Source of the DNA: Acidobacteriota bacterium
GTDB taxonomy: Bacteria > Acidobacteriota > UBA6911 > RPQK01 > JAJDTT01
Direction of reading: 5' to 3'
DNA: 64,000 bases
Assembly (NCBI GenBank): GCA_965217775.1
Contig: CBDCJH010000002.1
Location: 5,248,001-5,312,000 of the forward strand
Shown here piece after piece: positions 1 through 64,000 of the stretch. Made by a program: the position numbers and the translations under genes. How positions within the stretch are numbered: the stretch's first letter is position 1; each line of letters opens with the position of its first letter. The notes beneath the pieces are model-generated. The model worked only from the letters and a program-made list of their open reading frames with translations, was not told where the DNA came from and made no database searches.

Positions 1-573
1 CTCTCCCGCCAGGAGGTGAAGCTGCTGGGACAGGATATCCGGTTCATCAAGATCGGGTCCGATCCATTCCGCAAGACCGGCGAGTCCTTGCTGACGGCCA
101 AGGGGTTCTGGATTCCCTTCTCCTTGCCCCTGCTTTTCCTTCTGGGCGCCGTCGGTTACAGGCGGCATCTGACGCGGCTCAAGGGAGACGTAGCCTACGC
201 GCGGGCCAGGAGGGCTCGCCGCGTCTCCCGGAAGAGACTGGCCCACGCCCGGACCCACTTGGCCCAGGGTGCCGAGAAAGAGTTCTACCAAGCCGTGGGA
301 AAGGCACTCATGGGCTATCTGGCCGACAAGCTCAACGTGGCCCAAGCCGGAATGGTCAGTCAGGAGGTCAAGGAGACTTTGCGGGCCAGGGGAATCTCGG
401 AAGAGTCCCTCACGGGCTATTTCGACTGTCTCCAGATCTGTGATTTGAAGCAGTTCGCGCCGTCTTCCTCCGCCGAGCAGGAAATGCAGGACCTGATGGC
501 CAGCGCCCGGGACGCCGTGACCCGGATGGAGCAGGAGTTCGCCTCCCGCCCGGAAAGAAGGTATTCTCAGTGA
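1..573 (+). CDS. BatD-like (oxygen tolerance) protein, C-terminal part; 5' end lies outside the window
   Basis: The frame is open from base 1. 'DIRFIK', a TM helix, 'ARARRA', then 'FYQAVGKALMGYLADKLN...CDLKQFAP' resemble the BatD C-terminus; the next gene is BatE-like. Confidence 0.7.
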   Translation, partial: LSRQEVKLLGQDIRFIKIGSDPFRKTGESLLTAKGFWIPFSLPLLFLLGAVGYRRHLTRLKGDVAYARARRARRVSRKRLAHARTHLAQGAEKEFYQAVGKALMGYLADKLNVAQAGMVSQEVKETLRARGISEESLTGYFDCLQICDLKQFAPSSSAEQEMQDLMASARDAVTRMEQEFASRPERRYSQ

Positions 574-1331
574 ACCCACGGGCGATCGCTCTGCTCTCGC
601 TGACTTTGATCTTCGCTCCGGTTTGGGGGGACTCTCGGGAGGGTCTCTTCCAACAGGGCAACCGAAATTACGAGGCTGGTGAATACCGGAAGGCCCTGGA
701 GAGCTACGCGAGCGTTGCCGCCATGGGTTACGAGTCGGGCCCACTCTATTTCAACATGGGAAATTGCTACTACAAGCTCGGCGAGACGGGGCAGGCCATT
801 CTTCACTACGAGCGCGCGGCTCGACTGATCCCCGGAGATGAGGATCTGGAGGTGAACCTGTCACTGGCACGGCTCAAGGTGGTCGATCAAATTCCCGAGC
901 TGCCCCGGTTCCGGCTCCTGGTCCTCTTGGAGCGCTTCGTGTTCTTTCTTCCCCGCAGCGCTCTATGGGTCCTGATGTGGAGTTCCTACGCCGTTCTGGT
1001 GGCTGCCTGGATCCTCAGGCTTCTTTGGAGTCGGGGCCGCAGGTTCACCGGCAAGATCGTCTGGGCCGGAGTTCTCCTGCTGATCGGGTCCTCCCTATGC
1101 TTGGCTGGTCAGATTCGCCAGGAGAGAGAACCCTCCGAGGCCATCATCCTGGCCCAGGAGGCCCGGGCCGTGAGTGCCCCGGGAGAAGAAGGCATCCAGG
1201 TCTTCACGCTCCACGAGGGGACCAAGGTGCGAATTCAGGAAGTCTCGGGGTCATGGGTCGAAGTCCTTCTCGCCGACGGTAATGTAGGATGGCTGAAGGC
1301 CGACTCCATGGCCAGGATCGCTCAGCAATGA
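570..1331 (+). CDS. BatE-like TPR + TM + SH3 protein
   Basis: Signal peptide, TPR (LYFNMGNCYYKLGETGQAILHYERA), two TM helices, SH3b-like end (LHEGTKV...GNVGWL). GTGA overlap with the upstream stop. Confidence 0.8.
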   Translation: MNPRAIALLSLTLIFAPVWGDSREGLFQQGNRNYEAGEYRKALESYASVAAMGYESGPLYFNMGNCYYKLGETGQAILHYERAARLIPGDEDLEVNLSLARLKVVDQIPELPRFRLLVLLERFVFFLPRSALWVLMWSSYAVLVAAWILRLLWSRGRRFTGKIVWAGVLLLIGSSLCLAGQIRQEREPSEAIILAQEARAVSAPGEEGIQVFTLHEGTKVRIQEVSGSWVEVLLADGNVGWLKADSMARIAQQ

Positions 1332-2101
1332 GATCGAAAATCGGAAAGCCGGTGGTTTTGGTGCTGGCCGCAGCGCTCCTGATAGCGGGACCCGTGTTTG
1401 GGGCGATCCGGCAGCAGGAGAAGCCGATCCATCTCATCGAGGCTGCCGAACGGGGAGACGTGGACGCGGTGAAGTACCTCCTGGACCTCGGTGTGGACGT
1501 CAACGGGAGGGACGAGCAGGGAACCACGGCTCTGACCGCCGCCGCTTGGGTGGGTCAGACCGAAGTGGTCAAGATCCTGTTGGAACGAGGCTCCGAGATC
1601 GATCCCCGGGATGAACTGGCCGGAATGACACCCCTCATCTGGGCCTGCTGGAAGGGATATGGTCAAACCGTGGGGGTTCTTCTGGAAGCCGCAGCCGACG
1701 TGAACCTCAAGGACAAGAACGAACGGGGCGGGCTCATGGGAGCCGCCTGGGAGGGGCACACAGGGATCGTCAGGATGTTGCTTGCCGCCGGCGCCCAGTT
1801 GGAATCGCGTGATTACACTGGCGCCACCGCCCTGATGTGGGCCGCCTGGAACGGCCGCCTGGAAACCACCCAAGCCCTGCTGGCGGCCGGGGCCGCCATC
1901 GATGCCCGCGAGAACGAAGGCAAGACGGCACTCATCGGCGCGGCGACGGACGGCCATCTGCCAGTGGTGCAAGCGCTGGTGAACGCGGGAGCTCGACTGG
2001 ACGTCAAGGACCAGAAGGGCCTTACCGCCCTTTCGGCCGCAGCCTCCAACCGCCACACCGAGGTCGTCCGCTATCTACAAGAGGCCGGCGCCACCAGGTA
2101 A
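1328..2101 (+). CDS. Secreted ankyrin repeat protein
   Basis: About 7 G-T(A/P)L--AA--G---V--LL--GA repeats after a signal peptide. ATG at 1328 overlaps the upstream TGA. Confidence 0.9.
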   Translation: MRSKIGKPVVLVLAAALLIAGPVFGAIRQQEKPIHLIEAAERGDVDAVKYLLDLGVDVNGRDEQGTTALTAAAWVGQTEVVKILLERGSEIDPRDELAGMTPLIWACWKGYGQTVGVLLEAAADVNLKDKNERGGLMGAAWEGHTGIVRMLLAAGAQLESRDYTGATALMWAAWNGRLETTQALLAAGAAIDARENEGKTALIGAATDGHLPVVQALVNAGARLDVKDQKGLTALSAAASNRHTEVVRYLQEAGATR

Positions 2102-2174
2102 CTGAATCCCGGGACCCCGGGCGTTGAGATAGCTCCTCAGTCTCCTTCTCTCACTCCTCACTCCTCGTTTCCCG

Positions 2175-2231
2175 TCACTTCCAACCCGGCACGAACTCCC
2201 GGTCCCCAGGAATGACGTTCAACTGTTTCCT
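2175..2231 (-). pseudogene. Diverged duplicate of the 3' end of the sulfatase gene
   Basis: Translates RKQLNVIPGDREFVPGWK*, versus RRQLNVIPGDRGFEPGWE* at 3929-3985. Confidence 0.85.
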
Positions 2232-2430
2232 CCCTTCAACTGTTTCCTCCCCCCGAACTCCCGGTCCCCAGGAATGACGTTCAACTGTTTCCTCCCCCGG
2301 AAAGGGACAGTCTCGATTCCCGGTCCGCGATTCCGGTCCGCGGTCTCGATTCCCGGTCTCGCGCGATTCCCGGAACGGGAACGGCTCAACAGAACGGTTC
2401 AACAGACCGCGGAAAGGGACAGTCTCGATT
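2192..2430. repeat. Nested tandem duplications and two AAAGGGACAGTC motifs (left flank of RAYT)
   Basis: A ~42-bp segment is repeated at 2193-2234 and 2255-2296, with a partial copy at 2235-2251. aaagggacagtc occurs at 2301-2312 and 2413-2424. Confidence 0.85.
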
Positions 2431-2579
2431 CCGGGTCGCGATCCTCGTTCAAATCTGCTTCCCTCGTTCTCCTGAACCGTCAGAAAAATGGGGAAAGTCC
2501 AGAGTCTATTGGGCGGTTTCCGTGATCTGGGTCGTCCGGTGCCACGGTGGCAGAATCGACGGACGGAGATCAGGCGAGT

Positions 2580-3521
2580 CTACGTGACGAAGGCGTGCGA
2601 GCGCTGCTCCCGCAGGGAAAACAGCACTCCGCCCAGTTGGGGGATGGGGTGTCGGCGACGCCGATATCGACCTTGCTTTCGATACGTCTCCAGCAGTTGC
2701 GCCACTTTCTCTGCCGGACCGACGGCCAATCCGTCCGTCAGAAATCGCAAACGACGGCGAAAGGCTCCGGCACGGGTAAATCCACGTCGCTGCTCCTGAT
2801 GGAGGATCCACCGGGGGATTGCGGCCTGGTTCTCCCGGGTGGGGACGGCTCCTCGATAGTACAAGCGAGCCCGGTAACTCCTGTACACGTCGGTTCCCGG
2901 ATCCGAGGGGAACAGTTCCTCCAATGGAATCAGGTCGTGATCCTTGCCGGTGAGTCTCCAGCGGGCTGAGCCCCACTTCCATTGCTCGGGCCGCTTGACC
3001 AGTCCGGCTCGGACGGCGTTGAGTTCCACGTAAAGAATGGCGTCTTGGACCGCTTCGGTTCCCAATAGTTCCGGGTTCTTGAAACGTTCACTCCAAAAAT
3101 GGCCTCGCCGTCGAAACTGGTGGTTGAACCACACGGCATACAGCCCGTCCACGTTCTGCATCAGTTTCGACACGTCAAAGAGACGCTGGTTGAAAGCCTT
3201 CCATTGGGCGACGGTCCAATCGGCGGTTTTCTTCTCTACCTTTCGCCCATAAAGCTTGTCGGCGCTCTCCATCAACTCCTTGCGGGACAAGGAGCGAGGC
3301 TTCTCAAAATGGACGACGAAGTGGAAGTGATTGCCCATGATCTGAAACGCGGCCAAACGACACCGGTAGACACTGACGTAGAACAAAATCATGTCCAGGA
3401 GTTTGCGACGGGCTCGCCGGTCTTCGAAGGGGAACCAATCGGTCCAGCCAGTGACTCGATTGGTGAGGTGATAGAAGGCGGCTTCCTTGCTTTTGTGTCG
3501 CGCGGTTCGGGGCATGGGCAC
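2580..3521 (-). CDS. REP-associated tyrosine transposase (RAYT, Y1 HUH family)
   Basis: FYHLTNR; IMGNHFH (HUH); NHQFRRRGHFWSERF; YVELNAVRAGLV-PEQWKWGS (catalytic Tyr); C-terminal extension. Confidence 0.9.
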   Translation of the reverse strand: MPMPRTARHKSKEAAFYHLTNRVTGWTDWFPFEDRRARRKLLDMILFYVSVYRCRLAAFQIMGNHFHFVVHFEKPRSLSRKELMESADKLYGRKVEKKTADWTVAQWKAFNQRLFDVSKLMQNVDGLYAVWFNHQFRRRGHFWSERFKNPELLGTEAVQDAILYVELNAVRAGLVKRPEQWKWGSARWRLTGKDHDLIPLEELFPSDPGTDVYRSYRARLYYRGAVPTRENQAAIPRWILHQEQRRGFTRAGAFRRRLRFLTDGLAVGPAEKVAQLLETYRKQGRYRRRRHPIPQLGGVLFSLREQRSHAFVT

Positions 3522-3687
3522 GGTCCTCGGTTAATCGGACTCGGTCTCGGAGGGGAGTCAGTTCGCACCCCTGATGACAACAACGATTCAGAATTGAGAA
3601 AGGCGAAGGAAACTCAAGAAAATCAGCAAATCTCGGGTTTCCGGAAGTAGCCGAGGAAGCTTGACCAGGTGACCACCTGAGTCGTCT

Positions 3688-3758
3688 CAGGACGGAAAAA
3701 CACAGGACGGAAAAACAGACTGTCCCCTTCTCACGGAAAAACAGACTGTCCCCTTCTC
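3688..3758. repeat. Nested tandem duplications with two GACTGTCCCCTTCTC motifs (right flank of RAYT)
   Basis: caggacggaaaaaca x2; acggaaaaacagactgtccccttctc x2, with motifs at 3718-3732 and 3744-3758. Confidence 0.85.
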
Positions 3759-3848
3759 AAGAAGGGTCTCACTGCCCTTGGGGCCGCAGCTTCCAACCGG
3801 CACACAGAGGTCGTCCGCTATCTACAAGAGGCCGGCGCCACCAGGTAG
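3759..3848 (+). pseudogene. Diverged duplicate of the 3' end of the ankyrin gene
   Basis: KKGLTALGAAASNRHTEVVRYLQEAGATR*, versus QKGLTALSAAASNRHTEVVRYLQEAGATR* at 2012-2101. Confidence 0.9.
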
Positions 3849-3855
3849 GGGCTCC

Positions 3856-3918
3856 TGGGAGGGGACATTCTTGTCCCCCGGACATCCCGGAATCGAGGGT
3901 TACAAACCCCCACTCCCA
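3856..3918. repeat. REP doublet (TGGGAG-foot hairpins, inverted pair)
   Basis: TGGGA-GGGGACA-ttct-TGTCCCC on +, and TGGGAGT-GGGGGTT-tgt-AACCCTC on -, between converging gene ends. Confidence 0.7.
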
Positions 3919-3928
3919 TGCCTCCCCG

Positions 3929-5344
3929 TTACTCCCAACCCGGTTCGAAACCCCGGTCTCCGGGGATGACGTTCAACTGTCTCCGCAAGTCGAGGCAAGC
4001 CTCCTCCCAGCGGTCGAGGTCATCCCTGAGTCGGCTGACGGCGTCCGGGACCGCCGCCCGCTGCAGGAGGTTGTCCAGTTCGCAGGGATCCTGCATGAGA
4101 TCGTAGGCTTCGTCACCGTACTGGGGATCCCGGATGTAGGAGAACTCCTGGCTCCGCCCGGCTCGAACCAGGGCGTTTCGCCGACCCGAATTGAAGGTTC
4201 CGGTGGGAAAGGTTGACTTGAGGTGTCCATGGTAGTCGCCGACTTGGGCGAAGGCGACACGGCGCAGCGGCCGTCTCGCTCCCCGGCCCACCCACGCCAT
4301 CAGGTCCCGGCCCTGAGCGTATTCGGGAACCGGAATGCCGGCCAGGGAGAGGAAGGTGGGAAAAAGATCCACGAGATCCACGAGGCCGGGGATCCGGATT
4401 CCCCGGTGAGCCGTCAGATTCGTGGGTGGGCGGATCACCAGCGGGACGTGGGTCAGGCATTCGTACGGAACCTCGCACTTCTCGAAGAGTCCCTTCTCCC
4501 CCATGAAATCGCCGTGGTCGGAGGCGAAGATCACCCAGGTGTTCTCCAACAGGTCCCTTTCCACCAGAGCCTGGAAGACCCGATTCATCTGGTCGTCCAC
4601 GTAGCGGATCATTCCGTTGTAGACGGCCACGACCTTCTTGAGATCGTGTTCGGAAGCCTCCTCGGTTCTGACTTCCTTGAGAGCCTGGTTTTGCCAAGCG
4701 GGCCTTTCTCCGTCGTGGTCCATCACCGGGAGATCGACCTGACCGGGGTCCACCATGGAATCGTAGGGGGGAGGCACGAAATAGGAAGGATGGGGGTCGT
4801 TGAAGGAGAAGTGGAGAAAGAAAGGCATTCGGGACCGCCGTGCCGTGTCGATCATGCGGATCGACCGATCCGCCAGCAGCGCCGAATGTCCCTCCTCGGG
4901 AGCGCAATCGATGGCTCCGCAGGACCAGCCCACGTCTCTGCGGCCATGGGAGTACTTGGTCTCCAGGGCGCGGGCCAACGGACCAGGCTCGCGCAGGTCC
5001 ACCTGTTCATACCAGCCGCGGCTCAGGTTCCTACCTTGTTCGAAATGACCCGAGACCGCGGTGTAGTAACCGTGCGAGGCGAAGAACTCGGACATCTGCG
5101 GCAGGTTCAGGGGAGCTTTGTTCTGCCAACAGGTGACCTGGTGGACCAGCGGATGCACCCCGGTGAAGACGGAGGCCCGGCTGGGGGTGCAGATGGTGCT
5201 GGCGGCATAGGTCTCGGGGAAAGTGATTCCCTCTGCCGCCAGACCCTCCATGAAGGGGCAGGAGATCAAGGGGTTCCCCAGAATGGGCGCCGCCGAGGCC
5301 TTGAGTTGGTCGGCAGTGATGTAGACGAGGTTGGGCTTGTCCAA
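3929..5344 (-). CDS. Sulfatase (formylglycine type, choline-sulfatase-like)
   Basis: KPNLVYITADQ, CTPSRAS motif, DPH, SDHGD..GEKG, VPLVIR. Confidence 0.9.
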   Translation of the reverse strand: MDKPNLVYITADQLKASAAPILGNPLISCPFMEGLAAEGITFPETYAASTICTPSRASVFTGVHPLVHQVTCWQNKAPLNLPQMSEFFASHGYYTAVSGHFEQGRNLSRGWYEQVDLREPGPLARALETKYSHGRRDVGWSCGAIDCAPEEGHSALLADRSIRMIDTARRSRMPFFLHFSFNDPHPSYFVPPPYDSMVDPGQVDLPVMDHDGERPAWQNQALKEVRTEEASEHDLKKVVAVYNGMIRYVDDQMNRVFQALVERDLLENTWVIFASDHGDFMGEKGLFEKCEVPYECLTHVPLVIRPPTNLTAHRGIRIPGLVDLVDLFPTFLSLAGIPVPEYAQGRDLMAWVGRGARRPLRRVAFAQVGDYHGHLKSTFPTGTFNSGRRNALVRAGRSQEFSYIRDPQYGDEAYDLMQDPCELDNLLQRAAVPDAVSRLRDDLDRWEEACLDLRRQLNVIPGDRGFEPGWE

Positions 5345-5387
5345 AGTCTTCAGTTCCGGAGGCCGCTACAAATCCTTTGAGATCCCC

Positions 5388-7163
5388 TCAGTGCGGCGCG
5401 ATCCGATGGGTCGACGTCGCCATCCTTCCGGTGAGACTCTGGCGGACCACGACCACGAGGTCGTGGGGCCCATCCGGCGCGATCCGTGCCGCCATGGGGA
5501 CGAAGTGCTTGTAGCGGAGGAATTTGGACAGATCCTGCTGATTGAAGTCCAGGTCGAATCTCTCAACGAAGTAGAAGTTGTCTCCGACCCATTTCCCGGC
5601 GTCGTCGAAGAGTGCCCCGAACATCTCGATGACGCACCGGTTCTGTCCTCCCTGGGATCTGAAGATGAAGGAGCCGGTGGGAATTCGGGCCTGGACCTGC
5701 ACCTGCCCCTTTCGGTTCAGGATCTGAGTGTCGACGGGAAAGTCCCGGAACAGGTCGGGGAACTTGAAGGCGTTGGCCAGATCGACGGTTTCGGCTTCTC
5801 GCGGGTCCTCTTCGACGTAACCTTCCCGGTACCGCAACCGGATGCCCTTTCTTCTGACCTTCACCTTGATCTTGTGGAACTTGCCCTGCTTCCGGATCGA
5901 GGACGGGACGTATCCCAAAAGGTAGTACTGACTGCCGTCCCGGTAGGCACTGCGGATCGGGCGTTCCAGGTCGTTGTCGTCGGCGAACCAGAGCCCACCG
6001 GTCTCCATCGAGAGGGAGGCCAGAAACTGGTGCGGGGCGGTGATGTCCTCGGTGGAGTAGGTTGGGTAAAGGTAATTGCCCGATCCTCTGTGTTCAGGGT
6101 TGCCGATCGCAGGGACCATCAGACCTCGGGGATCGATACTGTATACCGAAACCTGGGCTCGATTGGCCTGGCGCACCGCCGACCCAAGCCGGTTGATCAG
6201 GTGGGAGGCTTGTGAGGCGCCCGCCATGTAGTTGTTGGCTGCCAGATGGATCAGGGTGACCTGTCCCGGAGAGTAGGTGACGGCTCGTTGGGAGATCAGA
6301 TGTGTGACGGTGCGCTTGGCATCGAGAGGATAGCCCTTGGAGAAGTAGATCAACTGTTTTCGTCCCGGTAGGGAGCCCAGATGCCGGGAGAGTGCGCCGA
6401 TGGCGGCGCAGGTGAAGTCCATTTGCAGTTCGACCTTCACCAGGAGATCGCGGCCATGGTCCGCTGCCTGAGAGATGGCTCCGTCCAGATTCGGATCGAG
6501 TCTCTGCTCTCCGGCCCCGGTCTGGCCGGGATCGAAGGTGTCCAGGGCTCCCGCCTCCATTCGGGCGAAGGCATAGTCCAAACTCTCCACAAACCGGGCG
6601 ATGCCGGTCTCTTCAAAATCTCTCGCGACCAGTTTGTCGAGGGTGGTGTCCAATTGGGAAATGTCGCTGGTGAAGGGCAATTCGACTCGAAACTGCGGCC
6701 GTATGCTGGCGACCATCACCCGGTCGGTGGGAGCCAGTTCGGAGCGGGCGAACCGTCGTATGGATTCCTTGACCCGTTCCAGCCCATGAAAGGACATGGC
6801 CTGCAAGTCGAACAGGAAGACGAAATAGCCCCTGTCCTGCGGGGTCGTGGGGAGGGACCTGGTGGCGAGGGTGGGCGTGGGAACGGCACCGGTTCTGACG
6901 TCCGAAACCAGTTGTTCCTCGGACCCGGCCCGTTTGCGCAGGTCGAAGAAGGTCAGTCTCTGGAGCTTGCCGTCCTCGAAGACCTGAATCTCCCCGGGCT
7001 TCAGGTCGTGGACAAATTGTCCCCGCTTGTCGGTGACCACCAGGTCGACCAGGACGACCTCGGATTGGGCTCGGAAGGAGGGGAGCAGCTCCTGCTGGGC
7101 ATCGACGGGAACGAGAGTAAACCCCAAAAGACCGATGGCCCATGGCAGGCGACGAAATCGCAT
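5388..7163 (-). CDS. Acidobacterial VWA domain-containing protein
   Basis: Signal peptide, FRAQSEVVLVDLVVTDKRG, LPGRKQLIYFSKG, VYSIDPRGL, ETGG, YYLLGY, GKFHKIKVKV..LRYREGY. Start placed at MRFRR. Confidence 0.85.
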   Translation of the reverse strand: MRFRRLPWAIGLLGFTLVPVDAQQELLPSFRAQSEVVLVDLVVTDKRGQFVHDLKPGEIQVFEDGKLQRLTFFDLRKRAGSEEQLVSDVRTGAVPTPTLATRSLPTTPQDRGYFVFLFDLQAMSFHGLERVKESIRRFARSELAPTDRVMVASIRPQFRVELPFTSDISQLDTTLDKLVARDFEETGIARFVESLDYAFARMEAGALDTFDPGQTGAGEQRLDPNLDGAISQAADHGRDLLVKVELQMDFTCAAIGALSRHLGSLPGRKQLIYFSKGYPLDAKRTVTHLISQRAVTYSPGQVTLIHLAANNYMAGASQASHLINRLGSAVRQANRAQVSVYSIDPRGLMVPAIGNPEHRGSGNYLYPTYSTEDITAPHQFLASLSMETGGLWFADDNDLERPIRSAYRDGSQYYLLGYVPSSIRKQGKFHKIKVKVRRKGIRLRYREGYVEEDPREAETVDLANAFKFPDLFRDFPVDTQILNRKGQVQVQARIPTGSFIFRSQGGQNRCVIEMFGALFDDAGKWVGDNFYFVERFDLDFNQQDLSKFLRYKHFVPMAARIAPDGPHDLVVVVRQSLTGRMATSTHRIAPH

Positions 7164-7285
7164 GGCGGCAACAGAAAGGACTTCGATCACGGTCACAGAA
7201 TACAGATGGGGCATCTTATCAGGCCCGGTCTTCGGATGAAGCCGCGATCTCGCCAGGGTCCAACTTTGCGGACTGCCTCCGGTAT

Positions 7286-7444
7286 CAGTCCGTGGTGAAA
7301 GTCCCGCGAGCACCGAGACCGTTCCTGCGCCCGCCGGACAAGGCGCTTCGGAGGGAGCATACCGGGAGTATGTGAGCCGATGGCAACGCAGTCCGCCGGG
7401 ATGCAGGGACGGTCGAATGCCGTGAGGACTTTTGCCACGGGCTG
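7286..7444 (+). mobile_element. MITE copy 1 (159 bp, ERIC-like core)
   Basis: TIRs CAGTCCGTGGTGAAAGTC / GACTTTTGCCACGGGCTG; near-identical to the copies at 31310, 33584 and 49251. Confidence 0.9.
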
Positions 7445-7453
7445 TATACTCAC

Positions 7454-7981
7454 GTGGTGAGATTCATCTTTCCGGCCGGTCTGCTCTGGGCGGTCTTGCT
7501 GCCTGGAGTGATGACGGCACAGGATTCCGAGTCGCCGGTCTCGGCTCGGAACTTTCTCTGGGTCAACCAAGATTTCTGCACCGCTGGACAACCGACCCAC
7601 CAGGACCTGATCCGCCTGAAGCAAAAAGGAGTCCACTCGGTCTTGAACCTGCGGACCGCCGCCGAGGACCCCGGCGTGGCGAAAGAGGGAGCTGCAGTGC
7701 AGGCGCTGGGACTCAAATATTTCCACCTTCCGGTGGACTCGAGTCGCCTGACTCCGAAGCTGGGAGACGAGTTTCTGCGGATCGTCTCGGATGAGTCGAA
7801 CCGGCCCCTTTTCATCCATTGCGCCAGCGCCAATCGGGTCGGAGCGTTCTGGATTCTTCACCGAGTGGTCAATCATGGCTGGACCATGGCGAAGGCGGAG
7901 GAAGAGGCCCGTAAGATCGGCCTGCGATCCAAGAAGTTGCTCGAGTTCGCCAGGAAGTACCTCGAACAAGCTGGCCACTGA
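7454..7981 (+). CDS. Secreted PTP-like / DUF442-type protein
   Basis: AGQP, VLNLR, LKYFHLPV, PLFIHCASANRVG (CX5R loop). Confidence 0.8.
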   Translation: MVRFIFPAGLLWAVLLPGVMTAQDSESPVSARNFLWVNQDFCTAGQPTHQDLIRLKQKGVHSVLNLRTAAEDPGVAKEGAAVQALGLKYFHLPVDSSRLTPKLGDEFLRIVSDESNRPLFIHCASANRVGAFWILHRVVNHGWTMAKAEEEARKIGLRSKKLLEFARKYLEQAGH

Positions 7982-7999
7982 ATACCCGGGAGGTCTGAT

Positions 8000-10855
8000 A
8001 TGCGCTGGAATCTGGGGCTGATCTTGCTTTTTCTGCCTTGCGCCGTTGCGGCCTGGGGCCAGACGGAGACGAAGGTCTGGAAGGAATCCAGCTTCGAGGA
8101 TTTCGTTGACGGCAGGTTTGGCGACGGCGGCGCCAACACCTACGTTTCCCGGCGCGGACGCATCCAATTGGTGAATCGATGGGACCTCAATCAGGATGGG
8201 TTCATCGACCTGGTCTTTTCCAACACCCATCCCCACAAGGAGAAGATGGACGCGGCCATCTATTGGGGAAACGGCAGGGACTTCGACGTGTCCCGCCGCT
8301 CCTTCATCCCCAACGATGGCGCCCAGTGGGCGGCGGCCGGCGATCTGGATGGGGACGGCCGGATGGACGTGGTCTTCCCCAACTACACTAACGGCACCTG
8401 GGACGGCATGGACTCGTTCGTTTATTTCGGCGGCATCGAGGAGTTGAAGAACCGCCGGGACGACTCGGCGTGGGGTTTCCACCCCTTTTCCAGGAAGATC
8501 ACCCTCCCTTCGCGGGCGGCACAGGGAGCCGCCGTGGCCGATCTGAACCGTGACGGACACCCCGACGTGGTCCTGGCCCTGTCCGCCGGATTCTGGGAGT
8601 ATCGTGTCGGATTTCGGGGAGGGGGTTACGATTCGCCGTCCCGAGTCTTTTGGGGTTCCGCCCAAGGTCCCGACCGGGAGCGCTACGTGGATGTCCCGGC
8701 CCTGGGGGCCTCGGACGCTGCGGTCGCCGATCTGAACCAGGATGGATGGCCCGACCTCATCCTGGCCAACCAGGAAGACAAGGGGAACCAGGACATCGAT
8801 TCCTATGTTCTGTGGGGTGGTGAGGGAGGCTTCAGTCCCCAGCGCAAGGTGGATCTTCCGACCCATCAGGCCTTCGCCGTGGAGGCCGCCGACGTGAATG
8901 GCGACGGCCGCACGGATCTGGTGATCGCCAACGGGAAGGGCCCGGCTTCTTTCGTCTATCTCAACAGTGCGGAAGGCTTCTCGGCCGAGAGACGGCTGGA
9001 GCTTTCCACCAGTAATGCCCGCGACACCGCCGTCGCCGATTTCAACGGCGACGGCCACCAGGACATCTTCTTCACCAATCATCAGTCCCACGGAAACCCT
9101 CTCACCTACTCCTATCTGTATTGGGGCTCTGCGGAAGGCTTCTCCAATGAGCGGCGCCAAGAGTTCGAGACGGTGGGGGCCTGGGGCGTCTCGGCGGCCG
9201 ATCTGAATCGGGACGGGCACGTCGACCTGGTCATCTCCAACTACAAGGAACACTTTTCGTTCGAGGTTCCCTCCTATATCCAATGGAACTCCGAACAGGG
9301 ATTCGCTCCCACCCGGCGCACCTCCCTCTTCACCCAGGGCGCGGTGGGAAACCTGGTCACCGACTTCGACGGCGACGGCCATCCGGACGTGCTCTTCAAC
9401 AACACGGTGGCGCGCAGCCGGGGCGGAAACAGTCCCGTTTTCGTCTACTGGGGAGACGCCCAGGGCCACTACAGCGTCGAGCGGCGAATCTCGCTGCCCG
9501 CCGTCGACCCCTATGAATGGGGATCGGCGGACCTGGACGACGACGGCTGGACCGATCTGGTGGTCTCCAACTTTGGAGAGACGGTTCGGTGGCGCCAGGA
9601 GAGCCACGTCTACTGGGGTGATCCGAAGGGGTTCCAGGTCGACAACCGGTCCGCCCTGATGGGACGCGGCAGCGCCGGCGTGAGCATTGCCGATCTGGAC
9701 CGGGACGGATGGCTGGACGTGGTCCTGTCCAACGTCCCCAGTGAGGAGTTGGCGGAAACGGGAGCGTTCGTCTACTGGGGTGGCGGCGAAGGGTTCGTGG
9801 TCACCGAGCGGCTGGAGTTGGACAACGGGCCCACCGGCATCCCCGCCATTGCCGATCTGAACCGGGACGGACACCTGGACCTCGTTTTCTCGGCCAACGC
9901 AGAGGGTGTCCCCATCTATTGGGGCGACGGAAGCCGCGGCTACTCCTCGTCGCGCCGTGGCATCGTTCCCGGGTCGTCCGGCCTCCGGGGCGTGGAGGTC
10001 GCCGACCTGAATCGGGACGGAGTGCTCGATCTGGTCCTGAGCCGTTCCATCGAAGCGGGTTCCCGGTTGACCACCGGGTTCGTCTATTGGGGCTCGGGAA
10101 AGGGAGAATACGCTGCCGACCGGCGCACCATGTTCGAGATCGAAGGGGCCAACCTGATCACGGTGGCGGACGTGAACCAGGACGGATGGCTGGACCTAGT
10201 GTGCCCCAATTACAACACCGGGTCGAGCCGGGCGACTCTCTCGCGGGTGCATCTGGGCGGACCTGACGGGTTCGACCCGAAGCGGATGTTCGAGCTACCC
10301 ACCAACTCCGGGGCCGGAAGCATGGTGGCGGACTTCAACCAGGATGGATACGCCGACATTCTCTTCGTCTGCCACCGTTCCGAGGGGGACGCCAACCGGA
10401 CCGGATCCTTCGGCGATCACGTCACCAACTCCTTCCTCTACTGGGGAGGAGGCGACGGCTTCCGAGCGGACCGCCGGCTGGAGATCCCGGTCCGCGGACC
10501 CCATAACGACTCGGGGGTGGACCTGGGCAACATCTACGACCGGCGATACGAGTTCGAGTACGTCTCGTCGGCCTACTCGTTCACTGAGGGCCGTCCGGCG
10601 ACCCTGACCTGGAAAGCCCAGACTCCACTGGGCAGCCGAGTGCGTTTCCAGATCAGGACGGCCGAGTCGGAAGCAGAATTGGACGGAGCCGTGTGGCGGG
10701 GACCCGGCGGTCCGGCGACATTCTTCGAGCATCCCGCCGAAATCCCGTATACGGATCCGTCGCACTCGGTGATTCAATACCGTGCGACTCTTCATCCCGC
10801 TCCCACCGGAGTCGTATCGCCGATCCTGGAAGAAGTGGTCGTGCTGTTCCGGTAG
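8000..10855 (+). CDS. Secreted FG-GAP/VCBS repeat protein
   Basis: Many ADLN-DG--DLV...YWG repeats after a signal peptide. Confidence 0.85.
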   Translation: MRWNLGLILLFLPCAVAAWGQTETKVWKESSFEDFVDGRFGDGGANTYVSRRGRIQLVNRWDLNQDGFIDLVFSNTHPHKEKMDAAIYWGNGRDFDVSRRSFIPNDGAQWAAAGDLDGDGRMDVVFPNYTNGTWDGMDSFVYFGGIEELKNRRDDSAWGFHPFSRKITLPSRAAQGAAVADLNRDGHPDVVLALSAGFWEYRVGFRGGGYDSPSRVFWGSAQGPDRERYVDVPALGASDAAVADLNQDGWPDLILANQEDKGNQDIDSYVLWGGEGGFSPQRKVDLPTHQAFAVEAADVNGDGRTDLVIANGKGPASFVYLNSAEGFSAERRLELSTSNARDTAVADFNGDGHQDIFFTNHQSHGNPLTYSYLYWGSAEGFSNERRQEFETVGAWGVSAADLNRDGHVDLVISNYKEHFSFEVPSYIQWNSEQGFAPTRRTSLFTQGAVGNLVTDFDGDGHPDVLFNNTVARSRGGNSPVFVYWGDAQGHYSVERRISLPAVDPYEWGSADLDDDGWTDLVVSNFGETVRWRQESHVYWGDPKGFQVDNRSALMGRGSAGVSIADLDRDGWLDVVLSNVPSEELAETGAFVYWGGGEGFVVTERLELDNGPTGIPAIADLNRDGHLDLVFSANAEGVPIYWGDGSRGYSSSRRGIVPGSSGLRGVEVADLNRDGVLDLVLSRSIEAGSRLTTGFVYWGSGKGEYAADRRTMFEIEGANLITVADVNQDGWLDLVCPNYNTGSSRATLSRVHLGGPDGFDPKRMFELPTNSGAGSMVADFNQDGYADILFVCHRSEGDANRTGSFGDHVTNSFLYWGGGDGFRADRRLEIPVRGPHNDSGVDLGNIYDRRYEFEYVSSAYSFTEGRPATLTWKAQTPLGSRVRFQIRTAESEAELDGAVWRGPGGPATFFEHPAEIPYTDPSHSVIQYRATLHPAPTGVVSPILEEVVVLFR

Positions 10856-10954
10856 GGAATTCGCTCCCGGCATCTGCAACCGGGGAGACTCTACCGTTTC
10901 CATCCGGAGACGGCGGGACTCGTTCTCCACGGAACCTCGCTACCCATGTAGCTT

Positions 10955-11362
10955 TTACCCGGTTTGTGGCGTCACCAGTTTCACTGCAGGGAAGTAGGTC
11001 TGGTATCGCCTCATGTCCCTCGTAAGAAGTGTCAGTCCTTGCGTCTCGGCGTGCGCGCCGATGTAGAAATCCGGTAGCGGCGATGACCGCACACCTCCGG
11101 CGCGACGGTACCGGAGAAAGGCTCTCGCTGCGAGAAACCCAGCCTCGTACGGTAGCTGAAAACGTACGAGCATAAAGGCATTCAGGTGATGGTCCAATTC
11201 TCTGGGGTCGGTGAAAGAAAGGGATGTCTCGGCGTAGATGATCGGGTTGATTCCGACTACTCCGGAGACCAGTGAATCACGTATTGAACGCTCGGACCAG
11301 GGACGCCAGACCGGGTCGTCCGAGAAGATGTCGAGCAATACGTTGGTGTCGACCAGAAACAC
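10955..11362 (-). CDS. vapC: VapC-family PIN toxin
   Basis: LVDTNVLLD, NPIIYAE, PLPDFYIGAHA, LLTRD. Confidence 0.9.
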   Translation of the reverse strand: MFLVDTNVLLDIFSDDPVWRPWSERSIRDSLVSGVVGINPIIYAETSLSFTDPRELDHHLNAFMLVRFQLPYEAGFLAARAFLRYRRAGGVRSSPLPDFYIGAHAETQGLTLLTRDMRRYQTYFPAVKLVTPQTG

Positions 11363-11593
11363 TCAGTCGTCCCCGCGCGTCAGCCGCATCACGTCATCGG
11401 TGCCGAGCCCACTGTCCGCGACGCCGCGTGCGTCGCGGAGGCGCTGCTCTATGAGCGCTCGTTTGGTCAACACGGGACGGATCAACACTCCACCGTCAGA
11501 CTCTTCGAAGGCCGCCTCCGTATTGGGGAGCAGTCCGAACTTCAGCCTGAGGCGCTGGGGGATTGTCACCTGACCCTTAGAGGTAATTCTCAT
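11363..11593 (-). CDS. AbrB/MazE-type antitoxin
   Basis: MRITSKGQVTIPQRLR; lies directly upstream of the PIN toxin. Confidence 0.9.
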   Translation of the reverse strand: MRITSKGQVTIPQRLRLKFGLLPNTEAAFEESDGGVLIRPVLTKRALIEQRLRDARGVADSGLGTDDVMRLTRGDD

Positions 11594-11628
11594 TGTAAGA
11601 GTATTACTGACTAAAGTCTTACATTCAA
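11594..11628 (-). promoter_or_regulatory. Sigma70 promoter with operator palindrome for the TA operon (leaderless)
   Basis: TTGAAT-N17-AATACT, 6 nt before the ATG. Inverted repeat TGTAAGA (11594-11600) / TCTTACA (11617-11623). Confidence 0.65.
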
Positions 11629-11730
11629 GGCCCATCGAGTGACGACGGGTTCAGACCGGTGTGGTCAGTCCTCCTGTGGCGAATATCGGACCATCGGATC
11701 GTGTGAAAGCAGGAAAAGCTGCAATTCGCG

Positions 11731-12774
11731 TCAGGCCTGGATCCCATAGATCTCCATGGCGGTCCCGCCCCGGATCTGGGCAATGTCGCTTTCGCTCATG
11801 TACGGGCACCGCTCCTTGACGTAATCGAACTGGTGCCGGTATTGCTCGACGGTCGGAAGGTTCACGTGGGTGTACTCGGAGCCCCACATCAGCTTGGACG
11901 GGCCGAAGGTGTCGTAAAACGCCTTGAGGACCACGTCGCCGGGACCATACATGTCGGACTTGTGCTGGAGTCCGGTGAGGATCTCCATGACGACGTTGTA
12001 GTTTCTGACCAGCTCGACGACCGCTTCAGGAATTCGGACGGAGCCATCGTCCTGCAGGCAACTGGGCGGCCAATAGCCGTGGATGACGACCACCTTCAGA
12101 TCCGGAAACCGTTTGACCACGTTCAAAAGAGCCGGTCCCAGGGTCTGGAAGTTGTACGAATAAGACGTGATGCAGACGGGGACGCCCAGTGATTGGACCA
12201 GTTCCCATTGAGGGTCGTAACGGGGATGGTCGAAGTGGTAGAAGGGGTCGGGGGTGCCCCACTCCTTGGGGTCCATCCCCATTTTAACCCTCTGTTCCGG
12301 TGGCCAGCAGTCGTAGTACCAGCCCTTGAACCCCCATTCCTCGATGTGTTGCTGGATCAGCTTCAGCCCGCGGTCACCGGGGAGCAGCCGTTCGTCGATC
12401 TTGCTGATGGCGACGAACCGGCCCGGATGTTCCTTCATCACGCGGCGGTGGTATCGGTGCAGGTAGAAGGCGCATTGGAGCACCTGCATTTCGATGCCGA
12501 CGGCATCCATCAGGTAGAGGTTGTCCCGGTGGGACATCCCGTACTTCCAGTTTTTTCTGTACTCTCCATCCAGGTCTTGAATCTCAACTTGGCTGATGTG
12601 GCCATGGGCATCGATCTTCAGGGGCCGGTCGTCCTTCCTGTTTGGGCCAGAGATACGCGCGCTTCGCGCCTCGGCTCCGACAAGATGGGCGGCGGCGGCG
12701 GTCCCCAGGGCCTGTGCGGATCGGTGAAGAAAACCGCGGCGAGTCTGAGCGCCGTCAACTCGAGAACTCAACAT
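11731..12774 (-). CDS. Amidohydrolase_2 family protein with Tat signal
   Basis: TRRGFL, KIDAHGH, FPDLKVVVIHG, LMWGSEY. Confidence 0.8.
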   Translation of the reverse strand: MLSSRVDGAQTRRGFLHRSAQALGTAAAAHLVGAEARSARISGPNRKDDRPLKIDAHGHISQVEIQDLDGEYRKNWKYGMSHRDNLYLMDAVGIEMQVLQCAFYLHRYHRRVMKEHPGRFVAISKIDERLLPGDRGLKLIQQHIEEWGFKGWYYDCWPPEQRVKMGMDPKEWGTPDPFYHFDHPRYDPQWELVQSLGVPVCITSYSYNFQTLGPALLNVVKRFPDLKVVVIHGYWPPSCLQDDGSVRIPEAVVELVRNYNVVMEILTGLQHKSDMYGPGDVVLKAFYDTFGPSKLMWGSEYTHVNLPTVEQYRHQFDYVKERCPYMSESDIAQIRGGTAMEIYGIQA

Positions 12775-12846
12775 GGATCACCTCCTGGACCACGGGACGT
12801 CACTGGTCCGAATCGATGTGGAAGATACGGAATACGACAGTTCGTA

Positions 12847-14568
12847 TCAATATTCCAGCCGCGTTTCAGGGTGAGAGTCCGGTGGTTCGCTCCTTTGGCC
12901 GGCGGTCTTGACCCATCCCTGCGGTCGGAGCACGACATCCAGGAAACTGGTTCGATCCTTCTGAATTGACACCAGTTTGGGCCGAACCGTCGCCAGTTCC
13001 GATTGGGTCCTTCTCGACTCCTGAGTCCAGTCCAGCTCCGGGCGCGAGTGGAAGCTCAAGGAGTAGAGGCCCGGCGGGATCCCTTCCAGGCTGAAACGCC
13101 CCTCTTGGGAAAAGCTCCTGAAGATACCCAGGTCGAAACCATCCTTTCTCAATACGATGGTGAAATCCCATACGGGATTCCCGTCGGAATCAGCGACGTT
13201 GCCCTCGATCCGCCCCCCACTCTTGACCCGTAGATCGATGTTGGCCTGGTAGGACCGGATCACCTTGGCCTCCGTGATGCCGCGTCCCAGGTGAAGGGCC
13301 GTGGCATAGATGCGAAAGGGGTACTCGGTGGCGTGATAGGTTTGCGTCTGCTTCGACCCGCCGGCCTCCCCGGCGATCGGGGAGACGATACCCTTGCCGC
13401 TCTCCAGGGCGGTCCCGATCACGAAGGGATCCGCGACGGTCCTTCCGTTGCTATCGTAGACTCGCACCGTGAAGCTCCGGTAAGCCTTGAGGACCGGAAA
13501 GATCTCGGTGTCCCGGATCACTTCATATACTTCCCGGAACTTCTGGTAGCCGTCGAGTTGAGCTCTCACCGTGGCGAGACCCGGCGGCAGATCGAATTCG
13601 AAGTAGCCTTCCGAGTCGGTGGTGGCATGGTCAAATCCCGTCCTACCGGACTCCATCCGCAGGTCCAGGTTGACCTTCGCCGCAGCCAGGGGGCCTCCCT
13701 CCTCACCGGAGATCCAACCCGGCAGCCGGACCATTTCGTCCGGTTCGGTCAGGACTATCTCGAGGGGTCCCGGAGGAGGGACATGGACCACTCCTACATA
13801 GGGTCGAAACCTCAATGTGAACACGTTGATCGCGTATCTCCCCTTCGGGGCTTCCAGCGAGAAGAATCCGTTCCGGTCCGTCTTGGCCCATCGAGGCTGT
13901 TCTGCTCTTCTCTGAATTCGGTTCCAAACCCGGACCGGGACATCGGCGGGTTTTTTGTGACGCAGACGCGTTCCCTCCTTCGACTCAGGTTCGGCCCGGA
14001 GGGAAATGGGAACCTCCGGGACTCCCTGACCGGTCCGGTCCCGGACCGATCCGGTCACCAGGGTCTCGGGGACTCTCGAGAGCAGGGGTATCGTGCGCCG
14101 AGCCTCAAGCCCCTCTGCTGCAAGGCTGACGTGGTGGGAGAGGTAGTCCGGATGCAGCGCAAACAGCCAGTAATGCCCGCGGTCCAGTTCTAAAGTGGTC
14201 CGTCCATCTGGTCCGGTCTCCCCTGAAAATTTCCTGGACCACGACCACAAATCCGCGACGTGAACCGTGGCCTCCGGCAGCGGAACTCGAGTTTCTTCAT
14301 CGATCACCAGGACCTCAAGCCGGGTTGGAGCATCGTTCCATTCCCCGGCTCTCTTCGCCGTACCGACCTTCGGAAGCTCTTGAGGTCTTTTCTCGCCGGC
14401 GCCGTACGGCGCCGGCCGCCGCACTCCGTCCTCGTCTCGAGGCGTCTGGATCTGGGAACTGGAGTGGGGAGTCGACACGGACTCCGGATCCGGACCGCCG
14501 TCGCGGAGAAGCAGGAAAACCAGGATCATCGCCAGTGGGAGCAGCAGGAATCGACGGGACCTGCCCAT
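12847..14568 (-). CDS. Membrane-anchored carboxypeptidase-regulatory-like domain repeat protein
   Basis: Repeated G-V-D--G-P...TD--G-F-L...PG-Y beta-sandwich modules; N-terminal TM helix. Confidence 0.7.
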   Translation of the reverse strand: MGRSRRFLLLPLAMILVFLLLRDGGPDPESVSTPHSSSQIQTPRDEDGVRRPAPYGAGEKRPQELPKVGTAKRAGEWNDAPTRLEVLVIDEETRVPLPEATVHVADLWSWSRKFSGETGPDGRTTLELDRGHYWLFALHPDYLSHHVSLAAEGLEARRTIPLLSRVPETLVTGSVRDRTGQGVPEVPISLRAEPESKEGTRLRHKKPADVPVRVWNRIQRRAEQPRWAKTDRNGFFSLEAPKGRYAINVFTLRFRPYVGVVHVPPPGPLEIVLTEPDEMVRLPGWISGEEGGPLAAAKVNLDLRMESGRTGFDHATTDSEGYFEFDLPPGLATVRAQLDGYQKFREVYEVIRDTEIFPVLKAYRSFTVRVYDSNGRTVADPFVIGTALESGKGIVSPIAGEAGGSKQTQTYHATEYPFRIYATALHLGRGITEAKVIRSYQANIDLRVKSGGRIEGNVADSDGNPVWDFTIVLRKDGFDLGIFRSFSQEGRFSLEGIPPGLYSLSFHSRPELDWTQESRRTQSELATVRPKLVSIQKDRTSFLDVVLRPQGWVKTAGQRSEPPDSHPETRLEY

Positions 14569-14599
14569 GTCTCGTCTCCGGGCGGTACTTCAGAGGGCG

Positions 14600-14675
14600 T
14601 GGAGGCGGCGACCGGATTCGAACCGGTGAATGGAGGTTTTGCAGACCTCTCCCTTAGCCACTTGGGTACGCCGCC
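14600..14675 (-). tRNA. tRNA-Cys(GCA)
   Basis: GGCGGCG acceptor stem, GAGGT-CTGCAAA-ACCTC anticodon arm, GGTTCGAATCC, encoded CCA. Confidence 0.97.
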
Positions 14676-14688
14676 ACCGATTCCGTCC

Positions 14689-14718
14689 ATTATAGGGAAC
14701 GCCGGAATTGGAACTCAA
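14689..14718 (-). promoter_or_regulatory. Putative tRNA-Cys promoter
   Basis: TTGAGT-N18-TATAAT on the - strand just upstream of the tRNA. Confidence 0.55.
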
Positions 14719-14748
14719 ATCTACGAGATCTGAGACCCGGAAGGATTC

Positions 14749-14777
14749 TTGACCGGTTGCGGTATTTCCAATAGCTT
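14749..14777 (+). promoter_or_regulatory. Putative bioFDA promoter
   Basis: TTGACC-N17-TAGCTT. Confidence 0.5.
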
Positions 14778-14801
14778 GTACCCCATGCCGGCGGGGACTC
14801 C

Positions 14802-15953
14802 ATGAGAACTCTCGGTCGGGAATTGGAGCACCGCCTCGAGCGGATCCGCTCGTCCGGCCGCTACCGGTCCCTTGAGGAAGCGTCCCCCCAGCTAGAGGAC
14901 TTCTGCTCCAACGACTACCTTGATCTGTCCCGCGATCCCCGGCTGAGGGCGTTCCTGATCGAGCGCCTGCAAGAGGAGGCCGGGTCCCGTCCCGTCTCCG
15001 CCCCCTCCTCCCGGCTGCTGCGGGGAAACACGCCGCAACACCGCTTCCTGGAAGAGAAGCTGGCCCGCTTCAAGGGAACCGAAGCTGCCTTGGTGTTTCC
15101 CAGCGGCTACCAAGCCAACCTGGGTCTCCTCTCCACCCTCATGGGTCCCCGGGACCGAGTGGTTTCGGACCGGCTCAACCATGCCAGCATCATCGACGGA
15201 ATTCGCTTGAGCGGGGCGCGGAAGGTCATCCACCCACACCGGGATCTGGGGGCGATGCGAACCGCTCTCTCGTCTCCCCATCCGCGGGGGCGAACCTTTC
15301 TGGTCACCGAGTCCCTTTTCAGCATGGATGGAGACATCGCCCCATTGGACCAGTACGCCGACTTGGCCGAGGAGTGGGGAGCCGATCTGATCGTGGACGA
15401 CTCCCATGCCACCGGTCTCTTCGGCGACGGTCGAGGGTCGGGTCTCACGGAGCATTTCGGAATCGAGAAACGGGTTGCGGCCATCGTCTCGGGGTGCGGC
15501 AAAGGCCTGGGAGTGGCCGGCGCCTTCGTGGCCGGCCCCCGAACCGTCATCGAATACCTGATCAACGCTTGCCGCAGCTTCATCTTCACGACCTCCACGC
15601 CGCCGCTTCTCCTCTACGCGTTGGAGGCGGCGTTGGACATCATCCGGAGCGACCCGGAACGCCGGGAACGGGTCCTGGAGCTCTCCCACCTCCTGCGCCG
15701 GCAACTGAGAGCACAGGGACTGGACACATTGGACAGCGCGGGCCCCATCGTGCCGGTCATCCTGGGGGACAACCGCCGTGCTCTGGCCGTCGCCCAGCGG
15801 CTTCGAGAGCAGGGCTTGGACGTGAGGGCGCTTCGTCCCCCCACGGTGCCGGCCGGAACCGCACGGCTCCGGATCTCGGTTCATGCCAACCATACTCCCG
15901 AGCAGTTGGATCGCCTGTGCCGGGCTCTGGCTCAAGCCCTGGAGGCCGTTTGA
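14802..15953 (+). CDS. bioF: 8-amino-7-oxononanoate synthase
   Basis: DFCSNDYL, SGYQAN, NHASIIDG, ESLFSMDGD, DDSHATG, RPPTVP. Confidence 0.93.
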   Translation: MRTLGRELEHRLERIRSSGRYRSLEEASPQLEDFCSNDYLDLSRDPRLRAFLIERLQEEAGSRPVSAPSSRLLRGNTPQHRFLEEKLARFKGTEAALVFPSGYQANLGLLSTLMGPRDRVVSDRLNHASIIDGIRLSGARKVIHPHRDLGAMRTALSSPHPRGRTFLVTESLFSMDGDIAPLDQYADLAEEWGADLIVDDSHATGLFGDGRGSGLTEHFGIEKRVAAIVSGCGKGLGVAGAFVAGPRTVIEYLINACRSFIFTTSTPPLLLYALEAALDIIRSDPERRERVLELSHLLRRQLRAQGLDTLDSAGPIVPVILGDNRRALAVAQRLREQGLDVRALRPPTVPAGTARLRISVHANHTPEQLDRLCRALAQALEAV

Positions 15954-16642
15954 TGGAAATCGTGGTCACCGGAACCGGAACCGAGATCGGGAAGACGGTC
16001 GTTTCCGCCGTTCTCCTGGCCCGCTGGTCCGGACAATTGGGAGTGAGCTACTGGAAACCCGTTGCCACGGGGGCGGAGGAGGGAAGCGACAGCCGGGAGG
16101 TGGCTTCCCTGGTGGGGCCGGAGCTGCGGGTTCTGGAGGAGTGTTACCGGTTCGCGCCTCCTCTCTCGCCTCACCTGGCGGCCCGTTTGGCTGGAGTCGA
16201 GATCGAACCGGAACGCATTCTTTCCGCCTACCGGCGTCATCGGGAGTCCTCGGGAAACGGTCTTCTGGTCGTGGAGGGGATCGGAGGGCTCCTCGTGCCC
16301 CTGACCGATCGAGGGTATCTCCTGGCCGATCTCCTGAGCGCCCTGGACCTGCCCTGTCTCGTGGTCTCGTCGAGCCGGCTCGGGACCATCAACCACACTC
16401 TCCTGACCCTGGAAGCGCTCCGTTCCAGAGGCCTGAGTCTGGCGGGAGTGGTCCTGAACGGTCCCGCCAACCTGGAAAATCGGTGGGCCATCGAGAGGTT
16501 TGGCCAGACCCGTGTCGTGGCGGAGTTGGAACCGCTCAATCCCCTCTCTCGGGAGACCGTTGCCCGGGCAGCTTCCGAATTCGACCCGGAAGGTGTTTTG
16601 GAGCACAATCTCCGGCAGTCCCGGTCGGACGGCAGGGTGTAG
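15953..16642 (+). CDS. bioD: Dethiobiotin synthase
   Basis: VTGTGTEIGKT, WKPVATG, SPHLAA, VEGIGG, LGTINHTLLT. TGATG coupling to bioF. Confidence 0.93.
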   Translation: MEIVVTGTGTEIGKTVVSAVLLARWSGQLGVSYWKPVATGAEEGSDSREVASLVGPELRVLEECYRFAPPLSPHLAARLAGVEIEPERILSAYRRHRESSGNGLLVVEGIGGLLVPLTDRGYLLADLLSALDLPCLVVSSSRLGTINHTLLTLEALRSRGLSLAGVVLNGPANLENRWAIERFGQTRVVAELEPLNPLSRETVARAASEFDPEGVLEHNLRQSRSDGRV

Positions 16643-16653
16643 TACGGTAGCGA

Positions 16654-17991
16654 GTGTCAGCAATGGGAGATTTCGGCGGCTGGGTGTCCCAGGATCGGAA
16701 ATACGTCTGGCATCCGTTTACCCAGATGCAGACGGCGCCTCCTCCGATTCCCATAGAGCGGGCCCAGGGGATCTATCTCCATACGGCGGACGGCCGGCGC
16801 CTATTGGACGGCATCTCCTCCTGGTGGGTCAACATCCACGGACACAATCATCCCCGTCTCAACCGCGCGTTGGAGGAACAGGCTTCGCGGCTGGGGCACG
16901 TGCTGTTTGCCGGTTGCACACATGAACCGGCGGCACGGTTGGCCTCCGAGCTGGTCCGGCGGGCGCCGTCAGGGTTGACCCGGGTCTTCTTCTCGGACAA
17001 CGGATCCACTTCGGTGGAAGTGGCTCTGAAGATGTCCTACCAGTACTGGAGGAACCGGGGCGAGACCCGGGATCTCTTCATCTCTCTGAAACATGCCTAC
17101 CATGGCGACACGCTGGGGGCCATGGGAGTGGGGGGAGTCGATGCCTTCCATGCCCAGTTCGCGGACCTTCTGGTTCAGCAGCTCCAGACCCACTCCCCCA
17201 CCTGCCGAACCTGCCCGGTGGGACGCATCCGCGCCACCTGCCGGATCGAGTGCAGCGGCCGGCTTGAGGATCTCCTGCGGGAGTCGGGTCACCGGGTGGC
17301 GGCGGTCATCGTGGAACCCATGGTTCAGGGGGCCGGTGGAATGATCATCTGGCCGGTGGAGTTCCTGAACCTGGTTCGGGACCTGACTCGCCGGCACGGG
17401 ACGCTGCTCATTGCCGACGAGGTTTTCACCGGCTTCGGCAGGACCGGAAAGATGTTTGCCTGCGAACATGGACCGGTGACGCCCGATCTCATGTGCCTCT
17501 CCAAAGCCCTCACGGGCGGGTATCTTCCCCTGGCCGCCACCTTGGTGACCGAGCCCTTGTACCAGGCGTTCCTCAGCGAGGATCGGGGGCGCGGGTTTCT
17601 GCACGGACATTCCTACACCGCCAACCCCCTGGGATGCGCCGTCGCCCTGGAAAGCCTGCTGCTGTTCGATCAGGAAAGGCGATTGGAGCGGGTGGCCCGA
17701 TTGGAGCAACTCTTCTCCGAGCGTCTGGCGCGCATCGGCCGGTTGCCGGGCGTGGCCGAGGTTCGAGGCATCGGAGCGCTGGCAGTGGTGGAACTGGAAG
17801 CCGAGGGGGAGGCAGGCTACCTCGACTCTCGATCACCCCGGTTGATCCAAGCCTTTTTGGAGAGGGGTCTTCTGCTACGGCCTCTGGGAAACGTCCTTTA
17901 TTTCCTTCCCCCATACGTCATCGAGGATCGGGAAGTCCACCGGGCCTTCGACGTCATCGAGGAGGTCCTGGTCTCCATCGTTCAAGGTTGA
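16654..17991 (+). CDS. bioA: Adenosylmethionine-8-amino-7-oxononanoate aminotransferase
   Basis: VWHPFTQM, DGISSWWVNIHGH, DNGSTSVEVALKM, YHGDT, DEVFTGFGRTG, HGHSYTANP. Confidence 0.95.
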   Translation: MSAMGDFGGWVSQDRKYVWHPFTQMQTAPPPIPIERAQGIYLHTADGRRLLDGISSWWVNIHGHNHPRLNRALEEQASRLGHVLFAGCTHEPAARLASELVRRAPSGLTRVFFSDNGSTSVEVALKMSYQYWRNRGETRDLFISLKHAYHGDTLGAMGVGGVDAFHAQFADLLVQQLQTHSPTCRTCPVGRIRATCRIECSGRLEDLLRESGHRVAAVIVEPMVQGAGGMIIWPVEFLNLVRDLTRRHGTLLIADEVFTGFGRTGKMFACEHGPVTPDLMCLSKALTGGYLPLAATLVTEPLYQAFLSEDRGRGFLHGHSYTANPLGCAVALESLLLFDQERRLERVARLEQLFSERLARIGRLPGVAEVRGIGALAVVELEAEGEAGYLDSRSPRLIQAFLERGLLLRPLGNVLYFLPPYVIEDREVHRAFDVIEEVLVSIVQG

Positions 17992-18119
17992 GGGCCCTTT
18001 CTCCGCCTGTCCTGTCAGCGCACATGCCTGCGGTCTGTTTGCTTTCCGATTTGTGGCTGTGCTAGCCTCCATTCCTGGTTGCGGTTTTACAACCGTGCGT
18101 TGCCGACCATTGGAGGGAG

Positions 18120-18422
18120 ATGGCTAGACTTCGACCAAGACCTTTTCGCCGTAGACCGCGGAGGCGGAAGAAGAGGCCTCCCCAGAGACGGGACGAGCCC
18201 AAAGAAAAGAAGTCGGACGCCATCGAGGTCACCGGAACCGTAACCGAGCCGCTTCCCAACGCCATGTTTCGAGTCGAATTGGAAAACGGGCACGTGGTGC
18301 TGGCCCATATTTCCGGGAAGATGCGTCGTCATTTCATCCGAATCCTCCGTGGCGACCGGGTCATGGTCGAGCTTTCACCCTACGATTTGACCCGGGGCCG
18401 TCTCACCTACCGGTACAAGTAA
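18120..18422 (+). CDS. infA: Translation initiation factor IF-1 with Arg/Pro-rich N-terminal extension
   Basis: [37 protein letters not shown]...[19 protein letters not shown] before 18120. Confidence 0.95.
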
Positions 18423-18431
18423 GCCTCCCCG

Positions 18432-19907
18432 ATGACCAAGGGACGCGCCGTGACTCCCTGGATTCTGATTGCCCTTTCCCTGTTGTTGCCTCCGCTGGGC
18501 CTGATTCTGGTCTGGGCGGGGTCCGGCTGGAGGACGCGGAACCGGTTGCTGGCAAGCCTCGCGCTTCTGGCATTGACGTGGGTTTACGTGTTTCAAGGAC
18601 TGGGACTGAGCATCGAACGGGACGGCACCGGTTGGCGTCCGCTGGTTGCCATTACACCGATCTGGTCCCGGTACGCGACGGTCGAGGGAGCATCCGCTTC
18701 AAGCGCGGCTCACCGTTCTCCTTCGTCGGAAGTCCGAGGCTGGAACGGTTTTCGGGGGTCGGACCGGGACAGCCGTTATCTGGAGGGAGAGATCCGGACC
18801 GTCTGGCCCAGTGACGGACTCCCGCTGCTCTGGCGGCGGTCAGTGGGAGGCGGATACGCTTCCATTGTCGCCGGTTCGGGGCTCCTCTTCACCATCGAAC
18901 AACGGGGGCGCCAGGAAGTCGTGGCTGCCTATGATCCGGAAACCGGCGCCGAAGTCTGGAAACTTGGCTGGGACGCCGAGTTCCAGGAGGTCATGGGGGG
19001 AGACGGGCCCAGGGCGACTCCCCTGTGGCACGAGGGCCGTCTTTACGTCCTGGGGGCCACGGGCGAGTTCCGCTGCTTCGATGCCGCCAGCGGAAAAGTT
19101 CATTGGGGTCTGAACATCCTCTCGGAGAATGGAGCCCGGAATCTGGAATGGGGCATGTCCGCCTCACCCCTGATCACGGGTGACCAGGTCATTCTCCTGC
19201 CCGGCGGTCCTTCCGACAGATCCGTCGTCGCCTATCATCGACTCACCGGCGAGTTCCTCTGGGGGTCGCTCAGCGACAAACAGGCCTACGCCGCGCCGAT
19301 CCAATCCGAGTTGGCCGGGCGGGAGCAGCTGTTGGTCGTGACGGCCGAACGAGTCGTGGGACTGGACCCGGCAGGCGGGGACCTGCTCTGGGAGTACCCA
19401 TGGGTTACGTCCTACGACGTCAATTCGGTGGAACCTCTACTGCTGGGAAACGATCGGTTCTTCATCTCCTCCGGTTACGGCCACGGGGCAGCGGTGCTGG
19501 CGATCGGACGGGACGGCGACGGCTACACCGTAAAGACCGTCTGGAAAAACAAGGAAATGAAGAACAAGTTCAACGGCTCGGTCCTCCATGAGGGTCACGT
19601 CTACGGACTGGATGAGGGCATCCTGGCTTGCGTCGACGTGGCCACGGGAGAGAGGAAGTGGAAGGGAGGCCGTTATGGTTACGGCCAGATTCTTCTGGCC
19701 TCGGACCATCTCGTGGTGCTGACCGAGCGGGGCGACCTGGTTCTGGTCGAGGCCAATGCGGAGGCGCACCGCGAACTGGCGCGATTTTCGGCACTGACCG
19801 GAAAGACCTGGAATTATCCCGTCATCGTCGGGGGGCGGCTCCTGGTGAGGAACCAGACCCAGATGGCCTGCTTCGACGTCAGACCGATGCCGGTCGACCC
19901 CTCATAG
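18432..19907 (+). CDS. PQQ-like beta-propeller membrane protein
   Basis: WNGFRG, LLWRRSVGGGYAS, GDGPRATP, repeated D--TG---W blades. Confidence 0.85.
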   Translation: MTKGRAVTPWILIALSLLLPPLGLILVWAGSGWRTRNRLLASLALLALTWVYVFQGLGLSIERDGTGWRPLVAITPIWSRYATVEGASASSAAHRSPSSEVRGWNGFRGSDRDSRYLEGEIRTVWPSDGLPLLWRRSVGGGYASIVAGSGLLFTIEQRGRQEVVAAYDPETGAEVWKLGWDAEFQEVMGGDGPRATPLWHEGRLYVLGATGEFRCFDAASGKVHWGLNILSENGARNLEWGMSASPLITGDQVILLPGGPSDRSVVAYHRLTGEFLWGSLSDKQAYAAPIQSELAGREQLLVVTAERVVGLDPAGGDLLWEYPWVTSYDVNSVEPLLLGNDRFFISSGYGHGAAVLAIGRDGDGYTVKTVWKNKEMKNKFNGSVLHEGHVYGLDEGILACVDVATGERKWKGGRYGYGQILLASDHLVVLTERGDLVLVEANAEAHRELARFSALTGKTWNYPVIVGGRLLVRNQTQMACFDVRPMPVDPS

Positions 19908-21272
19908 CACCCACGGCTTTCGATACTCCCGGCGCACGAACCCGTTCGCCTCTTCGTCTCCCAGCACCCGTTCCTTCTTTGCATCCCACCGGATCCGCCG
20001 TCCCAGCCGGAGGGCGATGTTCCCCAGATGGGGAGTCGAGGTGGACCGATGTCCGATCTCCACGTCCGAGTTGGGCTTCTTTCGGCTCCGGACGCAATCC
20101 AGGAAGTTCAGGACGTGGACAAAGTGCTGATCGGAGCCGGGTGCCGTCACGAACCTGGATCGTCCCTCTCCGGAACTCCACTCCCGCCTGCGCCGATCGG
20201 GCGTTTTCTGATCCAGAATCCTCAGGTAGCGGGGCCGCGGAGCAACTGGAGTCCCCCCGGTCTCGGGCCGGATCTCGAAGCCGCCGCGGTTCAGATAGAG
20301 GGTCCCGTCGGTGCCGAAGAACTCGATGCCGTAGCCTCGTCCTGCCGGACCGTGGGCGTTCCCGACCCGGTGGGAGAAGGAGGCGATGAATTCGGGATAC
20401 TCGTAGAGAACCTCCAGCGTGTCGGGGGTCTCCCGGTTGTCGTCGATGCAGAAATTGCCCCCGACGGCGCTTGCGGCCAGCGGGGCGTCCACCTGCATGG
20501 CCCACTGGACGATGTCCAGATGATGGGTGCCCCAGTCGGTGAGCATTCCTCCCGAATAGTCCCAGAACCACCGGAAAGTGTGGGTAAAGCGATTGCCATT
20601 GAAGGGGGCCTTGGGCGCCGGACCCAGCCAGAAATCCCAGTCCAGACCCGGCGGAGGTTCCGTGTCCCGGGGCCGGCCCATCCCGGCCGGACTCTCGTTG
20701 CCGTAATTCCAGGTGTTGACTCGGCTCACCTTGCCGATGGCGCCGTCCTGGACCAGCTTCACGGCCTCCTGGAAGTGCACTCCTGAACGCTGTTGCGTCC
20801 CCATCTGGACGATGCGTCCGTTGCGACGAGCCGCCTCCACCATTTTCCGTCCTTCGTAGATGGTCAGGGAGAGAGGCTTCTCGACGTAGACGTCCTTCCC
20901 GGCATCGCAGGCCATGACGGTGGGCAGGGCATGCCAGTGATCGGGCGTGGAGACGACGACCACGTCCACCTCCTTCAGGTCCAGAACCTGGCGGAAGTCC
21001 TTGTAGGCGGCCGCCCGGCCGCCCTCCTGGTCGTCGGTCATCTGCAGACTCAGGTCCCGGTTGTGGTCCCACACGTCACAGACGGCCGCCACCCGGACCT
21101 GCTCCGATCTGAGAAAGTCCCTCAGATTGCTGCGGCCCATGCCGCCGGTTCCGACGAAGGCGCAGATCGCCCGGTCATTGGCGCCGAGCGGACCTCCCTT
21201 GCTGGTCTGGAGGGCGGGAGCCCCCGCGACTGCTGCTGCCGATACCACGAACTTGCGTCTGTTCATTTTCAT
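19902..21272 (-). CDS. Gfo/Idh/MocA oxidoreductase with Tat signal
   Basis: NRRKF, GTGGMG, TPDHWH, YVEKP, DWGTHHLD, REYRKPW. Confidence 0.9.
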   Translation of the reverse strand: MKMNRRKFVVSAAAVAGAPALQTSKGGPLGANDRAICAFVGTGGMGRSNLRDFLRSEQVRVAAVCDVWDHNRDLSLQMTDDQEGGRAAAYKDFRQVLDLKEVDVVVVSTPDHWHALPTVMACDAGKDVYVEKPLSLTIYEGRKMVEAARRNGRIVQMGTQQRSGVHFQEAVKLVQDGAIGKVSRVNTWNYGNESPAGMGRPRDTEPPPGLDWDFWLGPAPKAPFNGNRFTHTFRWFWDYSGGMLTDWGTHHLDIVQWAMQVDAPLAASAVGGNFCIDDNRETPDTLEVLYEYPEFIASFSHRVGNAHGPAGRGYGIEFFGTDGTLYLNRGGFEIRPETGGTPVAPRPRYLRILDQKTPDRRRREWSSGEGRSRFVTAPGSDQHFVHVLNFLDCVRSRKKPNSDVEIGHRSTSTPHLGNIALRLGRRIRWDAKKERVLGDEEANGFVRREYRKPWVL

Positions 21273-21372
21273 TGGCCAAGACTCCTGGGCTGGGCTTCGC
21301 TACGGTGCCTAGACTCTAATGTATAATCTCGGAATCGAATAGAGCAGAGATCTCCGAATCGAGGCTGACACT

Positions 21373-21879
21373 ATGAATTGGGACACCTTCCGCCGACTTC
21401 CCGATGACGCCCGGGTCTGGATCAGTGGTTTCGATCGCCCGCTCGGTCCGGCCGAGCAGGAGACGGTCCGCGCGGGAATGGCGCGTTTCTCAGCCGGCTG
21501 GGGTTCACACCAGGTGCCGGTCGAGTCCGCTTTCGAGATCGTTCACGATCGCTTTCTGGTGATCGCCGCGTGTACTCCGGGGTCCGTATCCGGTTGCTCC
21601 ATCGACGGCATGATGAGGAACATCCGGCATCTCTACGCGGCTGTCGGTGTCGCGCCTCCCGCCGGGAATCTTATCTTCTTCCGTGATGAAAGCGGCCGGA
21701 TCCGGTCCATAGACCATATGGAGTTCCGTGACGTGGCCGAGTCGGGTCGGCTCAAGCCCGACACCCTGGTGTTCGATACCATGATTCAGAACCTGGGGCA
21801 GTTGAGAGCCGGCCGCTTCGAACTTCCCTACGGAGAGGCTTGGCACGCTCGGATCTTTCCGCTTCCGGTCGCCACCTGA
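21373..21879 (+). CDS. Conserved hypothetical protein (SGCSID motif)
   Basis: RBS GAGG; LPDDARVWI, WGSH, SGCSID, TLVFD. Confidence 0.7.
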   Translation: MNWDTFRRLPDDARVWISGFDRPLGPAEQETVRAGMARFSAGWGSHQVPVESAFEIVHDRFLVIAACTPGSVSGCSIDGMMRNIRHLYAAVGVAPPAGNLIFFRDESGRIRSIDHMEFRDVAESGRLKPDTLVFDTMIQNLGQLRAGRFELPYGEAWHARIFPLPVAT

Positions 21880-21983
21880 TCCTGCCGGCGAAACGGAAAC
21901 TCCTGGTGGCGCGCGCCGGTTGCTGTTCGTCGGGAGGGGTTGCCCCACAGCGAAACGCGGGGCAACGTCCCTATTTCCGGAGA

Positions 21984-22011
21984 GGGTCCGTTAATTTCAG
22001 TTAACGGACGT
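21984..22011. other. 11-6-11 inverted repeat, tyrosine-recombinase-site-like (site A)
   Basis: GGGTCCGTTAA TTTCAG TTAACGGACGT; 9-bp perfect arms. Confidence 0.45.
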
Positions 22012-22049
22012 TGTCTGAAGTATCACCAGCGTCAGCTATTCCCGGCAGG

Positions 22050-25000
22050 TCATCGGAGAACCGGAACCAAAGGCAACGTCGTGAAGATGCGGTTACCGGC
22101 GTCCATCTCCAGGGCGACGCCAGTGAACATCTTGCCTTCGGGCGCGGTGCAGCGCACCGAACCCTCGAAGTCGGACGTATCGGCCTCCGGGAACAGTTCG
22201 TTGATGAACCTGGCCTGCTGTCCGCCGCCGGCCAATTCCACCGGAGTGGTCGCGAGTACATCTCTCCCCTGTATCAAGTGGCAGGTCATCGTCACGGCCT
22301 CTGCTTCCAGGTTCCGGACCGCCGTCCCGGTGTTGATTCCACCCTCCTTCCGGCGGGCCGGGAAAAGAGCGTCGTTGACGGGTTGGGCGGCTCCCACTCC
22401 CGCCACGCCGACGGCCATGCTGTCAAAGCGCAGAAACCCGCCGATGTATCCGTCCGAGACCACACGCACGGATCCGCTCATCAACGCTCCCCGCCCATGC
22501 GTGGAGATCGTTCGCGCGGCCAGAGGCGGGATCCCCGCCGTGACCGCCAAAGCCCCATCTGCAGTGACCTCCAGATCTCCCGTCACGTCCAACAGCGAAT
22601 CAGCGGAGATCGGGTCCCCCTCCGAACTGAAAAAGCGGACCATCGGAGTGACCGTCTTGGTATCCACGTTCACCAGCACCAAGTCGGAGACGGTGGAGTC
22701 GCCATTGGCAAAGTGTGGAAACTCATTGGTGACAGGATTCCTTTCGCCCGGCGGTCGGATGACCCGGATTCGCAGGTTGCCCGAGTCGGCCACGTAGAGG
22801 TTGCCCGATCCGTCCACTGCCAGCCCGCGAGGGACAGCGAATTGGGCCTCCGTCGCCGGACCTCCGTCGCCGCTATAGCCACCCAGGAAGGGACCCGGCC
22901 CACTTCCCGCAAGGGTGGTGATCACTCTCCCGGCATCGATCCGCCGAATTCGGATCGCGCTCAAGTCGGTCACGTAGAGGTTGCCCGATCCATCCACCGC
23001 CAGAGTGGTGGGAGCAGCGAATTGCGCCTCCGTCGCCGGACCCCCGTCCCCGCTGAATCCCCGGACTCCCGTCCCCGCAATGGTGGTGATCACTCCCTCG
23101 GCATCGATCCGCCGAATCCGGTAGTTGCTTGAGTCGGCCACGTAGAGGTTGCCCGATCCGTCCACTGCCAGCCCGCGAGGGTAAGCGAATTGCGCCTCCG
23201 TCGCCGGACCCCCGTCCCCGCTGAATCCTCGTCCCCCCGTTCCGGCAATGGTGGTAATCATTCCCCCGGCATCGATCCGCCGAATTCGATAGTTGCTCGA
23301 GTCGACCACAAAGAGGTTGCCCGATCCGTCCACTGCCAGCCCGCGAGGGACAGCGAATTGCGCCTCCGTCGCCGGACCCCCGTCCCCGCTGAATCCCCGG
23401 ACTCCCGTCCCCGCGATGGTGGTGATCACTCCCTCGGCATCGATCCGCCGGATTCGGTTGCCGTTAAAATCGGACACGTAGAGGTTGCCCGACCCATCTA
23501 CCGCCAGCCCGCCGGGAGCAGCGAATTGCGCCTCCGTCGCCGGACCTCCGTCCCCGCCGGCGCCAGCCTTGCCTGTTCCCGCGAAGGTGAAGACATAAGG
23601 TTTTTCGACGTCGCCATCCAAAGTCGCGGTCACTGCCACCAAAGGCAACGTCGTGAAGATGCGGTTACCGGCGTCCATCTCCAGGGCGACGCCAGTGAAC
23701 ATCTTGCCTTCGGGCGCGGTGCAGCGCACCGAACCCTCGAAGTCGGACGTATCGGCCTCCGGGAACAGTTCGTTGATGAACCTGGCCTGCTGTCCGCCGC
23801 CGGCCAATTCCACCGGAGTGGTCGCGAGTACATCTCTCCCCTGTATCAAGTGGCAGGTCATCGTCACGGCCTCTGCCTCCAGGTTCCGGACCGCCGTCCC
23901 GGTGTTGATTCCACCCTCCTTCCGGCGGGCCGGGAAAAGAGCGTCGTTGACGGGTTGGGCGGCTCCCACTCCCGCCACGCCGACGGCCATGCTGTCAAAG
24001 CGCAGAAACCCGCCGATGTATCCGTCCGAGACCACACGCACGGATCCGCTCATCAACGCTCCCCGCCCATGCGTGGAGATCGTTCGCGCGGCCAGAGGCG
24101 GGATCCCCGCCGTGACCGCCAAAGCCCCATCTGCCGTGACCTCCAGATCTCCCGTCACGTCCAACAGCGAATCAGCGGAGATCGGGCCCCCCTCCGAACT
24201 GAAAAAGCGGACCATCGGAGTGACCGTCTTGGTATCCACGTTCACCAGCACCAAGTCGGAGACGGTGGAGTCGCCATTGGCAAAGTGTGGAAACTCATTG
24301 GTGACAGGATTCCTTTCGCCCGGCGGTCGGATGACCCGGATTCGCAGGTTGCCCGAGTCGGCCACGTAGAGGTTGCCCGATCCGTCCACTGCCAGCCCGC
24401 GAGGGACAGCGAATTGGGCCTCCGTCGCCGGACCTCCGTCGCCGCTATAGCCACCCAGGGAGGGAACCGGCCCACTTCCCGCGACGGTGGTGATTACTCC
24501 CTGGGCATCGATCCGCCGGATTCGGTCGTTGTGCGAGTCAGACACGTAGAGGTTGCCCGATCCGTCCAACGCCAGGCTTCCGGGGACAGCGAATTGGGCC
24601 TCCGTCGCTGGACCTCCGTCCCCGCTATAGCCACCCTCGTAGAAACCTGGTCCACTTCCTGCAATGGTCGTGACCATGCCCTCAGCATCGATCCGCCGGA
24701 TTCGGCTGTTGCCCGAGTCAGCCACGTAGAAGTTGCCCGAGTCGTCAAACGCCAGTCCACTGGGATAAGCGAATTGCGCCTCCGTCGCCGGACTCCCGTC
24801 CCCGCTGAATCCCCGGATCCCCGTTCCCGCGATGGTAGTGATCACTCCCTCAGCATCGATCCGCCGGATCCGGTGGTTGCCCGAGTCGGCCACGTAGAGG
24901 TTCCCCGATCCGTCCGCCGCCAGATAGTCGGAAGTAGAGAATTGGGCCTCCGTCGCGGGACCCCCATCTCCGCTGAATCCCCGGACTCCCGTTCCTGCGA

Positions 25001-25457
25001 TGGTAGTGATCACTCCCTCGGCATCGATCCGCCGGATTCGGTAGTTGAACGAGTCGGCCACGTAGAGGTTGCCGGACCCATCCACCGCCAGATCGGTGGG
25101 AGCAGCGAATTGCGCCTCTGTCGCCGGACTCCCGTCCCCGCTGAATCCCCGGACTCCCGTCCCCGCGATGGTGGTGATCACTCCCTCGGCATCGATCCGC
25201 CGGATCCGGTGGTTGCCCGAGTCGGCCACGTAGAGGTTCCCCGATCCGTCCACTGCCAGCCCGCGGGGCTCCGAGAGTTGCGCCTCCGTCGCCGGACCTC
25301 CGTCCCCACCGGCGCCAGCTTCGCCCGTTCCCGCGAAGGTGAAGACATATCGATCGCCTTCATCGGCAAGCAACACGGCAAACACCGCAAGGATGGCCGC
25401 AACGACAATCACAATCGTCGGGAATCTCCGCGTGAGGTCTCTAACATGCAGTTTCAT
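22050..25457 (-). CDS. Secreted NHL-repeat protein with duplicated [NHL propeller + C-terminal domain] module
   Basis: 11 repeats of AGTG..GFSGDGGPATEAQF..P.GLAVDGSGNLYVADS.N.RIRRID (6+5). RBS GGAG before MKLHV at 25457, followed by a hydrophobic signal. Confidence 0.9.
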   Translation of the reverse strand: MKLHVRDLTRRFPTIVIVVAAILAVFAVLLADEGDRYVFTFAGTGEAGAGGDGGPATEAQLSEPRGLAVDGSGNLYVADSGNHRIRRIDAEGVITTIAGTGVRGFSGDGSPATEAQFAAPTDLAVDGSGNLYVADSFNYRIRRIDAEGVITTIAGTGVRGFSGDGGPATEAQFSTSDYLAADGSGNLYVADSGNHRIRRIDAEGVITTIAGTGIRGFSGDGSPATEAQFAYPSGLAFDDSGNFYVADSGNSRIRRIDAEGMVTTIAGSGPGFYEGGYSGDGGPATEAQFAVPGSLALDGSGNLYVSDSHNDRIRRIDAQGVITTVAGSGPVPSLGGYSGDGGPATEAQFAVPRGLAVDGSGNLYVADSGNLRIRVIRPPGERNPVTNEFPHFANGDSTVSDLVLVNVDTKTVTPMVRFFSSEGGPISADSLLDVTGDLEVTADGALAVTAGIPPLAARTISTHGRGALMSGSVRVVSDGYIGGFLRFDSMAVGVAGVGAAQPVNDALFPARRKEGGINTGTAVRNLEAEAVTMTCHLIQGRDVLATTPVELAGGGQQARFINELFPEADTSDFEGSVRCTAPEGKMFTGVALEMDAGNRIFTTLPLVAVTATLDGDVEKPYVFTFAGTGKAGAGGDGGPATEAQFAAPGGLAVDGSGNLYVSDFNGNRIRRIDAEGVITTIAGTGVRGFSGDGGPATEAQFAVPRGLAVDGSGNLFVVDSSNYRIRRIDAGGMITTIAGTGGRGFSGDGGPATEAQFAYPRGLAVDGSGNLYVADSSNYRIRRIDAEGVITTIAGTGVRGFSGDGGPATEAQFAAPTTLAVDGSGNLYVTDLSAIRIRRIDAGRVITTLAGSGPGPFLGGYSGDGGPATEAQFAVPRGLAVDGSGNLYVADSGNLRIRVIRPPGERNPVTNEFPHFANGDSTVSDLVLVNVDTKTVTPMVRFFSSEGDPISADSLLDVTGDLEVTADGALAVTAGIPPLAARTISTHGRGALMSGSVRVVSDGYIGGFLRFDSMAVGVAGVGAAQPVNDALFPARRKEGGINTGTAVRNLEAEAVTMTCHLIQGRDVLATTPVELAGGGQQARFINELFPEADTSDFEGSVRCTAPEGKMFTGVALEMDAGNRIFTTLPLVPVLR
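22066..24459. repeat. Near-identical intragenic direct repeat (22066-22887 = 23638-24459)
   Basis: Offset 1572 bp; only about 3 mismatches seen by eye. Confidence 0.9.
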
Positions 25458-25550
25458 CGGGAAATTCTCCTGTTGGTTTGCATTTCTCTCCATCGAGACA
25501 ATCGATTGAACAGTCGCATATCGTGCATGGGAAAATACTCGAACTCCCCC

Positions 25551-25573
25551 GAGAAGGGGACAGTCACCTTCTC
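25551..25573. repeat. GGGACAGTC-family hairpin (RAYT end motif)
   Basis: GAGAAGGGGACAGTCACCTTCTC, identical to 31084-31106; its first 15 nt are the reverse complement of 3718-3732. Confidence 0.8.
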
Positions 25574-25780
25574 TCGTGGGCCGATGCGGTTTCCAACCAG
25601 GAAGTCCAGGTGAGCATGAGACTGCAATGAGGGGCTTTGCAAGACCAATAGCTGCCATGTCAAGACATCCGCAGTACTCCCATCTATCTCTCCTTGCCCA
25701 TCGGGGCAGTGGGGGCTCAGAGAGGTGGCATATGGATTGGAGATATGAATGGGAGTGAGGACAGTTCGGGACTGGGTGTG

Positions 25781-26296
25781 CTAACGACTTTCGGGCGCTT
25801 TGTAGACCACGATGTCTTCGGGTTTCGTCGCGGCGTCGGCAGCAACCCCTATTCCGGCCCCAATTCCTGCCCCAAGAGCACCGAATCCCAACGCCAACCC
25901 GGCGATTTCGGTGTTCGACTCTCCACTTACACCTATGACCATTGCAAGCAAGGAGAGACTCCCAGCGAATGCGGCTCCGGTTACGGCTCCTTTCCATGCG
26001 CCATCGCCCACGCCATCCTTGGAAGGAATTGTAATGGTCTGGATGTCCATTCTCGGAATTGTTGCCCAGCCAGCGGGACTCAGGAGCTCCAGATCCGATA
26101 CTGATAGGCCTCGGAACTGGCCGCTGATTCGATCCCCGTTTTTCAGTTCCACTTTGATGGGCGACGCTATTTCCAAAGCGGAGACCTTTTCCCAGCGGCC
26201 CGGGATCACCTCCGCATGTGCTGGGATGGAGATCAATCCAGCCAGAATCAAAGAGACGATTTGGATCCGGTATGACTTCATGGTTGAGGATTTCAT
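25781..26296 (-). CDS. Small secreted protein with glycine-zipper C-terminus
   Basis: AAGGA RBS, signal peptide (AHA), beta-rich domain, GALGAGIGAGIGVAAD. Confidence 0.7.
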   Translation of the reverse strand: MKSSTMKSYRIQIVSLILAGLISIPAHAEVIPGRWEKVSALEIASPIKVELKNGDRISGQFRGLSVSDLELLSPAGWATIPRMDIQTITIPSKDGVGDGAWKGAVTGAAFAGSLSLLAMVIGVSGESNTEIAGLALGFGALGAGIGAGIGVAADAATKPEDIVVYKAPESR

Positions 26297-26370
26297 TTCG
26301 GCACGTCCTTGTGCTTTGAACTGACTCCACTGTCTGTTGAGAACGTTAGACGTCATCTTCTAATCAGCAA

Positions 26371-26398
26371 ATGTGATTTTTTCGCGGGAATGGGCTCA
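26371..26398 (-). promoter_or_regulatory. Conserved upstream motif copy 1 (ECF-like promoter)
   Basis: TGAGCC-N16-TCACAT. Confidence 0.6.
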
Positions 26399-26444
26399 AC
26401 TGGAGCGAGCCGGAAGAAAATCACAAGACACATCTGGCCCTCGA

Positions 26445-28883
26445 TCAAGGTCCAGAGTCAGACCAGGCCGAAGGCCTTCTCCATCGAATGACGTCCGCGA
26501 AGGCCTCATCGCTCCACTGCACGTTGTTGCCTTTTTCTAGGATCCCGATGGCGACCGTGGAGAGTTGGAAGTCGCTGTCCGTCCCCGGGACATCCAGGCA
26601 CATCTCGACGATGGTGGGCTCCTGGAGATCCCACGGAAACATGGCGCTCTGCTCCCCGGTGACCTCCAGACTGGGAAGATCGCCGGTGAGGTTCCCGTCC
26701 AGATCGAAGGCTCGGAAATGGAGCTGAGTACCGGACGGTGCGCTGAGACCAGGGTCGGTGGTCACGGAGGCGAAGCCGAGATCGCGTCCGGCTCCGAAGA
26801 TACCGGTCAAGACTTGACAATCCCCATCGCCCAGCCATTCTCGTGAGGATTGCCCAGCGACGGAAAAGACCTCATCGATCTCTCGATTCATTCGGTCTTC
26901 CACCAGATAGCGCGCCTGAACCTGAAGCGAATTGGCGGAACAGGGCGCTTGGGCAAATATTGAAACGGCCCCCACCACCAGTTCCGCCGCGTCTGCCGTC
27001 AAGGTCAGGATTTGGGCGCCTCCCCTGGGGATGGTCGTGTGCAGTAGGTTCCCTTCAACCACCTGACCATCGAACATGATCTCCGGACCTTCAGAGACGC
27101 CTCGATGAAAGAGCACCGCCACGTCGCAGGCCTCAGGCTTCGGATCCCGATTGGTGATCAGAATTTCGGCCTGGGCGTCGTTTTCGCCAAGAGGACCCAT
27201 GAAGACGTGAGGTAGAACCGCCGCGGTCGTGCAAGGCTCCCCCTCCCAAAGAGAAAGGCAGAAGGGCAGATCCATGGTTTCGGAGGCCTCCAGGGCTCTT
27301 ATTACAGCGAGAGCTCCCGGATCGGCCCCGCTCCGGTTCCACACCCGGAGTGCGATTGTCGTGTAGGTGACATCGGGGGACAGACCTCCCAATATCCACT
27401 CGATCGTGGCTCCGCCCCGCAACCTCAGTACGGCTTCCGGATCTTCGATCGGGGTTACCTGGGTCCAGATTCTGTCGTCAATTTCAAGCTGGTATTCGTA
27501 ACCGGCCGCCGGGTCCCCCGGATCGTCCCAAGTCACTCTGATCTGACCCGTGCTCAAGCGGACCGCGGCCAAGTTCCTCACGTATACATCGGGTAAATCG
27601 AGCAACTGATATGGGACTGGTCCCGTCAACTGGTTGCCCCGGTAACTGAACTCGGTCAAGCTGGACAGTTGGCCTAAATTGCCTGGGATCTGTCCCGTTA
27701 GTTGGTTGTTCTGGAGATGCAGCTGCTGCAGACGAGCAATGTTGCCCAATTCTCTTGGGATCATCCCGCTCAGCTGGTTGTGGTCGAGCCACAACCAGCG
27801 CAGTTGGAACAATTGGGCCAACTGGAACGGGATCGGTCCCGTCAATCGGTTATGGCTCAACAACAAAAACCGCAGTTCGGACAGTTGGCCGAGTTCGACC
27901 GGAATCGGTCCCGTCAACTGGTTGTTGTGAAGAAGCAGTCGCTGCAGGTGGAACAGCTGGGCCAACTCGACCGGAATCGGTCCCGTCAATTGATTGCCGT
28001 TCAAAAGCAACCGCTGCAGTTGGGAGAGTTGGCCGAGTTCGACCGGAATCGGACCGGTCAATTGATTGTTGTTGAGGGCCAGCGTCCTCAACGCGGGCAG
28101 CTGGGCTAGTTCCACCGGGATTGTCCCCGTCAGGTGATTGTTACTGAGGTAAAGAAGTTCCAACTGTGACAGTTGACTCAACTCGACCGGAATCGATCCC
28201 GTCAGCCCATTGAAGGCAAGATACAAAATCCGCAACTTGGACAGTTGGGCCAACTCGACCGGAATCGGTCCCGTCAATGGGTTGTGGCTGAAGGCCAACA
28301 CCTGCAACTCGGACAGTTGGCCGAGTTCCACCGGGATTGTCCCCGTCAGTCCGTTCAACTGGAGGATCAGTTCTCGTAGTTCGGACAGTTGACCCAACTC
28401 GGCCGGGATGGGCCCGGTCAACTGGTTCCGGCCGAGGCCCAACTCTCTCAATTGGGATAGTTGCGAAAGTTCCGCCGGGATGGACCCGGCCAACTGGTTG
28501 CTGGTGAGGAACAAATACTGCAAGCGGGACAGCTGACCCAACTCCGGGGGCAGCACTCCTGTTAAATCACTGTGGCCGAGGTTCAACCCCGTGACCCGCC
28601 GCGGCGATTCTGAAATCGTGAGGCCCCTCCAACTGCTCATGGCCAACCCGGCATCCCAATTCAGGGAGGCGGTCCCGGCCAACTTGCCACGCAGCTGCAA
28701 CAGGACCTTGCAGTCGGAAACCAGACCCGTGTTGTTCTCCGGGTCCGGGACCGCCGTGCCGCTATCGCACGCGTGCAGAGACCGGCTTCCCGTCGCTACA
28801 AGAAGAGCAACCACCAGGATCCAGACCGCCGTGGATCCCGTGGAAGGACGGATACCCACACGAGAAGAATCTATTTCACACAT
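26445..28883 (-). CDS. Secreted plant-type leucine-rich repeat protein
   Basis: LRR N-cap (DC.VLL..LNW..SWRGLT), about 14 24-aa L.L..NQLTGPIP.ELGQL repeats, FN3-like region, C-terminal domain. AGGAG RBS. Confidence 0.92.
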   Translation of the reverse strand: MCEIDSSRVGIRPSTGSTAVWILVVALLVATGSRSLHACDSGTAVPDPENNTGLVSDCKVLLQLRGKLAGTASLNWDAGLAMSSWRGLTISESPRRVTGLNLGHSDLTGVLPPELGQLSRLQYLFLTSNQLAGSIPAELSQLSQLRELGLGRNQLTGPIPAELGQLSELRELILQLNGLTGTIPVELGQLSELQVLAFSHNPLTGPIPVELAQLSKLRILYLAFNGLTGSIPVELSQLSQLELLYLSNNHLTGTIPVELAQLPALRTLALNNNQLTGPIPVELGQLSQLQRLLLNGNQLTGPIPVELAQLFHLQRLLLHNNQLTGPIPVELGQLSELRFLLLSHNRLTGPIPFQLAQLFQLRWLWLDHNQLSGMIPRELGNIARLQQLHLQNNQLTGQIPGNLGQLSSLTEFSYRGNQLTGPVPYQLLDLPDVYVRNLAAVRLSTGQIRVTWDDPGDPAAGYEYQLEIDDRIWTQVTPIEDPEAVLRLRGGATIEWILGGLSPDVTYTTIALRVWNRSGADPGALAVIRALEASETMDLPFCLSLWEGEPCTTAAVLPHVFMGPLGENDAQAEILITNRDPKPEACDVAVLFHRGVSEGPEIMFDGQVVEGNLLHTTIPRGGAQILTLTADAAELVVGAVSIFAQAPCSANSLQVQARYLVEDRMNREIDEVFSVAGQSSREWLGDGDCQVLTGIFGAGRDLGFASVTTDPGLSAPSGTQLHFRAFDLDGNLTGDLPSLEVTGEQSAMFPWDLQEPTIVEMCLDVPGTDSDFQLSTVAIGILEKGNNVQWSDEAFADVIRWRRPSAWSDSGP

Positions 28884-28924
28884 TGGTGTACTCCTGGCCT
28901 GAGAGTAATTCTCAGCATCGTCAA

Positions 28925-28952
28925 ATGTGATTGGTTCGCCCCAATGAGCTCA
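28925..28952 (-). promoter_or_regulatory. Conserved upstream motif copy 2
   Basis: TGAGCT-N16-TCACAT, 42 nt before the LRR start. Confidence 0.6.
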
Positions 28953-29435
28953 TCGGATTGGACAAGCAAGGAGACGACTGGATCGGTAACGGGCCCGGAA
29001 ATGTTTCAACGCCGATGTCAGGATTGAACGGAGACGGGCGATCTGCGGCTGACGCATGAGGCAGCGCCGAGGCGGGTTGGAGAACTTCCTTCTCCACAGT
29101 CGGAAGATCCTGACTCCGATGAGGGGACCTATGCCGGAATGAAACCAGGGATGGTAGTGGAATAGAATATCTACCAGGCTGGCTCTTCCTCCGGTATAGG
29201 TCGAGTTGGCTTAGAGCCTGCCGGGTGCTGCTACACTTGGCGGGCTCGCCTTCGGAAAACAAGGATACCGCAGAAGAAAATTCAGGACAAGAAACGACTT
29301 TATTGATTTGGCGGCCTAAACAACTTTCACCGCCGGCCGGCCCGCGACCAGTTGTCACTCGGGTTCCCCTCTGAACTGTTCTCGACAGGTCATCGCTGTG
29401 GTTTCCGTGCTCTTCCTCCGGAACGACACCAATAG

Positions 29436-29463
29436 ATGTGATTTTTCCAGGAGAATGGGCTCA
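29436..29463 (-). promoter_or_regulatory. Conserved upstream motif copy 3 (orphan)
   Basis: TGAGCC-N16-TCACAT, followed by an ATG (29393) opening only 12 codons. Confidence 0.55.
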
Positions 29464-29521
29464 CCGGCGCGGAGAGTAGCCATGGCGTCAGCAGTTCCGT
29501 ATTACGTGTGGCAGAGGGGCG

Positions 29522-29549
29522 AGGTCCGTTAATTTGGGTTAATGGATGT
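29522..29549. other. 11-6-11 inverted repeat, tyrosine-recombinase-site-like (site B)
   Basis: AGGTCCGTTAA TTTGGG TTAATGGATGT; same orientation as site A. Confidence 0.45.
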
Positions 29550-29646
29550 AGGCCAGAAGGACCCTGCCGGTACGGGGGAAACATGCGCCTCAGGGGGGGT
29601 GTTTGCTGGGATTCGTATTGGATTCCCTATGGAGAAATTCTGCAAA

Positions 29647-30226
29647 TCAATCGACGATCGTGATGATGGTGGTCTCGCGATCCGATCATTGGCCCAGCCA
29701 GTGACCAACCACAGCACCGCCCAAAGGCGCACCAACTGCAGTGGCTAGAAGTAGATTGCCGTGGCGTCCATCAATATCCTAATTGGTGCTGTTGATAACG
29801 AGAGAGGTCAGATCTAAGGTGCCAGCTACGCGCAGAACAGCCCCCCACTCGAGAACGACCCCGCGTATTCTCCAGATGGATTTCTCGGAGTGAGTCTCTG
29901 GGGATAGAGGTTTCGGAGCCCCAAGGGTATCGCTTCCAGTTCGTGGCCTTTGTGACGCGACCCAGATGAATGCTGTCAGATAAAACCGTCACCCGATCGC
30001 TCCGGACGGCCCCCCCTCCAGACAGGATGACGGTGATCTTCTTCTCTCCCTCGAGGAAGGCGGGGAGTTGCTCCCAGGTCATCTCGCGGCGAATCTCAGT
30101 GCCGGCATTCAGCGTCTCGGGAATACAGGCTAGACCGATCGAAACTTGCGCCAGCAGTAACGGGATCATCCCCGCAGTTGTGGTTTTCCTCAGCCATCCT
30201 CCATTCGTGATCGTCAGACGTCTCAT
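29647..30226 (-). pseudogene. Decayed secreted glycine-zipper protein
   Basis: AGGAGG RBS and signal peptide. Frameshift at the G6 run (29841-29846); the shifted frame reads AVLRVAG...N*DI...GAPLGGAVVGHWLGQ*SDRETTIITIVD*. Confidence 0.65.
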
Positions 30227-30304
30227 GGCGTGTGCCTCCTTCTGCCTCGCTCTCCTGCCTCCCGTGGGACATCCCCACAAAGGGCAGGAGGTACGCATCA
30301 GGAA

Positions 30305-30332
30305 ATGTGAGTTTTTCGTTGGAAGGGGCTCA
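30305..30332 (-). promoter_or_regulatory. Conserved upstream motif copy 4
   Basis: TGAGCC-N16-TCACAT. Confidence 0.6.
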
Positions 30333-30369
30333 CCGGGTTGGGAGTGGTCCCGGCGGCTAGAGTTCCGAA

Positions 30370-30969
30370 TCACTCGGAATCGTTCGGTTCGTTGGTCTTG
30401 ATGGCTGCTGGACCTGGCGGCCGGTGCGAGCCTCTGTGCTTGGGTGGCACTTCGTAGACCCCTTCCATGCGTGAGCCATAGAAGACAGTGGCCGTAATAG
30501 GGAGCGTTACGGTCAAGAGTCCCCCGTATTTTTCCATGCGCGTTGGAGCCTCGTCGTAATTGGTAAGCATTTCGATCACCGTGTGCGCCGTCAGCAAGGC
30601 AAGCAAGGTCGCCCAAGCTGGTTTTCTTTTCCAAAACGGGCGGTGCCTCAACACCTTACGTACATCCGACTTTTGAAACGTGCGGATTCGCAAATCCGTG
30701 TGGATGCGCTCGCTGAGTTCCAAGGTGACAGAGTCGTCCGTAGCCGATAGGAACCGACCCTTGATCTTCTCGCCATGTCCCAGCAAGGCTTCGTCTTCGT
30801 AGAGTTGTACCCCCGTCTTGGTGCCCGGCTTCACAGCCAGTACCGTGGACCATTCCGGCAGGTGCCTCGCGGTGCAGCCAGACAAGATGGTCAGAAACAG
30901 CAAGGGTGCGAGTCCAGTGGCCATGGTGTTCCTGAGTCCTTCTCCACTCCTGTTCGTCCGTCGTCTCAT
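30370..30969 (-). CDS. Hypothetical lipoprotein with C-terminal hydrophobic hairpin
   Basis: GGAGG RBS, lipobox LSGC, KIKGRFLSATDDSVTL. Confidence 0.7.
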   Translation of the reverse strand: MRRRTNRSGEGLRNTMATGLAPLLFLTILSGCTARHLPEWSTVLAVKPGTKTGVQLYEDEALLGHGEKIKGRFLSATDDSVTLELSERIHTDLRIRTFQKSDVRKVLRHRPFWKRKPAWATLLALLTAHTVIEMLTNYDEAPTRMEKYGGLLTVTLPITATVFYGSRMEGVYEVPPKHRGSHRPPGPAAIKTNEPNDSE

Positions 30970-31012
30970 GGCATCGACCTCCTCCGGGTGGGGATGAACC
31001 CGTCAGGGATCA

Positions 31013-31040
31013 ATGTGATTTTCTCGCCCGGATGGGATCA
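31013..31040 (-). promoter_or_regulatory. Conserved upstream motif copy 5
   Basis: TGATCC-N16-TCACAT, 44 nt before the start. Confidence 0.6.
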
Positions 31041-31083
31041 CCAGGTTGGGGAAAAAGAGGAGCTCGAGCGCCTCATAAAGAGC

Positions 31084-31106
31084 GAGAAGGGGACAGTCAC
31101 CTTCTC
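31084..31106. repeat. GGGACAGTC-family hairpin (RAYT end motif)
   Basis: Identical to 25551-25573. Confidence 0.8.
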
Positions 31107-31309
31107 TCTGTGTGGATCCGGCTCTTGGGGGAAAACCATCGCTCACGAGTGCCCGTGGAAGGTCAAATGCCGCTGGACATCGCCGGATTTCGGCTTTTGT
31201 CACCGCATTCGAGTAGGCAGGACGGCTCTCGAATTCATATGGCTGAGAAGACCACTGAAATGCTGTTTAACAAACCGATTATCGGGTCGGTGATGAGAAT
31301 TCGGGCTAG

Positions 31310-31467
31310 CAGTCCGTGGTGAAAGTCCCGCGAGCACCGAGACCGTTCCTGCGCCCGCCGGACAAGGCGCGATTCGGGTGCATACCGGGAGTATGTGCCC
31401 GAATCGCAACGCCGTCCGCCGGGATGCAGGGACGGTCGAATGCCGTGATGACTTTTGCCACGGGCTG
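31310..31467 (+). mobile_element. MITE copy 2 (158 bp) with CTAG target duplication
   Basis: ctag|CAGTCCGTGG...CCACGGGCTG|ctag. Confidence 0.92.
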
Positions 31468-31491
31468 CTAGGGCTGGCGCAGGCTGGAATC

Positions 31492-32784
31492 TTAGGGCCT
31501 GTTGGGCTTCATTTCGATGTACGTCGATGGATCGGTGGAGTAGCTGATGGGCTTCGGGTCGAGTAGCTCGACCAACTTGTCCTTGATGGCAAAGGCCTGA
31601 AAAAAGTTGCCCCGGGGATTGTAGTGGCCGATCCAATAACGCCTGATGTACTCGTCCACAGTCAGGTTGAACTGGGCAAAATCCCTCCTGTGCGCTTCCA
31701 TCAGATCTACATAAGGCAGCCTCTTCTCTTCTAGAAAATCAAGAAGGCTCTGGTCGAAACGTTCCCCTGTTTTCAGCACCTGCGCTGCGTTCCGTTGCCC
31801 ATAGGAGAGCACGAAGAGGACTTGTTTTCCCTGAGCCGATGCAAAGTGCTCGATCTTCTCGACGATCCTCATGGTGGCGAACAGCGCGGCTCTGGTGTAA
31901 AGCTTTTCTGAGGTTCGCTTCAGCTCTTCCGGAGTCCCGATGCTGATCCGGAGGCCGTGTTCCCGAGCCAGCTCCTCAATCACGTCGTAGCTCGGCTGGG
32001 GGGAGCTCGTCCCTGGATCCCTTTGGGCCAGCACGATCTTCAGCACGAAGTCGTCCTTGAATCGCTCGAACACCCAGTCGGGGTCGCTGAGGTTACGAAC
32101 CGATTCGGGAGTAGGACAGGGGTTTTTGAACTCGGTAAATTGCTTGGTTGCGGGATTCACAACGACGTAGGGCATGGTGGAGCCGAGTAAGGCCGGCCAC
32201 ATCCCGGTCGTATAGCCCAATCGAATGTTGCGCCAGCCATGCAGGTTCCGATAGTGATCGTCGTCGTAGATGTTGAAGATGATGTACCGGGCGGGGGTAC
32301 GAGTTTCCTCCCGCAACATTCTCAGGTAGGCCTGGTAGACGGAGTACCCGCCGATTCCGAAGTTGCGCAGAGGTTCACACAGGTGGGCGGCGAGCACTTC
32401 CTGCCAGGTCTCGCCGTCGCTGACCTGGTCGCAGTGAGTGAAACTGTTTCCGTAGGTGTTGATCCGGCAAGGGTTATCGCCGTACATGATGGTTCGGCGG
32501 GCGCCCGCATACCGATAGGTCGATATCGATCCATCGACCCCGTGTTTGACTCGTCTGTCGGCAAACAGCCACCCCAGTTGGCTGTCGTAGGATTCCCCCA
32601 GCGTTGCCCTGCCCGAGATCCAGTCCTCCACCTGCTCCCGCGGGTACAAGATACTTTTCAAGTAGGCTTGGGCCTGCCGCTCCCACGTTTCGCTTTCTTT
32701 TGCCGGGCGTGCCTCTTGCGCTGCCACCGCCAGGGTGAGCACCAGGCAAGCCAACCCTGAAAATACCAGGCTCGTTCTTGGCAT
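31492..32784 (-). CDS. Secreted SGNH-hydrolase-like protein
   Basis: YGNSFTH, NFGIGGYS, GHYNPRGN; signal peptide. Confidence 0.65.
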   Translation of the reverse strand: MPRTSLVFSGLACLVLTLAVAAQEARPAKESETWERQAQAYLKSILYPREQVEDWISGRATLGESYDSQLGWLFADRRVKHGVDGSISTYRYAGARRTIMYGDNPCRINTYGNSFTHCDQVSDGETWQEVLAAHLCEPLRNFGIGGYSVYQAYLRMLREETRTPARYIIFNIYDDDHYRNLHGWRNIRLGYTTGMWPALLGSTMPYVVVNPATKQFTEFKNPCPTPESVRNLSDPDWVFERFKDDFVLKIVLAQRDPGTSSPQPSYDVIEELAREHGLRISIGTPEELKRTSEKLYTRAALFATMRIVEKIEHFASAQGKQVLFVLSYGQRNAAQVLKTGERFDQSLLDFLEEKRLPYVDLMEAHRRDFAQFNLTVDEYIRRYWIGHYNPRGNFFQAFAIKDKLVELLDPKPISYSTDPSTYIEMKPNRP

Positions 32785-32870
32785 AGTCGATCCTCTGTTC
32801 GAATTTCGCGTCGAAACGCGATCAACCCATGTTTTTCCTCACCTAAAATGTTCTGGCTGGGCTGGTTGAA

Positions 32871-35240
32871 TCAGTCATCCGCCTCGCCGCCATAGCGGCG
32901 GACATCGGAGATCCGTATCTCTCCGATCTGACCGAAGAAGTTGCCCTTGCCCAACCAGTTGAAATTGCCGCCAAGGCGGGCATAGCCGGTGAGACGAGTC
33001 CCGACGCTGAACTGGGCATTGTGGCGGCGATTGTTGACGAGGCTGCGCCCATCGGGGCTCTTCATCTGCCAGATGAGCCGGCCGTCCAGGAAGAGCTGAT
33101 GGAGGTCTTCCACGTAACTGTATTGCCAGGCGACGTGGTGCCAGCGGGTGTCCTGGATGCCCACCTCCTTGGGGTCGGCCACGATGCCCTCGGGCCGGGA
33201 CCAGGGGTGCAGATCCTTGAGAGACTGTTCGGAGTCCGCGCCCAGAAAGTGCACCCCAGGCGAAAAGCTGCCGTTGGGTGAGTTGTGGTTCGAAAGGTAG
33301 AGCTCCCAGACGCCGAACTCGCTGTTGTCGTAGGTCCCACAGATGTGTCCGAAGTCGACTTTGCGGCCATAACCGTCGACGGGTCCACCTGGCCGGACCC
33401 AGGCCTCAACGGTCCAGGCCGTCTTGCAGGTCCTGAGGTCCAGCTTCTGGTCGTTCTGGGGTCCGACGAAGCCTCCTTCGCCGCCGCCGATGAAGTATGG
33501 ATACCGACCCCAGTTTGGCCGGGGTATCCGGGTTTCGCCCTTCAGATTGACCCAGGTCAGCGCCAGCTCCTCGTCGCCCCTAACAGCCCGTGGTGAAAGT
33601 CGCGCGAGCACCGAGACCGTTCCTGCGCCCGCCGGACAAGGCGCGATGAGGGAGCATACTGGGAGTATGTGACCGAGTCGCAACGCAGTCCGCCGGGATG
33701 CAGGGACGGTCGAATGCCGTGACGACTTTTGCCACGGGCTGCTAAGGTCGGCGACGCGCCTGCTGCCGGGCCCCTGCCAGTTCCAGAGGGCTACGGTCTG
33801 CTTATCCGGCGCAATCTGTCGCAGTGCTTCCGGTACCACCCGGAAGATCAGCTCCTGTGTGTCTACAGCACCGAGCCCATCTACTGCCTCGACTGTCAAA
33901 GGGGTCCGGATCACCGGCGTAGGCGTGCCCGAAAGCATACCGCTGGCCCGGTCGAGGCCGAGCCCTTCGGGCAGAGTTCCCCTTCGGATCCTCCACCTCA
34001 CCGGCTCCCTCATATACTCCGACTCCAGACGATGCCGATAAGAATGCCCTGTGAAGGCCAGAGGGAGCGACTCGGTGGTGATGTGGCCCGGACGAACCGA
34101 GAGCGTGAACAGGTGCTGGTCACTGTGGCCAATCTCATCGCTTGCCCGAATCGTAAGCCGTGCTTCGCTTGCGAGTTCAATCGGGGTGCTCTGGATGAGA
34201 CCACTCGCCCGGTCCAGGACCAGACCCGACGGCAGCTTGCCGCCGGCCAGCTCCCACCTTACCTTGCCCCGGGCCGAATCCGTAGACAAAGTTGCCGAGT
34301 AAGGCAGCTTCAGACCGGCCTCGGGCAGATCCCGGTGGATCAGACGCAGCTGCTGGGCCACCGGGTAGCGCATGATGTCGGAGATGCGCAGCTCGTCGAT
34401 CTCCCCCTCGAAGTTTCCGTAGTTGGGAAACGGCATGCGGCCGGCGGGGTCGAAATGGCTGGGCGCCTCCTGCGAGTGGAGGAAACCTCCTACGACGAAG
34501 GGAAGATCACACCGGGCAGCGTCGTTGGTCACGGACCTTCCCCCAGGACGGCTTTCCCGATAAACCAGCTTCCCGTCCAGGAACAGGAAATGCATCTGAT
34601 CTTGGTACCGGAACTGCCACACCACATGGTGCCACTCATCATCGGTGATGAGGAAAGTAGAGTTGGACCGGCCGATATGATTGACGTCGTGGCCGGGGGC
34701 TCGGGTGTAGGATCCAAAGAACCGGGCGTGGGGACCGATCCCCCGGTCGAGTACCCAGGCCCTGTCGATCCTGGGAGCGATCAGAAAGAAATTCCATCCC
34801 CCCCGGATCCCATCGGTCAGTCCGACTCCCTCATCGTCGCTCCCGCAGATGTTCCGGTACCCATTCTGTTCCGATCCCCCCGTGTGGCGGACCCACGCCT
34901 CGATGGTCCACTCCCGGGTGCAGCCCCGAAGCTCCAGCTTGGGGTTGTCGACGGGACCGACCAGGACGTTGGCATCGTCCTCGCGGCGGAGGAAGCGGGC
35001 CGTGGCTCCGAAGCCAGCACGGCTGCCCCACAACGCCTCCTGGTAAGCCCGCAGAGTCAGTTCGGGATCACCACAGGCATCGCGGGTCTCGTCACCCTGG
35101 CCTTCATCGAAGTGATAGAGAACGATGGTGTTGGGGTCGGGTTTGAAAGGCTGGGTGAAGTCCTGTGCCGTCAGTTGACCGGAACTGAGGAGCAATGTCC
35201 AGATCAGGAGCGCCGATGCAATGGTGGAGATGGCACGCAT
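32871..35240 (-). CDS. Secreted LamG - 2x putative Ig - LamG protein carrying an in-frame MITE
   Basis: LYHFDEGQG, WTIEAWV, WHHVVW, GEIDELRIS (twice); G.LP.GL.LD..SG.I.GTP modules. Start at MRAIS. Confidence 0.85.
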   Translation of the reverse strand: MRAISTIASALLIWTLLLSSGQLTAQDFTQPFKPDPNTIVLYHFDEGQGDETRDACGDPELTLRAYQEALWGSRAGFGATARFLRREDDANVLVGPVDNPKLELRGCTREWTIEAWVRHTGGSEQNGYRNICGSDDEGVGLTDGIRGGWNFFLIAPRIDRAWVLDRGIGPHARFFGSYTRAPGHDVNHIGRSNSTFLITDDEWHHVVWQFRYQDQMHFLFLDGKLVYRESRPGGRSVTNDAARCDLPFVVGGFLHSQEAPSHFDPAGRMPFPNYGNFEGEIDELRISDIMRYPVAQQLRLIHRDLPEAGLKLPYSATLSTDSARGKVRWELAGGKLPSGLVLDRASGLIQSTPIELASEARLTIRASDEIGHSDQHLFTLSVRPGHITTESLPLAFTGHSYRHRLESEYMREPVRWRIRRGTLPEGLGLDRASGMLSGTPTPVIRTPLTVEAVDGLGAVDTQELIFRVVPEALRQIAPDKQTVALWNWQGPGSRRVADLSSPWQKSSRHSTVPASRRTALRLGHILPVCSLIAPCPAGAGTVSVLARLSPRAVRGDEELALTWVNLKGETRIPRPNWGRYPYFIGGGEGGFVGPQNDQKLDLRTCKTAWTVEAWVRPGGPVDGYGRKVDFGHICGTYDNSEFGVWELYLSNHNSPNGSFSPGVHFLGADSEQSLKDLHPWSRPEGIVADPKEVGIQDTRWHHVAWQYSYVEDLHQLFLDGRLIWQMKSPDGRSLVNNRRHNAQFSVGTRLTGYARLGGNFNWLGKGNFFGQIGEIRISDVRRYGGEADD
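33584..33741 (+). mobile_element. MITE copy 3 (158 bp) with CTAA target duplication, intragenic and in frame
   Basis: ctaa|CAGCCCGTGG...CCACGGGCTG|ctaa; 158+4 = 162 bp = 54 codons. Confidence 0.92.
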
Positions 35241-35483
35241 AGCCGTAGTCTCAGCCCTCGGAAGAGGCCTGGCGGGGTTCTTCTTCAGAAAAACCTGAGT
35301 TTCACAGCCTACACCATTCTCGTTGCGAATCCCCAAAGACCCTCGGAGAAGACGGATCTCAGCCCCTGACCTCGAAATAGCCCAAACGACTCCCCACTGG
35401 ACATCCGACCTTCTTCTCTTTGTATCCTGTATCTTGCGTGTTGAACTTTCAGCCTGAGATTCGATCGAACACGGAGGGCTCCC

Positions 35484-36719
35484 ATGACCTGGAAGAATTT
35501 CTCCCGTCGGCAATTCGCGAAACGCTTGACCATCCTTGGAGCGCTGCCACTGAGCCTCCGCCCTCTGTCGGCAGCGTCGGAAGTGGCTCCTTCGAAGCCT
35601 CCTGCTCCTCCTGAGGTCAAGTCCTACCCGGGGATCCTCAGGCACAGAGTTGTCTTTTGGGACCCTTACGGTTACTCGGCATGGCCGACCATCTTGAAGT
35701 GCCGGGATGGAGAAATGCTGATTGCGTTCTGTGAAGCCATGCGCCGGACCGCCCGATTGACCCACGCGGATCCCTCTTTCTACGGCATGATCATTCGCTC
35801 CAGCGATCAGGGTGAAAGCTGGTCGGAGCATCCCGAAGTCATCGGCGGCTATGAGTACTACGGAATGGATGATCCGGGTATCACGCAGCTGTCCGACGGA
35901 AGGATCCTGGTCAACGCCTTCCGCCGTTCCTTTGCCCCGGTGGCCTCGGTGGACAGAAGAACAGATGTTCGCTTGGCCCGGGTGGAGCCTTATCAGTGGG
36001 CGACAGGCTACAGCGACGATATGACCTATGTTTTTCACTCGTTGGACAATGCTCGCACCTGGTTGGAGCCGGTCCAGGTGGATGTCTCCCCCTTCAAAGC
36101 AGGATGTCAACTCCGGGCGATCATCGAACTGCCGGATGGAACTCTGCTTCTGCCTTGCTACGAGGAGTTCCATGGGCCATCGACTTCGGAGTCGGCGATG
36201 ACCTGGACGGCCTATGTCCTCCGATCTCGTGATCGGGGGAGGAGTTGGGGTGAACCGTCCGTGATCGGGGAACACGGGGTTCATGGCATAGGCTACAACG
36301 AGCCGGCTCTGATTCACCTGCCCAGCGGTCGGACGATCGCTCTTCTCAGGACCGGGCCGGCCGGATGGCTTTACCAGAGCGATTCGCACGATCTGGGGAA
36401 AACCTGGAGCGCACCGGCCAGGACGCCGATGTGGGGGTATCCGGCCCATCTCCGGCAGCTCCAGGATGGGAGACTTCTGGCCACCTACGGCCACCGGCGA
36501 GAGCCTTTTGGGATCCGGGCCTGTCTGAGCTCAGATGAGGGCAAGAGCTGGAATATTGAGAGCGAGATTGTACTCCGGGATGATCTCAAGAACAGAGATC
36601 TGGGATATCCGACCACCACGCAGTTGGATGACGGCACCCTCCTGACCGCCTACTACGGAAGGGACGAGAACAACGACGTGACGTGCATTCAGATCACATC
36701 TTGGAAAATAGCCTCTTGA
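35484..36719 (+). CDS. Sialidase-family/BNR (Asp-box) protein with Tat signal
   Basis: SRRQF; repeated S-D-G--W Asp boxes; DLGYP. Confidence 0.85.
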   Translation: MTWKNFSRRQFAKRLTILGALPLSLRPLSAASEVAPSKPPAPPEVKSYPGILRHRVVFWDPYGYSAWPTILKCRDGEMLIAFCEAMRRTARLTHADPSFYGMIIRSSDQGESWSEHPEVIGGYEYYGMDDPGITQLSDGRILVNAFRRSFAPVASVDRRTDVRLARVEPYQWATGYSDDMTYVFHSLDNARTWLEPVQVDVSPFKAGCQLRAIIELPDGTLLLPCYEEFHGPSTSESAMTWTAYVLRSRDRGRSWGEPSVIGEHGVHGIGYNEPALIHLPSGRTIALLRTGPAGWLYQSDSHDLGKTWSAPARTPMWGYPAHLRQLQDGRLLATYGHRREPFGIRACLSSDEGKSWNIESEIVLRDDLKNRDLGYPTTTQLDDGTLLTAYYGRDENNDVTCIQITSWKIAS

Positions 36720-36848
36720 CGGCGAAGCTGCATCATTTGCCATCGTGAGGAGTTGGCTGTCTGCGGTTCCCTGGGGGGCGAAGATTGGAGCGAAAGGCAG
36801 TCTAAAGCTTGAACATTGGTGCGAGCAGACAACTGTTTATGGCACACG

Positions 36849-36870
36849 AGAACGTGACTGTCCCCCTTTT
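36849..36870 (-). repeat. GGGACAGTC-family motif
   Basis: AAAAGGGGGACAGTCACGTTCT on the - strand. Confidence 0.6.
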
Positions 36871-36958
36871 CGGTCCCCCGCGCATTCCGGTGCCACTCGG
36901 CGCGCTCTTCCTTCCGGGCGCGGATCTTGATCCAGACGGATCGTTTAGGCGGGCTCAT
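36871..36958 (-). pseudogene. Truncated MobC-like (RHH) N-terminus
   Basis: MSPPKRSVWIKIRARKEERAEW after a GAGGA RBS; similarity ends near the motif at 36849-36870. Confidence 0.4.
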
Positions 36959-37211
36959 CGGCGGGGGTTCCTCCGGGCCGGGGGTTCCAGGGGGGCGGCT
37001 CTTGGCCCTCCTGGCCAGTTTCTGCCGGGGGCACGCCTCAGCGTGGCCCCAAAAGTAGGATGGCTCTCTTGTGCAGCATGGGGGGTGACTCATACTGTAC
37101 CTTCTCCGATAATAACCCACGAACTGTTCGCTTGTGGGGGTCTTCAGATAAGCTGAAGATGAGCCAAGGTGAGTTTCGTGAAATTGGCTGCCTTACCAAG
37201 GAGGAGAACAG

Positions 37212-37907
37212 ATGTTCGATCGCGTAACAGAAGATCTCCGTGAACTCCCTGGTTACACGGTTTCGGAAGTAGCACACTACCTCACCGTCCCGCCCGCGAC
37301 TATCCGGTATTGGTCAGTGGGTCGACGCCCGTACAGGCCACTCATTGAGCTTCCCGAGCGGTCCCTGACACGACCGACACTACTCTCGTTCATTAACCTC
37401 GTGGAGCTTCACGTTCTCGCGGCCATCAGACGCACGCATCGTGTAACCATGCCAAAGGTCCGCCAGGCCATCAGGTACTTGAAAGAGATCGATCCATCCG
37501 TAACGGCGCAACGTCATCCGTTGATCAGTCACGAACTGGAAACAAACGGCTTGGATCTGTTCATCGAGCGCTATGGCCGCCTGGTCAATATCAGTCAGTC
37601 GGGTCAGTTGGCTATGCGAGAAGTCCTCGAAGCCGCCTTGCATCGGATCGTTCGCGACATCCACAGGGTACCCATCAAGCTGTATCCATTTACCCGAACT
37701 GACGTGCACGACGCACCCACCACGATTGTCATTGACCCATGGCTGGCTGCCGGCCGTCCCGTGATCGATGGAACTGGCCTTGCCACCCAAATTATTGCCG
37801 AGCGCTATAAGGCAGGTGAATCAGTAAGCCAGTTGGCAGCAGACTACGAGCGTGCAGAGTCGGAAATCGACGAAGCCATCCGATGTGAGATCCCACTGGC
37901 AGCGTGA
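37212..37907 (+). CDS. DUF433-containing antitoxin (VapB45-like)
   Basis: YTVSEVAHYL HTH, LSFINLVELHVL, IDP..AAGRPVI.GTG....I.ERYKAGES..LA.DY. Confidence 0.85.
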   Translation: MFDRVTEDLRELPGYTVSEVAHYLTVPPATIRYWSVGRRPYRPLIELPERSLTRPTLLSFINLVELHVLAAIRRTHRVTMPKVRQAIRYLKEIDPSVTAQRHPLISHELETNGLDLFIERYGRLVNISQSGQLAMREVLEAALHRIVRDIHRVPIKLYPFTRTDVHDAPTTIVIDPWLAAGRPVIDGTGLATQIIAERYKAGESVSQLAADYERAESEIDEAIRCEIPLAA

Positions 37908-38295
37908 GGAGCCCACCCTCTTTCTAGACCGCAGTCTGGGAAAACACATCATTGCAGACAGACTTCGTCGAGAGGGGATCAAAGTCGAGGTGCATGACGA
38001 CTACCTTCCAAATACTGCACCAGATGAAGAATGGATCGCCCTTGTTGGAGAGAGGTGCTGGGTTGCGCTCACGAAAGACAAACGCATCCGTTACCGGACC
38101 GCTGAGATCAGATCTGTTGTGGCGAATGCAGCTCGGCTCATCGTGATTCAGATAAATAATGCAAAAGGATCGGATATTGCCGAGGTATTGGTGAAAAGCC
38201 GCCGCCGTATTGCCCGCTTCACGGCAAAGAGGGATGCTCCGTTCGTGGCTGCGATTTATCGGGACGGTAGGATGCGAGAATATTCCATCACATGA
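37885..38295 (+). CDS. PIN-like toxin (VapC45-like)
   Basis: LFLDRSLG, PDEEWI, LTKDKRIRY; overlaps the antitoxin end. Confidence 0.8.
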   Translation: MRSHWQREEPTLFLDRSLGKHIIADRLRREGIKVEVHDDYLPNTAPDEEWIALVGERCWVALTKDKRIRYRTAEIRSVVANAARLIVIQINNAKGSDIAEVLVKSRRRIARFTAKRDAPFVAAIYRDGRMREYSIT

Positions 38296-38337
38296 CGAGG
38301 TGAGTCCTGGGCGCGTGCCGCCGAGAGTGAGGCTTGA

Positions 38338-38424
38338 GCCCGGGTGGCGAAAACAGGTAGACGCGCAGGACTTAAAATCCTACGAAGGTAACTCTCCTTG
38401 TGGGGTCGACTCCCACTCCGGGCA
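38338..38424 (+). tRNA. tRNA-Leu(TAA), degenerate or possible pseudogene
   Basis: GCCCGGG/TCCGGGC acceptor, GGTAGACGC D-arm, CTTAAAA loop. But C-A mismatch in the anticodon stem, GTCGA T-loop and no CCA. Confidence 0.7.
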
Positions 38425-38538
38425 CTCTTGAAGGCTGGCCCCCCGCAGGCTGATAGGGGTGTTGAGGGTCTGTTCTCCCCCCTTGTGGGAAATCTCTTGG
38501 CTGCTCAGGCCGGGCTGCGCTGTGGTGGGTGGAAGTAG

Positions 38539-39156
38539 GTGGAACAGAGGGGGGAGATGTACGGGACGGGTCCGACTTACGAGGAGTACAAGAGAGACCT
38601 CGAAGTGGCCCGGAACGGGCACGAGCAAGCGGCCCGTGAGCGGATTATTGTCACTTTGGGACTTCTTCTTGAATGCTCGACCGTGCGGGCGCAGAAGAAA
38701 GTCCAGCACCGAATCCAGACCTTTTCCGTACAGGAACTCTTTCGCGATCAGGACGATGCTGGCTGTTTGAACCAGTCTTCGGTCAACCGGCGCCGATCGG
38801 AGATCCAAGACGATCCCAATTCAGGGATCACGACAATCGGTACCCTGCCGGCGTGGGTCTTCCCCTCCTTTGCCGCGGCCGCGCTGGAGCCCAGCTTCGG
38901 GGAGCATTTCGATATCATCGGCGTTAAAGTGCCCGAGGCCCGGCTCCAGTGCATTCCGGCCCTCGACAGTGAGGAGTACCGTCGGCTGATCGAGGTGCGC
39001 AACCAGATGTGGGAAACCATCATCCGGGGCCAACGCGTCCAACCCAGTGACATCCGCACCCGGATGCAGACCGAAATCGAGTCGAGAAACGGTCTCGTAG
39101 CCGACTATTACGACCAACTCGCAGAGCAGTTGGATTCCAGACGCATTAACACCTAA
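38539..39156 (+). CDS. Hypothetical protein
   Basis: 205-aa ORF with natural composition filling the gap; no motif recognised. Confidence 0.55.
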   Translation: MEQRGEMYGTGPTYEEYKRDLEVARNGHEQAARERIIVTLGLLLECSTVRAQKKVQHRIQTFSVQELFRDQDDAGCLNQSSVNRRRSEIQDDPNSGITTIGTLPAWVFPSFAAAALEPSFGEHFDIIGVKVPEARLQCIPALDSEEYRRLIEVRNQMWETIIRGQRVQPSDIRTRMQTEIESRNGLVADYYDQLAEQLDSRRINT

Positions 39157-39161
39157 CCCAG

Positions 39162-39827
39162 TCATGGGATGCGGCCGCAGACCAGCAAGTGCCGGTCGCT
39201 CACGGTCCGCACTTCCAGATGTGCCAAGTCCGCTTCCCGAAGCTGATCCGAAACTTCGTCGGGGCGATAGGCTGCCAATAGCGAATGATAGAAGTCCCGC
39301 TGGAGGATCTCCGGCTCGTCGCCGCAGTAGGTCCGGACCAGCTCTTGCGCGCGGCGGCGGTCGTCGGGCCGGAAAAGGTCCATGATGAAGACACCGCTAC
39401 CGGGACGGGACCAGCGGTGGACTTCCCGCCACAGGATCAGCGGGTCGGGCAGATGGTGGAGCAGGCTGTTGCTTACGATGGTGTCGTAGGAGGATCGGGG
39501 GAGGGTGACTCCCGGCAGATATCCCGGATGGAGTTGTACCCGGTCCTCCAGGCCGGCCTCCTGGATGGCTTGCCGGCCGTAGTCGAGCATGGCTTGGGAG
39601 GCGTCGACGCCGTGTACCCGGCATTCCGGGAAGGCTCTGGCGACCCGGAGGCTGATGTCAGCGGCGCCGCAGCCCAGGTCGACCACACAGGGTCCGACTT
39701 CCCGGACCTGGAACGTGTCCTGCATGAGACTCAGAAAACGGCTGTGCGGTTCTTCGAAGTCCGCGTAGGCGTAGGCCCGGGCCTGTTCCTGCCCCTCCAT
39801 CAGCTCCGGCTCGGGCTCTCGCTTCAT
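39162..39827 (-). CDS. Class I SAM-dependent methyltransferase
   Basis: REPEPELM, VDLGCGAAD, GVDASQAML, SNSLLHHL. Confidence 0.88.
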   Translation of the reverse strand: MKREPEPELMEGQEQARAYAYADFEEPHSRFLSLMQDTFQVREVGPCVVDLGCGAADISLRVARAFPECRVHGVDASQAMLDYGRQAIQEAGLEDRVQLHPGYLPGVTLPRSSYDTIVSNSLLHHLPDPLILWREVHRWSRPGSGVFIMDLFRPDDRRRAQELVRTYCGDEPEILQRDFYHSLLAAYRPDEVSDQLREADLAHLEVRTVSDRHLLVCGRIP

Positions 39828-40333
39828 GATCGTCGAATGCCCCTGCTTCGGATTCGGTCCAGGGTCAGAAAGGTATAGCGGTTGGGGTCCGTCTCCTCCG
39901 GTTCATGGACATCCCTCCAGCGGACCTCCCAGAGCGACTCGTCATAGCGAGGGAAGTAGGTGTCGCCTTCGAAATCGTGCGGAAGCAGGGTCAGGTACAT
40001 GCGGTCTGCCCGGTCCAGGGTCTGGCGGTAGACACCGGCGCCGCCTCCGACGAAGACCTCGTCGTCACCTCGGGCCAGGAGAAGGGCGTCTTCCAGGGAG
40101 GCCGCCACGCGAACTCCAGGGGGAGCATAGGAACGCTGTCCGGTGAGAACGATGGAGATCCGGCCCGGCAACGGCCTGCCGATGGACTCGAAGGTCTTTC
40201 TCCCCATGATCAAGTGGTGGCCCATCGTGAGTCGCTTGAACCGCCGCCAATCGGCCGGAAGCCGCCAGGGCAACCGATTGTCGCGGCCGATCACACGGTT
40301 TCGGGCCAAGGCGGCGATGATGGACAGCCTCAT
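39824..40333 (-). CDS. folA: Dihydrofolate reductase
   Basis: [36 protein letters not shown]. Confidence 0.95.
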
Positions 40334-41124
40334 ACCGATATGGGAGCCCTGATGTGGGGGTGAGGATCGTAGGCCTCCAGCACGAAGTCTTCGTATCGGA
40401 AGTCGAAAATCGAAGTGATCCGGGGGTTCAGGAGGATGCGGGGCAGTGGCCGGGGCCGCCGGGAGAGCTGCAAGCGGGCCTGCTCCAGGTGATTCAGATA
40501 GAGGTGGGCATCCCCGAAGGTATGAACGAATTCACCCGGCTCCAGTTCGCAGACCTGACCCATCATCCGGGTCAGGAGGGCATAGCTGGCCAGGTTGAAA
40601 GGGACGCCCAGAAAGACGTCGGCGCTCCGCTGGTAGAGCTGGCAGGAGAGCCGTCCCTCGGCCACGTAGAACTGAAACAGCGCGTGGCAGGGCGGAAGCT
40701 TCATCCGGTCCACGTCGGCGACGTTCCACGCGCTCACGATATGGCGGCGCGAATCGGGATTCGTGCGGATGGCCTCGATGACGCCGGAGATCTGGTCGAT
40801 ATGGCGGCCGCCTGGAGTCGGCCAGGAGCGCCACTGGTAGCCGTAGATGGGACCCAGATCCCCGTCCCGGTCGGCCCACTCGTCCCAGATGGTCACCCCG
40901 TTTTCGTTCAGGTAGGCGATGTTGGTGTCTCCCGCCAGAAACCAGAGGAGCTCATGGATCACCGACCGGAGATGCAGCTTCTTGGTGGTGAGCAGCGGGA
41001 AGCCGTCGGCCAGATCGACGCGCATCTGATACCCGAAGACGCTCCGGGTTCCGGTCCCGGTGCGGTCGCTCTTCTCGACGCCGTCTTCGAAAATGTGCCG
41101 GAGCAGATCCAGATAAGCTTGCAT
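40330..41124 (-). CDS. thyA: Thymidylate synthase
   Basis: [33 protein letters not shown]. Confidence 0.97.
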
Positions 41125-41333
41125 GAGCCTGATGGTTCCTGGGCGATTCCATCGCATTGTATTAAACCGGAGCGACGGTGCGCACGCGGCTGACAGCCCA
41201 GAAGCACCATTCCTGGAGTCCCACTCCTCCTCTTTGTTGCCTGGCTAATGGCGCCGCATATAGAATCGGTCCGCTTGCTGGTTGAGCCGCCAAGGTATCC
41301 GGGGCTCCAGACTGGCAGCGAAGGAACGCGGCC

Positions 41334-42266
41334 ATGCAACTCCATCCCTTTGGCAACACGGGTCTTATGGTCTCCCCGCTTGGTTTCGGAGGAGCTCCGG
41401 TCGGTTTCCTGGGAGAGGAACTCAAGGACGTTTCCCGCCTCCTCAACACGCTGCTGGACGAAGGGTTGAACCTGATCGATACGGCGGCCTGCTACCCTGG
41501 ATCGGAGAGGCTCATCGGCGCGGCGGTGAGTCATCGGCGCGGCGAATATGTCCTGGTTACGAAGTGCGGCCACGAAGTGGAGGGGGCCGCCGGACGTGAG
41601 TGGTCTCCCCGGCTCGTGACCAACACCGTGGACCGGGCTCTGAGGCGCCTCCGCACGGATTGCCTCGACGTGATTCTGCTTCACTCCTGCCCTCTTTCGG
41701 TGCTGCAAAAAGGAGACGCGCTGGCTGCCCTGGTGCGGGCCCGGGACCAGGGAAAGATCCGCTTCGTGGGCTATTCGGGGGACAACGAAGCCGCCGCCTA
41801 CGCCGCCGGTCTGACGGATGTGGCGGTGGTCCAGACCTCCGTAAGCATCTGTGACCAGTCCAATATCGATTCGGTGCTTCCCCGCACGCGGGAAGGGGGA
41901 CAGGGCGTGTTGGCGAAACGGCCGCTGGCCAACGCCGCGTGGAAGGACCTGTCGGCCCAGCGGGGCATTTACCGGAATTACGCCAGATCCTATATGGCAC
42001 GCTTGCAGTCCATGGGTTTCACGCCGGCCGATCTGGGATTCGAGGGCGATCCGGCTCGGGTATGGCCCGGCATCGCGTTGCGCTTCACCCTCTCTCAACC
42101 GGGAGTTCATTGCGCCATCGCAGGCACCACCAGCATTCACAACGCCAGGGCCAATCTCCGGGCCGCCGGTCAGGGTCCGCTGGCCGATCCGATCGTCCGA
42201 AAAATTCGCCGGGCCTTTCGCTCCGCACAGTCTGCGTCGGGCGAGGACTGGCGCGGTTTGACCTGA
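41334..42266 (+). CDS. Aldo/keto reductase
   Basis: VSPLGFG, IDTAACY..SE, TKCG, LRRLRTDCLD, GKIRFVG. Confidence 0.88.
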   Translation: MQLHPFGNTGLMVSPLGFGGAPVGFLGEELKDVSRLLNTLLDEGLNLIDTAACYPGSERLIGAAVSHRRGEYVLVTKCGHEVEGAAGREWSPRLVTNTVDRALRRLRTDCLDVILLHSCPLSVLQKGDALAALVRARDQGKIRFVGYSGDNEAAAYAAGLTDVAVVQTSVSICDQSNIDSVLPRTREGGQGVLAKRPLANAAWKDLSAQRGIYRNYARSYMARLQSMGFTPADLGFEGDPARVWPGIALRFTLSQPGVHCAIAGTTSIHNARANLRAAGQGPLADPIVRKIRRAFRSAQSASGEDWRGLT

Positions 42267-42271
42267 ATCTC

Positions 42272-42850
42272 ATGACCTTCCACCCTGCCGACTACGGACC
42301 GATTCTGGCCACGTTGCTGGACCCGGGACGTCTTCCGGAGTTGGGACCTGGCCGGCCCGACCCGAAGGTCCGGGGTTTGGTGGATGCGGTGACGCCGGAC
42401 AAGGCCTTTGCCCATACGAGTCTCGTGGACCGGGAAATGGCCCGTGCCTGTCTGGCCGGTCTCTGGCTCCACCATGACCATCTGGACCGCTCTCACGCAG
42501 TCAGCCAGACGATTCACTCGGCTACCGGAAGCTACTGGCACGGGATCATGCATCGGCGGGAGGGAGACTACCCCAACGCCAAGTACTGGTTTCGCCGGAC
42601 CGGGGAGCATCCGGTCTTTCCGGACTTGGCTCGGAGCGCTGCACCTCTGACGGCCGGTTCCGGAGCCGGTGCCGAACGGTTGACTTCCGGAGAGCGCTGG
42701 GACCCGTACGCCTTCGTCGATCTGTGCCAGGACTGTGTCTCAGGCCGCTCGGACCGTGAGGCACTCTGCCGGCAGATCCAGCGTCTGGAATGGGAACTTC
42801 TCTTCGGCTTCTGTTATCGGCGCGCCACGGGTATCGGCAACGCGCCCTGA
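42272..42850 (+). CDS. Conserved hypothetical protein
   Basis: GLWL..D.LDRSH..SQ...GSYWHGIMHRREGDY.NAKYWF motif. Confidence 0.7.
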   Translation: MTFHPADYGPILATLLDPGRLPELGPGRPDPKVRGLVDAVTPDKAFAHTSLVDREMARACLAGLWLHHDHLDRSHAVSQTIHSATGSYWHGIMHRREGDYPNAKYWFRRTGEHPVFPDLARSAAPLTAGSGAGAERLTSGERWDPYAFVDLCQDCVSGRSDREALCRQIQRLEWELLFGFCYRRATGIGNAP

Positions 42851-42881
42851 GTCGCGAGAAGTAGGAAGCAAGGACCGAAAG

Positions 42882-43712
42882 ATGCCGAGACTGCAGGATC
42901 AGGTGGCCATCGTGACCGGAGGAGCCCAGGGTCTGGGAGGCGCCATTGCCCGGGGCATCGCCGCCGAGGGAGCCTCGGTTCTGATTGCCGACATCGATCT
43001 GGAAGGGTCCCGCAGGAACGTCCGGAGGATTCAGGCGGCCGGCAATACTGCGCTGGCGCTGCGGACCGACGTCAGCCGGAGAGAAGACCTGCAGGCGGCC
43101 GTGGAGCGGGCGGTTCGAGAATGGGGAAGGCTGGACATCCTGGTGAACAACGCCTTCGACGTTTCCACCGCCGGGACCGGAGGAGCCGTTCAGGTTTCGG
43201 AAGAGGACTGGGACGCCGGCATGAACGTCATGGTCAAGGCCATCTACCGGGCGGTCAAGCATGCGGTGCCCGAGATGATCAAGAGCGGCGCCGGGAGCAT
43301 CGTCAACATCTCTTCGGTCCACGGCTTGCTGACGGCTCCCGGTTTTCTCGTGTACGAGACCGCCAAAGCCGCGGTTATCGGCATGACTCGTCAGATGGCC
43401 TGCGAGTACGGCCCCGACGGGATTCGCGTCAACTCGATTCTGCCCGGTCACATGGTGACGGAGCGCCTCCAGCCCATGTGGGACGAAAATCCATCCGGAC
43501 ACGCCTACTTCCGGAATCAGTACCCCCTCCGGCGCTTGGGTACCACCGAGGATATCGCGCAAGGTGCGGTCTTCCTGTGTTCGGAGGAAGCGTCCTTCAT
43601 CACCGGCCACGCTCTGGTCATCGACGGTGGACTCTCAATTCAGCTTCAGGAGAACTTCGGGGTTCGCCAGGGACGGTACATGGTGGAGCACCCCGAAACT
43701 CGAATTCCTTAG
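42882..43712 (+). CDS. Short-chain dehydrogenase/reductase
   Basis: TGGAQGLG, LDILVNNA, YETAK, IRVNSILPG. Confidence 0.9.
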   Translation: MPRLQDQVAIVTGGAQGLGGAIARGIAAEGASVLIADIDLEGSRRNVRRIQAAGNTALALRTDVSRREDLQAAVERAVREWGRLDILVNNAFDVSTAGTGGAVQVSEEDWDAGMNVMVKAIYRAVKHAVPEMIKSGAGSIVNISSVHGLLTAPGFLVYETAKAAVIGMTRQMACEYGPDGIRVNSILPGHMVTERLQPMWDENPSGHAYFRNQYPLRRLGTTEDIAQGAVFLCSEEASFITGHALVIDGGLSIQLQENFGVRQGRYMVEHPETRIP

Positions 43713-43793
43713 TTCGTGTTTCCGAAGTCCGGGATGGGTCCGGCGTTGCACGACCACAGGTCTGTTGCCACAGGTGGAGTGTAGGATTCCGTC

Positions 43794-44726
43794 ATGCGCC
43801 TGTGGCTGATGGCTTGTCTCCTGGCCTTTACGGCTTCTTCGGTCCGGGGCCAGGACAGAATCCGCGTCGGCGCCTGGAACATCGAGACCCTGGGATCGCC
43901 CGAAAGCCGGGACTATCTGCGGAAGTCTCCCTCCAACGGTTACGGCGTGGCTCGAAAGCCGCCGGAACTGGCGGATCTGATCGAAGCTCTGCGACTCGAC
44001 GTGCTCGCCCTTTCCGAGATCGACGACACCAAAGCCGGGGACGGCACGGCGACGAACCGGGTACTGGACGAGGCCTTCGCGATTCTGAATCGCCGTTCCG
44101 GCAACGACTGGACGTATGGGTTGTTCCCCAAACGGATCCGCCGGCATAGCTCCCAACACACGGGTCTGGCCTGGAACCGTCGGCGCATTCGAGCCGTGGG
44201 CAGGCGTTTCCGGGTGCCTGTCACCGACGTCACCTCACGCCGGTTCTTCGAGTGGGACCGGCATCCCCACGCCATGAAGTTCACTCGGGGAAGAGGCCGC
44301 ACTGATTTCGTGGTGATTCCCATCCACATGAAGGCGGGACGAAATGAGGCGGCCGTGAAGCAGAGGCGGAGTGAAGCGGAGGCGCTGGTCCGGGAGTTAT
44401 CGGAGATCCAAGATCATTTTCAGGACCAGGACATCATTCTCATCGGCGATTTCAATATGCTTCGGCGCAGCGAACCGGCCGGCCGCGTTTACCGGAGGAA
44501 GGGAGGTCTGTTCGATCTGAACTATTCCGATCGATCCACCCATATCGCCGATCTTCCCTTCGACCGGTGCTACATCCCAAGGGCCCAGCGGGAGAACGAG
44601 TTCGCCGGCGTCACCCAGGTTCGGATCGACGCGCCGCCGCCGCCGGCCCAAAGACGCTTCCGCCGCCAGTTCTCCGATCATTGGCCCATCGTCCTCGAGT
44701 TCGCGGAGCAGGCCGACGACGATTGA
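43794..44726 (+). CDS. Secreted endonuclease/exonuclease/phosphatase family protein
   Basis: WNIE, LALSEI, HMK, GDFN, SDHWP. Confidence 0.85.
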   Translation: MRLWLMACLLAFTASSVRGQDRIRVGAWNIETLGSPESRDYLRKSPSNGYGVARKPPELADLIEALRLDVLALSEIDDTKAGDGTATNRVLDEAFAILNRRSGNDWTYGLFPKRIRRHSSQHTGLAWNRRRIRAVGRRFRVPVTDVTSRRFFEWDRHPHAMKFTRGRGRTDFVVIPIHMKAGRNEAAVKQRRSEAEALVRELSEIQDHFQDQDIILIGDFNMLRRSEPAGRVYRRKGGLFDLNYSDRSTHIADLPFDRCYIPRAQRENEFAGVTQVRIDAPPPPAQRRFRRQFSDHWPIVLEFAEQADDD

Positions 44727-44767
44727 CCGCGCGGCAACAAGCCGCATGGGTCGCTCCGGTTTGGACG

Positions 44768-44818
44768 GAAGAGGGCGCCCACAAGGGGGAAGAGGGCACC
44801 CACAAGGGGCGTCCCTAC
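44768..44818 (-). repeat. GTAG-type REP with 21-bp tandem duplication
   Basis: GTAGGGACGCCCCTTGTGGGTGCCC on - (44794-44818); gaagagggcRcccacaagggg x2. Confidence 0.7.
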
Positions 44819-44821
44819 GCC

Positions 44822-46144
44822 TCACCAGCCCTTCCAACTGCCGTCGGCGTGCCGGTACTGGCGGTAGGACATTTTGGCGTCATAGCGAAGCTTGGCGATG
44901 TCGGCTTCCTTGACCCGGATCCCGAGACCGGGACGGTCGCTGAGCCGGACGTGGCCGTCCACCAGCGAAAGGTCATGCTCCACGTACCGGCCCATCCGTT
45001 CCAGCCCCCAGGCTTCCTGGACCAGGAAATTGGAGATGACGGCATCCGCCTGAAACAGGGCCGCCAAATGGATGGGCCCCGACGCGTTGTGGGGCGCCAT
45101 CAGGATCTGGGCCTCCTCGGCCAGGCGCGAGATGGCCAGGAACTGGGTGATGCCGAAGGCATGGCTCAGGTCGGGCTGAAGAAAGGCGCAGGCTCGTGCA
45201 TCGATGACATCCTTGAATTCCCGGTAGGAGAAGAGCTTTTCCCCCGTAGCGATGGGAACCGGGCTGCGCGCCGAGATCTCCTTGAGCGCCGCGATGGATC
45301 CCACCTTGCAAGGTTCCTCCAGGAAGAGAGGCTGGTAGGGAGCCACGGCGTCGGCGAAGGCGATGGCCAGGGCCGGAGTGGGACTGCCGTGGGTGTCCAG
45401 CATCAGGTCGATCTCCGGTCCCACCTCCTCCCGAACGGCCGCCACGATCCGGACGCACTCGTCCAAGGCTCCCCGGTCCATGGGCCAGGTCCGCATCTCC
45501 AGCGGGTTTCCCTTGAGGCCTCGAACTCCCGAGGCGACGGCGGCGCGAGCCCGGGCCACGGCCTCCTGGATCGATTCGAAGCTGATCCCGCCGTGGTAGA
45601 CGCGGATTCGGTCTCGCTTCCGGCCTCCCAGGATCTGGTAGACGGGGACACCCCAAGCCTTGCCGGCGATGTCATAGAGAGCCATGTTCACCGCCGCCAG
45701 GGCAGAACCCAGAACCGGGCCGCCCTTCCAGGGAAGCCGGTCCGAGATGTCGTCGCACAGAGCGACCACGTTCAGAGGATTTTGGCCCACCAAAAGCTCC
45801 CGCCAGCCCTCCAGCGTCGTTTTCACCGCCGGCGAAAGCCATTCGATACTGGCTTCCCCCCATCCGGAGAGCTCCGTATCGGTCTCGATCTTGAGAAACA
45901 GCCAGGTCTTGAAGCTGCTGGCGATGCTCCTTCGGACCCCCTTCCTGGGAGGAGGACTTCCAGTCGGCACGTTGAACATGTAGGTCTTCATTCCGGTGAT
46001 TTTCATGGGTCCTGTTCTTCTCCGCCTGGGAGGCTCCTGTGGCCTCGGTGTGGACGCAAAAAGGGCACCGGCCGACGATCCGAGGCCCGCCGTGGCGATC
46101 AGGAAATCACGACGGTCCAGGCCATCCGCTCGGCATGGGAGCAT
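44822..46144 (-). CDS. Mandelate racemase/muconate lactonizing (galactonate-dehydratase-like) enzyme with Tat signal
   Basis: RRDFL, GWGEA, ALYDIAGKA.GVPVY.LGG, LMLDTHG, FLEEP, ATGE, APHN. Confidence 0.88.
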   Translation of the reverse strand: MLPCRADGLDRRDFLIATAGLGSSAGALFASTPRPQEPPRRRRTGPMKITGMKTYMFNVPTGSPPPRKGVRRSIASSFKTWLFLKIETDTELSGWGEASIEWLSPAVKTTLEGWRELLVGQNPLNVVALCDDISDRLPWKGGPVLGSALAAVNMALYDIAGKAWGVPVYQILGGRKRDRIRVYHGGISFESIQEAVARARAAVASGVRGLKGNPLEMRTWPMDRGALDECVRIVAAVREEVGPEIDLMLDTHGSPTPALAIAFADAVAPYQPLFLEEPCKVGSIAALKEISARSPVPIATGEKLFSYREFKDVIDARACAFLQPDLSHAFGITQFLAISRLAEEAQILMAPHNASGPIHLAALFQADAVISNFLVQEAWGLERMGRYVEHDLSLVDGHVRLSDRPGLGIRVKEADIAKLRYDAKMSYRQYRHADGSWKGW

Positions 46145-46151
46145 GGTGGTG

Positions 46152-46994
46152 TCAATGGTTCGAAGCTGTTTCCAACCTCGATTCAATCTCTCGCAGGTAG
46201 GAAATGCTCTCTCGGGCGATTCGCTCGCCACCGGCCTGGAAATCGAAGACCTCCAAGGAAACCCAGCCCCCATAGTTCCGATCCCGAAGGAATCGGAGAA
46301 GGCGTTCGAAGTCCACGTCGCCGGTGCCGGGGTGGCGGCCGTCGATCTCGTTCACGTGGACGTGGCGAATTCGGGACCAGTAACGCTCGGCCAGACTGAG
46401 GAAGTCGCCCCCCTCATCGGCAGCGTTGTGACAGTCGAACATGGTCCGGACGTGACCATGGGAGACCCGGTCCACCACTTCGACCGCTTCCGCCAGAGTG
46501 GAGACCACATCCGTCTCCTCGCTCGAAACGGCCTCCATCAGGAGCGTCACGTCCCGGTCCCTCGCCGCGGGGGCCAGCTCGGACAGTCCCTCGGCGAGTC
46601 GTCCCAGCGCTTCTTGGGTCGTCATTCCGTCCCGAGTGTTCCGCTGTTGGGGCGAGCCGAGGATCATGAGATGTCCTCCCAGGTCCGCGCAGAAGTCGAT
46701 GAGCCGTGAGAGATAGGACCAACTCTTCTCCCTCAGGGTCCGGTCCCGGGTCGTCAGATGGAGTCCCCTGGGCTTGACCAGGAGCCAGTGAATCCCCGAG
46801 CAGACCATTCCCTCTCCTTCGATGGTCTGCCGAAGCTGCCGCCGGCGGCGGGGCGAGATCTGATCCACCGAGTCGGCCAGCGTGAAGGGGGCCACCTCCA
46901 GGCCCCGGTACCCCAGTTTGCGAACGGTCCGGCAGGTCCGGGCCAAGTCCTGTTCCCCAAAGATCTCACTGCAGATCGCATGTTTCAGTCGCAA
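46152..46994 (-). CDS. Sugar phosphate isomerase/epimerase (AP2/xylose isomerase TIM barrel)
   Basis: AICSEIF, GLEVAPFT, HVHVNE, WVSLEVF. TTG start after GGGAG. Confidence 0.8.
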   Translation of the reverse strand: MRLKHAICSEIFGEQDLARTCRTVRKLGYRGLEVAPFTLADSVDQISPRRRRQLRQTIEGEGMVCSGIHWLLVKPRGLHLTTRDRTLREKSWSYLSRLIDFCADLGGHLMILGSPQQRNTRDGMTTQEALGRLAEGLSELAPAARDRDVTLLMEAVSSEETDVVSTLAEAVEVVDRVSHGHVRTMFDCHNAADEGGDFLSLAERYWSRIRHVHVNEIDGRHPGTGDVDFERLLRFLRDRNYGGWVSLEVFDFQAGGERIARESISYLREIESRLETASNH

Positions 46995-47118
46995 GACGCC
47001 ACTCCCGTCCCCGCTTCGGCCGAATCGCCGAAGGCTTGTGCTGTAGTATAGAAACCCTTGTCGAAAGTCTCCACGGGATGCGAGGAACTCCGAAGACTGG
47101 GAAACACTGGAGGGTCGG

Positions 47119-48099
47119 GTGAAGCGGCGGGAGTTTCTCCGCAAGTCGTGCCTGTTTTCCAGCACCTCTTTGGCAACGGCCCTTCTTTCGCAAGATCCGG
47201 AATCGTCCCGGGCATGGTCGGCGGGGCCGGCTGACCCCCGGCGGGTGTTGGTGTTCATCGAGTTGGCCGGAGGCTGCGATGGCCTCAACTCGCTGGTCCC
47301 GCACGGCCTGGATGACTACTACCGGCAACGCCCGAATCTGGCCATTCCTCCCGCGGCCGTCCTGAAGCTGGACCATGCCGTCGGATTCCATCCCTCGCTC
47401 GAAGGATTCAAGCGGTTGTTCGACGCGGGAAAGATGGCTCTGGTTCAAGGAGTGGGCTATCCCGATCCGAATCGATCTCATTTCCGGTCCAGAAAGATCT
47501 GGCATACGGCCCGGCTGGAAACCGAGGCTGAGGGCGGCTTTCCGGACCGCAAGTGCCTGCCGGAACTTGGAATGCGGTTGACGGACGGGGCTCTCGCCGC
47601 GAATCTGGCGGCCATCGCCCGCATCATCGCAGCCGGGACGGGAGTCCGGGTGTTCTACACGTCCATGGGCGGCTTCGACACCCATGCCTTCCAGGTGGTT
47701 CCGGGAAATCCGACCCGGGGCATCCATGCCCGCCTCCTCTTTACGCTTTCCACCGCGGTCACCGCTTTCTTGCACGACCTGACCCGCCGAGGTCGGGAAG
47801 AACATGTCCTCGTCGTGATCTTCAGCGAGTTCGGACGCCGTCTGGCGGAGAACGGGACCTTCGGCACCGACCACGGAACCGCCAATCCCATGTTCATCAT
47901 CGGCAAGGGCGTGGTCCCGGGGCTGCACGGGCGCCACCCGGGACTGTCTCGCGAGGAGCTGACGCCTGCTGGAGACCTGGTTCACACGGTGGACTTCCGC
48001 AGCGTCTACGCCGGGATTTTGCCCGGTTGGGCGGGAATCCAAGCCCGATGCCCGCCCGCTCCTATCCGGGAGGCCGGGTCCGGCCCCGTGATAATATGA
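47119..48099 (+). CDS. DUF1501 family protein (shortened)
   Basis: RREFL, LAGGCDGLN, PNRSHFRS, GGFDTH, SEFGR...GTDHG, DFRSVYA. Confidence 0.8.
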   Translation: MKRREFLRKSCLFSSTSLATALLSQDPESSRAWSAGPADPRRVLVFIELAGGCDGLNSLVPHGLDDYYRQRPNLAIPPAAVLKLDHAVGFHPSLEGFKRLFDAGKMALVQGVGYPDPNRSHFRSRKIWHTARLETEAEGGFPDRKCLPELGMRLTDGALAANLAAIARIIAAGTGVRVFYTSMGGFDTHAFQVVPGNPTRGIHARLLFTLSTAVTAFLHDLTRRGREEHVLVVIFSEFGRRLAENGTFGTDHGTANPMFIIGKGVVPGLHGRHPGLSREELTPAGDLVHTVDFRSVYAGILPGWAGIQARCPPAPIREAGSGPVII

Positions 48100-48103
48100 G
48101 CCC

Positions 48104-49339
48104 ATGAGGCGAACCCGGATATTCACACCCGGACCGACTCCCGTCTCACCGTCCGCACAACTGGCCATGGCCAGTCCCCTGGTCCACCATCGCAAGGACG
48201 AGTTCCGGGAATTGCTGCTCGAGACTCGATCCCACCTTCAGGCTCTCTTCAGGACCAACAACGATGTCGTCATCCTCACTGCGTCCGGGACCGGAGCCAT
48301 GGAAGCTTCGGTGAGCAACCTCCTCTCCTCCGAGACCCGAGCCCTGGCGGTCTCTGCCGGGAAGTTCGGTGATCGCTGGGTCCGGATCTGCCGGGCCTTC
48401 AACGTGCCCTGCCAAATTCTGGAGAAACCGTACGGTGAAGCGGCCTCGGACCTGGAGATCCAACGCGCTCTGGAGGCCAACCCGGATACCCGTGCCCTGT
48501 TGATCCAGGGCTGCGAGAGTTCCACCGCCACCATCCACGACCTGGAATCCATCGCCCGGATGGTCCGCAACCGTTTCCCCGAAGTCCTGGTGGTGGTGGA
48601 TGCGATTACGGCATTGGGGAGTCAGCCGGTGGAGACGGACGCCTGGGGTCTGGACGTGGTCATCGGCGGCGCCCAGAAGGCTTTTGCGATCCCGCCCGGC
48701 CTCTCCTTTCTGTCTCTGAGTTCCCGCGCGCTGACCGCGATCCGGGCTTGTCCCGGACCGCGTTTCTACTTCGACCTTCTCAAGGAGGTGAAGGGACAGC
48801 GCCGGGGGCAAACGGGGCTGACTCCTGCCGTGGCTCTGGTGCAGGCGCTGAACAAGACAAGCCGGGAAATGGTCGAGCAGGGTCTGGACCGGATTCTGGA
48901 GCAGGTCGAGGTCCGGGCGCGATGTGCGAGGCGAGGATTGGCAGCCCTCGGTTTCAGACAGCTCTCCTCCGCGCCGGCCAACGCCTTGACCGCCTGCTTT
49001 CCGCCTCCGGGGATCGACGCGGCCAGTCTGATCCAAATCCTTCAGGAGCGATTCGGGATCGTCGTAGCGGGCGGGCAGGGTGTTCTGAAGGGGAAGATCA
49101 TCCGTATCGGACACCTGGGCTACTTCGATCTGGTCGATGTCTTCGCGGTGATTTCGGCCATTGAGGTCTGTCTTCCGGAACTGGGCTCCCGTATCGACCT
49201 GGGGGCCGGCATCAAGGCGGCGATGCAGGAAGCCGTGACGCCGATTTCCACAGTCTGTGGTGAAAGTTCCGCGAGCACCGAGACCGTTCCTGCGCCCGCC
49301 GGACATGGCGCGATGAGGGAGCATACTCGGAGTATGTGA
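48104..49339 (+). CDS. Class V aminotransferase (alanine-glyoxylate/serine-pyruvate type); C-terminus MITE-derived
   Basis: FTPGPT, SGTGAME, VDAIT, GAQKAF..PPG, GGQG.LKG.I.RIGHLG. Confidence 0.9.
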   Translation: MRRTRIFTPGPTPVSPSAQLAMASPLVHHRKDEFRELLLETRSHLQALFRTNNDVVILTASGTGAMEASVSNLLSSETRALAVSAGKFGDRWVRICRAFNVPCQILEKPYGEAASDLEIQRALEANPDTRALLIQGCESSTATIHDLESIARMVRNRFPEVLVVVDAITALGSQPVETDAWGLDVVIGGAQKAFAIPPGLSFLSLSSRALTAIRACPGPRFYFDLLKEVKGQRRGQTGLTPAVALVQALNKTSREMVEQGLDRILEQVEVRARCARRGLAALGFRQLSSAPANALTACFPPPGIDAASLIQILQERFGIVVAGGQGVLKGKIIRIGHLGYFDLVDVFAVISAIEVCLPELGSRIDLGAGIKAAMQEAVTPISTVCGESSASTETVPAPAGHGAMREHTRSM

Positions 49340-49408
49340 CCGAATCGCAACGCAGTCCGCCGGGATGCAGGGACGGTCGAATGCCGTGGCGACTTTTGCC
49401 ACGGGCTG
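49251..49408 (+). mobile_element. MITE copy 4 (158 bp)
   Basis: Same TIRs; flanks tcca / ttca. Confidence 0.9.
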
Positions 49409-49409
49409 T

Positions 49410-50348
49410 TCAGCACAGGATAGAGTCCACGAAGGTCTGACGATCGAAGGGCGCCAGGTCCTCCAACCCCTCTCCCGTGCCGACGAAACGGATGGGAATC
49501 TTCAGCTGACTGGCGATTGCGGCGATGATCCCCCCTTTGGCGGTGCCGTCCAGCTTGGTGACGACGATTCCGGTGACGCCGAGGGCGGTCAAGAACTCCC
49601 GAGCCTGGATGAGGCCGTTCTGTCCGGTTGTCGCGTCCAGAACCAGGTAGACGTCGTGTGGCGCGCCGGGGACCAGCCTGCCGGCGACACGAGCCATTTT
49701 CTTGACCTCTTCCATGAGATTTCGCTTGGTGTGCAACCGGCCGGCCGTATCGGCGATGAGGACGTCCTTGTTGCGGGCCTTCGCCGCCTGCAAGGCGTCG
49801 TGCAAGACTGCCGCGGGATCGGTCGCGCCCCGCTGCATGATCAAGTCGGCCCGGCTACGGCGGCACCAGACGCTCAGTTGTTCCACCGCGGCGGCACGAA
49901 ATGTGTCCGACGCCGCGACGATGGTGCTCTTGCCGGCCCGGGCGTAACGATGGGCCAGTTTGCCGATGGTCGTCGTCTTGCCGACACCGTTGACTCCCAC
50001 CATCAGTACCACGTGTGGTTTCCGGACCCATTCTTCCTGCCAACCAGGAGCCTCGAACAGCTCGAGGAGTTTGGAAGCCAGGAGCTTCCGAGCCTGGCCG
50101 GAACTGATCGACTGTTTTCGCCGGTTTTCCTGACGGATTTTCTCAACCAGGCGTTCGCTGGTCTCGACTCCCAGGTCGGCCCCGATGAGGAGATACTCCA
50201 ACTCCTCCAACTGTTCCGGTGAGATGGGACTCTCCCGAGGTCCCAGCAACTCGTTCACCCTTCGGCTCAGCTCCCGGCGGGTCGCCTGAAGCGCTCTCTT
50301 CAAGCGTCCGAAATAGCCGGGTCGTTCTTTTGGCTTTGACGGATTCAT
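49410..50348 (-). CDS. ftsY: SRP receptor FtsY
   Basis: [37 protein letters not shown]. Confidence 0.96.
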
Positions 50349-50956
50349 CTTGTGTTGTCACTCGGCGTAAGTACGTATTCCTCGAAGTTGCACCGGAGTC
50401 GTCGCCGTTGACCCTGATCCAGGCTCGACAGGGTCCGCTCCAGTTGGTGCGTCAGCTCCCGGCAGAAGGCCATCAGGTTGGGCACGCGTATTCCTTCCAG
50501 AGACAGCGACGTGGCCGTGGAGGTCAACTCATCGGGGAACGACCGATGAAAGAGGTTGACTCCGATGCCGATGATGGCCCACCGGATCCGATCCCTTTGG
50601 GATCCCATCTCGATCAGAATGCCGGCGCACTTCTTGCCGCTCAACAGCACGTCGTTGGGCAGCTTGATGCGCAGGGCCGCCGCCGGCCCACTCCAGGTGG
50701 CGATGGCTCGAACCACACCCACGGCCGCGGCCCGGGTCAGATCCTCGGCCCGGCGAACCTCGGAGGCGGGAAAGCAGAGATAGGACGCGTAGAGTCCCAT
50801 GTCCCTCGGAGAATGCCACGAGCGTCCGTAGCGTCCGCGCCCCCCGGTCTGCTCTTCGGCGACGGCCATGCGGGCCTTCCCCGATTCGATGAACACCTTC
50901 AGGTAGTCGCTGGTCGAGTCGACTCTGGCCAGGTAGTCCAACTGCCGGAAACGCAT
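50345..50956 (-). CDS. birA: Biotin--protein ligase (catalytic domain only)
   Basis: VDSTS, AEEQTGGRGR.GR.W.SP, IKLPNDV, KKCAGILIE, GIGVN. Confidence 0.85.
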   Translation of the reverse strand: MRFRQLDYLARVDSTSDYLKVFIESGKARMAVAEEQTGGRGRYGRSWHSPRDMGLYASYLCFPASEVRRAEDLTRAAAVGVVRAIATWSGPAAALRIKLPNDVLLSGKKCAGILIEMGSQRDRIRWAIIGIGVNLFHRSFPDELTSTATSLSLEGIRVPNLMAFCRELTHQLERTLSSLDQGQRRRLRCNFEEYVLTPSDNTR

Positions 50957-50975
50957 CTTCGAACTCAGACTCCGC

Positions 50976-51818
50976 TCAATCCCGGTCCAACATCAGGCTG
51001 ATGTCGCAGGCGGCGACGGAGTGGGTCAAGGAACCCATGGAAATGAAGTCGACGCCGGTCTCAGCGTAAGCTTGAAGGTTCTGGCCGGTGATGCCGCCTG
51101 AGACCTCCACGAGGCACCGGCCCGCGCAGGCGGCGACCGATCGCCGGACCTCCTCCACCGGCATGTTGTCCAGCAGGACGGCGTCCGCTCCCGCGTCCAG
51201 AGCGTCGGCCAGTTCGTCCTGATTGGTGACCTCCACCTGGATCCGCTGCAGATGACCGCAGCGCGTCCGGCACGCCCGCACGGCCGCAACGACGCCCCCG
51301 GCGGCGGCGATGTGGTTTTCCTTGATGAGAACGCCGTCATCCAGCCCCATCCGATGATTCTGTCCGCCCCCCATTCGGACCGCGTATTTCTCCAGGCTGC
51401 GCCAGAGTGGCGTGGTTTTCCGAGTATCCAGGACGCGGACACGGCTGGAAGCGATCCGGTCCACGCAGCCGCGGGTCTGGGTGGCGATCCCGCAGAGTCG
51501 CTGGAGGAAATTCAACGCGACTCTCTCGGCTTTCAGGAGGATGGAAACGGACCCTTCCAGGGTTCCGACGCAACCCGGCTCGACCCAGTCCCCCTCGCCG
51601 TATCGAACTTGCCCGGCGACAGGGCCCAGGAGCTGAAAAACCCGGATGAAGACCGGCCAACCGGCCAGGACCATCCGCTGGCGAGCCAGAACCTGAGCCG
51701 TCCGGACCGCATCGGCATGGGGATTGGACTGCAGTATGGCCCCGGTCGTAATGTCGCCTCGTCCCAGGTCCTCCTGGAGGGCTCGGCGAAGCAGGGGGTC
51801 AAGGCTCAGGAAGTCCAT
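50976..51818 (-). CDS. nadC: Quinolinate phosphoribosyltransferase
   Basis: [39 protein letters not shown]. Confidence 0.95.
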
Positions 51819-54444
51819 GGAGCATGTCCTGAAGCCGTTTCAGTTGAGTTCCAACGTCCTGCCGGCGCCGTCGCGCGCCGTCCACGATGTGGGCCGGAGC
51901 CTTGCGAACGAAGTTTTCGTTCTCCAGTTTGCGGTCGAGCCGAATCCGGTCTGCCTCGAGCCGGCCGATCTGACGTTGCAGCCGGTCCTTCTCCGCGGCC
52001 AGGTCGATGGCCTCGTCCAGCCGCAGGGAGAACTGGGTCGTGTTGGCCACGCCGGTGATGCGCAGTCCTTCCCGGCTCAGTCCGTCCCGAAACTCGATCT
52101 CGCTCAATCGGGCCAGATTTTTCAGGTGGTGAGTCTGAGATTCCAGGAAACCGCGGGTCGGAAACGAACAGGTGAACTCGGCGGGAAGGCGCCTCCTGGG
52201 GTCGATGTTGTTCTCGGCTCGAGCCGTTCGCAGCGCCGTGATCAACTCCTGGAGCTGGGTCATGCGGTCGATGTCATCCTGGTCGATCCATTCCGGCCGG
52301 GCCTCCGGAAAAGGGGCCAGCATGATGGTTTCGCCCGAATGCGGGAGCCGTTGCCAAAGCTCCTCCGTCAGGAAGGGCACGAAGGGGTGCAGCAACCGGA
52401 GAGAGCGTTCCAGGACATGGGCGGCGATCTGGGCGGCAACGGTGTCGCCGCCGCTGATTCGCCCTTTGATCAACTCGACGTACCAGTCGCAGAACTCATG
52501 CCAGAAGAAGTGGTAGAGATCGTTGCTGGCGCTGTGAATGAAAAACCGCTCCAGGTTCCTTTCCGTGTCCTGATTGATCTGCTGGAGCCGGCCCAGAATC
52601 CATCTGTCCTCCAGCCGCAGGGAACCCTTCTCCCAAAGTCTGCCGATATCCTCCTCATCGGCGGTCAGTCCCTGATCCAGGTTCAGCAGCAGATAGCGGG
52701 CGCCGTTCCAGATCTTGTTGCAGAAGGCCCGGTAGCCGGCCATACGGCTGATGGAGAATGGGATGTCGGCTCCGGGGGCGGCTGAGACCGCCAGTGTGAA
52801 ACGGACCGCATCGCACCCATACTCCTCGATGACCTCCAGCGGGTCGATGATGTTGCCCTTGGACTTGGACATCTTCTGCCCATGCTGGTCCCGGACCAGT
52901 CCGGTAATGAACACTTTCCTGAACGGCACGTCATCGCGGAAGCGGAGGCCGAGCATCATCATGCGGGCGATCCAGAAGAAGATGATGTCGAATCCCGTGA
53001 CCAGGGCACTGGTGGGGTAGAAGGTCTCCAGATCCCGCGTCCGGTCCGGCCAACCCAGAGTCGAGAAGGGCCAGAGACCGGAACTGAACCAGGTATCCAG
53101 GACATCCGATTCCTGAACCGGCCGGGCACTTCCGCAGCGGGAACAGGATTCGGGCTCGGTTCGGGCCACGGTCGAGTGGCCGCAGTCCTCGCAGGTCCAG
53201 GCGGGGATGCGGTGTCCCCACCAGAGTTGCCGGCTGATGCACCAGTCGTGGATGTTGGTCATCCAATCGGAATAGATCTTCGTGTAATTGCCGGGAACGA
53301 AAACGGTGGAACCGTCCTCGACTGCCTGGAGAGCGGTCTGGGCCAGCGGTTTCACCCGGACGAACCACTGCGTCGAAACCAGAGGCTCCACCACCGTCGA
53401 GCATCTCTGGCACCGCCCCACGTTGTGGTCGTGGGTCTCGACCCTCTCCAGCAAACCCAGGCGTTCCAACTCGGCGGCAACCCGGCGCCGGGCCTGGTAG
53501 CGATCCAGTCCGGCGAAAGCTCCCGCGTCGGCGGTCATCCGGCCGTCCTCGTCGATCACCTTCAGGATGGGTAGTTCATGGCGCCGGCCCGCTTCGAAGT
53601 CGTTGGGGTCGTGTCCCGGAGTGACCTTTACGGCTCCGGTCCCGAATTCGCGGTCGACGAAGGTGTCCTCGATGATGGGGATTTCCCGGTCCATCAAGGG
53701 CAGAACGGCGGTTCGGCCCCGGAGGTGGTGGTAGCGGCCGTCATCGGGATGAACCGCTACGGCCGTGTCCCCCAGCATGGTCTCGGGACGAGTGGTGGCC
53801 ACCACCAGAAACTCCTCCGAAGACTTGACCGGATAACGGATATGCCACAGGTGGCCCCGCGTGGGAGCGAACTCCACCTCGAGATCCGAGATGGCCGTGC
53901 GGCAACGGGGACACCAGTTGACCAGGTACTCCCCCTTGTAGATGAGCCCCTCTTCGTAGAGGCGGACGAAGACCTCTCTCACCGCCCGGGACAGCCCCTC
54001 GTCCAAGGTGAACCTCTGGCGGCTCCAGTCGCAGGAGCATCCCAGCTTGCGGATCTGGGAGAGAATGTTGTCCTCCGCTATCTTCTTCCACTTCCAGACC
54101 CGCTTCTCGAAGGCGGTCCGGCCCAGGTCCGAACGGGTCTTCCCCTCCTCTGCCAACTGGCGTTCCACCACGTTCTGGGTGGCGATTCCCGCGTGGTCCG
54201 TGCCCGGCAGCCAGAGGGTGTTGAAGCCCTTCATCCGCTTCCATCGGATCAGGATGTCCTGGAGCGTGCAGTTGAGGGCGTGGCCCATGTGCAGCGATCC
54301 GGTGACGTTCGGCGGAGGAATCACGATGGAATAGGCCGGCTTTCCGGAATCGGTGCGGCCCTTGAAGTAGCCCCTCTCTTCCCAGAGGGTGTACCACTTC
54401 CGTTCGACTCGTTTCGGCTCGTAGGTCTTGGGCAGGTTGATCAA
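51799..54444 (-). CDS. valS: Valine--tRNA ligase
   Basis: [31 protein letters not shown]-terminal coiled coil. Confidence 0.98.
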
Positions 54445-54491
54445 TCCGAATGCCCCGGTTGAATCGATGGATCGGGCTAGAAGAACGAGGG

Positions 54492-54500
54492 ATTATAACA
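54492..54500 (-). promoter_or_regulatory. Extended -10 promoter upstream of valS
   Basis: TGTTATAAT (TGn-TATAAT). Confidence 0.55.
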
Positions 54501-54593
54501 GACTCGCGGAGGGGCCCCGCCGCGATGGAACCGGGAATTCAACCCCGGATCGACGGCCGTTCCTGGAATGGTCGGGGCTTGATCGGCGCTCGG

Positions 54594-55583
54594 TCAACGA
54601 AGCGATTCGTCGCCCCCGGACTCCTCCATCTGGCGTTGCTCGGCGCGGCGGCGCGCCACCTCGTAGGGATCCTCGCGTCCGGTAAAGATCCCCAAGACGC
54701 CTCGGACGGGGGAGAGGATGGAGAATCCTTCCTTCTCGTATCGCTTCATGCGGGCCAGGTTCCGTGCGGCCTTGGCCTGGTCCAACTGCGGGACCGGCCT
54801 TTCCAGAAGCATCAGCTTCTCCCTGGCGTTGTCGAAGTAGGGGCTGAACTCATATTCTCGCGCCACAAAGGAATAGTAGACCGTCGCTTCCTCGACCCGT
54901 CCCAGATTCTCCAGAGACACGGCCAGGTGAAACAGGCTCGCGTCGAGCCGGCTGAACTCGTTGTATTCCTCCACCACCTCTTCGAATCGGTTGGCCGCGG
55001 CTGAGTATCGTTTTTTCCCAAAGTAGAAGTCGCCGACCCCGTGGACCCCCATGGCCAGTTCCTCGCGCACCTGCCGGAGAAACTCTTCCGCCGTCGGCAC
55101 ATACTCGCTGTCCGGGAAGTCATCCAGGAACTTCTTCAGTTCGATCTCCGCCTTGCGGGTGTAGGTGGGGTCCCGGTCATGAGGCTTCATGAGCCGGTAG
55201 TTGATGGCGGCGATCCTCATCTGGGCGTTGTCCGCGCTTTCATGGGTGGGGTAGAAAATGATGAAGTCCTTGTACTGGGCTTCCGCTTGGAGCAGATTCT
55301 CCTTGCCTCCTTCCTCGTAGTAGGAGTCGGCGATGGAGAGGAACGAGGTCGGTGTGTACTCGCTCTCGGGATAGGTGCTGATGAGCGTCTGGAAGGAGAG
55401 GCGCGACTTGATGAAATGCTTCTTGCCCAGGAACTTCATCCCGTTCTCGAAGAGGGTCTTGTCGGGCGCTACGGCCCCTTCCTGAAGATCCGCTCCTTTA
55501 CGGCCGCCGCAGGAGGCCAGAACGACCAGGAAACTCGACAGCAAGGTCAGCCTGATAACGGTTCTCATTTTCACTGTCCCCAT
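54594..55583 (-). CDS. bamD: Outer membrane assembly lipoprotein BamD
   Basis: Lipobox LASC, PDKTLF, TYPESEY, DRDPTYT, VGDFY, AAANRF. Confidence 0.85.
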   Translation of the reverse strand: MGTVKMRTVIRLTLLSSFLVVLASCGGRKGADLQEGAVAPDKTLFENGMKFLGKKHFIKSRLSFQTLISTYPESEYTPTSFLSIADSYYEEGGKENLLQAEAQYKDFIIFYPTHESADNAQMRIAAINYRLMKPHDRDPTYTRKAEIELKKFLDDFPDSEYVPTAEEFLRQVREELAMGVHGVGDFYFGKKRYSAAANRFEEVVEEYNEFSRLDASLFHLAVSLENLGRVEEATVYYSFVAREYEFSPYFDNAREKLMLLERPVPQLDQAKAARNLARMKRYEKEGFSILSPVRGVLGIFTGREDPYEVARRRAEQRQMEESGGDESLR

Positions 55584-55588
55584 TCAGA

Positions 55589-56254
55589 TTACGGCGACGC
55601 CTCGTCCGCCAGATTCTGCATCCGCCGAAACGTCTCGCTCGGAGAGGGCGTTCCGAAGATGGCCGAACCGGCCACCAGAATCTCTGCACCGGCCCGGACC
55701 GCATCCTGTGTATTGGCGGGTCCGATGCCGCCGTCGACTTCGATCTTGACCCGGAGATTGTCCCGGGCCGCCATCGCTTTCAATTTTCTCATTTTGTCGA
55801 AGCTCGTGGCAATGAAACGCTGGCCCGAAAAACCTGGATTCACCGACATGATCATGACGTGGTGGCACTTGGGGAGGATCTCCTCCAGGACTCCGACCGG
55901 CGTGTGCGGGTTCAGGGCCACGCCCGGTTTGGCCCCCTTTTCCCGGATCCTGTCCATTAGACGGTCCAAATGCAGAACTGTTTCATATTGGACGCTCAGA
56001 TAGTCCGATCCCGCGTCGATGAAAGCGTCCGCCATCTCTTCGGGGTTGGAGATCATGAGGTGGACATCCAGGACCATGTCGGTCTGCTTGCGCACCGCCT
56101 CGATCACCGGCAGACCGAAGCTCAGGTTGGGGACGAAATGTCCATCCATGACGTCCAAATGCAGGATCCGGGCTCCTGCCTGCTCCATTTCCCTGACGGA
56201 ACCTCCCAGGTCGAGAAAGTCGGCCGAGAGTAGAGACGGGGCGATCCAAGGCAT
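55589..56254 (-). CDS. rpe: Ribulose-phosphate 3-epimerase
   Basis: IAPSLLSADF, HLDVMDGHFVPN, MSVNPGF.GQ, VDGGI. Confidence 0.96.
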   Translation of the reverse strand: MPWIAPSLLSADFLDLGGSVREMEQAGARILHLDVMDGHFVPNLSFGLPVIEAVRKQTDMVLDVHLMISNPEEMADAFIDAGSDYLSVQYETVLHLDRLMDRIREKGAKPGVALNPHTPVGVLEEILPKCHHVMIMSVNPGFSGQRFIATSFDKMRKLKAMAARDNLRVKIEVDGGIGPANTQDAVRAGAEILVAGSAIFGTPSPSETFRRMQNLADEASP

Positions 56255-57012
56255 CAGCTGGCGACCTCCAGAATGATGGTGTCGTTTTCCTTCAACATGT
56301 TTCCCGGCCCGGGGTATTGGCGGACCACCCTGCCCCGAGTCCTCCTGGCCCCTCTGGTGTAATTGACCTGTGGTGACTCGAAGCCGTTCTCCCGAATGAG
56401 GGCCCGGACCCGGTTCAGATCCAAATCCCTGAAATCAGGCATGATGTAGCGTTGGACCCGCTTCTTGCCCACCAGGACGTCGACCCGGGCCGTGAGAACT
56501 TCCGTGGACCCCGGACCAGGGACTTGACGGATGATCTGGTCCGACTCCGCGTCGGCAAGGAAGATCTCGCTGGTGTGTCCTATCTCGTAACCGGACTGTT
56601 GTGTGACCAGGCGAGCGACCCGCTGTGTGGACCCGATAAGAACGGGGACGGGATTGTGTTGCACTCCCAGGCTCACCATCACCTGGACTCGCCCGTTGGC
56701 CTTGATGCGGACGCCTGGAGTGGGAATCTGAGAGACGACGGCACCGTTGGGAATCGACGCGTCGTAGACTTCTCCCGCCACCGCCATCCCCAGGCCGACC
56801 GCTTCGAGTTTCTTGTTTGCCTGTTCCATGTCGACTCGGATGACAGACGGGACCACGACCTCCGTCGCCCGGGTCGCCATGCGCATGCTGATGTTCAGGC
56901 TCAGCAGGAAGACGACCATCAGGACGCCGGCCAACAGGCCCAGCTTGACCACTGAAATAAACGGATTGCGCCGTTTCCCCGAACCCTTCTTCCTACGTCT
57001 CTTGGAGCCCAT
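56254..57012 (-). CDS. PASTA domain-containing protein
   Basis: TM helix followed by three VP...G.V..Q.P.PG modules. Confidence 0.85.
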   Translation of the reverse strand: MGSKRRRKKGSGKRRNPFISVVKLGLLAGVLMVVFLLSLNISMRMATRATEVVVPSVIRVDMEQANKKLEAVGLGMAVAGEVYDASIPNGAVVSQIPTPGVRIKANGRVQVMVSLGVQHNPVPVLIGSTQRVARLVTQQSGYEIGHTSEIFLADAESDQIIRQVPGPGSTEVLTARVDVLVGKKRVQRYIMPDFRDLDLNRVRALIRENGFESPQVNYTRGARRTRGRVVRQYPGPGNMLKENDTIILEVAS

Positions 57013-57086
57013 GCCCGATCTTTGCCTGTGGAGCAAACACGCTACCATACCGTCAGGGGCGACTCCAAGCGTTGGGAGCGGCGACT

Positions 57087-59003
57087 GTGCGCCAGGCTAA
57101 CTGGCACAAGATAGGCGGTGGAAGTCCGCCGAAACGAAGGACTAACCATCCACGTTTCTCCGCGAGCCGTGCGTGGGCACCCGTGAGGGTGTCGGCGAAG
57201 CGTCGGTAGCGGTGCGTATGGGCAGGCTATTGAGCATCGAAAGCTCCATGATCGGAAGTGCCGAGGCTGTAGTCGCGGTCGAAGGCAACACCGGCTGGAC
57301 CGCCCAGGTGAGGGCCGGCCGGGCTCCGCGGTGTCAAAGAACCCAGGCACGTACGCAAATCTTGTTCCGGGACCTGGGAGGGCTTCATTTCACGCCGGGG
57401 GGTCGCCCCGGGGTCGCATGAGAAAGGAGTAACCCGAAACTCATGATGGACGGAACGAAGCAATCGGATTCATCCATAGTAGCGATGAAGCGGGCGAACA
57501 AAGAGGGGCGACCCTCGGCGGAGCCGGTGGAGCGAAGGGATGGAACCAAGGGGAATTCGGTGAGCCAAAGCACGCGCCGGACGCAGAGTCGGGGGAGCGT
57601 GTCCCAAGCGGTGGACCGGATACGGCGAGCGATCGCGAGAAACCCCAAGGAGCGACTGACCGCGCTGCTGCACCATATCACTGTGGAGGCCCTGCGCCGC
57701 TCCTACCTCGGACTGAGGAAGGATGCTGCGCCGGGAATCGATGGGGTACGGTGGGAGGAGTACGGGGCGAAGCTGGAAGAGCGACTGCTGGACCTGCATC
57801 GCCGCGTGCACCGGGGCGCGTACCGAGCGCCTCCCGTCCGGCGGGTGAACATCCCCAAGCCGGATGGAAGGACACGACCGCTCGGCGTGGCCGCGCTGGA
57901 GGACAAGATCCTCCAGAAGGCAGTCGTGGACGAGCTCCTGACGCCGATTTACGAGGCGGAGTTTCTCGGGCTCAGCTACGGGTTCCGGCCCGGACGGAAG
58001 GCGCATGACGCGCTGGATGCACTGGCCTACGGGATCGAACGGCGGAAAGTCAATTGGATCGTGGACGCGGACATTTGGACGTTCTTTGATGCGATCGACC
58101 GGGACTGCCTGATGCAGTTCGTGGAACGGCGGATCGGAGACCGGCGGGTGCTGCGGCTGCTGCGCAAGTGGCTGAACGCCGGGGTGATGGAAGAAGGGAC
58201 CTGGTCGGACACGGGGAGAGGGACGCCTCAGGGCGCCAACGTCTCGCCGGTCATGGCCAACGTGTACCTGCACTACGTGCTGGACCAATGGTTCCATCGG
58301 ACGTGGCGCCCACGAGTCCCCAATGGCGAAGCGATCCTGGTGCGATATGCGGACGACTTCGTGGCCGGATTCCAGAGACGGGCGGACGCGAAACGGTTTC
58401 TCCGAGACCTGGGGGAACGGTGCGCCGAGTTCGGGCTGGAACTGCACCCGGAAAAGACGCGACTGGTGGAGTTCGGACGATTTGCGGCAGCGGATCGGCG
58501 ACGACGCGGGGAGCGGAAACCGGAGACGTTCGACTTTCTGGGGTTCACGCACTACTGTGCGAAGACCCGGAAGGGACGGTTCCGGCTGGGGCGGAAGCCA
58601 AGCGCGAAACGGATGAACCGGACCCTGCAACGGGTGGGGGAGAGGCTGTGGAGACAACGGCACGCGGATCACTGGGAGGTCGGGAAATGGTTGAGCCGGG
58701 TCCTGAACGGCTGGCTGAACTATTTTGCGGTTCCGGGGAGTACGCGCTGGCTGCGAGGTTTCTGCTATCTGCTGCAACGGCGGTGGCTGCGAGCCTTGCG
58801 CCGCCGGTCCCAACGCGACCGCTTCAGCTGGGGACGGTTGCGACGGATGACGGAATTGCTCTGGCCATCCGTGAAGATCCGTCACCCGTGGCCGGGGCAG
58901 CGGTTCCGCTGGCCGTCCACACCCAAGGTAGGAGCCGGATGCCTTAACGGGCACGTCCGGATCTGTGCGGGGGGCGGCAGGAAACTGCCGTTCCTACCGT
59001 GAC
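57087..59003 (+). mobile_element. Group II intron (class E-like), antisense to the host operon
   Basis: 5' GTGCG; domain V GAGCCGGATGCC...GGCACGTCCGGATC; domain VI ending ...CCTACCGTGAC. EBS1 AGTCGC (57271-76) pairs with IBS1 GCGACT (57081-86). Confidence 0.92.
57443..59002 (+). CDS. ltrA: Group II intron reverse transcriptase/maturase (no En domain); true start may be a downstream GTG
   Basis: LTALLHH, APGIDG, IPKPDG..RPLG, SYGFRPGR, GTPQG, RYADD, FDFLGF. Confidence 0.93.
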   Translation: MMDGTKQSDSSIVAMKRANKEGRPSAEPVERRDGTKGNSVSQSTRRTQSRGSVSQAVDRIRRAIARNPKERLTALLHHITVEALRRSYLGLRKDAAPGIDGVRWEEYGAKLEERLLDLHRRVHRGAYRAPPVRRVNIPKPDGRTRPLGVAALEDKILQKAVVDELLTPIYEAEFLGLSYGFRPGRKAHDALDALAYGIERRKVNWIVDADIWTFFDAIDRDCLMQFVERRIGDRRVLRLLRKWLNAGVMEEGTWSDTGRGTPQGANVSPVMANVYLHYVLDQWFHRTWRPRVPNGEAILVRYADDFVAGFQRRADAKRFLRDLGERCAEFGLELHPEKTRLVEFGRFAAADRRRRGERKPETFDFLGFTHYCAKTRKGRFRLGRKPSAKRMNRTLQRVGERLWRQRHADHWEVGKWLSRVLNGWLNYFAVPGSTRWLRGFCYLLQRRWLRALRRRSQRDRFSWGRLRRMTELLWPSVKIRHPWPGQRFRWPSTPKVGAGCLNGHVRICAGGGRKLPFLP

Positions 59004-59073
59004 TTCTTGTCGCCGAACTCCAGAGTAACGAGCGTGTGAGCGTGTGAGGATGTGAGCGTGGAAGCGGCCGTCT

Positions 59074-60384
59074 TCAACCCCCGGTCCCGGGAGGCGTGGG
59101 GGAACTGGGAGTCCCCCCTCCCTTCCGGACCAGACACGCGGCGAAGAACGCCTCGCGCTTCAGGAAATCCTCCCCCGGCTGCCGCAGCAACTTGGCCTCC
59201 GGTTCCACGTCGAGCAGTTCCTCAACCACCCCAAGGTTCTCCTCCGGTTCCGTGGAACAGGTGGCGTAGATCATCTGCCCCCCGGGACGCAGCATTCGAA
59301 AACTGCTCCGCAAAAGGGAACGCTGAATCCGGGCCATTCGTTGGACGTCCTCCTCGGCAAGCCGCCACCGAATGTCCGGGTTGGCCCTCAAGGTGGCGGT
59401 CCCGGTGCAGGGGACATCCAACAGGATGAAGTCGAAGCGGTTCCGGAAAGGGGGGTGGACCAGATCGGCCTGCACGGCCCGGAGTTGCGGGATCCGGTAG
59501 AGGTCGGCTCTGGCTCTCATCTGACGAAGGCGGGACCAGCTGAGGTCACAACTGACAATACGGGAATCGGATCGTTTGCGGGCCTGAAGAATGAACGATT
59601 TCCCCCCGGGAGCCGCGCAGAAATCGCCCAGCACCCGGCACCGGCTGAGGTCGCCGAGGTGAGCGACTGCCTGACTGGCCGGACTCATCAGGAAGCAGTG
59701 ACCTCGACGGTAGAGGGGATGCCTGACGAATGACCTGGAGTTCACTCTGACGCAATGGGGAAGGCGGGGATGAAGTTGAAAGGGGACTCCTTCCCGGTCC
59801 AGCCGCCGGCAGAATTGCTCTCGCGTCGTACGGAATGGATTGACCCAGAGATGCAGCAGCGGCGGGCGGTTGTTTCTCTCCAGGATCGTCTGCGTTCCCT
59901 CGTGGCCGTATCTTGTGAGGTACCGGCGCACAAGCCATTCGGGGTGACTGAAACGGATGGACAGACTCCGGGTGTCGTCCGCTTCCGGAGCAGTGGTCCG
60001 TTTCCGGAGGAAACGACGGAGGACGGCGTTGACCAGGGGTCCGGCGGAGGATTTTCGGAATTCCCTGCAGAGCCGGACCGACTCGTGAACCGCGGCGCGC
60101 TCCGGAATCCTCAGGTAATTGAGTTGAAACAGGCCCACACGCAGGATCTGGAGCACTTCCGGATCCAAGCGGGACCGGGGACGCTCCAACAAAGAATCCA
60201 GTTGATAGTCCAGGAGGGAGCGGTTTCGAAGGACGCCGTAGGCCAGTTCCGTCGCCAGTCGTCTGTCTCGCTCCGGCAGAGAGTCGAAATCGGAGGTTTC
60301 GAAATGGGTTTCCAGGGAGACCCGCCGGCCGCTTTCACTGTCCAGGAGCACCCGCAGGGCCACGGACCTGGCCGTGCGCTTCAC
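59074..60384 (-). CDS. rsmB: 16S rRNA m5C967 methyltransferase RsmB/Sun
   Basis: NusB-like N-domain, FSHPEWL, DFCAAPGGKS, LLDVPCTG, YATCS..PEEN. Confidence 0.9.
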   Translation of the reverse strand: MKRTARSVALRVLLDSESGRRVSLETHFETSDFDSLPERDRRLATELAYGVLRNRSLLDYQLDSLLERPRSRLDPEVLQILRVGLFQLNYLRIPERAAVHESVRLCREFRKSSAGPLVNAVLRRFLRKRTTAPEADDTRSLSIRFSHPEWLVRRYLTRYGHEGTQTILERNNRPPLLHLWVNPFRTTREQFCRRLDREGVPFQLHPRLPHCVRVNSRSFVRHPLYRRGHCFLMSPASQAVAHLGDLSRCRVLGDFCAAPGGKSFILQARKRSDSRIVSCDLSWSRLRQMRARADLYRIPQLRAVQADLVHPPFRNRFDFILLDVPCTGTATLRANPDIRWRLAEEDVQRMARIQRSLLRSSFRMLRPGGQMIYATCSTEPEENLGVVEELLDVEPEAKLLRQPGEDFLKREAFFAACLVRKGGGTPSSPTPPGTGG

Positions 60385-61412
60385 CCGCGAGCTCCCAGCC
60401 GTTCTCCCGTCTTCAGTTTCATCCCGTTGGTGAAGTCCCGGGCCGGCAGGCGGCCCCGGTTGGCCAACTGGAGCTCCAAGAGTTCGAGCGAGCTGTTCTC
60501 ACCGCATCCCACCAGAATGGCCCCCTGTTGGGTGGTGCGAATCTGGCCGCCTGAGACTGGGAAGGCGGAGGCGTGAGGATTGCGGCTTCGCCAGATCTTC
60601 AGGCGCTCCCCGCGAAAACGGGTGAAAGCGCCGGGCCGGGGGTTGAAGGCGCGGATCTGGTCATGGATCCGGCTTGCCGACAGGGTCCAGTCGATACGCG
60701 CGTCCTCCTTCCGGATGAGAGGGGCGAGAGTCGCTCGCTCATGGTCTTGAGGGCGGCCCTGGAGCTCACCCGAGAGGTAGGAGGGCAGGGTTTCGAGCAG
60801 GAGTTCGACACCCTGCCGGGAGAGTTGCCGTTCGAGTTCCCCCGATGTGACGTCGGGTTCGATGGAGGTCCTGGCTTGAGCCAGCACGTCACCCGTATCC
60901 ATGCCCTCGTCCAACTTCATGATGGTCACTCCGGTCTCATTCTCTCCCTTCAGAATGGCGTGGACGACGGGTGCGGCACCGCGGTATCGGGGCAGGAGGG
61001 AGGTGTGGACATTGAGGCTGCCGAAGGCAGGCCAGTCGAAGAACTCGCGCGGAAGGATCTGTCCGAAGGCGACGACCACCATGACCTCGGGCCGAACTTG
61101 CCGGAGGAATTCCAGGGCCTCGACGCTTCCTCGGACCCTGGCACACTGGAAGATCGGCAGCTTGAGCTGCCGGGCCGTGACCTTGACCGGCGGCGGCGAC
61201 AACTTGCGTCCCCTGCCGCTTCTGCGATCCGGCTGAGTGACGACCCCGGCCAACTCCAGGCCGAGGCGGGTTTGATTCTGAGCCAATGCCTCGAGAAACG
61301 TCCGTGCGAAATCGGGCGTCCCCAGAAACAGGACTCGGAGTCTGCGCGGTAGGAATGATCGTAGCGAGAAAGCGGGGAATCGAGGCCGGATTTTCTCGAT
61401 TCGGAGGTGCAT
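60381..61412 (-). CDS. fmt: Methionyl-tRNA formyltransferase (start uncertain)
   Basis: FLGTPDFA, TQPDR..GRG, NVHTSLLPRYRGAAP, MDTGD. Confidence 0.93.
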   Translation of the reverse strand: MHLRIEKIRPRFPAFSLRSFLPRRLRVLFLGTPDFARTFLEALAQNQTRLGLELAGVVTQPDRRSGRGRKLSPPPVKVTARQLKLPIFQCARVRGSVEALEFLRQVRPEVMVVVAFGQILPREFFDWPAFGSLNVHTSLLPRYRGAAPVVHAILKGENETGVTIMKLDEGMDTGDVLAQARTSIEPDVTSGELERQLSRQGVELLLETLPSYLSGELQGRPQDHERATLAPLIRKEDARIDWTLSASRIHDQIRAFNPRPGAFTRFRGERLKIWRSRNPHASAFPVSGGQIRTTQQGAILVGCGENSSLELLELQLANRGRLPARDFTNGMKLKTGERLGARG

Positions 61413-61474
61413 AGTTGTTCTATTCGCCGAGAAATCGAGGAAATATGGATCGATTCTACCGCTTTCGCAGTAGC
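61361..61474. repeat. Long imperfect palindrome flanked by GTAGC direct repeats
   Basis: gaaagcggggaatcga...tttctcgatt pairs with aatcgaggaa...tcgattctaccgctttc; gtagc at 61361-65 and 61470-74. Confidence 0.65.
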
Positions 61475-61502
61475 TCAATTTCTGCGGCGCAGGCTCCTCG
61501 CA

Positions 61503-62012
61503 TCACCAATCCCCGGAGCGGATCAGCTTGCGGATCTTGCGCTTGATCAGGTCTCGTTTGAAGAAGGAAATCCGGTCCAGATAGAGAATCCCGTCCAGGT
61601 GGTCCACCTCATGGCAGAGGGCCCGAGCCAGAAGGTCCTCGGCCTCCAATTCGACCCGATTCCCCCGGGTGTCCTGTCCGGCGATTCGAATCCGCTGCGG
61701 CCGATCCACCAGGGCCGTGAACCCGGGGATGCTGAGGCACCCCTCCTCCCCCTTCTGCTCCCCCTCTGCTTCGAGAATCTCCGGATTGACCAGAATGATC
61801 TGGTTCCCTTTCTCCTCCCCGGCACTGATATCCACGACCAGGAGCCGGAGGTTCACCCCCACCTGTGGAGCCGCCAAGCCGATTCCGGGGGCGGCGTACA
61901 TGGTCTCCAGCATGTCCCGGGCCAACTCTCGCAACTTCCGGTCGAAGGTCTCGACCGGTTCACTCTTGCGTTGAAGTTCGGGAGCCCCGAACTTGAGGAG
62001 GGGTCTCATCAT
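61503..62012 (-). CDS. def: Peptide deformylase
   Basis: GIGLAAPQVG, EGCLSIPG, HEVDHLDG. Confidence 0.97.
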   Translation of the reverse strand: MMRPLLKFGAPELQRKSEPVETFDRKLRELARDMLETMYAAPGIGLAAPQVGVNLRLLVVDISAGEEKGNQIILVNPEILEAEGEQKGEEGCLSIPGFTALVDRPQRIRIAGQDTRGNRVELEAEDLLARALCHEVDHLDGILYLDRISFFKRDLIKRKIRKLIRSGDW

Positions 62013-62039
62013 TCCCGGTTCCTGGAACTCGGGGCGCGG

Positions 62040-63209
62040 TCACATTGCCCGCACCCGCTCCCGGAAGCTTTCCAGGTTGCTCCTGAGTTCGGACAGGTTG
62101 TCTCCGCCGAACTTTTCTTGAATCGCCTGGACCAGAACGATGGCCACCATGGCTTCGCCTATGACTCCGGCCGCTGGAACCACACAGGTGTCCGACCGCT
62201 CGTACTGGGCCTTGAAGGGTTGCTTCGTCTCCAGGTTCACCGACATCAGCGGCCGCTTGAGGGTGGCGATGGGTTTGACCACGGCGCGAACGATGATCTC
62301 CTGGCCGTTGGAAGTCCCTCCCTCGATGCCGCCGGCGCGGTTGGTCTTCCTGTAGAACTCTCTTTTCTGTTCGTCGTAGAAGATCTCGTCGTGAAATTCG
62401 CTGCCCATCGGAGCCTGATCCAAGCCGCTGCCGGTTTCCACCGCCTTGATGGCGTTGATGGACATGAGGGCCTGGGCCATGCGGCCGTCCAGCTTCCGGT
62501 CCCAGTGGACATGGCTCCCCAGTCCCGGGGGAACTCCGGCGGCCCGGACTTCGAACGTACCGCCTATGGTGTCTCCCCGGTCGATGGCGTCGTCCACGGC
62601 CGCCTTCATGGACTCGTCCAGAGCCGGGTCGCAGCAGCGCAGCTCCGAGGACTCGATCCGGGGGATCAGATCGACGGAGACCGAGTCCAGAAGTTGGTCG
62701 GAGATCCGAACGTTCCGGACCGAAATGACATGGCTGTAGACCTGGATTCCCAGCTCCCGGAGCAGCAGCTTGCAGAAGGCGCCGACCGCCACCCGCGAGG
62801 CGGTCTCGCGTGCGCTGGAACGTTCCAGGACGTTGCGCATGTCCTTGAACTGGTACTTCAGAGCGCCCACGAGATCGGCATGTCCCGGCCGCGGCCGGGT
62901 GACCTGCCGCTTGCGGACGCCCTCGGGATTGGGTTCCACGCTCATCACCTCGGTCCAGTTGACCCAGTCCCGGTTGTGGATGATGAAGGCGATGGGTGAT
63001 CCCAGCGTCTCGCCGTTGCGGACACCCGCGAAAATGTCCACTTGGTCGCTCTCTATCTTCATGCGGAGGCCCCGCCCGTATCCGCCCATGCGCCGCCGCA
63101 GATCGGCGTTGATGAAATCCGGGTCGACGGGCACCTGGGCCGGAAAACCCTCTATGGTGGAGATGAGGCCCTTGCCGTGAGACTCGCCGGAAGTCAGGAA
63201 TCGCAACAT
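62040..63209 (-). CDS. aroC: Chorismate synthase
   Basis: MLRFLTSGESHG, RPRPGHAD, ERSSARETA, GGIEGG, ERSD. Confidence 0.97.
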   Translation of the reverse strand: MLRFLTSGESHGKGLISTIEGFPAQVPVDPDFINADLRRRMGGYGRGLRMKIESDQVDIFAGVRNGETLGSPIAFIIHNRDWVNWTEVMSVEPNPEGVRKRQVTRPRPGHADLVGALKYQFKDMRNVLERSSARETASRVAVGAFCKLLLRELGIQVYSHVISVRNVRISDQLLDSVSVDLIPRIESSELRCCDPALDESMKAAVDDAIDRGDTIGGTFEVRAAGVPPGLGSHVHWDRKLDGRMAQALMSINAIKAVETGSGLDQAPMGSEFHDEIFYDEQKREFYRKTNRAGGIEGGTSNGQEIIVRAVVKPIATLKRPLMSVNLETKQPFKAQYERSDTCVVPAAGVIGEAMVAIVLVQAIQEKFGGDNLSELRSNLESFRERVRAM

Positions 63210-63402
63210 GATGTATTTTCCGGAACCTGCTGTTACTAAAGACGTTGCTTGGAAGCGATCCGCCGTCTCTGGTAGAATCTCCGGGCTTTCTCGGCCCGCT
63301 TCCGGCTGCCCCTGATGGCAGCGGTCTCCGCATTGTGGAGACCTCATAGTCTAACATTAATCAGATTGCCGCCGGCGGGAGCGGCCGGGGCCGAGGGTGA
63401 CC

Positions 63403-64000
63403 ATGGGCTTCCTCTACAATATTCTGTACGAGGTCGAGGAGTTCGTCACTCTCACCATCCGAAGCGTCACCAACATCTTCCGCCGTCCACGCTACATCCA
63501 GGATACGTTCCAGCAGATGGAGACGATCGGGGTCCGTTCGATTCTGATCGTGGTCCTGGTCGGTTTTTTCACCGGCGGCGTCCTGGCCTTGCAGACCTCC
63601 AAATCGCTCAAGGCATTCGGCGCCGTGAATCTGATGGGACAACTGATCTCCCTGTCGCTGATCCGGGAAATGGGACCCGTGCTGACCGCCTTGATGCTGG
63701 CCGGCCGGGCAGGTTCAGGCATTGCCTCGGAGTTGGGATCGATGGTGGTGACCGAGCAGATCAGCGCGATGCGGGCCCTCGGAACGGATCCCGTGAAAAA
63801 GCTGGTGACGCCACGTGTCCTCGCCTGTACCACCATGGTGCCCCTCTTGACCGTGATCGCCGACGTATTCGGACTGATCGGTGGGTGGATCGTTTCGTTC
63901 TACAATCTCCGCTTGAATACGGCCCTCTACTGGAATACGGCCTTTCGAGCCATCGACTACAATATCGTGCTGGAGGGTTTGATGAAGCCGGTCGTTTTCG
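63403..64000 (+). CDS. mlaE: MlaE-family ABC permease, runs off the window end
   Basis: IGVRSI, FTGGVLALQ, REMGPVLTALMLAGRAGSGIASELGSM.VTEQI.AM. Confidence 0.9.
   Translation, partial: MGFLYNILYEVEEFVTLTIRSVTNIFRRPRYIQDTFQQMETIGVRSILIVVLVGFFTGGVLALQTSKSLKAFGAVNLMGQLISLSLIREMGPVLTALMLAGRAGSGIASELGSMVVTEQISAMRALGTDPVKKLVTPRVLACTTMVPLLTVIADVFGLIGGWIVSFYNLRLNTALYWNTAFRAIDYNIVLEGLMKPVVF

Follow-up and report, generated by a model that had tools for sequence, protein, structure and literature searches.

The 64,000-nucleotide stretch of DNA analysed here (the window) contains a whole group II intron of 1917 nt, running from GTGCG at 57087 to CCGTGAC at 59003, which splits a short palindrome, and the question raised by this locus is whether such palindromes are what the intron targets. 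A sequence-only reading had proposed that an endonuclease-less, class E-like intron uses RAYT-amplified REPs as a renewable intergenic safe harbour. From the analyses below, we consider it very probable that the element represents an active, IIB-like group II lineage that lacks an endonuclease, homes into a family of REP-type hairpins and has spread through this soil/sponge-type Acidobacteriota genus. The core of the earlier proposal has held: the exon-binding sites (EBS) match, by complementarity, the foot and the 5' arm of a REP that exists in many copies. The features of the locus are as follows.

57087 to 59003, plus strand: group II intron, delimited by RF02005, by the RF00029 DV/DVI match and by ends common to ten full copies
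57121 to 57343, plus strand: domain I core to D1d region, an end-to-end match to Rfam group-II-D1D4-6
57243 to 57247, plus strand: EBS2, GCTCC, pairing with the REP foot GGAGC and covarying with it, in a variable loop of RF02005
57271 to 57276, plus strand: EBS1, AGTCGC, pairing with GCGACT, in a variable loop of RF02005 that is terminal in the alignment
57336, plus strand: candidate EBS3 (A), which would pair with the first 3'-exon base, T, on the basis of covariation
57443 to 59002, plus strand: intron-encoded protein of 519 aa, with an RT domain carrying YADD, a maturase and no D/En domain
58932 to 58963, plus strand: domain V, with AGC at 58933-58935, from the RF00029 alignment
58967 to 59003, plus strand: domain VI, from the same alignment
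57073 to 57086, plus strand: 5' exon, the 5' half of the split REP, TGGGAGCGGCGACT, from the window sequence and orthologous empty sites
59004 to 59015, plus strand: 3' exon, the 3' half of the split REP, beginning TTCTTGTCGCCG (loop remainder TTCTT and 3' arm GTCGCCG)
56254 to 57048, minus strand: PASTA-domain protein gene; the intron is antisense to it, 38 nt upstream of the gene start
59074 to 60384, minus strand: flanking gene for an RsmB-like 16S rRNA methyltransferase
59099 to 59122, minus strand: unoccupied sister-family REP in opposite orientation, GGGAG-GGGGGAC-TCCCA-GTTCCCC, with a counterpart at orthologous loci
3855 to 3878, plus strand: unoccupied sister-family REP, GGGAG-GGGAC-ATTCTT-GTCCC, which is present in the sequence and folds

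The RF02005 match covered the full length of the model at 166.4 bits against a cut-off of 49. The RF00029 match to domains V and VI scored slightly below its family cut-off (37.5 versus 40 bits), yet it was full length and ended at 59003. The 5' GUGYG and 3' AY ends are present as GTGCG at 57087 and GAC at 59001-59003, and the likely branch A of domain VI, read by eye, is 58996, which leaves 7 nt to the 3' splice site. The reading frame of the intron-encoded protein (IEP) continues through domains V and VI. TIGR04416 was matched over residues 86-455 (352.6 bits, cut-off 300) with about 64 residues beyond, the last 24 or so being encoded by DV-DVI. RVT_1 (3.8e-34) was the only Pfam match at E<=0.001, and no D/En (HNH) domain was found after domain X, which bears out the claim that the intron is endonuclease-less.

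Removal of 57087-59003 restores a REP hairpin, as had been suggested. The joined flanks give the stem CGGCGAC/GTCGCCG with the loop T+TTCTT, so that the hairpin GGAG-C-GGCGAC-T/TTCTT-GTCGCC is interrupted at the slash. The 5' exon comprises the foot GGAG, IBS2 (GGAGC, 57075-57079), a spacer G and IBS1 (GCGACT, 57081-57086), the last being the 5' stem arm plus the first T of the loop; the DNA fold of this 5' half alone was unremarkable, as expected of half a hairpin. The window copy can thus form 6 + 5 base pairs between EBS1 and EBS2 and its 5' exon, and every coordinate of these pairings was verified. The orthologous spacer is free of the intron in all eight other genomes of the genus, and in six of them it keeps one to three intact hairpins of the target REP family.

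The two other REPs of the window that the sequence-only reading had pointed to, one near 3856 and an opposed one on the minus strand, are both genuine members of a sister family. Their folds were no better than those of shuffled sequences at such length (z -0.4 and -1.5 among the two), and consequently the case for these hairpins rests on the repeat family and not on energy. The target itself is multicopy, as had been claimed: the genome has 109 copies of the strict hairpin GGCGRCTTTCTTGYCGCC, versus none for the same pattern read backwards, and 115 occurrences of the loop TTTCTT. Among these 115 the foot GGAG is conserved at positions -6 to -3 (G102, G102, A104, G91), and perfect hairpins with a GGAG foot number 1152, compared with 293-730 for five control feet. 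The family is restricted to the genus and mostly extragenic, only 30 of 106 strict copies being in coding DNA, which makes up 84% of the genome (p=2e-36, with coding regions called by our own crude GC3 heuristic).

Two other identities for the repeat were considered. A terminator is ruled out by the lack of a T-run 3' of the hairpin. Footprints of the intron are likewise ruled out, given more than 100 intron-free copies lying in tandem arrays and beside RAYT genes.

The genome carries ten full copies of the intron, one deleted copy, four ORF-less copies and one fragment. The full copies are 98.8-100% identical with exactly the same termini and different outer flanks, and nine of the ten have an intact 519-aa ORF with YADD. 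Fifteen elements have both junctions, and in 14 of these the insertion site is a hairpin loop, belonging to the GGAG-GGCGRYT family 13 times and to a GTAGG-GGCACCC hairpin once; the sixteenth element, a 67-nt 5' fragment, also has a REP half as its 5' flank. Over five genomes, 34 of 42 insertion sites had a stem of at least 6 bp across the junction, compared with 937 of 20000 random positions (4.7%); the site of the internally deleted copy was read by eye, and copies within one genome, like genomes within one genus, are non-independent. The expectation that other copies and homologues would be flanked by REPs was therefore borne out for most of them. Five of the 42 sites are not REP hairpins, namely C2:3931636 (a sense insertion in a coding gene), three G004 copies with identical flanks, and L036 in G005, and because of these the hairpin is not obligatory.

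The same flanks bear on whether the copies could have been spread by REP-REP recombination, by segmental duplication or by a RAYT transposase with the intron as cargo, instead of by retrohoming. REPs are prone to recombination, two of the ORF-less copies (4407265 and 4406059) form a tandem duplication, and one ORF-less copy adjoins a RAYT gene in G006. However, every copy has intron ends that agree to the single base while the sequence outside the 25-nt hairpin differs, and the intron splits a single hairpin instead of lying between two. Nor would spread at the DNA level give any role to the complementarity and covariation between EBS and IBS, and the REPs themselves lack the strand bias of the introns described below. 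We regard such DNA-level spread as extremely improbable.

Covariation of the guides with their targets, looked for within and between species, was found in both. Six guide sets (EBS1, EBS2 and candidate EBS3) occur in five genomes, each matching its own flanks: AGTCGC with GCGRYT; AATCGC with GCGATT; AGTCCC with GGGACT; AACCCC with GGGGTT; GGGTGC + CCTAC + G with GCACCC + GTAGG + C; and GGATGC + CATGC + T with GCATCT + GCATG + A. EBS2 takes part in this, CCTAC facing GTAGG and CATGC facing GCATG. Position 57336 may be EBS3: over the initial 330 positions of the intron, no other column has A, G or T in copies whose 3' exon begins with T, C or A, respectively. Through G-U wobble, EBS1 AGTCGC can also pair with GCGGCT, GCGATT and GCGGTT; its wobble-capable G and U stand exactly opposite the two positions in the stem at which REPs differ by transitions, and therefore one guide covers GCGRYT. 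The six variants constitute a natural experiment in the evolution of intron specificity. Genome G005 is a further case, with no strict REP_A copies and 213 GGAGNGGGGACTNNNAGTCCCC sites, compared with 5-22 GGAGNGGGGACTNNNAGTCCCC sites in each of the other eight genomes, and its intron copies bear EBS1 AGTCCC. The comparison of guides and repeats in this genome supports the idea that intron guides may track the dominant REP family of the host. The single full-length G005 copy with EBS1 AACCCC has a small target family, with three GGGGGTTTCCTACCCCC sites listed. As a marker of the G005 target family, GGGGGTTNNNNACCCCC was rejected, given that it does not separate G005 and mostly picks another palindrome, GGGGGTT-AAA-AACCCCC.

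The constancy of the insertion point raises the question of whether the folded DNA hairpin is recognised, by the protein or the RNA of the RNP, with EBS-IBS pairing only fine-tuning the cut. Such recognition is established for class C introns in the available text of two sources (PMC4424553, PMC12584367), and here five stem sequences, including that of the rather different GTAGG-GGCACCC-CTTGT hairpin, are hit at one geometric position, the stem-loop junction or 1 nt inside. Nevertheless, this constant geometry can be explained by descent, the REP families sharing foot and loop, and sites that match the IBS well but form no hairpin are used too. IBS1 is a stem arm that must unpair before it binds EBS1, and the folded hairpin would hide IBS1 and not expose it. 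Insertion takes place within the hairpin and not past it, and EBS2 is present and covaries, while class C introns are described with only EBS1 and EBS3 in the available part of PMC3522654. Guidance by structure is thus rather unlikely.

If base pairing fully explains the targeting, the association might also be passive, an ordinary homing site of 12-13 nt that happens to be in a repeat, with no adaptation to REPs. The three-copy G004 sub-lineage, which is related and homes into a repeated sequence that is not a REP, would fit this, as would the more distant relatives (about 50% aa identity), which are not in hairpins. However, the repeated retargeting has in every case led to a different REP family, still from within the genus and hit at the same point, a host with a different dominant REP has introns with matching guides, and wobble-capable positions of EBS1 oppose the polymorphic positions of the REP. 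We find a passive association quite unlikely, and retain the reading of a lineage that homes into REP hairpins.

The orientation of the copies suggests how this homing might occur. With dnaA at the GC-skew minimum (5.01 Mb) and termini outside G000 assumed to be opposite dnaA, 41 of 43 intron copies are on the lagging-strand template (15 of 16 in this genome and 26 of 27 listed in four others). The empty strict REPs show no strand bias (56:50), and GGAGNGGCGRCT sites were occupied at 11 of 74 lagging-template positions versus 1 of 63 leading-template positions (Fisher p=0.006). Such a bias towards the lagging template is what marks retrohoming at replication forks by introns that lack an endonuclease. 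In the available text of the sources, priming of En-minus introns at replication forks is described by Zimmerly and Semper 2015 (PMC4424553), and RmInt1 reverse-splices into the lagging-strand template (PMC8914252). Set against unbiased targets, the bias offers unusually clean support, at the genomic level, for the view that an intron without endonuclease inserts in a fork-dependent way.

We propose that an excised lariat-IEP particle would meet a REP at a fork, where the lagging-strand template is transiently single-stranded. EBS2 would pair with the GGAG(N) foot, which is conserved, EBS1 with the first loop base and the five 5'-arm bases that precede it, and the candidate EBS3 with the next loop base. 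The RNA would then reverse-splice at the junction of stem and loop or 1 nt inside. Since the IEP lacks a nuclease, cDNA synthesis would be primed by the nascent DNA strand. Point changes in EBS1, EBS2 and EBS3 would have retargeted sub-lineages to other REP families. The ORF-less derivatives, of 640 nt, occupy the same kind of sites, and their IEP is presumably supplied in trans; the lineage is probably active today, although no direct sign of current movement was seen. Because the REP would be a self-renewing, mostly extragenic repeat with more than 100 copies, it would offer the intron many harmless landing sites.

How far the intron depends on the REP system is a separate matter. The genome has three Y1_Tnp/NF047646-like (RAYT-like) genes, scoring 50.7-78.3 bits and all below the NF047646 cut-off of 80. 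Among 15 RAYT genes examined in the genus, a clear REP with the GGAG foot was seen for eight, at the stop codon or adjoining the gene, and a degenerate one for three more. This adjacency agrees with the description of the REPs as RAYT-amplified, in which amplification by these RAYT-like enzymes is the part we infer; the terms safe harbour and parasite of the REP system are interpretation as well. The stronger reading, to which we give somewhat less than even weight, is that the lineage might be a dedicated hyperparasite of REP/RAYT, landing at the fork on the lagging-strand ssDNA template that Y1 transposases use, reading the foot and stem that define the REP, tolerating polymorphism via EBS1 wobble, and re-evolving its guides at REP turnover. 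If so, intron and REP would co-evolve within one genome in the manner of predator and prey populations, and a fourth natural target specificity would stand beside unique homing sites, terminators and attC.

As far as the available text of the sources describes, RmInt1 of Sinorhizobium meliloti and the En-less IIB-like classes D, E and F similarly have an IEP with RT and maturase only, and RmInt1-type introns choose targets by EBS1/EBS2/EBS3-IBS pairing, insert into the lagging-strand template at forks and use a multicopy non-essential target, which for RmInt1 is the insertion sequence ISRm2011-2 (PMC8914252, PMC1802570, PMC4424553). Here the target is a hairpin of about 25 nt (a REP) and not an IS, the insertion point is the hairpin loop, and the guides have diversified over several REP families. 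Class C (IIC) introns also use abundant intergenic DNA hairpins, lack an endonuclease domain and often reach high copy number in the available parts of PMC4424553 and PMC12584367. However, they insert downstream of a hairpin (terminator stem-loops) or at attC, have no EBS2 and recognise structure, whereas our intron matches RF02005, has a covarying EBS2 and inserts inside the hairpin, the stem arm being IBS1. Membership of class C was considered and set aside, as EBS2 covaries, insertion is inside the loop and no T-run follows the hairpin.

REPs are also the specific or preferred targets of the mobile elements ISPpu9, ISPpu10, IS1397, ISPa11 and ISPsy8, which differ in being DNA transposons; the portion available of the table of Tobes and Pareja 2006 (PMC1525189) has ISPpu9 at 7/7 and ISPpu10 at 7/7 in REPs. 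The only group II intron in that portion, from P. putida KT2440, is REP-associated at 2 of 9 copies, compared with 14 of 15 here together with pairing and covariation. Like the repeats of REP/RAYT (REPIN) systems, ours are short GC-rich palindromes with a conserved 5' tetranucleotide foot, over 100 copies, a mostly extragenic and lineage-restricted distribution, and adjacency to single-copy Y1 transposase genes matching NF047646 (here below cut-off). They differ in the foot, which is GGAG (GTAG in one small subfamily) instead of the GTAG or CGTC given in the available text of PMC3733652, and in that many copies follow one another as direct tandem repeats, the period being about 28 nt, and not as inverted doublets. 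The TeI3 ORF-less introns of Thermosynechococcus elongatus, mobilised by TeI4 IEPs, are another family of full-length and ORF-less members that proliferated in one genome with diverged target specificities (available text of PMC2882425); they differ in having En-containing driver IEPs and heat-aided DNA melting, as described in a meeting report, and no REP target.

The literature searched held no published description of a group II intron lineage homing into REP hairpins. In its available text, the 2015 review (PMC4424553) gives bacterial group II introns three target specificities, namely homing sites, terminator motifs and attC sites, and the available part of a 2025 introduction names as specialised only class C introns and a start/stop-codon lineage (PMC12584367). 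Homing by full EBS1/2/3 pairing into REP hairpin loops would be a strategy added to those listed, and it would tie a retroelement to REP/RAYT, two kinds of mobile DNA, in nested parasitism. Targetron-type engineering of Acidobacteriota, a group that is difficult to manipulate, could also benefit from landing pads that are multicopy, neutral and genus-specific.

Among contigs from four public runs, no record joins 57086 to 59004, either as an empty allele or as spliced RNA, and breaks at the intron ends are expected of a repeat; in these contigs the summed depth of the intron was far above that of its flanks, the RNA library included. The IEP shows 52-58% aa identity to proteobacterial plasmid ltrA genes, one of which also matches RF02005, and the relatives include one on a Klebsiella plasmid. 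The window copy is antisense to both adjoining genes, and the inverted REP neighbours at this locus are 83 nt apart.

In the sequence-only reading, an endonuclease-less group II intron had been placed inside a REP hairpin and was proposed to home there by pairing of its guide sequences (EBS) with exon targets (IBS). Rfam and protein-family searches bore out the identity of the element and both of its ends. RF02005 (group-II-D1D4-6) is matched over its whole model length at 57121-57343 with 166.4 bits, and the RF00029 (DV/DVI) match at 58930-59003 stops exactly at the 3' splice site that had been proposed. The intron-encoded protein (IEP) matches TIGR04416 (group II RT/maturase equivalog) across residues 86-455, and since no nuclease or DNA-binding domain was found in its 519 residues, the intron is endonuclease-less, as claimed. 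In the Rfam consensus, the predicted EBS1 and EBS2 fall within the two variable loops, the expected location of such elements, and the intron is flanked by ...TGGGAGCGGCGACT on the 5' side and TTCTTGTCGCCG... on the 3' side. The features in the window are as follows.

57087-59003, plus strand: complete group II intron, starting GTGCG, with Rfam and DV/DVI matches
57243-57247, plus strand: EBS2 GCTCC (predicted)
57271-57276, plus strand: EBS1 AGTCGC (predicted)
57443-59002, plus strand: IEP reading frame, 519 aa, RVT_1 domain
3855-3878: sister-family REP of the GGGGAC...GTCCCC type, by shared foot and loop
59099-59122, minus strand: sister-family REP, by shared foot and loop

The IEP frame stays open across DV and DVI (58932-59002), with its stop 1 nt short of the 3' splice site, and when a Klebsiella plasmid intron is matched by tblastn, the alignment extends 54 nt beyond the annotated ltrA stop of that record. 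The C-terminal similarity of the IEP may therefore reflect conservation of the ribozyme instead of the protein. Two tRNA genes (RF00005) also lie in the window, at 14603-14675 (minus) and 38338-38424 (plus).

The window corresponds to C2:5248001-5312000 of the source genome, G000. A BLAST search of this genome with the intron identified 10 full-length copies (98.8-100% identity), nine with an intact reading frame including YADD and one with a frameshift, together with one internally deleted copy and a 67-nt 5' fragment. Four further derivatives lack the ORF; they are about 640 nt long, join the 5' 550 nt to the 3' 96 nt and are 82-87% identical. Inspection of the flanks showed that 13 elements split one hairpin type, GGAG-N-GGCGRYT / T(T)C..-RYCGCC, whereas for one ORF-less copy the hairpin is of another kind, GTAGG-GGCACCC / CTTGT-GGGTGCC. 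An ectopic insertion with no hairpin is seen for one full-length copy (G000:C2:3929720-3931636, minus strand), which lies within a protein-coding gene in the sense direction and has good IBS matches, with a mismatch (G) at IBS3. Across the junction the host frame runs on uninterrupted, so this gene is dependent on splicing. Two of the ORF-less copies share a common 3' flank and represent a tandem duplication.

The target proves to be a genuine multicopy family of the REP type. The source genome has 109 copies of the strict motif GGCGRCTTTCTTGYCGCC and none of the reversed control; within the genus, 7 of the 8 other genomes contain the motif, and outside it none of the 32 genomes searched does. 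In a profile of 115 copies the GGAG foot is conserved and the A/G-T/C variation of the stem is compensatory, and sister families such as GGGGAC...GTCCCC keep the foot and loop in common. By our own crude gene calling, only 30 of 106 strict REPs fall inside coding calls, though these cover 84% of the genome. Direct tandem arrays are common; they repeat about every 28 nt, run to as many as 10 REPs in a row and frequently alternate GGCGAC with GGCGGC stems (for example G007:C15:19534-19803 in a relative, and C2:3685800-3685845 and C2:3696501-3696546 in the source genome). In this they differ from classical REPINs or BIMEs, which are inverted doublets.

In the window the intron lies between the PASTA-domain gene and rsmB. 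This spacer is conserved in all eight other genomes of the genus, and in none of them does it contain the intron. Six of the eight carry 1-3 intact REPs of the target family at the matching place, while G005 has a GGGGGT-type hairpin and G007 no hairpin. The 5' and 3' exons of the window align to the hairpin halves plus the unique sequence on either side. The number of REPs in the spacer (window 57029-59150; loci L067-L074) ranges from 0 to 3 across the genus, therefore the array itself expands and contracts.

The pairing of guides with targets was followed by aligning the 5' regions of 27 copies and of 14 additional ORF-less copies from G005, G006 and G007. Six guide sets were found, every one complementary to its own flanks.

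Guide sets and their targets in the aligned copies
EBS1 AGTCGC: targets GCGACT, GCGGCT and GCGATT; also GCGGTT at locus L017, via wobble pairs
EBS1 AATCGC: target GCGATT
EBS1 AGTCCC: target GGGACT
EBS1 AACCCC: target GGGGTT
EBS1 GGGTGC with EBS2 CCTAC: targets GCACCC and GTAGG
EBS1 GGATGC with EBS2 CATGC: targets GCATCT and GCATG

In AGTCGC, the G and the U oppose exactly the two polymorphic positions of the REP stem, and a single guide therefore serves the whole GCGRYT set. At a single alignment column, intron position 250 (window 57336), the bases A, G and T accompany 3' exons starting with T, C and A respectively, which makes it a candidate EBS3. Guide and REP family also correspond between species: G005 has no strict REP copies and 213 GGAGNGGGGACTNNNAGTCCCC sites, versus 5-22 such sites in the other eight genomes, and it has intron copies bearing AGTCCC, the guide matching that family. 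Together with the exact ends, the flanks, the EBS positions and the empty orthologous sites, which confirm that the intron splits a REP hairpin, these results support in its core the interpretation that it homes into REPs.

A preference for one strand was also apparent. Along contig C2 the cumulative GC skew is lowest at 5.01 Mb and highest near 1.69 Mb, with dnaA at 5,010,750. Of 16 intron elements in this genome, 15 are oriented so that the strand they invade would be the template of lagging-strand synthesis (binomial p=5e-4), and the single exception is near the terminus. Between the two strands, empty strict REPs divide 56:50, and GGAGNGGCGRCT sites are occupied at 11/74 in the lagging-template orientation versus 1/63 in the opposite one (Fisher p=0.006). 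For four single-contig relatives, in which the terminus was assumed to lie opposite dnaA, the lagging-template copies among the matches listed were 10/10 in G002, 6/7 in G005, 7/7 in G006 and 3/3 in G004, giving 41/43 among the copies listed when the source genome is included. RmInt1 and other endonuclease-less introns show the same lagging-strand-template, fork-related behaviour, as described in two papers (PMC8914252; PMC4424553).

The best reading is that of the usual retrohoming chemistry directed at an unusual target. EBS2 would bind the single-stranded REP foot and EBS1 the 5' stem arm plus the first loop base; the intron would reverse splice into the single-stranded lagging template, and a nascent DNA strand would serve as primer. 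Folding of the hairpin might help targeting, as for class C introns, or hinder it by hiding IBS1. The insertion geometry is constant over five stems, which favours a role for structure; the complete set of EBS pairings and the use of non-hairpin sites argue against a structural requirement. Distant relatives of the intron (about 50% aa identity, in other Acidobacteriota and other phyla) occupy sites without such hairpins, and in G004 a sub-lineage with 89% aa identity has as its homing site a repeated sequence other than a REP. The ORF-less copies bear the same guides and are most simply seen as mobilised in trans. Only ORF-less copies, and no full-length one, were present among the matches scored in G006 (7 listed); if that genome truly lacks a full-length copy, they are either served by another IEP or relics.

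The stretch occurs in public DNA runs and also in RNA runs that carry the label sponge metagenome, and in contigs from public runs the summed depth of the intron is far above that of its flanks; no flank-to-flank joint across the intron was found in contigs from the public DNA and RNA runs. In the full texts open to search on targeting of REPs or repeats by group II introns, the sole REP association found was a table entry for Pseudomonas putida KT2440, where 2 of 9 copies are REP-associated (PMC1525189); an earlier description elsewhere is possible. The specificities known for bacterial group II introns, as set out in PMC4424553, are homing sites, terminators and attC, and the introduction of a 2025 paper (PMC12584367) names no REP-targeting lineage. 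A REP-homing intron is of real interest to those working on group II introns and on REPs and their associated tyrosine transposases (RAYTs).

Three Y1-transposase genes resembling RAYTs are present in the source genome, all under the NCBIfam cut-off. Of 15 RAYT-like genes across the genus, 8 show a clear GGAG-footed REP at the stop codon or just past it, some of them with another upstream, and three more have degenerate REPs. At one locus (L057, G006:C1:2482000-2483900) an ORF-less intron sits in the REP directly after the stop codon of the RAYT-like gene. A second palindrome, GGGGGTT-AAA-AACCCCC or GGGGGTA-AAA-TACCCCC, lies on both sides of several RAYT-like genes at about -70 and +35 nt (loci L061, L062, L065, L001 and L059); this palindrome is found in 13-55 copies per genome within the genus.
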